Assembly (NCBI GenBank): GCA_964036045.1
Contig: OZ038378.1
Span: forward strand, 25,916,001 to 25,980,000
Length of the DNA: 64,000 nt
Direction: 5' to 3'
DNA from: Eutreptiella sp. 'Long Island Sound 2002'
Lineage: Eukaryota > Protista > Euglenida
Part shown: one piece after another, positions 1 through 64,000 of the stretch
How positions within the stretch are numbered: the first letter of the stretch is position 1
Layout of the letters: the number at the start of each line of letters is the position of its first letter
Made by a program: the position numbers and the translations under genes
Notes under the pieces: model-generated
Database searches by the model: none
What the model was told of the DNA's origin: nothing
What the model saw: the letters and a program-made list of their open reading frames with translations, nothing else

Positions 1-1160
1 CCACGGGCTCTGGTTACGAGCGGGTCGATGTGGCATAAAGCCTCCTCCTGTTGGGTGACGGTGTTGCTGGACCCATATTGAGTTTTCACAGCCTCCAGGA
101 TCCGCTGCCAATTCCGCCTAATGTTGTGCTGCTTAGGTGTAAAGAGCCACGCCGACTTGAGCCCACCGACTAGCGCTCGAGTAGAGGTGACCTTGCCCAA
201 CGGCGTTGTCAATGACTCATTTATCCCCTCACCTTGGAACATAACCCGTACTGAATGCGCCACATGCTACACTTGCGAATCCGGGACATCTGAAGCGCTG
301 TCCATGGCATCCAGAACAGTGGTGTGTGCAGCTGCCAGTCCCGGGGCGTGAGCATCTCTCGCCAAAGGGGCGGTGCAGCGCCTGGTACTGAAGACCCAAC
401 ACCCTGAGAGGCTACTTCCTTGAGAGGTATGTGTGACAGGATCCCAGGGAATAGGAGCGCATCGCGGCGGGCTTTCAGTTCGCCAGCCAGCTGATTCTCG
501 TTGAGGGGAGGCCGCCCTGGCATTCCCGTCTCCGGAGTGCGCGTCAGCACTGAGGCGAGGGTCTTGTGTTTCTCTCCAGCCACCCATTGTGACAGCTAGT
601 GGAGCAGGGGTACCCGGAGGAACGGCTTTGGGGTGTCTTCGTCCCCTCACAGCACCATCTGGAAAGTCTCAGTAGATACAGATCGCATGTCAAGTCCAAA
701 CCCAGCGACATTCGCTGCAGCGCGCTGGTGAAGGATGGTCTTCAGCTCTTGGCCCCCAGATGCCATGCGGTCAACAAGGTACAACGTGCACTCTTGGAAG
801 GTGTCCCACACATGGTTGGGGTCGTGGTCACGAAGCGCCAGCAACAACAAGCGGAAGCAGGGCATCCACCAGCACTGCCCACCACAGTGTGGGCGAGGAC
901 AAGATGAGGTTGGTAGCCGGTATGCCACGGAGGTCCACTGAGGCGGCCATATGCCGGCAGCTGACCAGAATCTTCCCAACGTCCGCACTCCACGTCCTGC
1001 TCGTGAATAGGAAGACGTCAGCCGGTCGCAGCTCAGCAGCCTGGGCAGCCGTTGACTTGCCAGCGAAAGGGTGGGACATTGTGGCGGAGAATAGGCCTGC
1101 AGGGGCAACAGACCGGCGGAGGGTCATGGCAGAGGGGAGCCCATAGCTGTGAGGCAACTG
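1..1160 (-). pseudogene. Degraded ORF1/gag-like coding remnant of an unidentified element (runs off the window start)
   Basis: Protein-like text hops between frames (828..1157 LPHSYGLPSAMTLRRSV; 647..1108 LRDHDPNHVWDTFQECTLY; 221..583 LASVLTRTPETGMPGRPPL). No diagnostic motif recognised. Confidence 0.25.
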
Positions 1161-1744
1161 CTTGACCGGGTGAGCTGGGTCCCATTCATTAAGTCAGTTA
1201 GGGGAGTACTGCGCTCACTTGTAAGGCTGAGCTGAATAGTTTCACCCTCTCCTGTGAGTGACTAGAGGCCAACACCGGGCAGCATAGTCAGACACATCAT
1301 GCTGGGAGCCCGGGTGAAGTCACACGGCAACGGGGACTGTTGCCATCTGGAGAGGTTAGTGAGACTCAGGAGGCTTGCCTGAGGTCATCCCACTCCCTGC
1401 GGCTCCTATGGTACCCACACACGCACACACCTGCTTGTCGCTCGCTCTGCTCTCCCTTCCTCGCGTCCTGGTTCTACCTCTTCGCTCCCTTTGCCCCTTG
1501 TCGCTATCTTCTCTTCCGCGCTCTGGGGGGGGGGGGGGGGGTCACACTTGGTGTGGCCGGGTGGGTGGCGACGGGCGTCGGCCTGGCTTGGCCTGAAAAT
1601 AGGGGGCGGGGATCCCTACTTCCCTCCCAAAACCCACCCAGTGGCAAATACAGGGGCATGATACGCTGCCAAAGGTATGCCAATCTACATATCCATCATT
1701 GTTCCCTACGAACAAATTGCCCTAGATTTGCAACAGCCATGTAA

Positions 1745-2190
1745 CACAAACAATGCAACTAGAGTGACCACCTAAACAACCCCCCCTGTGTGACATTCCG
1801 TTTGGTTGTTGCTCCTTTACGGGGCCCTGGACGGTCACCCGTTCTTCCCTTCGCATGTTGCGTCGGGTCGCTACTTTCTGTCGGCCGCTGCGGCCGGTGC
1901 TCTTGCTGGTGTCGTTTCCGCGTTCGCGGAGCCCAGTAGTTGGCGTGTTGGGACTGTGCTGAATGTGGCATGGTGTGCCATTTGCGTGTCAGCGGCGCCC
2001 AATAGTTGGCGTATTGAGGATGTGCTGGTTGTTGCCGGGGTCGTTTGACTGTGTTTGCTGTCCACACACCTCTGTCCACAGGCCGTCCATCGCCTGCCTC
2101 GCTGTGTTTCTGTGCGCCCCCCCCTTGGAGTAACAAGGACACGGTGTGAGGGCACGGGGTCAACCACACAAAACTGGAGAGGTGGGACTG
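1745..2190. repeat. Probable non-coding interspersed repeat with internal duplication
   Basis: Internal direct repeat cccagtagttggcgtgttg (~1931) / cccaatagttggcgtattg (~1998). ORF 1759..2403 is a read-through of this repeat and of homopolymers. Confidence 0.35.
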
Positions 2191-5100
2191 AGGGACCAGG
2201 TGTAGTATACTATATCCCAGGTTAGGGGGGCAATGGGAGTGTGTGTGGCAAGGGGTTGGGGGGGGGGGTCTTTGCAGTGTGAGCAAGTGACTGGTAGTGT
2301 AGGCATTTGCACGCATGCACATACCACGTGCAGCACTGCCAGCCACTTGCTCATATGGTAGCCACTTCCTCATAGTGCAAAGCCCAGCCCCCAACAACAC
2401 CAACTGCTTGTTCTAGATCTTTACGGTTGTGAGCAAGTGACTAGCAACACTACACACAAAGGTATGGCATGTAGCACTACCAATCACTTTCCCACAAAGA
2501 ATCCCCCCCCTCCCCGGCCACACACACAAACAACTACAACACACAACTACAACCCCGTGTCCTTTCACCCTACACCCCCCCCCCCAACACAACCCAACCA
2601 ACCCACGCACCCCCTTACAACAGTAGTAATAGTAGTAATATAGTGGTATACTATCAACTGAGAACTAGGTTGGGGTAGGGGGGTTGGGTGTGTGTGTGTG
2701 TGTGTGTGGAGGGGGGGGGGGGGGTAATAATCAATACTCCAGAACTAATGATTCATAATTTTGCTATCTCAATAACTTAAATGACTGAATGAGTATATCA
2801 TCTACATATCCACATCATTGTTTCAAAGAAATGAATTGCCATAATTGCCCCAGTCATAAGATTCAAACACGCACTTGGATTCCTTCCTGTAAAATGCTCT
2901 GCCGACTCTTTGGCCTTCAGGTTCAACTGACTCAGGGGGAGGGTTGCAACTACAACCCATGCCAAAATGCGAACACGTTTTCCAGTTCCTGAGGGGGGGC
3001 AATCCCCAAAATTGCAGTTGTTGAGACCCTCGTCTCATTAAGACATGGAGTTGGGTGTAGAGTGCCCTCCTGGTTGACCTGACGTGAGCATACTAAAGCC
3101 CAAACGGTCTAAAACCGGCCCCCCACCCTCTCCATTGTCTTACACCTAAAACCATTTTTTAAAATTGTGCCTGTCCGAAATAGGCGGGTTCCCCCCCAAC
3201 TATCATGCAGCCGATCACGCTGACACCCAATTCCGTCAATAGTACAACATTCCCCCCCCCCGCCCGCTTTTTGGTTTGTGGTTTAAGACACCCCCCCCCC
3301 CCCCTGCCCCTGTCCTTGGGGCTAACAGCTGATTGGGAATGAATTTGCCCACATTATCAAACAAAACAGGGTTAGGGTTGCCAAGTAATCATCGGCATTG
3401 CAAAGGGCTGATGATAATATGACCTCTAAAGGATGTGGGGTGGCAGATTCAAAGACTAGGACGACCCTCAATCACACACACACACACACACGGCCCTCTG
3501 GGCTGCCCCCCTCAGGGCCGAACATTGGACTCATGGTTTGCAGTAGTGGTAGGACGTAGGATTGTTGAACCTCGCAATTTGAGCATGATTAGAATTGTTA
3601 CCTTGACACACACACACACACACACACATGGCATTTACACGCTCTGCCCCCCCCCCCCCCCCCGTACCCCCCCCCCCAAATAATCAAGAGTGTGGTGGGA
3701 TGACTGGGTAATTTGTGCGTAGGGTCATTTTTGCGCACGAATTCTTTGGTGTACGGACCGGAAAGCAGGTGGGTCTGTGGACACATTCCCTGGTGCACAG
3801 ACCAGAAAGGGGGTGTGTGTGTACAAATTCCCTGGTACAAGTCCCCGTCCGGGGGTCCCCACATGAGGGAAGACGAGGGAAGACGTGCCCCGAAAGTTTC
3901 GGCCAAGTGGCACCATCCTGGGCCCGTACGGGGGAAGGGGGGCGGGGTCCTTGGGTTGCCTGAAGCGGGATTCCCATCACCAGAAGGCATGTTCAAAATT
4001 GCAGTCCTGCACATTGTGATTGCGCATGTTTGACTGTTGAGTCTCCATGTGCTGTTAGCGTGTATTGTCCTCATTACTTGTCTAAACCAGTCTGTCATCC
4101 GCGTGCATAGTTTATTCCAATTTGTGTTAGCTCTTCTGCCTTGTTCCTTTTCTTGTTTGAACTGTTGTGTATTGTTGCCTAAGATTGTGGCATGTTCAAA
4201 ATTGCAGTTTTGCACATTTTGTGAACGGCATGGGGGGGGGGGGATTCCTGAAATGCCAGCACTTGGGACCCCTTTCTCCATGAGAAATCGCCTCGGAGGT
4301 GGGTTTAGTCTGCCTCTAATGGCCTGCACCAAGCCCATCTGCGCCTAGCGTAGCCGGGCAAGCGCCACCCAGCTTTGCGTGGCACCCTGTGGAGCAAAAA
4401 TTTAGGGTTCAGGTACTGCCACAGCCCTCTGAGCTGCCCAGTGGGCTGCACAGGAGTGGGCCAAATCAATGAACTTGCCCATCCAACCCAGCTGTGGCAC
4501 ACGGCGACTTGTGGCCCCTCCAATCAAATCTGTGGTTTCCAAAACCACTGCGGCTGGGGCCGTGTGCAGGCAGGTACCAACCAGCAGAGCAGCATCAACG
4601 CACTGGATCACCAAGCCAGTGCCGGGATCAATCTCACCAAAGATGTCATGACGTTCCGACTCACCCTCTCAGGAGGGTAGGGGGTGGGCGGGTGGTTCAA
4701 ATGGCAGTGCCCAAGGCGTATGCACCTGAGCAAGCCTACAATTCGGACGTTCACTGCCCCCTTGGGTCTGTGGGTGAAAAAAACAAAATGAAGCAAATTG
4801 GGTACGTTGTGCTCAGGGGAGGGTCACATGTGGGTGGCACATGCCGCCGCCCCCACCGTCTGAGTGGCCTGGCCCGTACCCCGCGGCACATTGGTGCCAG
4901 TGGACTGGTGTCCACCCACTGGCTATCTACGTGCACTGGCCGCACACCCCGTGACCTCCCACAGGCAGTGTGCACACAGAACTGCACATATTCACAGGGG
5001 CAGGGAGATCCTTCCACAGACAAGTGCCTGGCCCCTGGGAACCGACCTGTGTCTTCATACTCCAGGGAACAACTGGCGCAGAAACTGCCCATCAGCGGCT

Positions 5101-6769
5101 TCATGCAGGTAGGGCAGCAAAGCCGAGGCTGTGGACAGGAGGAGACATAGCATGCCCTTGGACCACCAGGGGGCACCCCCTCAAGACAGGGACCGGTGTC
5201 TGTGGACAAAGACACAGCTCATGTCGTGCACCCAAGAACTGGATCATGACGGTGGAAAAAAATATTCCATGTTCAAATGGACCCCCTTAGACTCTATGGT
5301 ATGGGTGCTTCAGGAGTATGGCCATGGCTGGTTGGTGCTGAGCGTCCCTTGGTCACTTACCACCAAAAAACAGTCGTGGTATTCCAAAAACCGGCGCAAC
5401 CATACCTCCATTGACATGAAAGCCTCGTCCACGGGGGCCATCTCATCCTCAGGAGCAGGGGCAGGGGCCTCCTGAACGTCCGCTTCAACGTCCTGCACAT
5501 CCGGTTTGGGATCCACCTCTGCAGACAGATACAGCGTGCTTCAGAGGCTCACACAAGAGGCTAGCTGCATCCATCTTCTACGGCAAATCAATGTTGTCGG
5601 CTGCCGGGGTAATCAGTGCACCTCCCGGTCCCTTGCACAGCAAGGCACAGCTTTTAAAGCGTTTCGGAGGCACAGCTCTGGGTCCTCTGGCCTGCGCTGT
5701 GGGTCTTTCGCTGATCCCTGCGCTCATGCAGGCCCAGTAATACTGTCAACCCCACAGCCGCCTAGGAAGCTCACGCTAGGATGCACTATCTGCTGCCTCC
5801 AAAGCCCCAGCCAAAGGCCGGCAAGCGCATTCATCCCTCAAAAGGGCACACATGCACACACCCTCTGCATTCACAGTCGCCATTTGCCACTGGCGCAGGT
5901 TGTTCTTTCGCGATGTGAGCCAAGCGATCAGAGCACCAGCAGCGAAGGGCAACAGAAGGAAGCTGGCCGCATTGTTCACAATGGATGTCCAAGACGCCCC
6001 ATTGAATGCAGAGGCAGCTGCTACACTTGGTGCTGCACAAATCAGACGGGTGCGACAGACGAACACTGAGTACAGCGCAATACAATACCCACAGCTTTGC
6101 ACCCATGCACCCATGGCTTTGCAAAAAGATGTGCACGACTGCGGTTGGTCAAACACGGGCTGCCACAATTCCGCAGGGATCACGAATCGTGTCTCTGGCC
6201 CCTGCCTTGCCCGCACCACAGCTGTTGCCCAAATCCTTCCTGTGCCGCATTCAGCTTCTACTGCAGCGCCTTCCCATTCCACAGCCCCTGTCTCCTCCCC
6301 TGCGCTCGCATACCAGGGGCCGCAACAGTGCTGCTGTACGGCACCTCAGCGCGCTGTTGCACCGTCTGATATTGGTGGCCTGCAGTGCGAAAAGCATGGA
6401 CTTCAGCGCATGTGGATGCGCCCTCAAACACTCCCCCACGACTATCATTGAGTGTGGTAAAAAAAAACTCATAGAAAATGACCGCGAGTGTAATACAACA
6501 ACCTTCCACTGAGACTGACAGGTCGAAGTCAACACCTCTGAAGCACAGAGCATGCCGAAAATGGGGGGTTGGTTTGGCAAGAATCCTTGGTGTAGCATGC
6601 TGGGTCTGTCTGTTCGCCAAGGCAGTCCGGTCAGGTGCTTCAGTGGACTGGGTCATTTGGCATGCTACGTTGGTTGGGGGGGTTGCGTCGGTGGGGCCCG
6701 TCACATCGGGACTGCAGGTCGTGCCAGTGTGGCCAGCGGGTCGGTCTGGCAATTGGGGTCAATGGAGTG

Positions 6770-7075
6770 GATGGGGTCAGTTGGGGAGAAAGAAACCAGG
6801 TTTGCGCACAGAGGAGGTCGTTGGAGCCCCTTTCTCATCCCCCCCCCATCCCTTCAGGGCTCGGGTGACGACCATAACGACCACCCAAAGAAACCCTGGG
6901 CTGCCAGGGTCCGGGTGGGGAGGGCAGCCCCAGCAAATGTGGCTCAAATGATCCCCACTTTGTGCTCACCATTTTGACGGTACATATGTTGTGGAAATTC
7001 TATTGCCTCTGGCAAGGCACCTCGAAAAGAGTGCTAGAACACTAGAGTCAGTCAATTAGGCTGACAGTCAGCCAA
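6770..7075 (+). repeat. Dispersed ~300-bp repeat, copy 1 (copy 2 at ~33945-34250)
   Basis: Shared blocks in the same order: ccttcagggctc, atgtggctcaaa(a)tgatcccca, tctattgcct, ggcaag.cacctcgaa.ag, gtcagtcaat. Confidence 0.75.
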
Positions 7076-7175
7076 TCATTCAGGCAGGCATGCAGGCAGG
7101 CAGAAAGACCCAGTTTCGTTTTTTTTTGTGGCAGCCTACATCTACAAGCGATGGTGAACCTCATCTGTGCAGGCA

Positions 7176-7310
7176 AAAACAGTGGTCCAGTGGAAAAAAA
7201 GTTTACGCACGGCCAGCCGAGCGTAGGTTCGAATCCCGTGCCGGATAGCCGACTGCGTGACGGTTTGTCCGTCAGCCTTTTTGCAAGGATTCGAATCCCG
7301 CTAAGCACAA
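7176..7310 (+). mobile_element. Dimeric tRNA-derived (SINE-like) sequence
   Basis: A-box tggtccagtgg (7183) with B-box ggttcgaatccc (7226), 43 nt apart. A second A-box-like tagccgactgc (~7246) with ggattcgaatccc (7287). Acceptor stems do not pair, so not functional tRNAs. Confidence 0.5.
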
Positions 7311-7339
7311 ACTTTTGACCCCTCCCACCCCCCCCCCCC

Positions 7340-7550
7340 CAAACAAGTGCTACCCAAGTACCGGGGGGGGGGGGGGGCTCAAAATCGGAAAATTCATTGG
7401 GGGGTCATTTTGTCTCGCAAAATAATGATTTTACAATGGGTTGGACATCCAATATCATGCCTTGGGGTATGCTACGCAAAAGACCCAAAAAGGGGGGGGG
7501 GTGTATGGCGTCCGCGCTTGCACTTGGTCTAACAACCTCTCTTCGAGGTG
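7340..7550 (+). repeat. Dispersed ~220-bp repeat, copy 1 (copy 2 at ~59700-59922)
   Basis: Shared aaaat(a/g)atgattttacaatgggtt, ttggggtatgctacgcaaa and caacctctcttcgaggtga. Confidence 0.8.
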
Positions 7551-10500
7551 ACTTTCTTTCAAAAAAAAAGTTTCTTCCGGCACCTTCGGCGCCACAATAC
7601 TTTGTTTGCAACAACAGTCCTGTCACCTGAGCCCCTTTCCCAGCCCCCCCCCCCCCCTCTGCCAGACATCCTAAATTTCCAGCTTTATTATTTTCTGGTT
7701 GTTTTCCAAAAGCAGCTGTTCCGGGAAGTTAGAGGGAAATGAAGAAAAAGGGGCAAGCATCACGAATGCCTGATGCCAAGATGAAAGAAAAATGGAGAAG
7801 AATGGAAAAAAAATGGGACATTTTGACACACCTGTCCCATTCTTCCGCCTCCCATTTTCACCATTTTCCCAGCGGCAGCATTCCTTAAGGTTTCCTAATA
7901 AATAAAAGACTGATTTTCAGAGTCTGCGGACGGACACATGAGGAAAAGCAGCACTCCCAGGAGTCTGTGGGAATCTGGGGACTTAGGAGCATTGCTCCTT
8001 CACAGGGCTCGAACCCCCCTCCCCCCCGGCGCACACCTTCCCGCAGCCCCGCTAGTGAATTGCATCGCTTCAATAGTTCAGGTCCATCTGTTGGGTGCTG
8101 TCGGTGAGGCGCTATGTTGGTGTAGGGCTTGCCTTGGCTCAGACAGTAGAGCCGGTTTAGAGTGGTCCTGCTGGTTCTCCCAGCCCCTCCTGCCCTCCTG
8201 CCCACTGCCCATCCGGCTGTCCCTGCTCTGCCCTGGCGTGCACTGCTCCATGGTACTTCAGTCAACGTCAAAATCTGTTAAGCTGACCTGGGCTGTTTCT
8301 GGCACCCCATGTTGGCCACAGGCGGAAATGAAGAAACGGACTAAGAGAGGAGGTGCGTGTTCTAAACTGCGTTTTAAATGTGTTTAAACCTGGGTTTGGT
8401 GGTGTGGGCCGGTGCATCAGGTCAGCGCTCAGGTTGGGCAGAGGGTTGGCGTGTCAGCAGGCCAACGCCGCCACCTTCGAGGCAACACCTGAACCCTCGT
8501 CCAATGGGACCTGTGTACTCACCACCCACTCCCACTGCGAGAACCCCCTCCCTGCCTTGTGAAGCATCAACCTGCTCTTGTGGATACCTACAATCTTGCA
8601 ATCCTGAGTCCATGGCAAATTATGCAAGTTATATTGTCCCTGAAACTTTGTTTTCTAGGATCACCAAGGCAGTTAGCGCGGGGTAGAGGCCCATTTGACC
8701 TGCAACGCTCTGGGCTTGCAATGGCATTATTGTGGTACACTGGGCCAGGGCCAATCTGATGCGCTGTCTTGTGAAGAACACCAAGACACTATGGAGCGCT
8801 GTGCCATCCGAGAAGCGCTTGCAACGTGCAGAGGCTTCAGCAAACCTCCGAAACCGACAGGTGCTGAACACTGCATGGAGCATAGGCTATCGCGAGCGCT
8901 AGAGAACTACACAAAGCTCAAAGCTCTTGATTCAGTGACGTTCTGCACAGCCCCTTGTCACAAACTGGCCTGTCAGCACCACGACTCGCCTACAAGCGTC
9001 GCCAAGCACTCGATGTACTCCCAACAACAACAACAACCAACCCTGTGCCTGCCTGGCGTGGACTCACAAAGATCAGCTGTAACATTCCACATTCCTAAGG
9101 TCTGCAGGAGCAGGTTCCACACAAACCTAAATGCCACAAAGAGGAGAGATCATCAGCAGAGCTGTCCTTCAGGCCCAAAACAACAAAACACTGCCGGCCT
9201 CCTGTACGCTCGGACCTCAACAAAGCGCCAGCCGACGAGTAACTGCTGTCGGTCACCGGCCAACCGCCAACCATCGTCGTTGGTACACGCCAACCACCGT
9301 GTCGTAAATGTTTCCTGCCACGAAAAACCTCAGGCCGTAGGCAGTGAAACGAAAGCAAGAAAGCCTCAAGGACAGCCCTGATCATCAGCAACTCCTTCCC
9401 CCCAAATCGGGGCATACACAATACCACCATCCATCACCACCATCCAGAGGCCAGTACAGCGGGGGGCCATTGCCAGCCATAGGCCGAGTACTTGCGCCAG
9501 AGTGCTTCTCTGATGGAAAAACACCTTAGGGCTTTGACGCACAGCACAGCGGCTATGGGCAGTGCTTTTGCTAGGCAGAGCACAGAGTGTGGGCACTGCT
9601 TTGATCGGCAGAGCGCAGGAGGTATGGCCAGGGCACCGAACCCTTCCTCAAACATCAGTGTTGCTGGCTTGAGTGCCTGTATCTGCCATTTTGTGCGATG
9701 CACACCTGCCCGTCTCTCCTCAATCATCCGGCCATTGGAACGATCATGAGTACGTATCCCTATCCCTCCTCCTGCCCAATCCGCTGCATCTTCCGTAGCA
9801 CTGCCCACCCTCCTCACAGCATACAACATACCAAGAGCTGCACCGGAAGGAGTTTGCACGAACCCTCGCACAACGGAAGCTGGTGCGCCACCAGTGACTG
9901 TTGCACTGTACGAGAGCAGACAGAGCTTGTGATTTCACCCTTGCGCACCCAGCAACCCAGCCTGGACCTTGTGGACTGCAGGTTTCTGGTCGTATTTGAA
10001 TGCAAGGGATAACAAGGGTGTCTTGCAGAAGAGCCAGCAATGTCATTCATTGTGGACTAGCGATCACTCTGCATGCACATTGATTCAAGCGATGATGGGT
10101 AGGCTTTGCTGGAAAAGCCAATGCTCAAGACGAGCACCCTGGAGACAAGCTACCAAGCACCTGTTCACCACGGATATGATACAGGTCAAGAAAAATACTG
10201 CGTTAGATGGTCGGTATGGAGTCTTCCAATGATTTGCGTTGTCAGCTTCCCGCTTCAACCCAACCATCAGGTGGCTTCGAATTTGTCCTCAGCAGCTCAA
10301 ACCCCCCACCCAAGGGGGGGGGGGGGGGACTACAACCGGTCCTGATGTGACCCACCCCCCAGCTATCTGTCAAAACTCTGGGGGGGGGGGGGGCAGCTGG
10401 AGGGTGGCCTGCGCGCGACCCACTACTAACACATGCATACCTCCAGGGGGGATGTGTGTCTGGGGGTATGGGGGTGTGGAGGTATGTGTGTGATAATAGC

Positions 10501-12034
10501 GCTTTCTCCTCTTTGCCGGGAAAGAAAAGAAAGACCGCACTGTGTAACCATCGGTGGTCGCCCCTGATAGCACTGGGACTGCACTTGGGCCGGGGTGTTG
10601 CTCTGAATGTATGATCTTCACTTTGCGACGAACGACATTTGTATAGCGCCCCGTCTTGCTAATCTGGCGCTCAAAGTCATTGATGGTTTGATGAAAAAGA
10701 AGCATGCACAAATAAAACGGGGGCGGGGCGTTGGCGCCATGCCCCCCGACCCACTATCTCTCAAAACCCGGCGGGGAGGGGGGGGGGGGTCGCATACAAG
10801 GACCGGGCCCGGCCGCCCCCCTGTGCCCCCTACCCACCACCAGATGAAACCCATCAGTGTTGTACCATGTGTGCGTGCCTGCCAGGCCAACCTGTGCATA
10901 TTGGTCAGATCCTCGATCAGACTCGACCAGACTGCTCAGAACCGGAATGGGCACCAGAGGCAAATAAATCTGCCACGTCTGATGCAGAATCACGACCGGA
11001 ATCTGAATCCGCATCAGGATCGGCATCAGAATCAGAATCCGGTGGCAGCTTCAAAGGACGACCTACGTACCTCAATCTGCGTCCCGTGTACCTCAATTTT
11101 CATCGGTTTCACAAACCTAAGCGTTAGGGCTGTTTACAAGTGTTACTTGGGGAGATTGGAGAGAGTGCAAGCCTCGGGTTTTCTTCACAGGAATTGTACT
11201 AGCATGGCTTTGGGACGACTTATAGTGGAAAAACTGGGGCTGGCCCAGTTTCTGGTTGCCAGTGCAACCAAGTGTCCTACCCTTTTGCACTACTGTAAAC
11301 ACCTGCCCTGCTGTGTCCCCATACCTCTGATTTTTACCGCATTTCTACATGCCAGTCTCTTCAATCAAGTGACAACAGGTGCCGCAAACAAAATTGGGTG
11401 CGCTTCAAAGGATAACCATCTGCGGCGCTGTCGCCCACATGTCAGAATTTGTATCCTGCTCTAGCCAGTAGCAGAGCTTCTGGAAGATAGGGGCATGCAG
11501 GAGCCTCAAACTCTCTGCAGCTTTAATCCTCCAAAGGCAGCCCGATGCGCGGCCCCAGGCATTCACCCCATGCCCAATGACCCCCCGTACACAATGAGGC
11601 ATGGGGGCTTTCAGCGGCGCCCTAAAAAATATCAGCTGCTTATTTCAGCTATTTGCTGATGGCGGCTCTGAGCCTACACCCCATTTGCCTCTAAGCCGGC
11701 AGGCACGAGATGGTGTACGTCCGAGTGGTCACCATAAGCACTGCTTGAGGGAGGAGGGAATGAAGCGCCAGATACTAAGCTATCGTATACCCCCAGGACA
11801 CAGGCATGCGGTCATCACTCACCACATCAGTGCCGAATGTTGCTTTGAGTTTGCTGCTGTCAAGCGACTATCGAATCTTTCATGGGCTGATTGGGTTGAG
11901 AATCAGGAGCAACAGTGGAGAAGAAGGTAGAGGAGAGAGTGTTACTCGTTTTCCTCTTTTTGCCGAGGGAAAATTTGTGTGGCTACTCCTCGTCACTGGA
12001 CAGCCGTAAACCCCCTGAGTCATTGAAGTGTATA

Positions 12035-13100
12035 TCATGTGTGCCAGGCATGTCCTGATGTCCCAGGTCGGCCCAAATGTCTGTGACAGATTTTTACAGT
12101 CACAACTTTGTTCATAGTAATTGTTGTCCCTTTGTTTGCCCGCAAATCTGCCCGCTCATTGCCCTCCACTCCAACATGTGAAGGCACCCATTGCACCAAG
12201 ACACTGGGTCCAAGCAGCAACCACTTTGCCCATAACTGCTGCCACAGGCCAGCATGGGCCAGGCCCCAGGATCCCACCCAATTGTGTCGACACCAGTTGT
12301 CACATTTACCTTGCAGCCCGAAATACACCAGCTCAGAGTCGGTAACCAAATGCAATGGCACTCCTGGGCACTTTAGTGCCCTCAGAGCTGCAGTGAGTTC
12401 AGCTCTGGTGATGGACAGCCTGTCCGCGACTGGCAGGGGGGAAGACTCATTTCGCTCATCCCCCTCCCCAACCCATACCCCAGAACCAGCATACTCAACA
12501 CCCCCCTGCAAATCTCAAGAACTGTCAACAAAAGCTACGCCCCACCCCGCATTAAGTTTATTTGCAATCTTCTGGACCATGTCCGGCAACATGTGAGCCC
12601 ATTTGTCTTTTTGGAGCACCCTCACTGCCCTCGCCCACATCACAGCCCCCTGTGGGGACAAAAGAGGTGGCAACATTTTTGTACCCGAATGAAGCGCTCA
12701 AGACAGTCACTGGGATACTGTGCCTCTTGCCTAATGAATGAAGTCTGTGGCGCCAACGCTCAGCACTCCACTACCATGCACCACATGGAGGCAAATGGAG
12801 GGGGGGGGGGGTCATCCGCCAGCAAGTCTTGGTTGCAGATGCTTCAGCACAGAGAGGCACAGAACCTGAGCATGCTCGGCTGAGGCTGCACAAAAGAGCT
12901 GACGATCAGGGCCAAAGCAACACCAGATGCAACACTGGCAGCGATGACACTGAGAGAAAGGGAAGTTGAAGACTTGAAAGGAATCTATGCGCCCATCGCG
13001 GCCAACTTCCCTCACGCCAACTTCCCTGACATTTGGAGCTGCAGTGCCTGCAGCACCAAACAGAATGCCGCCCACATCTGTTTGCCTGTGATGTGTGTGC
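12035..13100 (-). pseudogene. 3' fragment of a LINE ORF2 with RNase H1-type domain
   Basis: ORF 12035..12511: AGSGVW, RAELTAALRAL, VTDSEL, QWVPSHVGVEGNERAD. Upstream VAFVDSS* corresponds to the first catalytic Asp motif. Confidence 0.85.
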
Positions 13101-13739
13101 CAATATCATGTTCGCGGGCTGAAACTGGGAACCACTTGATTTTAGGGATAATAACTGGTTTGCTTCATGGTTTCCCACCCGCAAAGGAAAATGCTGCTGT
13201 GGGAAAATCATGAAAAATACACATCCATTACATCGGGAAAACCTTCCATGCACCAACAGTGTGCTGTGATCCCAATAGCCCAGGCCACGTTCCACTGCAA
13301 ATATGCACGGCTTCCCCCTTTTTCGGTCTTTGCATATTTCATGGTGTTCACATCGGTAGCGAGCCTGCCATGTTCACAGCCAGCACCAGGGTGGCACAAG
13401 TGGGTAGGCAGAGTGAGCAGCCTTCCATTACAGGAGTCACACATTGTATGGTTCAATTACTTTCCAAACAGCAGGCAATCATTGGCCAAGCCATAGAGGG
13501 TATGTTTGCCCGGCGCGCACCTGGCATCCAAATCAATGTTCCGGCCATCTATCCCAATGCTTTACCCCCAAACATCACCCCCTCTTCTATCCCAGGAACC
13601 CTAAGCACAAGCACATTGAATGACCGTTGGCGATCAATTAAATTCCCATTTTTTCGCCCAACAAATGGGACTATCACATGCACCCTACCCTTGTAGGCCC
13701 CATCATGGCCACCGGGGTCAAAAGGATACTACCCCCCCC

Positions 13740-14158
13740 CCTTGTCTAAGCCACGGAAACCTCCTGCCCAGCTCAGACGAAGAGTTGTACAGCACGGATA
13801 TTAGTGACACGCGGTTGCGGGGGGTATCGGGCAGTGACAGTGACGAATTTAGTACAGAAGTCAGTGAGAGCAGGAAGAGGCGTCGGGGGGGGGGGGGTCG
13901 AGTTCTGAGGCCAGGCCCTAACCAGCGAGGGAGGGCGCCAGTGGCGCTCTTGGACTGCTTTGGACTATGTGTGACGGCGCCTAACGGCGCCTTGCTGGAC
14001 AGATGGGACGATGTGTGCCGCGGCTCCGCCGCGTGATACTTGATGATTGGGGGCGTAGGTCTGTCGGTGGGGACCTATCGCTGAACATTCCACTGTTCTA
14101 TGGCTAAGCCACGGAAAAGTCCCAAATTAATACGCCTACTGTAGCTTAGACAAGGCCG
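13740..14158. mobile_element. Tiny TIR element (~60 bp originally) interrupted by a 344-bp 5'-truncated LINE 3' end
   Basis: TIRs ccttgtctaagccacgg (13740) / ctgtagcttagacaagg (14139-14155). 14-bp direct repeat ctaagccacggaaa at 13746-13759 and 14104-14117. The insert encodes YSTDISDTR...FSTEVSESRKRRR, similar to the L1 ORF2 tail FSTDVSDTRRQRKK. Confidence 0.7.
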
Positions 14159-15049
14159 CAGCTTACGCACACCACATACAACCACCCTTGAAATAAACAC
14201 TGGCCCGAGGCTTTTCGGCCAGCGGCCAGTAGATTGTAAATTTTTGTAAATTTTGGTGTAAATTCCACCTTTTTTGAGAGAAATCCAAAAAAAATTCTAC
14301 CATTTTACCTGTTTCATGCTTCCTTCTTCCTACCCATTCCCCAAATGTTTCATAAGACACAATTAGTCATTCATGCATATGACCTGGACACCACTAACAC
14401 CACTCTGCTTGAATGCTGTTTTTTTACAACTCTGGACGTGTGCTGTTTATTCCTGATTGTCACATGAACATCACTGCTTATTTTTTTTACAACTCTGGAT
14501 GGGTGCTGTTTATTCCTGATGGTGATTTGACCATTCTCCTATGCATAGGTTACCCTACCTCACCACGCGCGGGAAACTTGCCTTGACAACCATGTACGAA
14601 TGGCAACAATGTGAACAAAATGACAAAAAGCACGCAACTTGCAAGACAAAGAAGGTCAATTCCATCATGAAATAGTGCAAAAATAGCAATTTACACCAAT
14701 TCACACTGAATTTACACCCGTAAACACTGCGGTGGCCCAAAAAGTGGCCGCTTTCGTAAAATTTACGCATTTACGCGTAAATTTGCCATTCGGCCAGCGG
14801 TCTGGCCAGCATTTAATTAATGGGTGCATACAACTACCAAAACACACGTGCTCGTGGAAGAAAGGGGAATATAATGCGGGCATTTGGTAAAACCTAGTAC
14901 TAGTAAAACCTAAAATTTTTGTTTGAAAAAAATTTAAAAAAAATTTACTAGGTAAAAAAACAAAAATTAAAACAATTTTTTACCAGGTAGACACAAATTT
15001 GGACTTGAATTTGAACAAAAAACACAAAGTTTAAAGGGGGGGAGGGGTC

Positions 15050-16205
15050 AACAGTAGGTGGTATTTTGTTTCAGGGCATAGTGCCCCTTGGTCGATTGTA
15101 GGCCACTTGTGTAAGTGTTGCCCCACCCGGGCCAAACAGTGTATTGCAAGGTCAACAGAAATGAAATCAGGCTCAAGAAAAGACCCCTGGCATGGCCATG
15201 GCCAACACCAACACGGTGGCAATGGGAAAAAAACCGGGAGCAATAAAACAAGACACACATGTGTGCTTTATGTGAAGTCGCAAAACACACGCTTGTAGAT
15301 GAGGTCCGCCTTTTTATCTTTGTACGCGGGTTGTGCTGTTGGCGGATTGTGCTTGCACATGTTGCGAAGCACGTCCGTGGTCTTCGTATCCAACTCTTCA
15401 ACCAATTTTTGTCATACTGCAATCTACCAGCGACATGTTTGGGGCAATGCTCTGGAACAAAAAATTCCTTACCACGGATCACCACCTTTGGACAGACTGC
15501 ATCTACTGAAGGCGGCTTGTCAACCACAGGCCGGTCACCCAACGCGAATGCCAGTACAATGCATGCAAATGTGGCAGTAAATTGCACTCTCCATTTGCGC
15601 AATGCCACACATATCTCTGATGGACACAAAACAGAAGCATGCAGGGCACACTAATAAACTCCACATTCACGGTACGTCATCGCAAAAAAAAGCACGACGA
15701 ACGGCTGGGTGGACAATAGGGCGTCGCATACATCCGTGCCAAGGCCCAACTCGGTGGTGTGGATAGGGGGAGCATGCGCGGAATTGCGATAGTGCAAAGT
15801 TGCCCTTGCAATCTGACACAGCAACCACAATCTATCTTGCGGAAGTCGCATGGTGCCTTTGACAACAGGCCTAGACAAAAGGCAATGCAGCATCAGAAGG
15901 CAGGCAAGATGGCAGCTCACATAGTCCTTTTGATGTAGGAAGGTGGAGTAGAGGGGGGCTATAGCAAAAGCTATACTGCCAAACTCACCAAAAACGTGCC
16001 CCACTTCTTTTGCTGCCTTGGCTGAATGCCTTCTTGTTTGGCAATGAGGTTGACTATGGCCAACTCCTCACCCACTATGGCACTATGGCACCCACTATGT
16101 ACGGCCTGTTACACAGCGGATCGAACACGAGGCATAAGAAAATGCGTGTTGGGGAAACCAACAACAAGCGGAGCACCCAATGTGTATTGCGCACATTGAA
16201 TACTT
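15050..16205 (-). pseudogene. Ulp1/C48-like cysteine protease + PHD-like finger pseudogene, copy B (N-terminally truncated, frameshifted)
   Basis: VFNVRNTHWVL, FDPL, QKDYVSCHLACLL, VVKGTMRLPQDRLWLL and CPSEICVALR align with copy A at 27213-28163. Confidence 0.7.
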
Positions 16206-16335
16206 GTGCGCCGGGGGACAAAATCAGAAGTGGCCCACAAGTGGGCCCAGTGGCTACATAACCCCTGCCGTCTGGGGGTCCCCTGATGCTTCAGAGTGGG
16301 GGACAAAATCAGAAGTGGCCCAGAAGTGGCCCAAA
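16205..16335 (-). repeat. ~1.5 units of the 84-bp tandem repeat (reverse complement of 26225-26670)
   Basis: aaatcagaagtggcccacaagtgggcccagtggctacataacccctgcc matches the reverse complement of the 26.2-26.7 kb units. Confidence 0.8.
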
Positions 16336-16714
16336 AGTTCTGAGCAAAGGCAAGGAGCAAGAAGAGATACGGTAGAACGCAGAGGTCGACTTCCTTGCCA
16401 AGGCGCCGGGCTATGACTGTGAGGGCCCCCGAGGGCTAGGGGGCATAGCCATGTGCGGAGGGCCTTGGCATGGGGAAAATCCGCTTGCATCCGGGAGCAC
16501 AAGGGGGGGGGGGGGGGGTTGGGAAATTGATACATGTGACAGGACACATGTTTGGTCACAAGTGACTGCTGTTTTTGTTTTGACCGGTGACCTGAAACCT
16601 AGTTCTTTTTTTTTACTGGGTTCCGATACCTAGTAAAACATAGTGAGCCTAGTAAACTGTTACCTAGTAAGAAAAAAAAATTTCAAAGAAAATTTTACTA
16701 AATTTTACTACACA

Positions 16715-16860
16715 CCCATTTAATGCACAAATGTACCCAAAATCAGAGCTACATGGGTTCGGGTTCAAATGGGCACACTCACAAAAAATGTGTCCATGAC
16801 TCTATGTAACTGGCAAATTTGTCACCAAACCCATTTCTTATGTGGCTGCACTGCATTTGG
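16715..16860 (+). repeat. Dispersed ~130-bp repeat (second copy at 23265-23400, inside the pogo-like element)
   Basis: Shared ccaaaatcagagc and aaatgtgtccatgactctatgtaa.tggcaaat..g..ac.aaaccca. Confidence 0.7.
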
Positions 16861-18724
16861 TACCGAATTATGGGCTCTATAGGTTTGGGCGCACAAACGC
16901 GATACAGGTAACCCCTGGTCTAAGTGTGCTATCACTGGCCTCACTTGGTCCACACAGGTCAGGTCGAATGGGGCCTTGGGTTCACAAACCCAGTGGGTTC
17001 AGGCTGCTGTGGTTCGGTGGTTAAAGACGCGGGGGGGGGAGTGGTGGTGGTGGGGCGCACACACGTCAACAAGCGCTCCACATACACACGTCCTGGTGTG
17101 CATATGCAGCAATATCCCGCAGTTCTTAGTGATATTAGTGTTCTTCACATGTACACTTGGTGGGCCGCTTGTGTGTTCTTGTGGCTGCCGTGTTCTGTTG
17201 ACCACCACAAGTGGTCTGCATCTTCAACACACGGGGCAGCTCCTGTCCATCCATTTGACCTTGCACTAAGGCTGGCACTCAACAGGCCACAATCCAGTAG
17301 ATTAGTCCGGCAGCTGTGGGAAGAGTGAGGAGAAGCATGATCTAATGTCAGTAGTGAGGCGGGGAGGTGGGGGGCGTCGTAAAAAATGGGGTGTGTGGTT
17401 TAATTCTCCGAGACCTTCAACCATCACCCTTCCTCCAAAAGTCGATTCCAGTCGTCGCTGCCCAAATGGGACGTCAGGCAGTTGCACATAGGAAATACCT
17501 GACAGACGACGGAAAATAGCGCGACGATGTCGATGTCGCAGATACAGGAGTGCTTTCGCAGAGGGATGTAGGTGCAGTGGTTGGAAGGAGCGGCTCCATG
17601 GTGCAACAAGCAACGAAAATGAGTCTGTGCATGTGGCAACAAGGGGTGAAAGGGTCTGTGCCCAGCAGATACATTCACGTGCGCGCACACACGGCATGTT
17701 GCCCTGCCCGTGCAGAGTCTACATGCAGTGGATGATTGGGGTGGCACATGGTGACTCAAGGAGCCATATACAATGGTCCCAGTTCCATCTGCGCTCTGCT
17801 GTGCACTCATTCTTTCGACAGTTGTCAGTTTGCTGGTTTGCGCAACATAACGTATCCTCTGATGTAAAGTGACACACAGAATTGTGTCATATGCATCATA
17901 TTTCTTCATGTGTGCAGAATGCCCAGCCCCGAAACACATTGCGAGGCGAGCAAAACCAACGACTTTTTGTTTTAGATTTTACCTCCACTGCAAATTGCCA
18001 ACATGAAAAGTTGCTTTGTGGTTTTGGTAGAAGCTTTGGTTCAGGGGCAGGTGGAGGAATCCGAAATTTCACCTTGGTTGGACCATAGAACCCAGCCCTT
18101 TGAAGATTTCGACCAGTGAACGGAGAGAATTGTAAAATAATCTGAACTGCAGAAGCATTACCCCACACATCATATGGTTCAGGTGAAGGTAAATAGTGGT
18201 ACAATCTCACAAATGGATATCCTGCCATATTGGTTTTAGGTCCACTGGCTTCTGCAACATGCAACTACTGCCGCATTATGGCAAATACCCGGCAAAGGCC
18301 TAAGAATGGAAGAGAACTGTGCCCCTTTGCCCAGTTGTTGTCACTGTGCCCAGTTGTTGTCTCTATGCCTGAAGTGCCCAATGTGGTGGGCTGAATGCAG
18401 CATGTGGCGGAGGACACAGGGTTTCGATGACACCCACCACTCAATTGCAGAGTGGTCATGGCACACCACAGTTTACAGGACATGGCACAACTGTCGCAGG
18501 CCACAAAAGACAACACCACAAACTGTCTGTCATCATCAGCGTGCAGTGTGCAGTGTGAAGCAAAAACAGTTTCATAGATAAAAAAAAAAACATGAATAAA
18601 CATCTGTCACCCTGCTCCCTCCCCTGCAAATCTGCCTCCTCTGCAACTCTAGTACCTCCCTGACACAGCAGTGAGCAGAGTGCTCTCCATGCTGCATAGG
18701 CAGAAAATCTGTGTACGAGCACTC

Positions 18725-19325
18725 AGCTTAATCCACCTCGTTTCTAGTTATGTTATTTCTCCACTGCGAGTGCAATGCATACTACACCAAGTGCATGAAC
18801 CATGGTGCAGCTCGTTTCTGGTTACATTATTGCTGCAATGGGACTGCAATGCACGCTACACCGAGTGCATGGACCATGGTGCAGCTCGTTTCTGGTTACG
18901 TCATTGCTGCAATGGGACCGCAATGCACACGACAACAAATGTGTGGATCATCTGACCACCCAGTGCACCTCGTTTCTAGTTACGGTGTTGCTGCAATGGG
19001 ACTGCAGGGCACCATATCAAGCGTGCTGACCATCACCGACCACTCAGTGCATCTCATTTCTAGTTGCGTGATTACTGCAACCAGACTGCAATGCATACTA
19101 CAGCTAGTGTGCACACATCCAACCACTTGGTCTACCTCATTTCTAGTTATGTCCTTGCTGCAATGCTGCAATGGGACTGCAATGCACACACCACCGAGTG
19201 GTCGGACAACCTCATTTTTTTTGCTCCAATGGGACTGCAATGCACACCCCACCAAATGTGCCAACCATCCAACCACATAGTGCACCTCATTCCTCATTTC
19301 TAGTTATCTTTTTGCTGCAATGGGA
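18725..19325. repeat. Degenerate minisatellite, about 8 units of 74-84 bp
   Basis: ctc(g/a)tttct(a/g)gtta...tgctgcaatgggactgcaatgcac recurs at 18737, 18811, 18885, 18969, 19053, 19136, 19211 and 19293. Confidence 0.9.
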
Positions 19326-19599
19326 TTCACTGACAAGGACAAATCCTTAGCCTTCTCCTGCACCCTTGGCAAATCAGCACTGCTCTCAGCACGACTCTCG
19401 AGACTCCTTTCACACTTGTGGCCTTTGCAGGCCTTCTTGCCACTTGGCCAGTCATCAACGCTCAAGCGCTAATCCTCCATGGCGATGCGGAGTGTCCGAG
19501 TCCCAATGAAGTCCTCAAAGGGGCTACAAGAAATATGAATCCATTCCGAAGGCCCGTGCATCCCAGACCGAGGCTATATTACTCCGGCCACCTTGAGGC

Positions 19600-20090
19600 A
19601 GAATAGGGAGGAATCAAGAAAAGAGGGCTACATGACCCATGCCATCTCAGGGTCCCCAAAGCAGGGAGGAGTCAAGAAGGCTACAAAACCCCTGCTGTCT
19701 CAGGGTCCCTAGAGCAGGCAGGGAGGAATCAAAAAAGGCTACATATCCTGGGCCATCTCAGGGTCCCCAAACCGGAGAGGAATTAAGAAGGGCTACACAA
19801 CCCTTGCCATCTCGGGTCCCTTGAGCAGGGAGGAATATGAAAATGCTACATAGCCCTTGCCGTCTCAGGGTTTGTAATGCGGGGAGGAATCAAGCAAGGC
19901 TACATAACCCTTGCCATCTCAGGTCCCCAACGCAGGGAGGAATCAAGAAAAGAAAGGTACATGGCCCCTACGGTCTCTAGGTCCCCAAAGCAGGGAGGAA
20001 TCAAAAACACCGAAAATCCCTGCCTTCCTCGTCCCAGAGCGGGGAGGGATCAAGAAAAGCTACCTTAACCCCTACCATCTCAAGGCCTCC
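19600..20090. repeat. Minisatellite, about 9 units of ~54 bp
   Basis: ggctaca.aaccc.tgcc.tctcagggtccccaaagcagggaggaatcaa recurs at 19626, 19679, 19737, 19791, 19844, 19898, 19956 and onward. Confidence 0.9.
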
Positions 20091-20329
20091 ACAGGAGGGA
20101 GGCACCAACCGGTGGCGGGAAGCGCGTCGTTCTACGAAGCTAAGTGACATTGTTGTTTTAGCAGTCCAAGGATTTAGGACATGTACAGTGGGGCGGCATG
20201 AGTCCGCCTTATTAGCCCTGGCGTTGGTCGGAAATCATATTTAGCAGAATAGCCCATGGGCGAGATGGCTATTCTCCGCCACCATGGCTATCCTCCTGGA
20301 TGGTGATGAAAGAGACCATAGAGGAGTAT

Positions 20330-20440
20330 TTGCACTGCACGCGCACTGCGTGCTACTTTTATGGCAGTTTTACCCGAAATAGGTTGGCTTTTACCCCCTC
20401 CCAAAATGCCCCCGAAGGAGAGCAACCCCTTGGGTACAAG
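20330..20440 (+). repeat. Duplicated coding remnant (second copy at ~30620-30735)
   Basis: ARALRATFMAVLPEIGWLLPPPKMPPKESNPWVQDL versus ARALRATFMSGLPRRGWLLPPPKMPARES. Probably retroelement-derived; family not recognised. Confidence 0.65.
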
Positions 20441-21740
20441 ACCTGTGTGAATTCCCACATGTGTGGGTGCCAAAAGAAAAGCAACAATAATATGGCTGGC
20501 AACTACATATTTCACGATGGCAATGAGTCCCCAAACCGCATGCAACTTGGACGGCATTTCTGCCTCACGTAACGTGGAGAAACTAAGAACGGGCCCTATG
20601 ACCATCGGCATTCGAGGGGCCCAGAATCCGGCAAAGTGGCCGTCTAGGGGGTCAGCAACACCCAAGGAGGGGAGAAATAAGAACGCGTTGTGTGACCATC
20701 ACCGTTCGAGGGGCCCACATTGGGCAAAATAGCTACATAACGTCTCGCGGGGCCCCAAAGGGGAGTATCTTCATCGCGCGCACATCGCACACATGCCGCA
20801 CGCTACTTCCACAGCACATTTCCCTAGAACGGCCTAGGCTTTCCCCCCTTCTAAAATGGCCCTTACGGCGAGAAAACCCCTTGGTGGTAAGCACGGTTGC
20901 TTGGTCGGGATAGGTTGCGAAATCTCCGCGCCGTGCCCGCGCCGTGTCAGGTGCTCCCCTCAACGCCCATTCACCCGAGATGAGGGGTCGCCGAAGCAAT
21001 ACCTGCAGGTGCTTGGTTGGGCCAGACTGCCTGATCTCCGCAAGACATCACGGGCTCCCCCCATCCCGCCGTTATAGCACGAGGCTCATGCTTTTAACAG
21101 TTAGGTTTGCTCACAAGTCGCAAGCCCATGGCCATCCATGACACCTTCCACCCAATGGGAAAGGAAAAGGCAAAGTACCGCCAAATGACCATTAGCCATA
21201 ATGGCTTGTGCATGAGGGTGGGGGGGCAAGTGTGTAGGCTATCTGGTTGCACGCATGGGACCATACCGCCGGAATGCCGACTAACGTAACAGCCTTGCAA
21301 TGCTACTGTCACTACTATAGTACCAACTGGTGTGAAATCTGTTGCGGAGCGCCGAGTGCATGCACCTAGGGCAAGTCGGCCACACTTGCGTTTGTGCAGC
21401 CCTTCCCCTTCAGAAACCTAAGGTTGACAAGCCATATCTCAAGCGACATACATGGCACTGCCAAGCGGAGCAAGTTTCCGCGGATAGGGGGGCCCCGGAG
21501 CGTGGCCACACGGCAGGGGGGGGGGGGGGCATTTAAGGGCACACACACACTGTGTTCCCTTCCAGGCAAGCAACACGGGATGCAATGTTGCTCCTGCTAC
21601 CACTACTACTAGTACCAATGGTGTACTCATTGCTACCAAAACCCACAACATCTCTTGGAAAGGTGGGTGGAGGTCAAGGTGCAGTCATAGCATGCGGGCG
21701 CGCGTGTGCGTTGGAAGTTGTATGTGTTGCGCGCAAGCTA

Positions 21741-23464
21741 CGCCCTTGTCCAAGCTACATTAGGCGTAGAAACCGCAATAATTCCTTACATTGGCGTAGT
21801 TCATACAACTGGGGGGGGGGGGTATGAAGACAAATTCTGAGCATGCAAACACAAGAAAGCCTTGGGAACATGAAAATTTCAGGTTCATACCCATGTTGTC
21901 ACAGGAAATGAAGGATGCGAAGCCTACAAATGTTCGGCTTGGAAACCCTTCTTGCGATCAAACACCATGCGAGACAATTGCACATGCTCACCACTTGAAG
22001 ATGCCTTTGGCTGAGGCTTAGGGGCTGGTTTGGGTTCAGGCAACTTCAAATCCTTGGGAATGAACCTGCCTTGCACGTGGTCCCTTGCAAAATACAACTT
22101 CCCATCAAAGACATGGGCCATTCCCCACTCGCCTTGGGCAGCCTTAGCCCAAACCACTTCAGTGGGTTCATCATCGGAGTCACTAGAATCACCACTTGAA
22201 GAAGACTCAAAAATGGGACCATCGTCATCGGTGTCCGTCCCAGAATCAGAATCGGAAGTTGAATCAGAATTAGAATTGGTTAAATACTTAAAATCCTCGA
22301 GCTCCAACAACTTCATCCCCTTAGGGAAATAAGCCGCATGGCACGCAGCCCTAATATCATCCTCCGTTGTGGCATTGAATGCCCTCTCCGTTGTGGCATC
22401 CAATGCCTCGAAAACCCACGTGGCGGTTTCCTCGCGTGAAGGGACGGGGACGGGCCCTCGTTTCCTTTTTTCCCCCATTAATTTGTCTTCCACCCACTCA
22501 TGATACTGAGAGCGCTTTCCCGGGGGGGGCGTCTTCCGGTGCCCACCCTTCATGTGGGCATGTGGGCATGTGGGCTACCTTCTTCAAACCCTCCTTTTGG
22601 CCCACCAATTCCCCAATGTCCTTGGGTGACTTCACACTTTTGGCTGCGTGGCGCAGCCCATGTCGCCTCGCGTAGTTGATGATCTCCACTTTTTCGCTAC
22701 CACTTCGAAAACGACGAAGGGGGGCAGCTATGACCTCCGCCTTTGTGCGGCGCCGGGTGGACTTCACGTTGGTGCAGTCCATGGAGACGGCCGTAGAATT
22801 GGAGGTGGTACAGCCTCGACACACCGGTACTTGGTGGGGGGCTCAACATCATCCTCCTCATCCTCGTTGGCTAGGTGGGAGCAACCAAAGAAGTCCTTCA
22901 TGGTGAGCTGCCCTCACGCAGCAGCCCTGGGGGGGACCTTCGTGGTGTGCCCGAGCTTTGGACACGGCTCGGCCACCACCTCTGGTTCATGAGGAACTTT
23001 AGCGGCCATGGGAGGTAACGGCGTTATGTGTGGCTCGGGGGAGGGAGACGGGGACCGGAGGAAGAACTTGGTTCTTGGAAGAGGGGCACAGAGGTGTGTG
23101 ACCATCTGTCCACCCTTCATGTACTCCAACACCGCAAATTGGCCCCCCCTCTCCGATGGACCCTTCATTGTGGCATCCACACGGTCACTGGTGGAACGTG
23201 TGAAAATCAATAGACACCCAGGTTCAAAAAGAGAAGATTGCACGGTGAGGTGGTGCAACAAAGGGGAATATAAAGCACAACTATCCCCAAAATCAGAGCC
23301 ATGTGGGTTCAAGTGGGCAAAGACTCACAACAAATGTGTCCATGACTCTATGTAATTGGCAAATGTGACGACAAACCCATGTGGCCGCACTACACTTCGT
23401 ACATGATTAAAGGACATAAACAATTATCACAGTCCCTACGCCTACTATAACTTGGACAAGGGCA
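21741..23464 (-). mobile_element. Internally deleted pogo-like (Tc1/mariner superfamily) DNA transposon
   Basis: TIRs cgcccttgtccaagctacattaggcgta / tacgcctactataacttggacaagggca, with TA on the left flank. Brinker-like HTH RRFRSGSEKVEIINYARRHGLRHAAK (22498..22824) is joined to a DDE_1-like C-terminus PSREETATWVFEALDA (21924..22553). The catalytic core is absent. Confidence 0.7.
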
Positions 23465-24229
23465 TGGCTTGTACAAGAAGGGGGGGGGGGGGGGCTCTTG
23501 TGCTAGGCTTTGTTTGTGACCAAAAACCACAATGCGAGGTATGTCATAGAAATGTCTTCAGAGTGATTCGAACCTCTCACTTTGAGATATGACAGCAACC
23601 CACATACCAGTAGGGTATTGGCCGTATCTTAGCTGCAACTACTTGCGGATGGCAACAAGACCAAGGACGGGTTGTTTTTTCATGTTGCAAATTGCAAACA
23701 CGAATACAAGCAAAACACTAGTTCAAGTGGGATGCAATGAACAAGGAAAATTTCCTCTTGCTTGTGTGCTTTCCAGAAAAAATTCCAATATGTTTGGTGC
23801 CAAGACTCCACCAAATAATGACACGTGGCGGCAAGAGGCCCTGTGGGGACGGGTGCACGGTGTGTGCACGGTGCACACCGTTTTGGACAACTACACAGCT
23901 TTCACCCCCCAAATGGACCCTCACAGAAAGGTACCGGACAGCATTTCTTGATGGGCTCTGTTGTTCTAGAAGACAAGGATACTAGCGCAAACCCAAAACA
24001 ATTACATTGTGTTGTTGAGCTTCAAACAAAGGAATCGCATTGCAATGTAGTCCTTGGGGCATGCAGGGTGAAATGGGGTACCAGCTCAACAACATAGCAC
24101 CTCACGGGTCAACAACAAAGCAAAACAATGGTGCCAAATAAATTATCTAAATAAAAATATGAGCGGTGCGGGCACAGTGCTTCCTGTTCCCTGTGGAGGA
24201 AGGGGCCGCTAGCAGGTCACAAAGCGCTC

Positions 24230-26000
24230 CACACATGCACGTCTTGGTATGCATATGCAGCAGTGTAGACATAGTGTCGTCGGAGGAGTCAGTGACTACA
24301 TTGTGGGTAGCGATACACTCTGAGAAATCCAGACACATTGGTTGGATCACATCAAGGGCAGTGCTCTGCCGTGGTGGATGTGCTGACCTACAGAGTGCAG
24401 GGGTGTCGCCCGAGGGCGTTATGACATCATGGGCATTCAAGGAGCGCGGGACCGCAGGTGCCCGCCGTGGGGTGGGTGTGGAGGGCAAGTCCAAGTTAAT
24501 GACTGGTCTGTTTGGTAATGACAAAGCATGATAAAGTGGAGAACTAATTGCTTTCTTCCGCAAGTCCATCCGCCCGCTCGTTCCTTGGTATGTTTGTGTG
24601 GCTCGGCGCTCTAAGCCATCGTACTCTTGCATGCACATTATCCACCAGCTCTAAGAGCTGAATCCAGATATCCACGTTACAGACTGGTCCTAACTGTCCT
24701 ACTCAACCTGCTCCTCGCCACCTGAAGGCTGCTCCATTGAGGCCATCATAGACACATTGTGAGTCCATGGCAATGACTAATTTGATTTCGTGGCATTTAA
24801 AGTGCTCAAGAACAGAGACAATAGCCTGCACTTCGGCGCGATTGTTGGTTTGTGCAGTTACGGGGTGCGTCAACCCTTTGGTTTCCCATTGCCCCATTAC
24901 CACACCCCCAAACCCAACAACCCAGCCAATTTTAGGATGGTGCTTCGCTGAGCCGTCAGTGAAGGCTAGTGTCCAACCCTCATTCTCTAGTTGTCCGATG
25001 ATGTGCTTGGCCTCCTCAGCTAGTTGTTGTTTACGTTCCTCTATGTTTTTTGCGTGCCCTTTCGGTTGCCTCACTTGAGTCCTCCCTGGGGGCTTGAATG
25101 CGTCCAGCCGGGAGGGCTCCGGTCTGTGACAGTGAGGCGAGTGCATCACTAAAGGGCAAAAACGATTTGCTCAAATCTTGTAAAGGTTTCCAAAGAATGA
25201 GTTGGGACAGAACGAACATCCACTGTGACCGAAAGTATTCATGGGAGGCCAATACTGAGCCATGTTTGACTTGGTTCCGGAGGGACCAATGAGCGGCCTT
25301 AGCCGCCAACAAGCAAATCCCCTGGGGAGTAGAAAAGGAGAGCCGAGGAGGCAGTGAACGGGTAGTGTGGCTACGGCCGTCCACATACATGGGCCCCCAG
25401 CACAATGGAAGCCATGGCCAGGCCAATAAATCTACATTCGGACAGAGCATGCTGAACTGATTCAATACTAGCACATACGGGGCACCAGGGGAATTGGGTC
25501 CAATTTTGGAGCCTCTCTCCAACTTTAAGCTTGGCCCGGAGGGACTGATAAACAAAGTCTTTCAGGAAGGGGGGCAACTGTGCCCGCCAAAATGTGGAGG
25601 AAGGGGTGGGGGATTGTTGGGGTCGGGTTAGTCAACAGGTGGTCCCCTGTGGTGAGTAGTGTGCCAAGTAGGTCGAGAGCCCCCCCCAAGGTGGCCAAAA
25701 AGGACGCATGGTCCGATGATGGGGCCTTGCTATGCGAACACACGGCACTACAATTTAGGATGGTGTGCTTATGGGGGCAGCGCTCCGCGGTGTGACAGAA
25801 CATGGGGTGAGGGCTACTTGTGGTACTGTAGGCAAGCTGGGTGGTGCTTGGGGGCTTCTCCATGAGAGGGTAAATCTGGGGCTGAAGTCGGGATAGTTAA
25901 TAGAAAAGTAGCGCGCCGGGCACGCGCCAAACAAACATTCCTCCACATGCCAAAGGCAAGGCAGGCAGATACGGCGGAGGGGAGATGAGGTAGGGGAGGC
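24230..26000 (-). pseudogene. 3' fragment of a LINE ORF2: CCHC knuckle + RNase H1-type domain
   Basis: CPVCASIESVQHALSEC (25371..25577); LAFTDGSA, QTNNRAEVQA, MDSQCVY (24703..25149). After a TGA the frame continues VRWLRAPSHTNIPRNERADGLAEE. Confidence 0.85.
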
Positions 26001-26224
26001 AAAAGGGGTCCGTGGTAACACCGAGTAAAAGTTTTTGTAGACTTTCTTTCACTGAGTTTCAAAATCTAGTAAAGAAATGTACTTACTAATCTTTTCCTCT
26101 GGGGGTGACTAATCTTTTCCTCCGGGGTGGGTTTGTTAATAAGTTATCACCGTCACTTAGCAAATTCCTTAGTAAACTTTTTTTCCTAGTAAGTAAAAAA
26201 TTTACAAAAAAAATAATCTTCTCC

Positions 26225-26670
26225 ACTTTTGGTAGCCACTGCTGATTCTGCCCCACGCCGTGAAGCACTGGGGACCCCCAAGGCGATAGGGGTTATGTAG
26301 CCACTCGGCCCACGTGTGGGCCACTTCTGATTCTGCCCCCGCTCTCAAGTGGTGGGGACCCCCCAAGCAGCAGGGGTTATGTAGCCACCCGGCCCACTTG
26401 TGGGCCGTTGCTAATTCTTCCCCCCGCTCTAAAATGCTAGGGACCCCACAGGCGGCAGGGGTTATGCGGCCACCCGAGCCACTTGTAGGCCACTTTTGAT
26501 TCTGCCCCTTGCTATTAAGCGGTGCGCCCTCCCTAGGCGGTAGGGGTCATGCAGCCACCCGGCCCACTTGTGGGCCACTTCTAATTCTGCCCTGCTCTAA
26601 AGCGGTCGGGGCCACCCACGCGGCAGGGGTTATGTAGCCACCCGGCCTACTTGTGGGCCACTTCTGAATC
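26225..26670. repeat. Tandem repeat, ~5.3 units of 83-85 bp, most units with a 16-bp palindrome
   Basis: g(t/c)(a/g)gccac recurs at 26297, 26381, 26466, 26551 and 26634. Units contain ggcccacttgtgggcc or close variants. Confidence 0.9.
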
Positions 26671-26681
26671 CGACCCCCTTT

Positions 26682-28163
26682 ATGAATGTGGAGGGAAGCA
26701 GCGCCTTTGTAGCTGAGGCATCGAGTACCCCAATGGACCCCGACCTCCCTAGTTCCATTCCATCTGCAATCGTTATCGCAATGCTATCTAGTGATCACCC
26801 AACGTCTCATACTGGGTGCCCTAGTGCAGAAGAAATCTTGGCTGATGTGTGCAAAGCACTCACTGATAGCCAAGGCTTATTTTGCCCATCCTTGTCAAAG
26901 GTAGAAGCACCGCGTAGCAATGATTGGGTGCACCCACTGCATGCCATAGTTCCACGTTCGTCGCCGCAACCATTTGAGTTTGAGGCGCGCCATTTCAGGG
27001 ACCTCACGACCGAGAGCTATGTCACAGATTGTGCTCAGATTGTGGTGTATTACTAGTGGGCTGCCCAAACCACTCTCAGTGCGGATTGGGACACAATGGA
27101 TGTGGCGTGGGTTGTCCGTGACTCATGGTGGAATGCCTCGTGTGCTAGTCCACATCGCAGACAGCAGTAGGTTGGATCGTGGGCACACCGCTCTTTAGAG
27201 GCGTCCATTGATATGTCTTTTGCACCACCCGTGATTGTGACGGGGGTATATAATTTGGGCAATTCGCATTGGGTGCTCCACTTGTTGTTGATTGCCCCAA
27301 CTCGCGAATACCTCTGCCTTAAATTTGACCCCCTGTCTGACCGGCCACACATTGTTGGGGCACACGAGGAGGAGTTGGCTGTCGTGGAATTGATTGCTGA
27401 GCGAGAAGGCATTCAACCACAACAGCGGAAGAAGTGGGCAAAGATTTCGGATGCTTTCGGTGCCCTTGCATGTGCAATTGCACCCGTGCATTCCACCTTC
27501 ATCGGGCAGATTGATTGTGTCAGTTGCCATCCAGCATGTCTCTTGACATTGCATTGTGCCCTGTCTCGACGTGTTGTGAAGGGCATATTGCAAGTGCCAC
27601 ATGACAGATTGTGGTTGCTGCGTGAAATGGTTGAAGGTACTCTGTACATGAGTCGTTGCAAGTCAGCCTCCACCTTGAGGAACCCGGGACTGCACTGGGA
27701 GGTGGATTGGATGTACACCGAACCCTAATCGGTGGACCCCGTTGACACATGCTTTTCTTGTGATGGCACACCTCACATAGCCCGCCACGAATGTAAGGTT
27801 CTTCATTGTACCTTGTATGTGTCTGTCTTGTGTCAATCGGAGATGTGTGTTGGATTGCGCCAATTTTGGGCGGCCAACCTTGCTACTACTGATTTTGCTT
27901 TTGCCGTTGTCGCTGCTTCTGCTGCTAACACCCGTCCTAGTGTGTGGATCTGTCGCAAGTGGTTTGCGGTGCCTCCTCAATACCCCAAAAAAGCTGATGG
28001 TCAATTGAGAAATGACCAAGCATTTGCACCGAGCTGTAGGGGGGAGTTGAAAACAGCTCTGTTTGGGATGTGCACCAATCATCCCCTAGTGCGAGGCAAA
28101 TCGCGGCATGCAGATACCAAGGCCGACTTGATTTTCAAGGGTGTCTTTTGTAACTACTTGTAA
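26682..28163 (+). pseudogene. Ulp1/C48-like cysteine protease followed by a PHD-like Cys/His finger, copy A (one frame, three in-frame stops)
   Basis: ORFs 26682..27056, 27213..27728 and 27732..28163 share a frame (stops TAG 27054, TAG 27168, TAA 27726). Motifs: DLTTESYVTD..YY, NLGNSHWVL (His), FDPL (Asp), GQIDCVSC (Gln, Cys), then CFSC..HECKVLHC..LCQSEMC..WIC. Confidence 0.8.
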
Positions 28164-29594
28164 GTTGTTGGCACAAGTGTTGGCCATGGCCCTGTTAGGA
28201 CTCTTTTCTTGATCCTGATTTTGTTTCTAGTGCCCGATCCCACTTATATTTTGTTTTGTTGGCCGAGTGCCAACTAATGGGTGTGCATGATGGTTTGGCT
28301 TGGGTGGGGCGCCACGAACAGCCGGGAATCAACTCGGGGGCTTTGTACTCTTAAACAAAAGTACCACCTACCATCGAAGACCGCCCTCCAAAAACCGCCT
28401 CGCCACCTTGGACAGAAGGCACATCCACAGGCAAAGACCACACATTGACAGAGGCACACCTAGTAGTAACTGGGCCCACTGTCGGACACATCCACACGCA
28501 AGCTATTGGGTGATTGACTCTGCTAGATCAACGGCCCCCATTTGACAAGCTCAAAGGCAAGGATTTTGGGGTCCGCGAGGGAGGCCAACATACCGCCCCA
28601 TCAACCTGCAGGAACAATGCCCAAGATGTGCAAGGAAGGGCCACCATTGTCCGATGCTTCATGGGCTAAGTGTTTGCACTGCGTGCGCACTGCGTGTGCA
28701 CTGCGTGCATATTGTGCACGCAGAGCCTAGGATACTCACCCAAGAATACCTGTCACCTGTTTACTAGGGGGAAGACTGAAAGGTGTCAATACCATAGGGT
28801 TGGCCAGGTGTCCATCGATACTTCTGGATGTAGTTATAACCAACAGCATCGTTGAAGAAGAACTATCCGGTCCTGGTGTCGACTCGCCACCATCGAGTAT
28901 CGGCGATTGAGAGCCTTCGAGCGACGATGACCACGTGGACTTCTTTGCAGTTGTGGACGTGGCCATACCGATCGATGATCTTGAGCATCTCGGTTCGAGA
29001 ATCACCTTGAAGTCGACCAAGGTTTTGGTGCACGTACTATCTGTCCGGAAGAGTACTCTGCAGGGCGAATCGAACCGCCTCTACGGATACGAGGCTCGCT
29101 GCAGTGTCGACAATGACGACGTCGAGATCCGGGTCGTGTCGACTGTGTACACTTTGTCGATGGGCCTCTTCTAGGGGGAAATGGTTGACAATTCAAATAT
29201 GCCACATCCCAAATGCTTGGGAAGCCAAAAAAACCCTGGTACGAAACCAAAAACTTGTGAAAAGGGGCCAAAACTAGGGTTCGAGTATTTGCCAACATCC
29301 AAAACTTTGCACTGTGTGCGCACTGCGTGCATGGCATTCCCATGGTGTTTTGGTTGGCCAAGCCCTAGAGGGGGTGGGTATTGGTACCCCAATGCTCGAG
29401 CTTGACCACTGCTGCAAGAAGTTCAACATCCTCCGCCGCATAGATGGCCGAGATGATAGTATGCACGAAGTTGCCCCCCCCCCCCACCTCCCTCCCCTAC
29501 CTACCCCCCCCCTACCCCCCCCCCCTACCTTCGGCTCGCTCGCTCGAGAGACGGCTCGCTTCGCTCGACGCGGGGGCCAATGCCCGCACCCCCC

Positions 29595-29950
29595 TTAAAT
29601 AACATGACTCCTGCGGTGGCCACAGGCCGCCTTTTGTGTGTTCCGCCTTCTGTGTGTACCGCCTTGCCTGTGGCCCCTTCAATAACAAGACTCCTGCGGT
29701 GGCCACAGACCGCCTTTTGTCTGTTCCGCCTTGTGTGTGCTCCGCCTTTTGTGTGCACCGCCTTGCCTGTGGCCCCTTAAATAACAAGACTCCTGCGGTG
29801 GCCACAGGCCGCCTTTTGTGTGTTGCGCCTTGTGCGTGCACCGCCTTGCCTGTGGCCCCTTAAATAACATGACTCCTGCGGTGGCCACAGACCGCCTTGT
29901 GTGTGCACCGCTTTGTGTATGCCCCGCCTTGTGTGTGCACCGCCTTCTGT
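29595..29950. repeat. Higher-order minisatellite: 4 units of 83-99 bp made of 16-bp ccgccttgtgtgtgca subunits
   Basis: aataaca(t/a)gactcctgcggtggccacag at 29598, 29681, 29780 and 29863. Confidence 0.9.
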
Positions 29951-32900
29951 GTGTATGATCCTACCCCCCCCCCCTCCCCCCAACCCACCCCATCCCCCCC
30001 CTACCTTCTCGAACCACCCCTACCTCCCCCCCCTACGCCCCCAACCCCCCCCTACACCCCCCCGTACCCCCCCCCCTCTACCTCCAAGGTAGGGGGGGTG
30101 GGGGGACTTCGTGCGATATATGCCGAGATATAGCTGTAAGGGCGGGATGCTGCAGTTGCAGCACCTGCTCGTTCTGCACTGTTGTGCGGGAACTTGGACA
30201 ATACAAGCCCAAGGCCCCATAGGCCCCATCACGTCGTACAACGCCAGGCCAAATGGTGCAAAGGCCAGACCATATTGCACTTCACACCTTCCCTACAAAG
30301 CACGTTGCATAATAAAGCAATATTTGTGAATTCAGCAACTCCAACTGTCATCTGTATTGTACTTAACAAACAACATTGGTCCCATAAGCGTGGGTGTCAA
30401 TACATTTAGTACAATAGTGCTTCTTACCCTCATCACAAGCTGCGACGGTGCGGCGCCTTGGCAACACAACACACACACTTCTGCCTCATCCTTGGCCTCA
30501 TCTTGCGTGGCGGCCGAGTTGCTTTGGTCAGTCCAAACATGAGGCGGGATATGCTCCCATGGTTCGTCGGGAGAATCATGGTTGAAAAGGACAGTAGTCC
30601 TACATAGGGGAGTTATATGCGCCGCACGCGCACTGCGCGCGACTTTTATGTCGGGTTTACCTAGAAGGGGTTGGCTGTTACCCCCTCCCAAAATGCCCGC
30701 TAGGGAGAGCAAAACCTTGGGTACAAGACCTGTTGAAACATCCCTCTGACTTGCCCTATGTAGTGCCTACCAAGGTGTAAATACATAAGCAGGTCTGGGG
30801 TCTCCCTCTGGATGGTCGATTTTTCCTACCCTTATCCTAATCGCGGAGGGAAATTATAGCTTTTCCAATCTAGCAACCAATTAATCTACAGTTGCTTGGT
30901 TGGGCCAAACAGCTAAATCCCCGCGTTGTATGTGGGCCGTATCGGTGCTGCCCTATATATTGGACATACACAAACAGGGATCACTCTACACACAGTTTGA
31001 CGCACCTGTACACTGCCTGTGTGTGGAACTTACATTCCCTGCGGGAACTAGTTGTAAGCAAAAACAGTGGTCACGCGTCTCTCACTATGAGGATTATGGC
31101 CCGCTGCAAATGGCCGCTGCCTGCCAATCATCCACCCAATCATTGACTGCAAATGTGGGGGGGGGTACACCTCTGAGGTGCCCCAAAAGAAAAGGCCGTA
31201 GTTTGAAGGACTGAAAGTGTGTGGGTGTCGGTGTGTGGGCGGGGGGGGGGGGGGGGCAAAGGGGAGGTACCCATCATCACAATAGACTGGCCAGTAGGGT
31301 CAGGCGATACGGCACGGAATGTGTGTCCTGAGGACTGAGTGACCTTAAAGAATGTCCTGGAACAGTCGTCAACGCCACAGGTCAACTGGGTGCACAGGGT
31401 GCCACGGTGGTACCAATGTACCCAAGGCCTTCCAAATTGCTGAAGGTAACACTGCACACAAAGCCCCTCCCTTGGGCCGTTGAGAACTCAGAAAAGAGTG
31501 TGGCAGTGTAGAGCACAGCTAGGCATATTTCCAGCCATCGATGCCCAACCTCAGGTGCCCCATGGTGTCTGGGTAAGGCTTTTGGGTGGTGTTTGGGGCG
31601 CTCAGCTCACCTCCACCATCTTTGCTGCAAGAGCCGCACGCCCACACAGGATTCAACCCCAGAACACTTGCTGTGGGCATCCGGTGCTGCAACCGCTCAA
31701 CCTGCTGGATCCTCCCACAAGGAAAAAGGCAACCTCTCTTGGCTACCATCATACCACATTTTTGCCCCAAATTTTGACAGGCGACGTCCATCATTGGGCC
31801 CTGCGAAGCTAAAAGCTCAAACAGAAAACAGGGGAAACAATACGCAGAAAAAAGTGGAAGAGGGAGCCCCCCCCCCAAAAAAAACCAAAAGATACAGGGT
31901 TACATGAAAGAGTAGGAAACAGACAGGGAAAAGGTCATATGAGGGACAGAGATACACAATCAGCACACCCTTGCTCAAATAGCGCGGCCTTTCGCCACAG
32001 TGGGTGCATGCCATCACCCCTGTTCACACCAATGAGCCAGTTTCCACTAGGGAAGAGCTGTCTGACAACACCTGATGCCACGTCCCATTTCAGATTGAGT
32101 GAGGGATTGGGTAAGAGTGACTCTTGTCCCACCCCATTCAATAACGAACCACCCAACAAACTGCGACCAACCCATGGATGACAGTCTGGACCAATTTGAC
32201 AAGGGCAGGCAAATATACACAACAGGGACACGGAAACCGGTTGGATGCTTTTGGGTTAGGGGCAAGGGGTGGTCCCATGCAGTCCTGAGGACACCAACCA
32301 GCAGGGACACCCCTTGGCACCCAGGGAGGAGAATGCGAGGGACGGATGCCCCACCTCTGCCCCAATCACACGGCAGCTGCACAAAAGTGGTTTTATGTGC
32401 CCTGCGGGGGAAAACAGGGCCAACCTGATGATGCAGCTCAGAGCTCAGGACACAGCGAAAAGCACAGGGAAAGACCTGTCCTCTGCTACTTATCAGTGAC
32501 CCCCGTTGTTGTGCCGTAGTGCTGCCACCATGAGCGGGGTCATCGTTCAAGCGCCCCCCCCCTCCCCAACCCCCAACCCACTATGGGACCCAGCACAGGC
32601 CCGTACGAAAGCCCCAACAGAAAACCCAACACAGGGCCAACCACCTCAGCACATCTGCCATAAAACACAGGGGCTCTGCTTGAGAGCAAAAAAGAGAATC
32701 AAACTGCCGGCCTTGGTACGACCCTCCACAGAGCGCCAAATGACAGCCCCAATGAAACAAAACAGGACAGGGCAGACACTCCCCGCAGCAACACAGTCAA
32801 GGGCCACAACAAGGCCACCCCACCTCCCGCGGTTCACATCCAAACACCCTCTCTCATTGCCACATCTGTACCCCTCTTCACAGCTGCCACAAGGCCACGG

Positions 32901-33944
32901 GCGCATGGGCTATGAGGGACCTGCACAAGGGAGGTGCATGAACATGGAAGGAAACAGGAAATGATCGAGCGGGGGGGAACTGCTGCAGGTCACCCCATCT
33001 TCGCTGTCAAATGCCATGGCCAATGGAGGCAATGTGTGCTGACCCTCTCTATTGCTCTGACCAGTACCTGACCTTCCGTTCTCACAACACAGGCAAAGGT
33101 AGAAAGGGGACTGCCGTCAAATGGTGCGGCCTTTGACTGGTGCTCTTCTTCGCTCAGACGGCGTGGCCTTGTTGAGCACAGGTGACTCACCACAGGACTT
33201 CTGCGAACAACAGACCATAGGGATTGACCAGCCTCACAACTGGACGAGAGGGCGGCGCTGAGTGGCAGGACAAGGAGGAAGGGGGGCACCCCTCTTTGAT
33301 CCATTGCCTGCCATTTGCCGCCAATAATCCTCCATAACCCTCCAGAATACATCAATTGCCACCCAAAAAACAAATGCTTGTCTGACCTTAGGCACAACAA
33401 CAATGATACCGCAGCGCAGGGCACTTGGCATGCACCGCATTCGGGAACGCCTTTTGTGGGAGGGCTGCAGAGCTGCACATCTTGAGGAGCGGGCAGGCCA
33501 GTTCTGGGAGGGCAGCATATGTAACACTTCTGCGGACTTTGGGCAGGGTCGCATGTGGGGCTGAGTGGCAGTTGTTGGCATTCACATGCCATAACCCACT
33601 TGAGCCTTTCCCTCTGTAGCAGCCAATCAGCACCAGACCGGCGGCCAGGGCCGTGTCCAGCCTGCCCATGGGGCGCGTGTAGCGCTACTGGAGTTAGACA
33701 AAGGCTTGCCATAGCAAGAGCCCTGCCACCACCAGAAGCCAGTTGACAACAACAGACACTCCTGCCCCAGGGGTGCAGTTCATGGCCATGGATGTCACGC
33801 CATAGATTCCAACACACTCTCCTTTTCCTGCAGCAAAAGGGCATGCAAACAGCCAGAAGGAAGCGTTGTGGGAACAAGGAGTAGGGAGGTCAGGCCCCAC
33901 TCTTGGGACCGGGCACCGCAGTATGCAAAGGGTTGTCGAGGCAC

Positions 33945-34250
33945 ATGGGGAAAATTGGCTTGCACAGGTGGGGGGTCGTTCGGCCCCCTTTTCAAGACCA
34001 TCCCCCCTCCCTTCAGGGCTCCCATGACGGCCCCCTTACAGGCCTAAGTGGGAGGTTTGGAGGGGCAGGGGGGGCTGAGGTACCCGAACATATGTGGCTC
34101 AAAATGATCCCCATGATGCACTGATCATTTGGAGTTCTGTATCATGGGGGGATTTTTTGAAAAAAAAAATCTATTGCCTATCGGCAAGCCACCTCGAAGA
34201 GGGAGGGAGCACAGTCAGTCAATCAGGTAGCTAGTCACGAAGTCATTCAA
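33945..34250 (+). repeat. Dispersed ~300-bp repeat, copy 2 (copy 1 at 6770-7075)
   Basis: Same conserved blocks as 6770-7075. Confidence 0.75.
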
Positions 34251-34254
34251 AAGC

Positions 34255-34490
34255 CGACCCTTCCCCCCTCCAACATCCAAATAGGGTGAAAAACACATAA
34301 AGAGGGTCGAAAACATGGTTTACGCAGGATATCTGATCATTCATTATGAATGGTCAGAACATCAAAAAAATCGGTATTGAAAATTTCCATTTTTGAGCGG
34401 CCGAGAGTGGAAAAATGCATCAGCAGGTTGTGCCCCAGACCCTTGCCCCCGTCCAAACACCCAAATAGGGTGGAAAACACATGAATAGGG
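34255..34490 (+). repeat. ~190-200-bp satellite unit (LINE target repeat)
   Basis: caaatagggtg(a/g)aaaacacat...tttac..aggatat.tgatc...aaatttccatttttgagc.gccgag...gcaggttgtgcccca. Also seen at 39775-39894 (inverted), 40020-40118, 41004-41221 and 43740-43860. Confidence 0.8.
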
Positions 34491-37400
34491 CATTCGTCTA
34501 TTAGCGTCCGCTGGCCTATGTACAGAGGCAGAGGGGCGGGGAGGTGGGCCGAGTCGAGTTCAGGCGCCCGTGGCCTCCCCTACAAGCCCCCCGCCTGTGC
34601 CCGCACGGCGGCCAGGAGGGACGAGCCGGAGGGAACTAGGTCTCTTCCGTGCTGGCCCTGCCGTGCTGCCGCCGTGGCGGCAGTGTGGACTGGGATGGCG
34701 AAGGCGCCGAGGGCGCGTCCGCCACTGGGTCAGAGGAGCTCCCCCCCGCGGCGTCGGCCGCAACGCGAGGGGAGGGGGGGGGAGGGGCGCACGCGGAGCA
34801 TGTCCGCCACTAACCTAGTGGCCTTTGGCTGAGGCCGCCTCCAACCCCTGGGTGGGAATCGACTCAAGGCCGCCGAGATGCGGCTGAAAACCTCGAGGAG
34901 CGACGCCGGCGGTGGGGGGGGGCTGCTCTTCTGGGGGGGGGGGGGGGGGGGCGTGGGTCCCGCGATGCGGGTGGCGCTCCCGTGGAGTCGGTGGAGACGG
35001 CGGCGTCCGCAGGCACCGGCCCGGGGCCGCCGTCCCCCCCTGCCGTTGGTGGGGGGGAGAAAGGGTCAGCGTCCGCCTCGCCCGATCGCGTTGGCCCCTG
35101 ATTTACCGAGCCCCCCTGGTCAGCCAGGAGGTCAGGCGCCTGGCGCTTCGTGGGCCTGGGGTTGTCTAGCCCCAATGCCGAGGAGGGGCGGGTGCCCAGC
35201 GTTCTGGGAGGGGCCGTGCACTGGCGTGTCACCGGGGGGCCCGAGTCCGGGAGGGCCTGGGAGGCCGGGCGGGCCCGCCCCAGCCGAGAGGATAGCGCGG
35301 CCGCTCCTGCGCGCCGGTCCTCAGGGACGAGCACCTGGCATCCTGGCGCGACCCAGGGCGGGGCTCTCGGACAGTGCGGGCCCGCACAGGGGTCGGTGTG
35401 TCCTTCGTGGCCCGCCCGGCAGCAGCGGCTGAAGCCCCAGCCCAGGCTTTTGCACCTGGCGCACGACGGCGCCCCATGCTCCAAGCAGAGCACGCTCTGA
35501 GTGCCACTGCCCGCCCCTAGCGGGCGACTGCGCTGCGGGGCAGCGAGCGGGATGCTTCTGGGCGGCGCCCGCGGGGGCCTCCTGGCATACGGCAGTAGGT
35601 GGGGCCCCCCCTCGAGGGGGCGTGGGAAATAGCCCATAAGAAAACGGTCGTCCGGCGGCGGCCGCATGCGGGCAGGCGCTCGTAGGCACCGGACCCACGA
35701 GTCCCAGCAGTGCGTCGCCAGGCGCACAAGCTGTAGCATCACCTTGTGGTGTGCCGCGAAGAACGGGCGGGCCGAAAGTCCCGCGCACACGCGGCCCCCC
35801 AGGGGGAGGAGTGAGCGGCAACGCCCCAGCGGGGCCCCGCTCAGCAGCGTGCCCGCCACAAGGTGGCGCTCCGCCAGGCCCACTGTCTTGCGCAGGACTT
35901 GGGCTCGCTCCCCAAGCGGCAGGCGCGTACCCCGCAGCCGGTGGTCCGGGGAGGCTGGGAGCAGCCGCCCCACAAACGCCTCATAATCCAGGGCCAGCTC
36001 AGCCCAGGAGACTTCCGCCGGCCCCGGCATCCAGGCCAGCGCCCGGGCCCACCTGACTAAGTCCGGGATGAAGTCTCGGGGCCACCGCCAGCCCGGCGGG
36101 GTCCCCGGCCGGAGCCGTGGCTGGTTGCGGACCGCGTCCCCTGGCAGGGGGCCGACGAAATCGTCCCAGGGGTAGGGGTTGCGAGGCCGCGGATGCGGCT
36201 GGTTTGGGAAGAGGGAGCGGCTGGTCCCCGTGGCTGGCTGCCATGCGGGCAGCGAGGACTGCGAGGTACATGCCGGACAGGCGGTACAGGAACTCGTCGA
36301 GGAGCCCCCGATCCACCCCCTGCACCAGCCGGAGGGGGAATAGACCCGCCTTCCGCAGGCAGGATGGCCACTGGTCCGGCGGCCCCAGGTGGGGGATTGC
36401 CGTCGCCGCGTCGCTGAGCCAGGGACGCCATGTCTCTCTAGCACTTTCCCACTCCAGGCAGTCCCACAGGACGTGGACTTCGTCCTCGTGTGCCGCGCCG
36501 CAATGGGGGCACGCGGAGTTGGTCCGCGTGCCATGGTCCGACACCCTGGCCGCTGTCCACAGGGCCCCAGCCATGAGGCCGCACAGCAACGACCTCTGCA
36601 ACTCGGTGGAGGCAGCCTGCAGTGCCGCGCGGCAAGCCGGGCCGTTCGCCCCGTCGCCCAGCCCCCTGAAGGTGACCGGGCGCCGCGCCTCAAGCTGGCG
36701 CGAGGAATGGCAGCGAAGGCTGTGCCGGACCCGGTGCTGGACCTGGCGGAGGGGCTCCTGCACGAAGTGCAGCGGGTGCTCTTGTCCCAGGACATCCCAG
36801 CCCCACCAGCCCTCGCGCGGGCTCCAGCCAAGGGTGGTCGCCGTTTGGAGCGCGCGGCCCACCGGGCCCGTCCCGGGAGGGCGGCCACCTGACTCCCACA
36901 TAGCCTGGGTGAAGACCTGGGTGACCCCCGGCCGTCGGGCCGCCTAGGCCAGCTAGAGGAGCCCTTCGTACCGTGTGTGCATGATCGAGGAGACGCAGTG
37001 CCCCTTGGACAGGACCGTGAAGACAATCTCCTTGGCCCGGGACAAGCGCGTGGCTCCCCATAGGGCCCGCACGACCGCGGTCTCCAGCCCCCGCAGGTCG
37101 GGGTCCGTCACCGATGCGACGGCCACCCCATGGAGCGCCAGCGGGGTGACCAGCGTGCTGATAGCCCGCTCTCGGCGGTCATAGGTGGAGAGGTAGGGGA
37201 GGCGGCGGACAGCGCTCTGTCCCGCTTGCAGGCGCCGGGACAGCACCAACCCCGTGATCCTTGAGCCCCCAATGGCGACGTCGACGCCGAGCTGGCGGAA
37301 AGTCGCCGCCAGCGGGATCGGGACTCCCCGGAGCAGGACCGCCGGGGCGCCCTATTCTCCCTGGACCAAGGAGCAGGAATTGTCTACGCGGACGTTTTGG

Positions 37401-39726
37401 CCTGTGATCTGCAGCCACTCCTCCAGCGTGGGGACCGTCCCCTGCAGTGAGGCCGCGCCCAGGTCCACCGCCTGGGTGTCATCCGCATAGCGTGACGACC
37501 CCAGCGCGGCGTAGCCGGGGCCTGCATCCTTGAGGGGGAGAGGGGCCCTAGGTTCCAGGTCCTCCGCCGCGTCCTCATCCAGAACGGGGGGGTGGGCGGC
37601 CGTCCGCGCGCACACCTCCCGGCGAAGGGAGTCCACCTCCCATTTCCAGATCGTGGTGAGCAGGTTCACCAAGATCACCGACAGGGGGCACCCCTGGAGG
37701 GTGCCGTTGGTGGCTTGCCACCACAGGCCGAGGGCCCCGGCGATCTTGAAGGCCCGGCGGAGCTGCTTGTACATGGCCCCGAGGGCACGGCACGTGCCCA
37801 GGTCCATGCCTAGCTCCAACGCCAGGGCCAACACGACCGCCTGGGGGATGAGATCAAAACATTTGACGTAGTCGATACTCATCCCCGCGATGGCCCATCC
37901 ATGGAGGCGACACAGCTCCAAGAGGACCTGCGTCACCGCCGCCCCATCCAGGGCACTCCTGGCGGGCGGAAGCCAAAGGCCGCCGGGTGGGCCCAGGACT
38001 CTTGCCACGCAATGGCATCCGCCATAGCACACTCGCTCATAGCCGGTAGACCATGGACAGGTCCGTGAGGGGGCGGGTGTTCAGGGGCCTCGGCGGGCCC
38101 TCCTTGGGGATGAGGGCTAGATAGCCCTCAGCCAGGCGGGCCGGCCATTTGCCCAGGCGCTCCACCTCCCGCAGGAGCTCCGCCAGCCAGCCCAGCAACT
38201 TGTCGGGAAGGGAGCGGAGGTCGGCCAGACTGCATCCGTCCAGCCCCAGAGCCGAGGGCTTCATGCGGGAGAGCCCCTTGCGCAGGCGGAGGCCGTCCAA
38301 CCGTGAGGCAATCATGGGGACCCGTCGGACATGGTGCCCATATCGGCGGAGGAAGGCCGTGGGATCCGGCTCGGGGTCCATCACATACTTGCGGTGTGTC
38401 AGGCGTCAGGCGTCTTGCAAGAGGCCATCCATCTCTGCCAGATTGGCCGTGGCAGTGCCATCCGGCCTGGAGAGGAAGGTAACCGGCGGGGCGTAGGACT
38501 CATCCTTTAGCCACCGGTACACTGCCCCCTGGTTGGAGGTCCAGGCCTCCTCCACCCATGAGCGCCACTCGTGGAGGCGGCCCTGGTCCTCTGCCCGTAG
38601 CGTGGCCCGGACCTTACCTGCCAGCGTCGTGCGGAGGCGGCGGAGTAACCCCAACGGTGCCAGCCGGTCGTGCGAGCCATCCGGCACCAGGCCAGCATAC
38701 TCCGGGCCCAGCGCTCGGGGCCTCCTGAGGCGACGCCGGAGCGCCGTCCACGCCTGCTGTACCATGCTCGGTATCGCGCCCACGGCACGCGCCGGTCGCT
38801 CCAGCCGGCGGAGGACGTCCCGGAGGGGGCCCTGAGCCGCCTCGATGCGTGCCAGAGGGCAGGTGAGCGGCCCCCCGGTGTCCCGGCACTGCTTGGGGCA
38901 GAGGTGCACCTCTCGGAGGGGCTGGTAGGTCCCCGTGCCGTGGGGAAGGTGTGGGGGGGCTAGCGGCAGCATGGCCCGGGCCGGGAGGGAGTCCGGCGTG
39001 ATGTCCGGGCAGGCCAGGGCAAGGAGGGTTTCTTCCGCGGCCGTGGTCCGTAAAGCCTAGGCCCCGTCCACATCCCCGGTGGATGGGGCCGCTTGCCGGC
39101 TGGCCTCCAAGGGGTCCAGGAGGCGCTACGTAAGGAGGAGCCGCTCATGTTCCTCCCGCGGGGCCAGCGCGACAGGCTTGGGGCTGACAAACTTCACCAC
39201 CCGCTGAGACGAGCCCTTTAGGTGCAGGTCAAAACGTACCGGGGCATGGCCAGGGATGGCCCCGCACGGCAGCCGCACCGCCACGACAAGCAGCCCGTCT
39301 ATGCGCGAGGGGCGCGTGCCCTCCGGGCCTTGGTACGAGCAGAGAGGGTCCCGCCGGAAGGCGGATGCCAGCTCAAGGTCCGCGTCCATCAGCCGGCGGG
39401 TCAGGAGGGACGCCAACTCGCGGCGGAGGGTGTTGATCACACCCTCCAGGGACGCAATCTGGCGCTGGAGCGAGGCGATCATCGCCTGCTCCGCGGTGGG
39501 GGGTTCGCCATGAGGCAACGGATACTGGGCTCGCATACGCCCCCGTGTCACAGGCGCATGGCCATCAATGGGGAGGTGGGGGGGGGGGGGGGGCAGTTGG
39601 GCGGATCCACCGCCCCCTTTGCGCCCCTTGGAACGGGAGGGGCTGCGTGCCGCCCCCTAGTCGATGGTCGCGGGCGGTGCGCCCGCAAGGAAGGGAGCCA
39701 GCGCCGCGCCTATGGCCATAAGCACC
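34491..39726 (-). mobile_element. Degraded APE-type non-LTR retrotransposon (LINE family B), copy 1, internally deleted in ORF1/endonuclease
   Basis: Endonuclease end TRPSRIDGLL..GHAPV (39126..39551). RT: ALGLDG, LALIPK..RPLT (38037..38384); SIDYVKCFD, QGCPLS, RYADD (37352..38032). CPHCG..EDEVHVLWDC (35999..36901). Long Pro/Arg-rich C-terminal extension to 34864. Several stops and frameshifts. Confidence 0.9.
39641..39726 (-). ncRNA. Candidate HDV-like self-cleaving ribozyme at the LINE 5' end
   Basis: Sense sequence GGTGCT-tatggccata..-GGCT(C)-CCT-TCCTTGC-GGG-CGCACC-G-CCC..GGGGGCGG-C-acgc-AGCC fits the P1/P2/P3/L3/P4 order. L3 UCCUUGC resembles HDV UCCUCGC. One P1 mismatch and an atypical J4/2. 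Folded by eye only. Confidence 0.55.
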
Positions 39727-39774
39727 GCGGGGTGCTGTAGGACGGCAACCAGCTGGGTGGCCCATGCAATTTTC

Positions 39775-39894
39775 TAGCCTCTGCAGCTGAAAAATGGAAA
39801 TTTCCGAAACTGACTTTTTTTTTACCTTCTATCCATCCACAATGATCAAATATCCTATGTAAAGCATGTTTCAAACCCTATTCATGTGTTTTTT
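39775..39894 (-). repeat. Inverted copy of the target satellite unit
   Basis: Reverse complement aaaacacatgaatagggtttgaaacatgctttacataggatatttgatc matches 41004-41060. Confidence 0.85.
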
Positions 39895-40118
39895 AGGCCT
39901 CTTGTTGTGAACCTGCACGTGGTGAGGCTGCCTAGCTACGCTACAATTTTCCTTTGACGCCTCCGCGTCTTCCCTTTCTTTCGCCCTCGCGCCCTGGGCA
40001 CGATGGGTGACCAAGCGGGGGTTGAGCAGGTCGTGCCCCAGCCCCCTTGGGGACCCCCCCCCCCCCCCCCGCCCGCAAAAAAAACACTCAAATAGGATGA
40101 AAAACACATAAATAGGGT

Positions 40119-41003
40119 ATTGCGCTTTTACAGTCCATAGGCCTATGTACAGAGGTCGAGTGGCTGGGGGGAAGGGCCGATCTCTGAGTTCAGCGCCCCT
40201 CCCCCCCGGGCAAATGCCCCCCGCCTATAATGAACGGCGGAACAGAGGGACGCGCCGGTCAAGACTATGTCTCTTCTGAACTCGCCCTCCCGTGCGCCAA
40301 GTTAGGCAGGACAAGCGCTCCCCCCACCACGGTTGGGCCCAAGCCAGCAGGTGCTGGCGCCGGAGGCTCGGCAGGCGGGGGCGAGCGCGCTCTCAGCGTG
40401 GTTGGGGCGGGCCAGGCCAGCGTCCGCAGCGCTACCGGCACCGGACAGGCCCCCGCAGCGGCCCCAAGGGTCGGGGGCGCGGCGATTGACCCGACCGCCA
40501 TCCTCCCGAGACTGCGACGTGGTGCCCGCGTCACGACGTGCACGCAGAGTGAGCCCGCCGCGCCCGGCGGCAATAGATGCCCCCTGTGCCTGGGAGCAGC
40601 CCCAGGGCTGCGAGATGTTTTTGGCAGCGTTTCTGCTGCACTGTTGGCACAGGGAGGCAGTCAGCCCCGCCCCCATCGCAATCCGCCCCCCTCCCCCACC
40701 ACGGGGCAAGTAGGGCGGGTAGGGCAAGCAGGTGTGGGTGCACAAGCGTTGCAGAGCACGGCACACAATGCACAGTAGGCGGCACAGGGCATGGCGTAGG
40801 CAGCACAACGCATAGCGGCACGGCGCATGGCACAAGGACCAGCGCACAAGGCGCACCGGCGCCCGGACGCACAAACAGCACAATGCAGGGCGCACGGAGC
40901 ATAGGACACAACACACAGTGCGCAGCAGTGCACGGCCCGCCGTGCACGGCACCAGCAGGCATAGGGCACAGCACAGTGCACGGCATGGAACAACACACAG
41001 TGC
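40119..41003 (-). mobile_element. LINE family B, copy 2: short 5'-inverted (twin-priming-type) insertion with 18-bp TSD
   Basis: 40119-40307 is the family 3' end on (-). 40308-41003 matches 41582-42293 in the opposite orientation. TSD aaaacacat(a/g)aatagggt at 40101-40118 and 41004-41021. Confidence 0.8.
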
Positions 41004-41221
41004 AAAACACATGAATAGGGTCTAAAACATGCTTTACATAGGATATTTGATCGTCGTGGATGCTTAGAATGGAAAAAAAAATCAGTTTTCAGAAATTTCC
41101 ATTTTTGAGCTGCCGAGGCTGGCTGGAAAACTGCATGAGCAGGTTGTGCCCCAACCCCCTTGGGAACGCCCCCCCCCCCAAAAAAACCCCAAATAGGGTG
41201 AAAACCGCACAAGGAAAAGGG
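41004..41221 (+). repeat. One complete target satellite unit between two LINE insertions
   Basis: Runs from aaaacacatgaatagggt to the next aaaaccgcacaaggaaaaggg, ~200 bp. Confidence 0.8.
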
Positions 41222-43739
41222 TCTTGCGCTTTTACAGTCCATAGGCCTATGTACAGAGGTCGAGGGGCTCGGGAGAAGGGCCGATCTTCCAGTTCAGCAC
41301 CCCTCCCCGCGGGCAGTTGCCCCCCGCCCGTAGCGAACGGAAGAACAAAGGGGCGAGCCGGTCAACACTATGTCTCTTCCGAACTCGCCCTTCCGTGCGC
41401 CAAGTCAGGCGTGGACGTTCCCCCAAGGGGTGCCGGCGCTGCGGCATCAGTCGCCCCAGGGGGGCGATTTGTCACGGGGGGGCCGCCGTGCCGGCGGCCC
41501 CATTGAAAATAGCGTGGCCTAGCGGCCTAACTGCAGGGGCATCGGTCGGCCTGGGCCTGGTGCACTGCGCACCGTGCACAATGCACAGTGTGCTGTTCCC
41601 TGCCGTGCACTGTGTGCTATGTGCTGTGCTTGTTGGTGTTGTACACGGTGGGCCGCGGACCGCCGCGCACTGTGCACTGTGTCCTATGCCCCGTGTTCTG
41701 TGCACTGTGCCGTCCGTGCACCTTGGCGTTGTGGCGCCCTATGCATTGTTCCCCTGTGCCGCACCCTGTGCGGCTGCTGTGTGCTGGCTGCCTGGGCTGT
41801 GCACTGTGCTCACTGATGTGCACTGTGTGCCCTGCTGTGCAGCTCCTTTGCATCCACACCTGTTTGCTTTACCCGCCCTGCTTGCCCTGTGGTAGGGGGG
41901 GGGGCGAATCGCGATGGGGGTGTGGGGTGACCGCCTCCCTCGGCCGACAGTGCAGCAGGAAACGCTGCCAAATACGTCCTACAGCCTTGGGGCGGCTCCC
42001 AGTCATGGGGGGGGGGGGGGATGTGTTGCCGCCGGGAGTGGCGGGCTCACTACAAGTGCGCGTCGTGATGCGGGCACTATGTCGCAGTCTGGGGAGGGCA
42101 GCGACCGGGTCAATCGCCACGGCCCCGGCCCTCGGGGCCGCTGCAGTGGTCTGTCCGACGCCGGCAACAACGCGGAGGCCGGCCTGGCCCGCCCCAACCA
42201 GGATGAGAGCGCGCTCGCTCCCGCCTGTGGGGCCTCCGGCGCCAGCAGCTGCCGGCCCCGGGCCCTGCCGCGGTGGGGGGGGCACCTGTCCCGGCGACCT
42301 GTGCCCCTCATGCCCCGTGCGGCAGCATCGGCCGAGTCCCCAGCCCAGCTGCAGGCAGCGGCGGCACAATGGCGAGGGGGGCGTGGAAAATAGGCCATGA
42401 GGAAGCGTGCTGCTCCCCCTAGCCGTATGCGCACCGGCGCGCGCAGCCGGTGCAGCCACACATCCCGCAGGTGCAAGGCGAGCCTACAGGTGCAGCACCA
42501 TGTACGCTCGAGCCGCGAAGAGCGGCCGCGCCCGCAGCCTTGTGGCCCTGGAGTGTGAGATGTTCCTGGGCTGGGCCCTGCCAACGTCTCCGCACCATCA
42601 GTTGCCGGGGACACAACTCCCGCTAGGCGAGCGGGCACAAGTCCTGCGGCAAGCGTCGCGGCTGCTGCAGCGCCACATGGCAGCTGGACAGCTCCTGTGT
42701 GAGGCGCCCAGTGACCGCTGCCGGGCGCTTGTTCCGCTCGGTGGCAGTTCTGCCCAGGTGACGTCCCCTGCGCCGTCCTGCCAACACAAGGCCGCTACCC
42801 ATCGAACCAAGTCCTAGGCGAACGCCGGCTCCCACGGCCATCTCGGCGGGACGCCTGGGCGGAGTCGCATTGCCGGCACCGCCGGCAGTCGCGGCAGGGG
42901 ACCGCACCACCCCTTGCCTCCCGGCGCCCGGCGCCGCGGAAAAAGGGCCTCCCCTTGCCCCAGCTCCCCTGAGCGGGTACAGGCATACCTGGCTGTCAGC
43001 CACGCGAGGTACATCCCACATAGCTTGTACACGAACTCGTCCACCTACTCCCGGTTCGCCCCAGCCAACAGGGCTAGGCACGCGCGTCGCAAGCACGCCG
43101 GCCAGCGTGTCGGGGGGGGCAGCTGCAGCTGCTCCGCCGCTCACAGGACCAAGGCGCGCTAGCTGGCTCTGGTTGCCTCCCAATCCCAAAGCACATGCGT
43201 CTCATCTTCATGTTGCGAGCCGCAGCAGAGGCAGCTTGACGTGGCTTGCATGATGTGCCCACGCACGCAGGCCGCCGTCCACAGCGCCCTTGCTAGCAAC
43301 CCCCACAAGAGAGAGGCCTCCAGCTTTGTGGACGCCACGCGGAGCACCGCGCGGCAGGCCCCCCACATCAACCCCGTCCTCAAGTCTGCACAGGTCGCTG
43401 GGCAGCGCGTCTCCAATCCGCGCATGGCATGACGGCGCAGGCTATCCCGCACCATGTGCTGGATTTGCCACATGGGCTCTTGCACCAGGTGCAGCGGCTC
43501 CGTTTGGCCCGGCACTGCCCAGGTCCACCAACCCTCTAGTGGCTGCCAGCCCAACAGGCTGACCACATGCAGGGCACGCCAGAAGGGGCCCGCCGTTAGT
43601 GGCCGGCGGCCGCTCTCCCAGATGGCCTGCACAAGGACTTGCACCGTTCCTGGGGTGCGTGCAATGGGGGCCATCCAGAGTACCAGCTCGTAGCGGGTGT
43701 GCATCACCGAGGAGATGTGGTGGCCTGGTGCCAAGACGA
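41222..43739 (-). mobile_element. LINE family B, copy 3: 5'-truncated, with degenerate ~21-bp TSD
   Basis: 43159..43887 HISSVMHTRYE..IWESGRRP..CLCCGSQHEDETHVLWD is homologous to 35999-37050. 3' end gcgcttttacagtccataggcctatgtacagagg. Flanks tgaaaaccgcacaaggaaaaggg (41198) / tgaaaaccacacaaagaaggg (43740). Confidence 0.85.
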
Positions 43740-43904
43740 TGAAAACCACACAAAGAAGGGCCAAAACGTGGTTTACATAGGATATTTCATCGTTGCGAAT
43801 GGTCAGAACATCAATTCTTTTCGCAAAATTTCCATTTTTGACCTGTAGAGGATGGAAAAGTGCTTCCGCAGTTTGTGCGCACACCAAATGCCAGTGAAAC
43901 GCCT

Positions 43905-44755
43905 ACAAACAGCCATTTTGAAGCTTTTGGGGGCGCCACGGCTCGGGCTAGATGTGCCCAGCGGCCACTATGTGGGTCCCCATGGGTGCTCAAGTACCCG
44001 TATTGTCACCAAATGATGACCCAACCCGATCTCAGGAGCAATAGAAGGGTTCACGAAAATATCCAATTTTGGAAAATTTTCGAGTGTCATTAACCAACCT
44101 ATGCAAAATTAATTTTGGGGCTTTTGGGTGGCCCATGGCTCGGGCTACAGATACCTAGCGGCCACTACGTGCGTCCCCATGGGTGCTCAAGTACCCGTAT
44201 TGCCACCACATGATCACCCAAACCCATCCTAGGGGCATCAAAAGAGCTTTCATAAAGATCGAAATTTGTGAATCTTTTAAGTGTCACTAAACAGCATACG
44301 CAACAACAATTTTGGGGCTTTTGGGTGGCCCAAGGCTCGGGCTACAGAAACCTAGCGGCCACTACATGGGTCCCCATGGGTGCTCAGATACCCGTATTGT
44401 CACCAAATGACCACCCAAACCCATCCTAGGGGCATCAAAAGGGTTCCGGAAAAAGGCGAAATTTGAAATCTTTTCAATTGTCCCTAAATAGCCTACGCGA
44501 CAACAATTTTGGGGCTTTCGGGTGGTCCATGGCACAGGCTACAGAAGTCTAGCGGCCACTACATGGGTCCCCATGGGTACTCAAGTACCAGTATTGTCAC
44601 CAAATGATGACCCAACCCAATCGTAGGGGCAACGAAAGGGTCTTGGAAAAATTAAATGTTGAAATCTTTTCAACTGTCACTAAACAGCCGACGCAACAAC
44701 AATCTGGGGCTTTTGGGTGGCCCATGGCTCCAGCTACAGAAGCCTAGCGACCACT
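43905..44755. repeat. 197-bp satellite, ~4.3 units
   Basis: gcg(g/a)ccact recurs at 43961, 44158, 44355, 44552 and 44747 (spacing 197, 197, 197, 195). Confidence 0.95.
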
Positions 44756-46000
44756 GCCTGTGCAGCCAAGTACACGCGCGCAGCGATTCCACGTGTGCAC
44801 CCACCACTTGTGAACCAGTTACCAAGACCAGAAAACCGCCGACCGAAACACCTCGCCGGTCGCATGGCGCAACACAACCCCCACAACTCTGCACTCTGCT
44901 GAGTGTGCCGGTTGGGGGGGATGACGACGGAACGCAGTTCATGTGCACCATGTAAAAACAACCCAGCCCAATACCGAAAAACATCCAATGCAGCGTCTAC
45001 AAACATTGTAGCGAAGGCATGGCGGTGCAGGTTCACCGGCCGCCCCATAGCACGAGTCACGGCCCACCTTAGCGCATCAGGTGGAGTCCACACTTCCATA
45101 GCAAAAACAATCGCTGTGGCCAACACATGCAGCACTTTTAGGGGCACCGGCTATCCCACGATCCCCCACCGCTGCCAGCAGTACAACCCGGCCGAAAACA
45201 GGCCAATGCCCCTTCGGGGCCGCACATGCCACTGAATAAACCTAACATTTTATTTAAGTGGAGAGGGTGGGGATGGGCCGCCGTCGCCAAACGCAGCCAT
45301 TGTGCAATACATTTGCAAAAACGCACGCGGGTGTGACCAAATGTGTTTCGCCTGGGTATCAATGTGCTTGCCCAAGAGCAAGATGCGCGTCGTCGGATGC
45401 AGAACCGACTTGGGGGACACCAAGAAACCAGCCGCATGTAACGCCTCCACCACCCGGCGGGGGACTTCCTTGAGCTCCCTAGGGCACCCACCCAACAAGA
45501 GAAAATCATCCTAATAGTGAAAAATGATCATATGCAGTGGAACGATCCGCGCGATTACCTTTTGCAGGGCCAGCTGACACAACAACGGGGAAAATTTCCA
45601 GCGAAATGGCATGCGGCACATGCGGTACATGACCCCCCCCCTGGCCGAAAGCCAAACCCAAACGCCCGTGCCAAACGACCAGAAGGCGGTTTTGAAATCT
45701 ATGTGCGTGCAATAAAGGGGCTCATGTTGAGGCCATGCACTCTGGCGATCAGCCATGTCCTTCCAAATAAACAAAGAAAAACGGGCCGGGCAGGGCATGG
45801 TGTCGTTGAAGTCCACCAAGTGGAAAATCACCGATACTTTCTATGACGATTTTGGAATAATGAAGGGCCAGCACGTGGCGGGTCAACCGGGGCCCTCTAC
45901 TACCCTCTCAACAACACCACCATCCTCAAGGGGCAACATGGGCTCCACCAGCAGGTCCGTTTCTTGCTTGTGAAGGACCGCCGGCGGCGGGGAGATCTCG
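44734..46000 (-). pseudogene. DIRS-like retroelement reverse transcriptase + RNase H remnant
   Basis: WPFIIPKSS*KVSVIFHLVDFN; HIDFKTAFWS; RMPFRWKFSP; IIFHY*DDFLL; GFLVSPKS..LLLGK; RNase H-like FVDAALD..QQSAELWGL. Confidence 0.85.
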
Positions 46001-46919
46001 GCAGCAAACTTGCAGGCCAATTGCTCGACATCCACCCCCTCCCCCACAACCTCGTCCCACAATTCATCCTAAATGTGGGAGCTTCCAATGTCCCCCAATC
46101 CCCTAGCCGCCACCGCAGGGTCAGGCGCTTGCAGGAAGGCTTAAGGGGACGTGGAAACATGCATGAGGCCGGCCCACCCTTCTGGTTGCAGCTCCCCGAG
46201 CGCATGCGACGAGCGGGAGGGCGGACGGGAATTGGATACCATGGCAGTACACCCCCGCAGCACAACGCGCCATCTTCCACGGCATTGCAAGCGGGCGGCG
46301 CCACGACCCCCACAGACACCAACGTCGACCGGCATTGCCCACAAACGACGCACAACACAGGCCCAAGAGGCCACGAATTGCCCGGCCTCAGATTCCTACT
46401 ATCCTCCCACCGACCAAAAGGGCACGGCTGAGGGGACACATGACCCGCCCCGTCCGGCAGTGTGCTCAAATACTTGTTCCAAAACAGCCTAGGTGAACTG
46501 CTGAGGCTAGCTGAGTTGCTTGCAGAGAAAGCCTAAGGATTGGGACTATTTCAGAGTCTCGCCCTAGAGACCCACTCCCTTCTCCTTTCATGTCTTTGAC
46601 CTATGGTGGGTTGCGGCAAGCATTGAGCTGTGTGTGTAGGGGCACACCCTAGGCTTTCCGCATTTTGCATCATATCTTATGGGCAAACATCCCCTCGTCA
46701 AGCTCCGGCACACCCGGTCCCGAACGAGGCTGGCTGGAAAGCCCAGCGATCCGGACCCTGTCGGACGCGTCACCTCACCGGCCCCGACCAGACGGCGGAG
46801 CCACAACACATGCAACACCGGGGAACCATCACCGCACCAACACGGGGGAACAACCATCGCCGTAGTAGCCGCCAAGCGCCCTAAAAACCATACCTGTCCA
46901 CAAACACAGGCCGGCCACG

Positions 46920-48191
46920 GTGCAGGCGACCCAGGCGAGCCCACGCCAAGCCCATAGGGAGCCCGAACACCGGCAGCCGCCAGGGACTCCGGGAACGCTT
47001 CGACCCCTACCACGCACCCCGCACCCGAGCAAGCCCAGTCAGCTGCACCCGGCGAACCGCGGTGTGACGACACCGGTGTGGCCCCCTGCCAGCTGCGAGG
47101 CTCAGGACACGGCGGCCATGCCACCAGCTCCCCCTAGGGCGCCGCAAGCGAGGGACGACAGCGCCCTTACCCCGGCAGAGCGCCCAGGAATCTACGATAT
47201 CATCCACAATGTGACCGCCCCTCGAAGGCACTTCCAGCACTTCCACCCCGGCAGGCTCGTCACCACAGCCCCCTTGCCACAAGGCGCCATCCCCATCTAT
47301 GTGCGGCAGATCCAAACACTCTTGAACCCCAGGGAAAGCATGACGGACGACCTCGTAGACACGTGGTTTTGGTGGTTCAACATTCATCAGCCGGCCGAGG
47401 ACAGGATGTGGGTCCCACAGCTCGCCTGCGCACACACCCTCATTGCCCCACCGGCGCCCCGCCGCCCCGCACCATCCCCGGGAGCCACGGCTGCGCCGCA
47501 GCCGAGGGCCGACAACCTCAACATCCCACCGTACACCAACCTGGATTCGTGGGAATGCACCATAGCCCCGGAAAAGGGTCGGAGCCTCAGGGACATGGTG
47601 GACAGATGCGCGCGGGAGGCGGAAGCAACGCACGCAGTGCCCCCCAGCCGCAACACCCCCAACGCGGTCCTTGTGATCATGCTGAAAGCCGGCCACTACT
47701 ACCACGTGAGGGTCACCGCACGACCGGCAGATGGAAGATGGGACCTGGAGGGCATTGACTCCATGATCATCGTGGCCGCACCCCTGCCGGACGGGCCCAC
47801 CCTGATCCCGGGCCAACCTCCCGACCCCCTGACGGCCATCACGTCCGGACAGGCAGCCAACTGTCAAGCGGGACACGCCCTTTACTGCCTCTGGCAGTGG
47901 GCCCGGCGACGATGGCCGGCCACCAGAGCTTGGACTGTGGCGTGGAGGTTGCACCAAGACGGCCTGCAGCACACAGAAGCCACCCCTCCCGGGGGGATGG
48001 AGGATCCCCCCACCACAGCCAACCTGTGCACCATCTTCGCGGTCCACCATGTTAGGACGCTCTCCGGACGGGTGGACCCCACCATTCCCACCGAGACGGA
48101 GGCACGAGCAGCATACGCAGCCCTCGTGTACGAGATGGTCGATGCCCTCCGTAGCGCCCAAATCCGGCCCGGGACCTCCCAGCCACCTTGA
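46920..48191 (+). CDS. Open 423-codon ORF with a divergent Ulp1/C48-like protease signature, probably TE-encoded
   Basis: LLNPRESMTDDLVDTWFWWFN (Ulp1-like helix), AGHYYHV (His), GIDSM (Asp), LQH...NLCTIFA (Gln, Cys), in the expected order. Pro-rich N-terminus; the true start is uncertain. Confidence 0.5.
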   Translation: MQATQASPRQAHREPEHRQPPGTPGTLRPLPRTPHPSKPSQLHPANRGVTTPVWPPASCEAQDTAAMPPAPPRAPQARDDSALTPAERPGIYDIIHNVTAPRRHFQHFHPGRLVTTAPLPQGAIPIYVRQIQTLLNPRESMTDDLVDTWFWWFNIHQPAEDRMWVPQLACAHTLIAPPAPRRPAPSPGATAAPQPRADNLNIPPYTNLDSWECTIAPEKGRSLRDMVDRCAREAEATHAVPPSRNTPNAVLVIMLKAGHYYHVRVTARPADGRWDLEGIDSMIIVAAPLPDGPTLIPGQPPDPLTAITSGQAANCQAGHALYCLWQWARRRWPATRAWTVAWRLHQDGLQHTEATPPGGMEDPPTTANLCTIFAVHHVRTLSGRVDPTIPTETEARAAYAALVYEMVDALRSAQIRPGTSQPP

Positions 48192-48559
48192 ACACGTACC
48201 TGATCTAACAAGCGCGGCTGTCACTGAGCTGTTGGCTAAACTAAAGTTGGCATCATGGATGCGACAATGTGGGGTTGGGCGACTACGTCAGGGCAGTAGA
48301 GAGGCCAGTGGCGCGGCCGGTTGGCAAGGCTGGCGGAGATGGCGACCATGGGGACTGGTTGGCGTATCGGATGTGGGCCGTGCTGGTCGAGTCCTAGCGA
48401 GCGTACACGGAGAAGTTTGCCCACCTAGCCGCACTTTCCGCATCGCAAGCGACCAACCCCCTCGACGGGTTGGCCTCACGGGACGCCTGACAACAAGGTG
48501 GCGATAATTTTACCTATAAAGATATAAAATTTGCCACGAGAGGAGGGGAGGAGGGCTAA

Positions 48560-49400
48560 GGGCCGTTGGGTACCTGAAACGGCTCTGGCGTCGCAGCCCT
48601 GCAAGCGCTGCCTGGACATGGGCCTGAATGCCGAGGTGGCCAAGCACCGGCACTACCAGTACCCCAACTGGTCCTGAATTCCCGGGATGGGAACCTGGGG
48701 ACCGGCGCCAGGTCCCCTTGGAGTCAAGCACGGAAATGGGGTCGGACACGACCTCAGCTTCCCGGGGACCATGTCTATGGGACGTTTTCGCGTGGCAGCG
48801 CTGGCGTGGTCGGCGGCTTGTACCGGCGTTCGCCCGAACGACGCGACGATTGTCACCATGCGAACGTGGGCACCCAAGACCACCTGACAGTATCCAGGTT
48901 CACTGTTCGCGGTCGCGGATTTCGAGGACAACCATGGGTTGCCTATTGGACCGTGAGCATGCCTATCGGAGTACCTTTCCACCAAAGTGTTGGCTGGGGT
49001 GGCCCGATCGACCCTCCGTAACGTGGTGTCCGCGGCACAAGGAGCGGAGTACTTGGGCCTCCTACCGCCCACGACCCTCCCCATCCATTGGAGATAGGCC
49101 AAGGGAGGACGGTCGTCGGGGCGCCAACCCTATTTCAGTCCCCCCGTGCTGGCCTTCTTGAGTCAGGCAGCGCACACCCGCGAGCAACGTATTGCAGTGG
49201 GACTCGGGTGCCTTAGCTACACGCTCTGGCTGCGAACATCCGAAGCAGCCCATTGCGCCGAGAGGCCTGCGAGGGACACCCATGGCCTCCTTCATCGCCA
49301 CGAAAGTGGGGGGACCCTCCGAAGAGAAGCGTCCACTATGCCGCTGGGCAGCTGGTTGTGCTGCTTAACTCTTGGCAATGGTGGACGAGTAGGCAAATCC
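48560..49400 (+). pseudogene. Tyrosine recombinase N-terminal half (DIRS-like element)
   Basis: LSEYLSTKVLAGVARSTLRNVVSAAQGAEYLG..PYFSPPVL..LSYTLWLRTSEA (box I Arg motif), then FIATKVGGPSEEKRPL (Lys region) after a frameshift. Confidence 0.7.
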
Positions 49401-49649
49401 GGCATAGCCGTTCACGGAATCACGAGCGCCGGGATTGGGCCATGAGGCAACGGAAACTGGGTTCACATAAGCCCCCGTGTCACAGGCGCATGGTCATAAC
49501 CACATTGTTCAATGTCATGCTTGCTGCACTGCAGCGTAGACTAGTTCTGTACCACACCAGGTGGTTGCTGACTGTGCATTGGCTCTGCTCCTCTGAACAG
49601 TGAGGTCAGCTCGCACCCACCACCCACCCACAGTGCCGGTTAGACTCTA

Positions 49650-50070
49650 ACCCTTGCCCTGCAGGTCGTGCCCCTGCCTTGCACTCATTCCTTGGCACGT
49701 AAGGACGTGTCGTACTCGTGCCTCAGGGGCGCAAAGGCGCCTGTGATGGCGCAAAGGCGTCTCAACATTTCATCATGTGCTCCTGCTGTCAGGTGTCTCA
49801 ACAGATCATGCTGTACCGTGTGTGGCGCCTACCTTTTTCGCTCCACTCCATTCATGCGCATGCTGTCCACTTGTCCTTGCCCACTGGCTTCCAACTGCCT
49901 CACGTGGGCCGCACTCTCGCAGCCCCAGTCATGCTTCGGCGAGTCAACACGTGACTACGTGTCGAGCCTATGGCTCAGGGGCGCTACGGCGCCCTGTTTT
50001 TTTCACCACTTGACCGCTCCGTGCTGTCTTGGCGTCCCATACACCCTGGTCAGCTTGAACCCACCACCCT
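49650..50070 (-). pseudogene. APE endonuclease fragment related to the 51-57 kb L1
   Basis: 19-bp identity tggcacgtaaggacgtgtc (49693 and 55543). Translation AFAPLRHEYDTSLRAKE versus AFAPPEFEHDTSLRARD. Confidence 0.55.
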
Positions 50071-50099
50071 CCCTTTGCGCCGGTTAGCCCCCGTCTCTT

Positions 50100-50204
50100 G
50101 CTCTGTGGGTCTCTCTCCTACTCTCTCCCTCCCAATCTCTCTTGCTCTCTCCTGCTCTCTCTCTCCTGTTACTCCTCTCTGTTCCTTTCCCACTGTGCTC
50201 TGCC

Positions 50205-50237
<33 letters not shown>

Positions 50238-50245
50238 CCTCTCGC
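50100..50245. repeat. Imperfect (CT)n microsatellite
   Basis: ctctctct-rich tract seen directly. Confidence 0.9.
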
Positions 50246-50282
50246 CGAAAAAAGGGGGGTTCGGGTCGTTCGGTGCATCTCT

Positions 50283-50360
50283 ATCCCCCCCGGGGTTCGA
50301 ACCATCCTCTACGGGACAGAAGAGGTGTGGAGTATCCACTGGGCCACGACGATTGGGTAT
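50283..50360 (-). mobile_element. tRNA-derived SINE-like head
   Basis: A-box tggcccagtgg (50346-50336) and B-box ggttcgaacccc (50303-50292), 43 nt apart. No cloverleaf. Confidence 0.5.
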
Positions 50361-50419
50361 CTGCACCATGCGCTCTGATCTTTCTCTCATGTGTGTCACC
50401 CCCTGTTATGCGTATCTTC

Positions 50420-51240
50420 TTTCGCATGGAGGTGTGTTCAGCAGCGTGTAGAGGAACCGCACAGCGTCCCCGGGTACCGGGTCCGCCTGCCTGAAGAGCG
50501 TTCTTTGGAACAGCCGCAAGAGGTCCGCTCGGCCTGCCAGCCACACATGCATGCAATCTCCAGTTCTGCTCACCTAGGAGGGCACCGCTCTGTGTCCCTC
50601 TGCCGTCGGACAGTGGAGGATCGCCTCCCACTGGAACGGGTGCCACTTGCCTGCACTTTTGGGTCGCCACTGGACCTGCATGTTCGCCAGAGCCTGAGAC
50701 TTCAGGGTCCAGTTGATCTGGACCAGCACCGAGTAGAGCTCCTGATTGCTCATCAGCAATGGTTCCCCATGGTTGTCCACAATCTCACAGTGCATCCTAG
50801 TGTCATGTGGTTGGTCCAGTCGGAGCCAGATCTGCTGGTTGCGGGCCCAGGCCATTGTGGTCAGCTCTGCTTTAACTGCTTGCATTCCTTCATTCGCAAT
50901 GGCGTCCAGCTGGCTCAGTGCTTGCACTTTGAAACGCTGGCGTTCTTGCTGAGGCTTGACCTTCTTTGGGGTTGGCTGGATGTGTGTGTATGGGCCATAC
51001 CGCTGCTGATGTGATCCCTTCTGCTGCTGTGTCCTACGAGACGGCATAACGCCTGGATGCTTGTCCGCGACAGGACGCGGCTTTCAGCTGCTTGGAGGTC
51101 TCCTTTGTGTGCTGCCGCTCGCTGCGACAAAACGCAGCTCGTGTGATGAAAAGCTCCGCGTCAGAACACAGATTTCAGGCATGCATCGTTGTGCTTGGAA
51201 CCTGTGAAATGTCCGCACCATTGTGCAAGGGCTACTGGCT
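50420..51240 (-). pseudogene. Unidentified coding remnant immediately 3' of L1 ORF2
   Basis: ORF 50574..51047 reads as natural protein (WLRLDQPHD..WEAILHCPTAEG) and continues in frame past a TAG. No recognised domain. Confidence 0.3.
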
Positions 51241-51246
51241 CTGTCA

Positions 51247-54200
51247 TTATCGACCCTGTCCTGGGTTCCTGCGTTTCCTGAGCCTTTGCTTCTTGCGCTG
51301 CCGCCTGGTGTCACTCACATCTGTGCTGAAGCACAGTGTGTCCGCTGCTGACAGTTCATTCAACAGTACTCCCTGGTGTGTGTGTCCTGTCCTCATTTCC
51401 TCACTTTCTGTACTGCTTGAGGAGTATGGTCCCATTTCACGTGGCGCTGGCTCCCCGGATGCCTCAGCTGTCAGTTCATCACTGTCCATGGGTACCATAC
51501 CCAAGGATGACCAGAGTGCCCTGGTGCCCTCTGACTCTGATCCCGACCCTCCCCTCAAGCCTACCGTGGACTCTGACCCTGATGATGAATTTGGAGCAAC
51601 ATGCTGAGACCACAGTGGGCTCAGACACATGCCTTCCATTGCCAATTCATTCGCCACCCCGTTTCCCTGCACGTTGACATGTGCTGGGACATGCTCCCAC
51701 CTGACTTCTCTTCCCGGCGTCGCCATTTCCTGGAGCAGCATTTCCCAGACTAGGACGTGGTCCTGCAGTTTTCCAGACGTGGTTGTCCATCCCTTTGACT
51801 TCCAGTGTTGGGCCCTGCCAGTCGCTCCCAGCCGCAGGTATTGCGAGTCTGTGAGGATTGCCAGTTTTGGCACCCAGAATCCCTGTAAGGCTTCTACGGC
51901 TGCCCAAAGCTCTGCTCCGTTATTTGTTTGCCTGTGATGTGTTGGTACGTAGCCGCAGAAGCGTACCTCTGGTCCTTGATCATCTTCCGCCGCGAACACG
52001 CCAAAGCCTCCGGCCCTGCGCATGTCATTGTGGCCCAGTCTTTTGGACGATCTGTCTGTGTACACTATCCTGTAGCCCTTTGCCACCAGTTGTGCAATCA
52101 GATTTTGCACTCCTTGTGGCACTCCCGGGCCTGCCTGCCTCGGGCGCTTCGGGCGTGATTCCGTTTCCCTTCGCCAACTGTGATTGTTGGCTGATCTCTC
52201 TTGGGTGAAGCACTCCGTGTGTGTTTGCCACCATGCATTCAATCCCCCATGTACTTGCACTTCCCCTTGTCGCGGCTGCACTCCGGTATCTCGAAGTTGT
52301 TCCAGTGATTTTTGAAAGCCTGTCCATTGTTCCCTACGCTCCCCTGTGTAAAATCCCACCCACTCAGATAGCTCCCTTAGCCATGTTGTCAGGTACGACG
52401 TGAACACCGGCGACGCTCCTGCCTTGACTTCGCATCGGTACCGCCAGTGGGCACTTCTTGCTGACCACATTGCCCAGCCTTGGTTCGTGTTCAGTAACCA
52501 TTCCTGGTCGTCGGACTCCATCATGTCTCGAACTGTGGATGTCCCGTTATCTGTTTCCACCTGGCCATAGTAGTGCTGTATAACCGCCGCCGCCGCTTTG
52601 AACATGGGGCATTCGACCATCGCGTGCTTAACCGTCTCCTTTTGTGAACACCCCGGGCACTTGTCAGTGCCTGACCTCTTGTAAACTCTTGCATGTACGG
52701 TCAGTTTGTGCCACGGCGCCTTTTGCGCAAAGTCCCGAACCCTCGGCGGCAGCTGTGCCTGTGCCAACTGTTCCCATACCTCCGGTGTTTGCGGGTCGCG
52801 GACCCCTGGCTGAGAGGCGTAAAACTAAAGCAGCCATGCCCTGGTCCAGTTTTGGGTGTGGACTGCGGGGGTATCAAACCCCCCTTGTGACGGGACTTTG
52901 TTGAGGAGTCGTCCGCCGTGATTGTAGACCCCTTTCCATATCCGAGGCAGTGCATTGAACAATCTTGCGTCCTCCAGGGATTGGAATTGACCCCACGTCG
53001 GCACCCCTTGCCGGATCAGTTTCGTGTTGTAGTAGGAGCAATTGAACTCATTTCGGAAATACACAAATTGCCACAATGGCAGGCGGTCCCGGTTTGCCGG
53101 GGGGGCCACCTGCGGGGCTACTCGCTGAATGTTGGAATGTGCCTTTGCCGACCATCCCAAGAACGTTAGATCAGCCGTTCGGACCATGCCCAGTTGAATA
53201 TATGGAAGGTTGTCCGTGGACGGTGTGAACCCGATGGTTGTTGCCCATGCATAGAAGGTCTCCACTGCCTTGTCGGGAAATTTGTGAGGCTCTCCCAACA
53301 GGCTGACGAACGGAGCCGCTGCCTGGTGCATAAGAAACAGCTCCGGCTCTGGCAGTGCCAGTCCCCCTTGCGTTCTTGGTCGTGAAAGGATTGGCAGGGT
53401 GATTCCCTAGCTGTTGGTACCCATAGTTACGTGGTACACCAACTTCAGTTGTCTGATCACCGAGACTGGGGCGTAGTATGCCTTGAATACCCAGGCCACG
53501 ACCGGCAGGATCCATGATGTCAGCATGAATGCACGTTCGTTCATTGACAGTTGCAGCGTGGATACCACCCTTGCGCGACGGAAGGCCTCTTGCAGTGCTG
53601 GTGCGAAAGCCTGCTCTATCGTCAGCACCCATCCTTGGTCATCCTGTTGGTGCCGAATATTCCCCAAGCGTACACCCAGATACTTGACGAAGTTTTTGAC
53701 GTCCACTCCAATGTCCCGAAAGCACCTCGCCCACTCCATTCCCCCACAATTGCGAACTATCGCTGCCGTTTTGCTAAGATTGACCTTCAACCCCGAAAAC
53801 TGTCCAAAACGAGACACCACTTCCCATACCCTCTTCAACAGTTGTGGGTTGGCTTGTCCTTCCAAGAAGATGATGAGGTCGTCTGCATACATCATGACAG
53901 TCAGCATTGGACCCAGGTCTTGTAGTGGGAAAATCACAAAGGATGCCACCAGGGAGAACAGCGCCGGGGAGAGTGGATCCCCCTGGCGCGTGCCTGCCCT
54001 CGGGTGGTGGTAGAGACCTGGGACGTATCGATCCTTTTCCAACGGAGTATAGATACGGTGCACGTAAAAGATGTAGTATCAGACGGATATACAAGAACGG
54101 TATGCACATTAGACCCAGTGCTGCCGACACCATCTCGTGAGGCATCGTGGGGAAAGCATTTCAGAAATCTACTGATAACGCCGCTCCTTCACGTAAGCCA

Positions 54201-56131
54201 TCCCAGAGTGCCCGTGACCCATAGACATGCTGGAGTATGCTTCTGTGGCGAAGGAAACCTATTTGCTGTGACGGGATGCAGTGAAGGAGTACATCCTCTA
54301 ACTGGATCGGGAGGATGTTAGTGAGCCACTTCTGCCTTGTAGTTTGCAGCGCAATTGGTCGGAGCGAGTCTGGTGTCTGCATTGCCTTCGTCTTGGGGAG
54401 CATTGTCACCACTCCCGAGGTCCATGTCTCCGGCATTTTGCCCACATCGAGGAAGCGTTTCAGTGAGTCATACATTTGCGGCTCGAAGATGCCCGAGAAC
54501 CTCTTGAAGAATTTTGCCGAGAAACCATCCAATCCAGGGGAACTGTTGCTGTTCAGCCTCTTAAGGCCTTCATGAACTATGTGCAGGGATAGTTGCTTGA
54601 AAGGGAGTCGACCTGCCTTGCGCAAACGCTGTTCCACTCCTAACGACTTCAGGTAGGCCACACATTCTTCTTCCGTGGATCCCGTTGGGGTGGACACTTT
54701 ATCCCAATGGTCCACCAGCTCTTTTGCCACCGCCTTTGCTCCCCGTATCGCCGAGCCTGTCCTGGATACCAGCTGCTGAAGTTTCTTTCGCTCTTGCAGC
54801 TCCCGCATTAACCGATACAATTCGTTCCTTTGCGTTCTCAGATCCCCTGAAGTTTCCCCCGTCGTGATCACCCCCTTGAGCTTAGAGAGTGTTTCCATGC
54901 CCGTTCTGTCACGCTGAGCCTTTTCATACACCCCCACCAGGAGGGTGTAGGCTGTTGCAGCATCTGTTGCTGCAATCCCCAGTGATGAAAGAAATTGGTA
55001 GACCGCTGGTGCGACAGAGTCTCTCGTGGAGCCACGCAGAAACCATAGGGCTTGTAGCTCAACCGACTGCTTTTTGTTTTTATGTTCCCTTTGATGGCTG
55101 ACCGCCTTCTTTTGAATGCAATTCAGCGCCTCTTCCCACCATTGATCTCCTGTTGATTTGATAGACTTGAGAGAGGTCTCCAGATCTTCCATTGCCTCCG
55201 GGTCTTCAAGGATGGTCTCTGGGCAGTAGAATCTGGGAACTGTGTCCTCTGTGTCGAAGGACGGGGGTGCGAATTCAGCCAGGATTGCCTTGTGGTCCGA
55301 GTTGGCAGCAAACATGGGGTACACGCTGGTCGCCAGGCTCAACAAGTCGGGTGTCGTGTGGATGCGGTCAATACCGCGTAGCCTCTGCGGGTCGAGTCGC
55401 TCTCCTTCTCGAGGGTAGCCGTATGTGAAGCCCGTCGGACATGATGCTTCCTTGTCCTTGATGTCCGTCAGGGTTGGACAATGGATGTCCACCCAAACAT
55501 CCTGCAGACCCGCTTTTGCCAAGGTTGTCACCTCCTGGTCTCTGGCACGTAAGGACGTGTCATGCTCAAACTCTGGGGGCGCGAAGGCGTCCCTGTGTTT
55601 TACAACTAAACTATTGTGATTAGCACATAAAATCAGGTTCGGTCCATGTAACTCCTTGGCGATGTCTTTCCATTGCGACTGTCGACGCGTGTGCTTGTGG
55701 TGGAAGTGGACCACAACTATGGCGATCTCCAGTGGACCACTCGACAGTGAGGCTTTCAGCGCCCTTGGAGACAAGAACTTCATTGATTGCAGTGTCCACT
55801 TGGATGTTTTCCACGCCAGTGCCACTCCTCCCCTTCCTTCTTCATGAACTGGTCCGTCCAGGCCATACCCAAACTTTGATAAGCACTGCATGCCCGCTTG
55901 ACGATCCTCCACCGTGACGAAGTGGGGCTCTTGGATGGCGAAGAAGTCCACCTCCAGGGACCGCAGCAGTGACCCTAGGGCCACTATGCGCTTTTGCTTA
56001 CGCTTTCTCATGGTTGTTTTCGTTTGAAACCCATTGATATTTTGGGACAATACTCTGAGCGTGCTGCTCAGAGGGATGCTTGATGCTAACGTCATCGCGC
56101 TGCTCCATTGGACGACGAAGCCTCCTTCCAT
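51247..56131 (-). pseudogene. L1/Tx1-like LINE ORF2: APE endonuclease - RT - CCHC knuckle - RNase H1-type (3 in-frame stops, 1 frameshift)
   Basis: SQNINGF, IQEPH, IDRIH, SDHKAI; SPGLDG, LRPIAL, SVDF*NAF (54161), RQGDPLSP, YADD, GLKVNLSK, KYLG; stops at 53407 and 52825; frameshift near 54030; CPGC..ETVKHAMVEC; YTDRSS, TNNGAEL, TDSQY, HVPAHVNVQGN. Confidence 0.95.
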
Positions 56132-57710
56132 CTTCCTTCAAGTCCCGCTTGCGTTTGAGGGAGTTGATGACCTTGTCGACTTGGTCATCCAACTCCATGG
56201 CCTTGGCCATTTCTCCCGCCGTGATTAGGCCTTGCCTGCGTGTCTTTGAATCGTCTGTGTTTCTGGACCGATCTGTGATTCGCCTTTTCCGCGCCTCATA
56301 ATCCGCCTCGGAAATCACGAACATCGGAGGCATCCCAGAATCTGACAAGTAGACCTTTCCAATCAGCTGCGTCACACTTTCCCCGGTCAATCGCCATGTG
56401 GCAGTGCGCATTTCCCCAACACTCCATCTGACGCGGTCCGCGATGTACCGGCAGTGTACTGAAGGAGCAAGGGCCTCAGTCAGCTCCGAGAGATACCACC
56501 ACGGTGCCACATCCAGAATGTACACTGTGCCCACAAGGTCCTTCTTCCATGTCGAGGGGACTATGGGCTTGGAGATGATATCCCTGTCGAGGAACTGTCC
56601 TGTCCTCAGGTCCTTGAAGACGGCCCCGATGGCAGCCACCAGTTCACGGTACCTTGTCTTCAACAGTGAGTGCCCAGTTTCCGTGAGACCCAGCAGCAGT
56701 TTGCTGGGCCCCAGCACGTGGATTTTCACTGGCGATTGTGCCTGCAGAACGCCCGGGATTGTCCAAAACATTGCGAGAACTGAGGCATACAGCATGGGAG
56801 ACCATGTTTCCTTGTGCGTCTTCTTGATCCATACCTCATAAACAGCAGACATGTTGATCAGGTTGGCACCACGATATCATTCCACTGGCTGGATCTCGAA
56901 CCTTGGCTTGGATCCGAACTGTGATACCACAGTATTCACCTGTTCCTCATTTAGCTCCGTGAAGAACAGCTTTGAGTTTCGTGGGTCTGTCCCCGGGAGG
57001 AGATGGACTTCATCAGAGTTCAGGCCAATAGACCCCAACAGCCCATTGATTAGGTCATTGTGGACCTGCACAGCGTATTGGTTATCCCGCACATCTGGCT
57101 CGTGGAACACCACCTTGTCAACTTCTGCCCCAGGCGTCATAAGTCGCAGAAGCTTGTACGTTGGGGGCGGAGATAGGTTCCTGGAATCCCTTGTGCTGCT
57201 TGCAATCCACACATCAAATCGATCATATGTGCGCATGTGCATGAGGGACCTGTCCGCCATTTGCAGCTTTTCGCAACCGAAAGGCAAGTTTGAGTTGAGG
57301 GCGAGTGCCCGATTGAGGAATGATGGCCTGTCATCATCATCGCTGACAGGTTCAAGCAGGATTGCAACAAAGCGGCCCAGCGTGGGCAAATCAGCAAGCA
57401 ATCTCTTAATTGCATTTTGGATTTTGTCATATTCAGTCATCTCCCCAACGAGCACAACGTTGGGGCGACTGCCGTAAAGGACGGCAGCAAGTTTTTCAGA
57501 CGAGTCGCAGTCCTTGAAGAGGTCGTACGACAGGGAGGCAGCCTCTGGAACTCCACTCTTCAACACCACTTCGTCCTGAATGATATAATCTGCGTCATCG
57601 ATGGCTGCCAAACACGCCAATTGGCGGGCGTCGGCAGGAACGATGACCTCGTCGCCTGGCGTGGCCAGACGGGCCTGGGTGTCCCGGACACTCATGCGGT
57701 CAGGGGACAA
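55998..57710 (-). pseudogene. LINE ORF1 (~565 aa, one in-frame TGA), no recognised domain
   Basis: 56877..57710 and 55998..56852 share a frame (GAA TGA TAT CGT GGT GCC AAC CTG ATC AAC ATG). Likely start ATG at 57695. Overlaps ORF2 by 134 nt. Confidence 0.8.
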
Positions 57711-57775
57711 GGAGGTGGCGTCGGCGGCAGTTTGTCAAGGCCCAGCGGCCCGGGCAAGCATGGATAGAAAGACAC

Positions 57776-57799
57776 CGAAAAAAATATACACTCAGAAAG
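57776..57799 (-). other. Euglenid spliced-leader exon relic at the 5' terminus of the L1
   Basis: Reverse complement CTTTCTGAGTGTATATTTTTTTCG versus the Euglena gracilis SL exon as I recall it, ACTTTCTGAGTGTCTATTTTTTTTCG: one substitution and one T fewer. Same strand as the LINE, ~80 nt upstream of the ORF1 ATG. Confidence 0.8.
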
Positions 57800-57814
57800 G
57801 ATTGGGATTGGGGG

Positions 57815-58400
57815 GGGGGGGGTCCGTTGCTGACATGCTGCGGGATTCGCGATGGAGCAAGCTGCGGTGGCATGCGTTTCGCTGGGGAGGTGGCGCAGCG
57901 TGCTACCACCGTGGACCGCACCTGAAGTTCCTCATGTGGTGGGGCCGCTGGCGGCGCCTCCAAACGGCGTTGGAACACGCTACCCGGTACAGCGATCCGG
58001 AGGTTGTGGGGCTTCTTTTGCCTGTGGCGGATACTGGCGTTTTTGTTGGCATTGTAGTGGAGGTTCCTGTCATGGACCTCTGGCTAGCAGCCATGTACGC
58101 CAAAGAGATGGTTGCCATCAAGGAACTGGACATCCTACCGGCTGCTGGCAATGGTGAACCTGCGCGGGCGCGGGAAGGCAGTGATGGCGAGCCTTCCGAC
58201 TCCGAATCCTCCACGTCGTCCTCCGAGTCCTTTGGTCTTCTCTCGAATCCGCTTGACGCTAAAGCCAAGAAGAGCGATGTTGGGAAGCGAACGGAGGGGA
58301 GTCAATCGGGGAAACGCGTTGTGGGCACGTGCGTCGTCGGGGTTAGATCCGCCGCCGGGCATCAGACACGCGGCAGCGGGCAAGCGGAAATGGGGACCCA
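57815..58400 (+). pseudogene. Tyrosine recombinase C-terminal half (DIRS-like element)
   Basis: RWHAFRWGGGAA (H-x-x-R), WWGRW, LQTALEHATRYSDP (box II region), followed by an acidic Ser-rich tail. Confidence 0.8.
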
Positions 58401-58502
58401 CTGTTGCCCCAAGTCCGCAGGCAGAGCTGCGGGAGTCAAATCAGCGCCAAGGCGATGGAGGTTGCCTGCTGTGGGCGGTGCCGTACGTGTCCACGGCCCT
58501 GT

Positions 58503-59168
58503 TCAGAGTGGCCCGAAGGTGGTGTTGGGCGGTGGTCCGGTCGGGAGTCGTCCCGCCGCCAGGGGCCGTCTTCGTGGGCGTATTGTGACCCTTTGTGCGG
58601 CGGTGCCCCGCGGTTGTGTTGTGACGGGGTATGCCGCGTCGCTTGTCGTGGCGGCTCCTGGGACACTGGGGAACGCGGGAGTTGGTGTCATGTGCTCCTG
58701 CTCTAGCCACCCTGCCCCCGGGGGTTGGGGGATCGGATTTTCCAGCTCCCGCGCCGGCGCATGGCGTCCCGGATGCGGAGAGCCGCCTTGTGGTGCCATG
58801 GCAAGTGCAAACGGTTCGCCTCGGCCGCAATGTAGACCCCCATGTGCGCCATGAGGCATGTGGCCACGTAGTGCAAGTGGTTGGGGTGGGCCATGGCGCC
58901 GGGGGGGGGGGGGCGTGCGGCTCCTCGCGGTGCCAGAAGATGACGTCCGCCATGTTGCGGTCTCCCGCAGCGATGTACGTGGTACGAGGTACTTGAGTTC
59001 GTCCAGCTTAGTCTGCAGTGACGCCAACGCTGCTTGTTGCTGCGCCAGCAGCGCACGCATTTGGTTCGGGGACATTGTGGACACGTTCAGGTCGGGGGAA
59101 CCGGAGCCTCCGCCAGAATTGGCAGAGGTTTTCGCGGACGAAGAGGTGAAAGAAAGCATCGTGCACAC
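58503..59168 (-). pseudogene. Frameshifted gag/ORF1-like N-terminus with a coiled coil
   Basis: MRALLAQQQAALASLQTKLDELKYL heptads, continuing in another frame (LHYVATCLMAHMGVYIAAEANRL). Family not recognised. Confidence 0.3.
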
Positions 59169-59239
59169 ACAAATTAAATTTTCGCAGAACTACAGTAGAG
59201 ATACTGGGGGGGGTTGTGAACTACTGTATGCCCAGAAAA

Positions 59240-59510
59240 ACACGGGGCATCAGAAGGGTTTCGGAAAAAGGCGAAATTTGAAATTTTTTCAATTGTCACT
59301 AAACAGCCTACGCAACAACAATTTCTGGCTTTTGGGTGGCCCATGGCACGGGCTACCTAGGCCTAGCAGCCACTATGTGGGTCCCCATGTGTACTCAAGT
59401 ACCCGTATTGTCACCAAATGATCACCCAAAATCATCCTAGGGGCAACAAAAGGGTTACGGAAAAAATCGAATTTTGAAAACTGTTTAGGTGCCACTAAAC
59501 AGCCCACCCA
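59240..59510. repeat. ~1.4 units of the 197-bp satellite
   Basis: gccactatgtgggtccccatg.gtactcaagtacccgtattgtcaccaaatgat, as in 43905-44755. Confidence 0.9.
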
Positions 59511-59699
59511 GCGTGAAAACGGCCAAGTCCTCACTCGCAAGGGGCCATATGGGGGGGGGGGGGACTGGGGGTACCCGGAGTTGGGACTGGGGACCCCCGC
59601 CATGGGTTAGGGGGTCCATATACAAGAAAAAATTTCTTTAGGACCCAAGTCCAAATACACACACGGCTGTCACAATACGCAAAGCAGTTTTGCCCCCCC

Positions 59700-59922
59700 C
59701 CCCCCCGACCTCCCCCAAAAAACAGTCACCCAGGGGCGGGGGACCATGGGGGTCAAAATCCAAAAAATCATTGGGTGATCAATTTTTGTGCTAAAATGAT
59801 GATTTTACAATGGGTTAGATGTCAGAAACCATACATTGGGGTATGCTACGCAAACAACCCAAAAAAAGGGGGGTATACGACGCCTGCGCGTGCATTTGAT
59901 CCAACAACCTCTCTTCGAGGTG
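59700..59922 (+). repeat. Dispersed ~220-bp repeat, copy 2 (copy 1 at 7340-7550)
   Basis: Same conserved blocks as 7340-7550. Confidence 0.8.
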
Positions 59923-61633
59923 ATTCTTCTGGGCCGCATTGCGGTGAGCCATCACTAGTGTTTGAACTAGCCTCTTTGGACTGGCCTGTCATGAGAGCCC
60001 TTGGTCCGGACCCCCCCCCCCAAAACCTCCTTCGGGTGGCTCGAGCGACTCCCCTCCCCCCACACGCAAGCCAATTTTGCACTTGCCATGGCACACACTG
60101 ACTATGGCCAATGTGTGCCCAACAGGTTGCAAACCAGCTTGACAAATCACGCTAGTAAGCACATGTGGAGGCAACCTCCTCTAGGCAACACCCAACCCCA
60201 GCATTCTTTAGGAGGGAGCTCTTGCCACGGTGTGCGCGCGGTGCAAACTTTGGGTGTATCTGGGACCCCCCCACCCCGGTGATAATTGCAACCTCAAAGA
60301 GGCCCCCTGGAAAGAACAAAAACCACCCAGAAGCCTTTGGCAATTATTCGCAACCAGAAAAAAAAAACCTGTGAACAAAGGTGGTGTGCTTGCAACAAAG
60401 GCTTTCTGGGGTTATAATGGCTGTTTGGGTGGGTACATCTTGGGATGGTTCACCGGTGTTTGACCACTAATAGTTGCCATGGTGCAGACGCGGTGCACAC
60501 GTGGTGTGTGCGCGGTGCAACAACTCCCACTAGGCAAGCCCCAACAGCAACCCCCAGGCCACACCCTTCTCATCCCCTCTCAGCTGCAGCAACCCCCAAG
60601 AAATCCCCAACAATACCCAAGGAGCCCCAGGTAACCCACAACAGCCCCAGACAACTCCTAGCAATCCCCGGGTAGCCCATGGCAGCTCCTTTTTTCCTTC
60701 CTCAATCAACCCCAACAACCCCCAGGACACCACAATATCCCACAAGCTATTACCAGAAAATCCCTAGGCAACCTCCAAGCCCCAGCAAACCTGTGAATCC
60801 CCCCCCCCAAAAGTTCCAAAGCAGGGCAGATAGCGTGTCTGGGGTGGGTCTCTTGTAGAGGGACCCCCCGTTCCAGCACAGGATCGGTGTTGCAGCATAG
60901 GAAACCCGTAAAGGATGTGGCGGAGGGGGCACAACAAGTACCATGGCAGCCAGACATCATGCCCAGGCGTATTTCTGTTGACAGTTCCGCCTCCATGCCT
61001 TGGAGGGCCGACCACGACCACCTCAACTACCTCTGAGGGGTCTGCGCCAATGACCCATTCAATATCCCCTCCATTACCATCACACGAAGGCAACCTGAAC
61101 TCATGTTGGACTCCATGACAGTTTGAGAATAAAGAATTGAACCCGGGCTAAAACAATGAGTACATCAAGGAACTCAAGAGCTATTCAATGAGCCACTGAA
61201 CGCATGATAAACAGGTTCGAAACATTTTAAATAAATTGATTATTGTAGCATGGTGTGGCCAATGTGACAGGACGCGTGTTCATCGGCGACATTCGACGAT
61301 GACTGAGAACATAGAAACATGAGCTGAAAATTGTGAAAATTGACATCATGACATGGTCATTGAAAATTGAAATTGATTGGAGTCATTTTGGACCTCATCT
61401 ACTGCCGTTGCACAACCTCCGCTTAACAAGAGAATCTTGGCCTCCAACTCACCACCAGCTACCTCTATGCCCACGGGCTCCCCAGACAACCCCGAAAATC
61501 TGTCAGCCTAGCCACTGAAGGGGCCAATACCCCACACTTACGCCCAGGGGAGCCCATCCAAGTGAAGGACACTGCCGTGCACCTGGGGGTCACACAGTCC
61601 ATCGACCACCAGTAAGTCACCCTGCCCGCCAAA

Positions 61634-61700
61634 CAGGAGCTGTTGGCAGCTCCACAGAAGCTGTTGGCAGCTCCACAGAAGCTGTTGGGAGCTCCACAGG
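61634..61700. repeat. 3 x 21-bp tandem repeat
   Basis: cag(g/a)agctgttgg(c/g)agctcca three times. Confidence 0.9.
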
Positions 61701-62284
61701 TGATAGCATGGGCTGCCTTCCAGCAAGCAGACTTACAGAGCGGCTGCCAGTCCCCCTGATATCAAGGAGATGATCCTATTGCCTGTTGCTCACGCCACTC
61801 TTGCTTTCTTAGGCCAGGGTTTCTGGTCAACAGTGCCCAGTAACTCTGTTGTGGGGCATCTGTGTGAGTTGCCACTCAAATGATGCACAATTCCCAAATG
61901 TTCCAGACTGAGGCTTGTTCTCCCCTTTCATTACCTGGATCAAAGACCCACAGCGACACAGCTGCACAGCTTCACTGCCACACATCCAGACACTCGCACG
62001 GCTGCACAGACAGCCACTCAGTCACCACAGACACAGCCGTGTACATAGCAAGGCCCTTTGACCTGTGAAGTTCACAATTGGTGTGCCAGTACAATCCAGA
62101 CTGGGATAGTCATAGATCTCTTCGCATGACACCGCCATTCGGCTAATAGCGCCATCAGTCACGCACTCCCCAGGAGGATACACCCACTGAATCTTGGCAG
62201 CAATGTCTGTGCTGCAATTGCCTGATGCACACAAACAGCAGCATAATCTGCCAGCATCCAGTCTAGGCAGGAATATAGGCGAGA

Positions 62285-62701
62285 GCATGTTTCGGAGGCC
62301 GGGTTTTTGTTTCTGGGGGGGGGGGTCAATAGAGCCCTCCGGCTGGACCCCCCCCCTCCCCAAAAAAGGGCTCAATTGACAGGACCCACAAAATCCTACC
62401 GAGACTGACCCCCGGGCCTCGGAGGTGACCAAGACCCAAAAATCAGGAAAAAAAAAAGAAAATGGGATTTTTGGAATCAGCGCGTCGAGGGGGTTCAGAA
62501 AAGTCATCATTTGCCAAATATTTGGTGAAAAAATTGACCAATTTTAATGCTCAAAAAAATTTTCGGCGCCTTTGGCACCAGACTTCATAATGACTGATTA
62601 ATGGTGCCTGTCAATTGAGCCCTTTTCCCGAACCCCCCCCCCCAGTTTTTGGGGGCTCTATTGACCCCCCCCCCCCCCCCGGAAGTGAAAACCCGACATG
62701 C
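62285..62701. mobile_element. MITE-like element with nested inverted repeats
   Basis: gggggtcaatagagccc / gggctctattgaccccc; aaaagggctcaattgacagg / cctgtcaattgagccctttt; outer gcatgt..cgggtttt / aaaacccgacatgc. No TSD seen. Confidence 0.7.
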
Positions 62702-64000
62702 CTTTGGGTTAATGGGAAAACGAAGAACAAGAGAACCTTGTCTTCCTAATTTGCGAGCAACAAGACAGAGGGCAAACAAGTAATGGATCGCCATGAAGCA
62801 ATATTCATTGCACAGTCACCATTGCTAGGGCGATCGATGGCAGATGCCGACGCTGGTTCATCATACTCCAGCGGTTTATGCACAGCTCTCCCTCATTTTG
62901 CATCACTTCATGTACCGGACAATGTTCAGGATCCTGAGCATCTCCCAGGAACCATACACTGCAGAGCACTCTGCTGTGGGATGCAAACTATGATCAGGTG
63001 GGCACAGGGATGTAAGATCGCCTGACGAGACAGGGCAGGGCACAAGGCAGCAAGAAGACAAAGAGGACGCGAAGCAGGGCAGTGAAGAAGTGATGCGCAG
63101 GTCCTGAGTGTTGTAACACACTCCAAGGGATGCACACCTGATGGCTGACCAATGATTTTGCAAAGGATCAGTTTTCCTGCAGACAATTTTTCTCATCCAA
63201 TTTGCCATGGACTGGGGGAAGGTGAAAGTGTAGCCATGCCAGGTGGGGCACCGACCCTCGCATTTACCTGAGGCACTTGTGCTCAACTCAACTTCCTGCA
63301 AACCTTGCGGCGGTTTCCAGACGGCCCTTTATCCAGACGTCCCTTGTCCATACAAACCACGATGCAGAGTATTCCAGAGAGTCTGTGTCACGGGCAATGT
63401 GGGCACAGGGCAAGAGGTTTATGGATTTTCATGTAAAATGCCACCATAAATCGGGATGGTTGGGTGCAGAGATTCAGGGATACACACCAATGTTGTATGA
63501 GATCACATCGCAAATGCAGCATGTCGAGACAGTGACGAGCGCAAGACAGGCGAGAAGCCTCAGCAGAAAGGCCATGGGTCAAGAACAACCTGTTCAAGAA
63601 ATGAGCAAGGATTGGATACGACTGGTGGGGCTCGGTGACATCCCTGAAGTCCCGGGCAGGCACACAACCACAACCACTACAACCATGCAACCACGAGCAA
63701 AAACATACTCCCCAAGCACCACCCCCATGCAAATCATGTTGAGCTGTCAAGTGCCCAAAACGCCCCTCAAAGCGTGGTGGTGCACTATGGCACACCAAAC
63801 CCCTGTCTGCACACCCAGTGAGAGTCCTTTTTGCAGAGTGTAAAGTTGTGGGTTGGCAACTTTAAATCCTCACACACAATCTTGGAGGCCCCAGCCTCAT
63901 TGGCGTCATTGGCGGGCGAACGTTCTGCAACCCTGCCTTGAAAGGTGCCTTCGAGCGCCTGTCATTTTGGGATCATCATTTCGGGCCACCCAACGAATTA

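What the first reader, a model, noticed from the sequence alone, without database searches (positions are those of the whole stretch)
34255..43860. Three insertions of one LINE family at the same base of a ~200-bp satellite: a sequence-specific APE retrotransposon
Seen: the 3' ends of copies 1, 2 and 3 abut aaaacacatgaataggg (34474-34490), aaaacacataaatagggt (40101-40118) and gaaaaccgcacaaggaaaaggg (41199-41220), the same position of the satellite unit. Copies 2 and 3 have that motif duplicated on their other side (41004, 43740). The inverted satellite at 39894 also breaks at this motif. Known: Tx1- and R1-clade APE elements can be target-specific. Inference: this family targets a satellite site. 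I am not aware of a description in euglenids.
Basis: partly seen in the sequence, partly recalled or inferred. Interest (0 to 1): 0.75.

Follow-up and report, generated by a model that had tools for sequence, protein, structure and literature searches.

The report
Satellite-targeting LINE family in a euglenid
A large family of jumping genes (LINEs with an APE-type endonuclease) in this Euglena-like genome inserts, always in the same orientation, at one exact base of a ~190-bp repeat. It is a new protist example of the known "site-specific retrotransposon" lifestyle.

Summary

- **Window copies.** All three copies end at ...AAATAGGGTGAAAAACACATRAAKAGGG^ of the repeat. Copies 2 and 3 carry 20-23-bp target-site duplications with private variants.
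- **Unbiased genome sample.** All 28 abut the motif or a look-alike, and 27 lie in the repeat.
- **Second 3'-end subfamily (copy 1's type).** It has at least 586 ends. At least 58% carry the motif under a strict count, so the preference may not be absolute.
- **Independent events.** In 40 non-redundant junctions the orientation is fixed, 5' truncations run from 40 bp to more than 2.5 kb, and duplications are 12-28 bp.
- **Empty sites.** At least 5,683 uninterrupted sites exist, so the motif is a target, not part of the element.
- **The element.** The family (at least 4,295 RT candidates) encodes APE + RT + a CCHC finger. Its closest solved relative is human L1 ORF2p/L1-EN. The clade is unresolved.
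- **The target.** The "satellite" is an internal module of a dispersed composite repeat, as with Tx1L in Tx1D.
- **Third subfamily.** It sits at one base of the neighbouring 197-bp satellite.

The scan already noted this family on other DNA of this genome (s1-192993). Verdict: a new member of a known kind, of moderate interest.

The parts
34165..34289 (+). 5' module ('UP') of the dispersed composite repeat that hosts the target satellite. It has a sharp left edge, AAATTCTATTGCCTATCGGCAAG.
   Evidence: Homology in 27 loci starts at this base, with unrelated DNA upstream in each locus.
34280..34490 (+). One unit of the target repeat (SAT). It holds an empty target site at 34287-34306 followed by tcgaaaacatgg, and an occupied site ending at 34490.
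   Evidence: families D5, D6.
34491..39416 (-). LINE copy 1, of the 'C1-type' 3' end (cattcgtctattagcgtcc...). It carries the APE C-terminus, RT and the C-terminal region. The reading frame is broken at about 38027 and 37965 and has stops.
   Evidence: tblastn places P0009 aa 239-1223 and the L065 ORF on it. The RVT_1 hit on 37352-38032 is weak.
39417..39775 (-). Sequence upstream of copy 1's APE remnant. It has no APE homology and a coiled-coil-like ORF piece. It holds a 60-bp piece (39507-39566) that recurs near other LINE copies. It may be the LINE's 5' region joined by an internal deletion; this is unresolved.
   Evidence: my own reading of the translation of ORF 39126-39551.
39776..39892 (-). 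Inverted SAT fragment (unit positions about 117 to 1) that ends at the outer edge of the motif. It is not a canonical 5' flank for copy 1.
   Evidence: (inverted repeat I2, 86% complementary to 41004-41120).
40023..40117 (+). 3' part of a SAT unit, ending in the occupied target motif. The left target-site duplication of copy 2 is 40098-40117.
   Evidence: (D12, D6).
40118..40307 (-). LINE copy 2, 3'-terminal 190 nt (C3-type end, tattgcgcttttacagtcc...).
40309..41000 (+). Inverted LINE segment of copy 2. It corresponds to LINE positions about 361-1070 from the 3' end, and the distal end is joined to the 3' segment. This is the geometry expected from twin priming.
   Evidence: (I1, I3, I6, I7). 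Copy 3's order is the canonical one, as seen in L003, L015, L018 and L019.
41001..41020 (+). Right target-site duplication of copy 2 (tgcaaaacacatgaataggg, against tgaaaaacacataaataggg on the left).
41004..41221 (+). Full SAT unit between copies 2 and 3. The left target-site duplication of copy 3 is 41199-41221.
41222..43739 (-). LINE copy 3 (C3-type), 5'-truncated downstream of the RT. It has a zf-RVT-like CCHC region at about 43183-43314.
43740..43880 (+). Right target-site duplication of copy 3 (43740-43760, tgaaaaccacacaaagaaggg), followed by the continuing SAT unit.
43897..44755 (+). SAT2, a 197-bp tandem array of 4.4 units. It is the next module of the same composite repeat and the target of a third LINE subfamily elsewhere in the genome.

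Best explanation
This is a target-specific non-LTR retrotransposon family of the L1 group, encoding an APE endonuclease, RT and a CCHC finger. A full-length copy is about 6.5 kb and has no poly(A) tail.

**Proposed mechanism**
1. The element's protein recognises a ~30-bp site in a ~190-bp repeat unit: CCAAATAGGGTGAAAAACACATAAAGAGGG^(T/G)CTAAAACATG.
2. It nicks one strand after the GGG (within 1 nt).
3. It uses that 3'-OH to prime reverse transcription from the fixed 3' end of its own RNA.
4. The opposite strand is cut 12-28 bp away at a variable position, which gives target-site duplications of variable length.
5. Incomplete reverse transcription gives 5' truncations.
6. Occasional priming from the second nick gives 5' inversions, as in copy 2.

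**The target.** The repeat is an internal module of a dispersed composite repeat (UP - SAT units - 197-bp SAT2 units) present thousands of times. The LINE therefore lands in other repetitive DNA.

**Shown:** the fixed junction, the fixed orientation, the duplications, the truncations, the empty sites and the domain content.
**Inferred:** that the APE domain (with or without other protein parts) supplies the specificity, the exact nick position, and twin priming.
For: **Unbiased sample**
- The LINE-internal 26-mer (2 mismatches allowed) gives 29 genomic hits, of which 28 are real LINE ends.
- All 28 are preceded by ...aaatagggtgaaaaacacataaagaggg or a look-alike.

**Junction catalogue**
- 40 non-redundant junctions from 57 loci plus the window share the same nucleotide and orientation. 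The flank consensus is strongly informative from -30 to -1.
- Both 3'-end subfamilies, C3-type and C1-type, use this site.
- C1-type has 586 ends genome-wide. Of these, 341 carry RAAKAGGG under the same one-mismatch budget; the control count is 0.

**Target-site duplications**
- They are 12-28 bp long, with the 3' edge fixed and the 5' edge variable.
- Several carry private variants shared by both sides: L005 28 bp, L045 23 bp, L021 20 bp, L048 20 bp, copy 3 21-23 bp.

**5' truncation**
- Truncation leaves copies of about 40, 45, 64, 78, 128, 131, 143, 203, 680, 887, 1350 and 2518 bp.

**Empty sites**
- 99 of 114 motif sites are empty in loci chosen only for the repeat.
- At least 5,683 uninterrupted sites exist genome-wide.
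- One array holds 17 units and no LINE.

**Off-target insertion**
- L014 is not in the repeat. It shares only aaattgggtgaaa at -28 to -16 and an A-rich ...tgg end, and has a short duplication.

**Protein**
- PF03372 scores 26.2 bits against a 24.5 cutoff, alongside RVT_1, in P0009, which is 64% identical to the family ORF.
- A profile of 12 APE-bearing relatives has invariant N, E, Y, D, N, D and H residues, YADD and CCHC.
- That profile hits L1 ORF2p at 7.7e-61 and L1-EN at 4e-8 over the whole domain.

**Full-length copy**
- At C1:22875035-22881568, SAT position 1 lies at the 5' edge and GAGGG lies at the 3' edge.
Against: - No biochemical evidence shows that the APE cuts this site.
- The specificity of the C1-type subfamily is only bounded (at least 58%).
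- Copy 1's 5' side is not canonical: it is an inverted repeat fragment with no duplication.
- The Asp of the usual S-D-H motif is not conserved in this family (SGH or PHH).
- Some copies were multiplied by local or segmental duplication (L008/L009, L026/L027, five copies on C10), so copy counts overstate the number of events.
Confidence: 0.88

Rival explanations
1. Specificity comes mainly from RNA-DNA pairing, not from the endonuclease. Read-through transcripts carry downstream repeat sequence, which anneals to nicked or broken repeat DNA and fixes the 3' junction. R1 needs its downstream 28S sequence for a precise start in a similar way.
For: - The element has no poly(A) tail and has an exact 3' junction.
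- Copies sit inside a repeat that could be co-transcribed with them.
- The last ~25 nt of the C3-type end resemble the repeat sequence on the other side of the nick: gcttttaca(gtcc)atagg against gctttacatagg. This is my own reading.
Against: - The off-target copy L014 lies in non-repeat DNA. That DNA shares only a short motif 16-28 bp upstream of the nick, which is not the part an RNA tail would pair with.
- Strict strand and orientation choice, with staggered second cuts, fits a protein-directed nick.
- Three subfamilies with different 3' ends still cut after GGG.
- The two mechanisms can coexist.
Confidence: 0.2
2. The pattern arose from one or a few ancestral insertions that were amplified together with the satellite by unequal crossing-over or segmental duplication.
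For: - Some cases clearly are duplicates: L008/L009 (two identical 46-bp LINE stubs 244 bp apart), L026/L027 (identical), L010/L011, and five copies on C10.
Against: - More than a dozen different truncation points and different duplication lengths, with private variants.
- Copies lie on nearly all chromosomes.
- The tree of 3' ends is star-like. Copies 2 and 3 are 87% identical and not sisters.
- Two subfamilies share the site.
Confidence: 0.03
3. The motif and repeat belong to the LINE itself, as a 3' tail or transduced flank, so there is no targeting.
For: The motif always accompanies the 3' end.
Against: - At least 5,683 uninterrupted sites and long LINE-free arrays exist.
- The same motif reappears at the 5' junction as a duplication, followed by the rest of the repeat unit.
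- The repeat has its own host element with its own sharp boundary.
Confidence: 0.02
4. Insertion is random, and only copies that land in the harmless repeat survive selection.
For: Repeats are safe havens, and about 10% of sites are occupied.
Against: Selection cannot produce single-nucleotide precision and a single orientation within a 190-bp unit, seen in 38 of 40 junctions.
Confidence: 0.03

Closest known systems
Tx1L / Tx1 clade (L1 group): Xenopus Tx1L in the internal PTR-1 repeats of the Tx1D transposon; Keno, Mutsu, Kibi and similar families
   Same: - An APE-type LINE of the L1 group with a CCHC finger after the RT.
- It inserts in one orientation at one site with target-site duplications.
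- The target is an internal tandem-repeat module of another dispersed repeat.
- PMC4640811 names the Tx1 and R1 clades as the APE-type target-specific groups. The Tx1L-in-Tx1D detail rests on my own knowledge.
   Different: - The host is a euglenid protist, and the target sequence is different.
- Clade membership is untested, because no reference RT sequences were available here.
- Duplication length is variable (12-28 bp).
R1 clade (R1, TRAS, SART, Waldo and others of arthropods)
   Same: Sequence-specific APE LINEs in repeated targets, with exact 3' junctions and no need for a poly(A) tail in R1.
   Different: The endonuclease and RT profile of this family matches L1-EN and L1 ORF2p. No R1Bm or TRAS1 endonuclease structure appears among the 60 best PDB matches. 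The target is a different kind of sequence.
ingi / L1Tc of trypanosomatids (same phylum, Euglenozoa)
   Same: APE-type LINEs of Euglenozoa with a conserved sequence pattern upstream of insertion sites and ~12-bp duplications (from my own knowledge).
   Different: - ingi and L1Tc show a loose site preference, carry RNase H and a C2H2 finger, and end in poly(A).
- In this family Pfam finds no RNase H, the finger is CCHC (zf-RVT-like), there is no A tail, and the site is about 30 bp long and precise.
Restriction-like-endonuclease site-specific LINEs (R2, CRE/SLACS/CZAR, NeSL, Utopia)
   Same: The lifestyle of living inside multicopy targets. SLACS, CZAR and CRE occur in Euglenozoa.
   Different: Those elements have a PD-(D/E)xK endonuclease after the RT and no APE. 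This family has an N-terminal APE.

Membership tests
Target-specific APE-type non-LTR retrotransposon (functional class) | N-terminal APE (EEP-fold) endonuclease domain in the RT-bearing ORF | tested here: met
   PF03372 scores 26.2 bits (cutoff 24.5) at aa 82-292 of P0009, and aa 1 of the family ORF in L065 aligns to P0009 aa 222. Residues N67, E90, Y187, D220, N222, D275 and H301 are invariant in 12 relatives. L1-EN is matched at 4e-8 over the whole domain. The window's own copies keep only the last ~70 aa of the domain.
Target-specific APE-type non-LTR retrotransposon (functional class) | Non-LTR-type reverse transcriptase | tested here: met
   RVT_1 is found in L065, P0009, P0010 and P0020. 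The profile matches human L1 ORF2p at 7.7e-61 and R2 at 1.7e-36. The YADD motif is invariant.
Target-specific APE-type non-LTR retrotransposon (functional class) | 3' junction at one nucleotide of one target sequence, in one orientation, across independent copies | tested here: met
   28 of 28 ends in the unbiased C3-type sample. 38 of 40 non-redundant junctions lie at the same base, and all are in the same orientation. At least 341 of 586 C1-type ends meet the strict flank count.
Target-specific APE-type non-LTR retrotransposon (functional class) | Target-site duplications and variable 5' truncation (hallmarks of target-primed reverse transcription) | tested here: met
   13 duplications of 12-28 bp, several with private variants on both sides, plus two copies with none or a small deletion. 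Truncated copies run from 40 bp to more than 2.5 kb.
Target-specific APE-type non-LTR retrotransposon (functional class) | Unoccupied target sites exist | tested here: met
   99 of 114 sites are empty in repeat-selected loci, and at least 5,683 uninterrupted sites exist genome-wide.
Target-specific APE-type non-LTR retrotransposon (functional class) | The endonuclease cleaves the target sequence specifically | not testable with these tools
   This needs an in vitro nicking assay.
Tx1 clade (L1 group) | RT phylogeny places the element inside the Tx1 clade | not testable with these tools
   No Repbase or reference RT sequences could be fetched. The only solved APE-LINE ORF2 is human L1, which is the best match.
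Tx1 clade (L1 group) | CCHC zinc finger C-terminal to the RT | tested here: inconclusive
   zf-RVT (PF13966) scores 18-24.5 bits, below its 27.5 cutoff. A CxxC...H...C pattern is conserved in the 12-sequence alignment.
R1 clade | Endonuclease and RT closest to R1- or TRAS-type proteins | tested here: not met
   The profile search lists L1-EN (8sp5, 1vyb) at 4e-8 to 7e-8. No R1Bm or TRAS1 endonuclease chain is among the 60 best matches.
ingi clade | RNase H domain and C2H2 finger after the RT; poly(A) tail | tested here: not met
   Pfam finds no RNase H or C2H2 finger in P0009, P0010, P0020 or the window ORFs. The 3' ends have no A tail.
RLE-type site-specific LINEs (R2 / CRE / NeSL / Utopia) | PD-(D/E)xK endonuclease after the RT, and no APE | tested here: not met
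   An APE domain is present at the N-terminus.

The most novel reading that the evidence does not exclude
This may be an independent origin of sequence-specific targeting, separate from the Tx1 and R1 clades, in an L1-group LINE lineage of Euglenozoa. Its sister subfamilies would have retargeted between two related satellites (SAT at AGAGGG^ and SAT2 at AATTTTGGG^) of one composite host repeat. That would give a natural series for studying how an APE-type endonuclease changes its DNA specificity.
Probability: 0.35. Interest if true: 0.6.

Novelty: new member of a known kind. Interest (0 to 1): 0.45.

Why it matters
Target-specific APE LINEs are described mainly from animals, in the Tx1 and R1 clades (PMC4640811). 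I found no paper describing one in euglenids.

- It is a clear, high-copy example in a 2.3-Gb protist genome, with hundreds of occupied and thousands of empty sites and at least two different target sites among related subfamilies.
- That makes it useful material for studying how APE endonucleases acquire sequence specificity.
- It also helps in annotating a genome whose published assembly paper leaves a third of it as unclassified repeats.
- It explains part of the local structure of these composite repeats.

Tried and rejected
- **More genome sequence.** The 5' ends of full-length copies and the flanks of the 586 C1-type ends could therefore only be addressed by coordinates and by counting fully specified patterns.
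- **Flank letters via patterns.** I did not use degenerate patterns to read extra flanking letters.
- **Pfam on the window.** The window's own broken ORFs gave only weak RVT_1 and zf-RVT hits.
- **Rfam.** Nothing was found in 33000-46000. No HDV-like ribozyme was found in 39400-39900 even at E up to 10, and the fold there is no better than shuffles.
- **Structure prediction of the APE domain.** Not run. The only close protein with a whole APE (P0009, 1223 aa) exceeds the 1200-aa limit, and a protein cannot be cut by reference.
- **RT phylogeny.** A tree against named LINE clades was not possible, because no reference sequences were available.
- **Names of distant relatives.** Almost none carried names; one is from a Diplonema ambulator transcriptome.
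- **Host repeat as a MITE.** A search for terminal inverted repeats of the composite host repeat found none at a consistent distance, so its class is open.
- **Count RRGGG + LINE end.** Not a better estimator, because it excludes the TAGGG variant.
Full report
**1. What is in the window**

The region 34.2-43.9 kb is GC-rich (64-70%) and lies in a 51-57% GC background. It holds three minus-strand LINE fragments set in pieces of a ~190-210-bp repeat that I call SAT.

- Copy 1 starts at 34491, directly after ...aaatagggtggaaaacacatgaataggg.
- Copy 2 starts at 40118, after ...aaataggatgaaaaacacataaataggg.
- Copy 3 starts at 41222, after ...aaatagggtgaaaaccgcacaaggaaaaggg.

Copy 1 has a diverged 3' end, about 75% identical over 216 nt. 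With 3 mismatches allowed, the target motif occurs 7 times in the window against 0.24 expected.

The motif is repeated on the far side of copy 2 (41001-41020) and of copy 3 (43740-43760). In each case the rest of the SAT unit follows (tctaaaacatgctttacatagg...). Copy 3's two motif copies share a diverged variant (aaaaccRcacaaRgaa), which marks them as a real target-site duplication.

**2. Structure of the three copies**

- *Copy 1.* It is colinear with a family ORF from the C-terminal ~70 residues of the endonuclease domain, through the RT, to the C-terminal region. The frame is broken at about 38027 and 37965 and has stops.
- *Copy 3.* It is truncated downstream of the RT and keeps a zf-RVT-like CCHC region.
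- *Copy 2.* It is not a simple truncation. Its last 190 nt (40118-40307) are in LINE antisense order like the other copies. The segment 40309-41004 is the reverse complement of copy 3's 42291-41582.

Copy 3's order is the canonical one, because several other genomic copies are colinear with it. In copy 2 the distal end of the inverted piece (about 1070 nt from the LINE 3' end) is joined to the 3' segment (about 189 nt). Its proximal end (about 361 nt) abuts the 5' duplication. This is the geometry expected from twin priming; that reading is an inference. L028 shows a similar 5' inversion.

Copies 2 and 3 are 87% identical over their 3' 190 nt. Copy 2's nearest relative lies on another chromosome (L003, 90%), and the tree of 23 such ends is star-like with no support for a copy 2 + copy 3 pair. 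They are old, independent insertions, not a tandem duplication.

**3.

The window is C1:25916001-25980000 of a 2.28-Gb assembly. The 26-mer, which lies wholly inside the LINE, matches 29 places at 2 mismatches or fewer. One of them (L020) has no further LINE homology.

All 28 real ends are preceded by ...CCAAATAGGGTGAAAAACACATAAAGAGGG or a recognisable variant of it. Adding the LINE ends found by chance in 29 loci fetched only for similarity to SAT gave 40 non-redundant junctions.

- All 40 have the same orientation: the LINE sense strand is the SAT minus strand.
- 38 lie at the same nucleotide.
- The flank consensus is CCAAACACCCAAATAGGGTGAAAAACACATAAAGAGGG.

Two 3'-end subfamilies share the site: C3-type (tattgcgcttttacWgtccatagg) and C1-type (cattcgtcNWttaRcgtccRctgg, the type of copy 1).

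For C1-type I could only count. There are 586 ends at 1 mismatch or fewer (reversed-pattern control 0). Of these, 341 still match when the 8-nt flank RAAKAGGG is added under the same total budget. That is a strict lower bound of 58%. Only 65% of my verified in-motif flanks match that 8-mer exactly, while 37 of the first 100 perfect LINE ends listed do. I therefore estimate that roughly 60-80% of C1-type ends sit at the canonical motif. The remainder could not be examined, so the preference is strong but may not be absolute.

**4. It is a target, not part of the element**

- In the 29 SAT-selected loci, 114 motif sites were found. Of these, 99 continue straight into the repeat (empty), 12 carry a LINE 3' end and 3 are other variants.
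- Genome-wide, at least 5,683 uninterrupted sites (32-mer, 3 mismatches or fewer) lie on all chromosomes.
- One locus holds 17 consecutive 188-bp units with no LINE.

At 13 copies both junctions could be read. The duplications are 28, 23, 21, 21, 20, 20, 20, about 21, 18, 14, 14, 13 and 12 bp. The 3' edge is always at ...GGG, and the 5' edge varies. Several carry private substitutions on both sides (L005, L021, L045, L048, copy 3). Two copies have no duplication or a 4-bp deletion, and one has a larger target deletion. The truncated copies are about 40, 45, 64, 78, 128, 131, 143, 203, 680, 887, 1350 and 2518 bp long.

One copy, reconstructed from coordinates alone, spans C1:22875035-22881568 (6.5 kb). 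SAT position 1 lies at its 5' edge and GAGGG at its 3' edge.

One C3-type copy (L014) lies outside any SAT. Its site shares aaattgggtgaaa at -28 to -16 and an A-rich stretch ending in tgg, and its duplication is about 8 bp. This single case hints that a motif some 16-28 bp from the nick is what gets recognised.

Some copies were clearly multiplied later by local or segmental duplication: L008/L009, L026/L027 and L010/L011.

**5. The element**

The RT piece of copy 1 finds at least 4,295 candidate loci in the genome (150 scored, all at E of 1e-80 or lower). Some have open frames of 1,800-2,100 codons. The family ORF in L065 has RVT_1.

A public predicted protein 64% identical to it (P0009) has Exo_endo_phos above Pfam's cutoff at aa 82-292, and RVT_1 at 675-827. 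L065's first residue aligns to P0009 aa 222, so the window's family continues from that domain.

Twelve APE-bearing relatives align with invariant N, E, Y, D/N (in GDFN), D (in RID) and H residues, with YADD in the RT and a CxxC...H...C finger. By my knowledge of L1-EN, this is the pattern of the catalytic set N14, E43, Y115, D145, N147, D205 and H230.

The profile of that alignment matches these solved structures:
- human L1 ORF2p at 7.7e-61, in two stretches;
- isolated L1 endonuclease structures at 4e-8 over the whole domain;
- R2 proteins more weakly;
- no R1Bm or TRAS1 endonuclease among the best 60.

Pfam finds no RNase H. The family is therefore an L1-group APE LINE. Whether it belongs to the Tx1 clade could not be tested, because no reference sequences were available.

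HMMER against 1.84 billion representatives finds 6,486 relatives at E of 0.001 or lower. One relative, 31% identical, comes from a Diplonema ambulator transcriptome. The protein-atlas look-alikes are APE+RT clusters.

**6. The target's own nature**

SAT is not a free-standing satellite only. In most loci it is the middle module of a composite dispersed repeat:
- a ~125-bp 5' module that begins sharply at AAATTCTATTGCCTATCGGCAAG (window 34165), with unrelated DNA upstream in 27 loci;
- then 1.3-5 SAT units;
- then units of a 197-bp satellite, SAT2 (window 43897-44755).

I found no consistent terminal inverted repeat, so the class of this host repeat is open. A LINE landing in the internal tandem repeats of another dispersed repeat is the situation known from Xenopus Tx1L in Tx1D (my own knowledge). 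PMC4640811 lists transposons among the known targets and names the Tx1 and R1 clades as the APE-type target-specific groups.

**7. A third subfamily with another target**

In L051, a LINE 3' end 72% identical to the C1-type end sits in SAT2 after ...CAATTTTGGG. Its LINE-only 27-mer has 13 genomic matches. Twelve of them reappear when AATTTTGGG is required upstream. Related subfamilies therefore use different sites in the two satellite modules of the same host repeat. Both sites end in GGG.

**8. Mechanism and rivals**

The best reading is target-primed reverse transcription, started at a sequence-specific nick after AGAGGG (within 1 nt) on the SAT plus strand. A variable second-strand cut follows 12-28 bp away. 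Pairing between a read-through RNA tail and the target may add to the precision and cannot be excluded. The L014 case and the strict strand choice favour recognition by protein.

The evidence in sections 3 and 4 rejects three other explanations: amplification of a single insertion, the motif being part of the element, and selection acting after random insertion.

**9. Novelty**

Full-text searches found no description of a target-specific LINE in Euglena. The published assembly paper reports LINEs as 1.5% of the genome and 32.7% as unclassified repeats.

The scan itself has already recorded this family on another piece of the genome (s1-192993) and a MITE-targeting LINE elsewhere (s1-228045). 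A note on this window proposes an HDV-like ribozyme at 39641-39726. Rfam gave no such match even at E up to 10, and the fold is unremarkable.

This is a new member of a known kind. It is well supported and of moderate interest. The main points beyond the known pattern are the protist host, the target inside a composite repeat, and the apparent retargeting between subfamilies.

**Limits**

As a result, the 5' ends of full-length copies, the flanks of most C1-type ends, and the youngest subfamily's target were not read.

Noticed in passing
L051:2200-2460 (G000:C10:13308550); genome-wide: A third LINE 3'-end subfamily (tacgtctccgattaatgYccatagggc) sits at ...CAATTTTGGG^ of the 197-bp satellite SAT2. 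Twelve of its 13 ends carry that flank. Related subfamilies appear to have different targets.
   Followed up: partly
window 34165-34289 and 27 loci: The target repeat is the middle module of a dispersed composite repeat (5' module - SAT units - SAT2 units - a tail ...ccagcgtgaaaacggctaagtcctcac...). It has a sharp 5' edge, AAATTCTATTGCCTATCGGCAAG. I found no terminal inverted repeat, and its class is unknown.
   Followed up: partly
window 40309-41004 against 41582-42291; also L028: Copy 2 carries a 5' inversion with the geometry expected from twin priming. L028 has a similar inversion.
   Followed up: partly
window 39417-39775; the 60-bp piece 39507-39566 also at window 49439-49497, L013:1961 and 2391, L029:2131, L046:322: Upstream of copy 1's APE remnant there is no APE homology. 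Instead there is a coiled-coil-like ORF piece and a 60-bp segment that recurs next to other truncated LINE copies. It may be the LINE's 5' region joined by an internal deletion.
   Followed up: partly
window 39776-40022: An inverted SAT fragment ends at the outer edge of the motif and is followed by 130 bp found nowhere else in my loci. In L005:2280-2330 two target motifs lie head to head (ccctctttatgtg/aaaaacacataaagaggg) next to a LINE end. Inversions at the target site seem to recur.
   Followed up: no
L065 aa 60-75; P0009 aa 295-305: The usual S-D-H motif at the end of the APE domain reads SGH or PHH in this family. The His is invariant but the Asp is not conserved.
   Followed up: no
window 40118-40145 against 41021-41045: The last ~25 nt of the C3-type LINE end (gcgcttttacagtccatagg) resemble the repeat sequence just beyond the nick (catgctttacatagg). 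This could be chance, or a remnant of target mimicry.
   Followed up: no
Rfam gave no ribozyme match at E up to 10, and the predicted fold is no better than shuffles (z = 0.52).
   Followed up: partly
window 54122-54544 (minus strand): A weak RT-like match (23% identity to P0009 aa 627-770) suggests a different retroelement family in the same window.
   Followed up: no
for example G000:C10:61005467 and C7:28743830: A subfamily about 74% identical in the RT has many near-identical copies with open frames of 1,800-2,100 codons. It may be recently active. Its 3' end and target could not be read.
   Followed up: no
window 43897-44755 against 41060-41130: SAT and SAT2 share a core (aaaatcgRWtttgaaaatttYca...tg.c) and a similar unit length. 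They look like diverged relatives.
   Followed up: no
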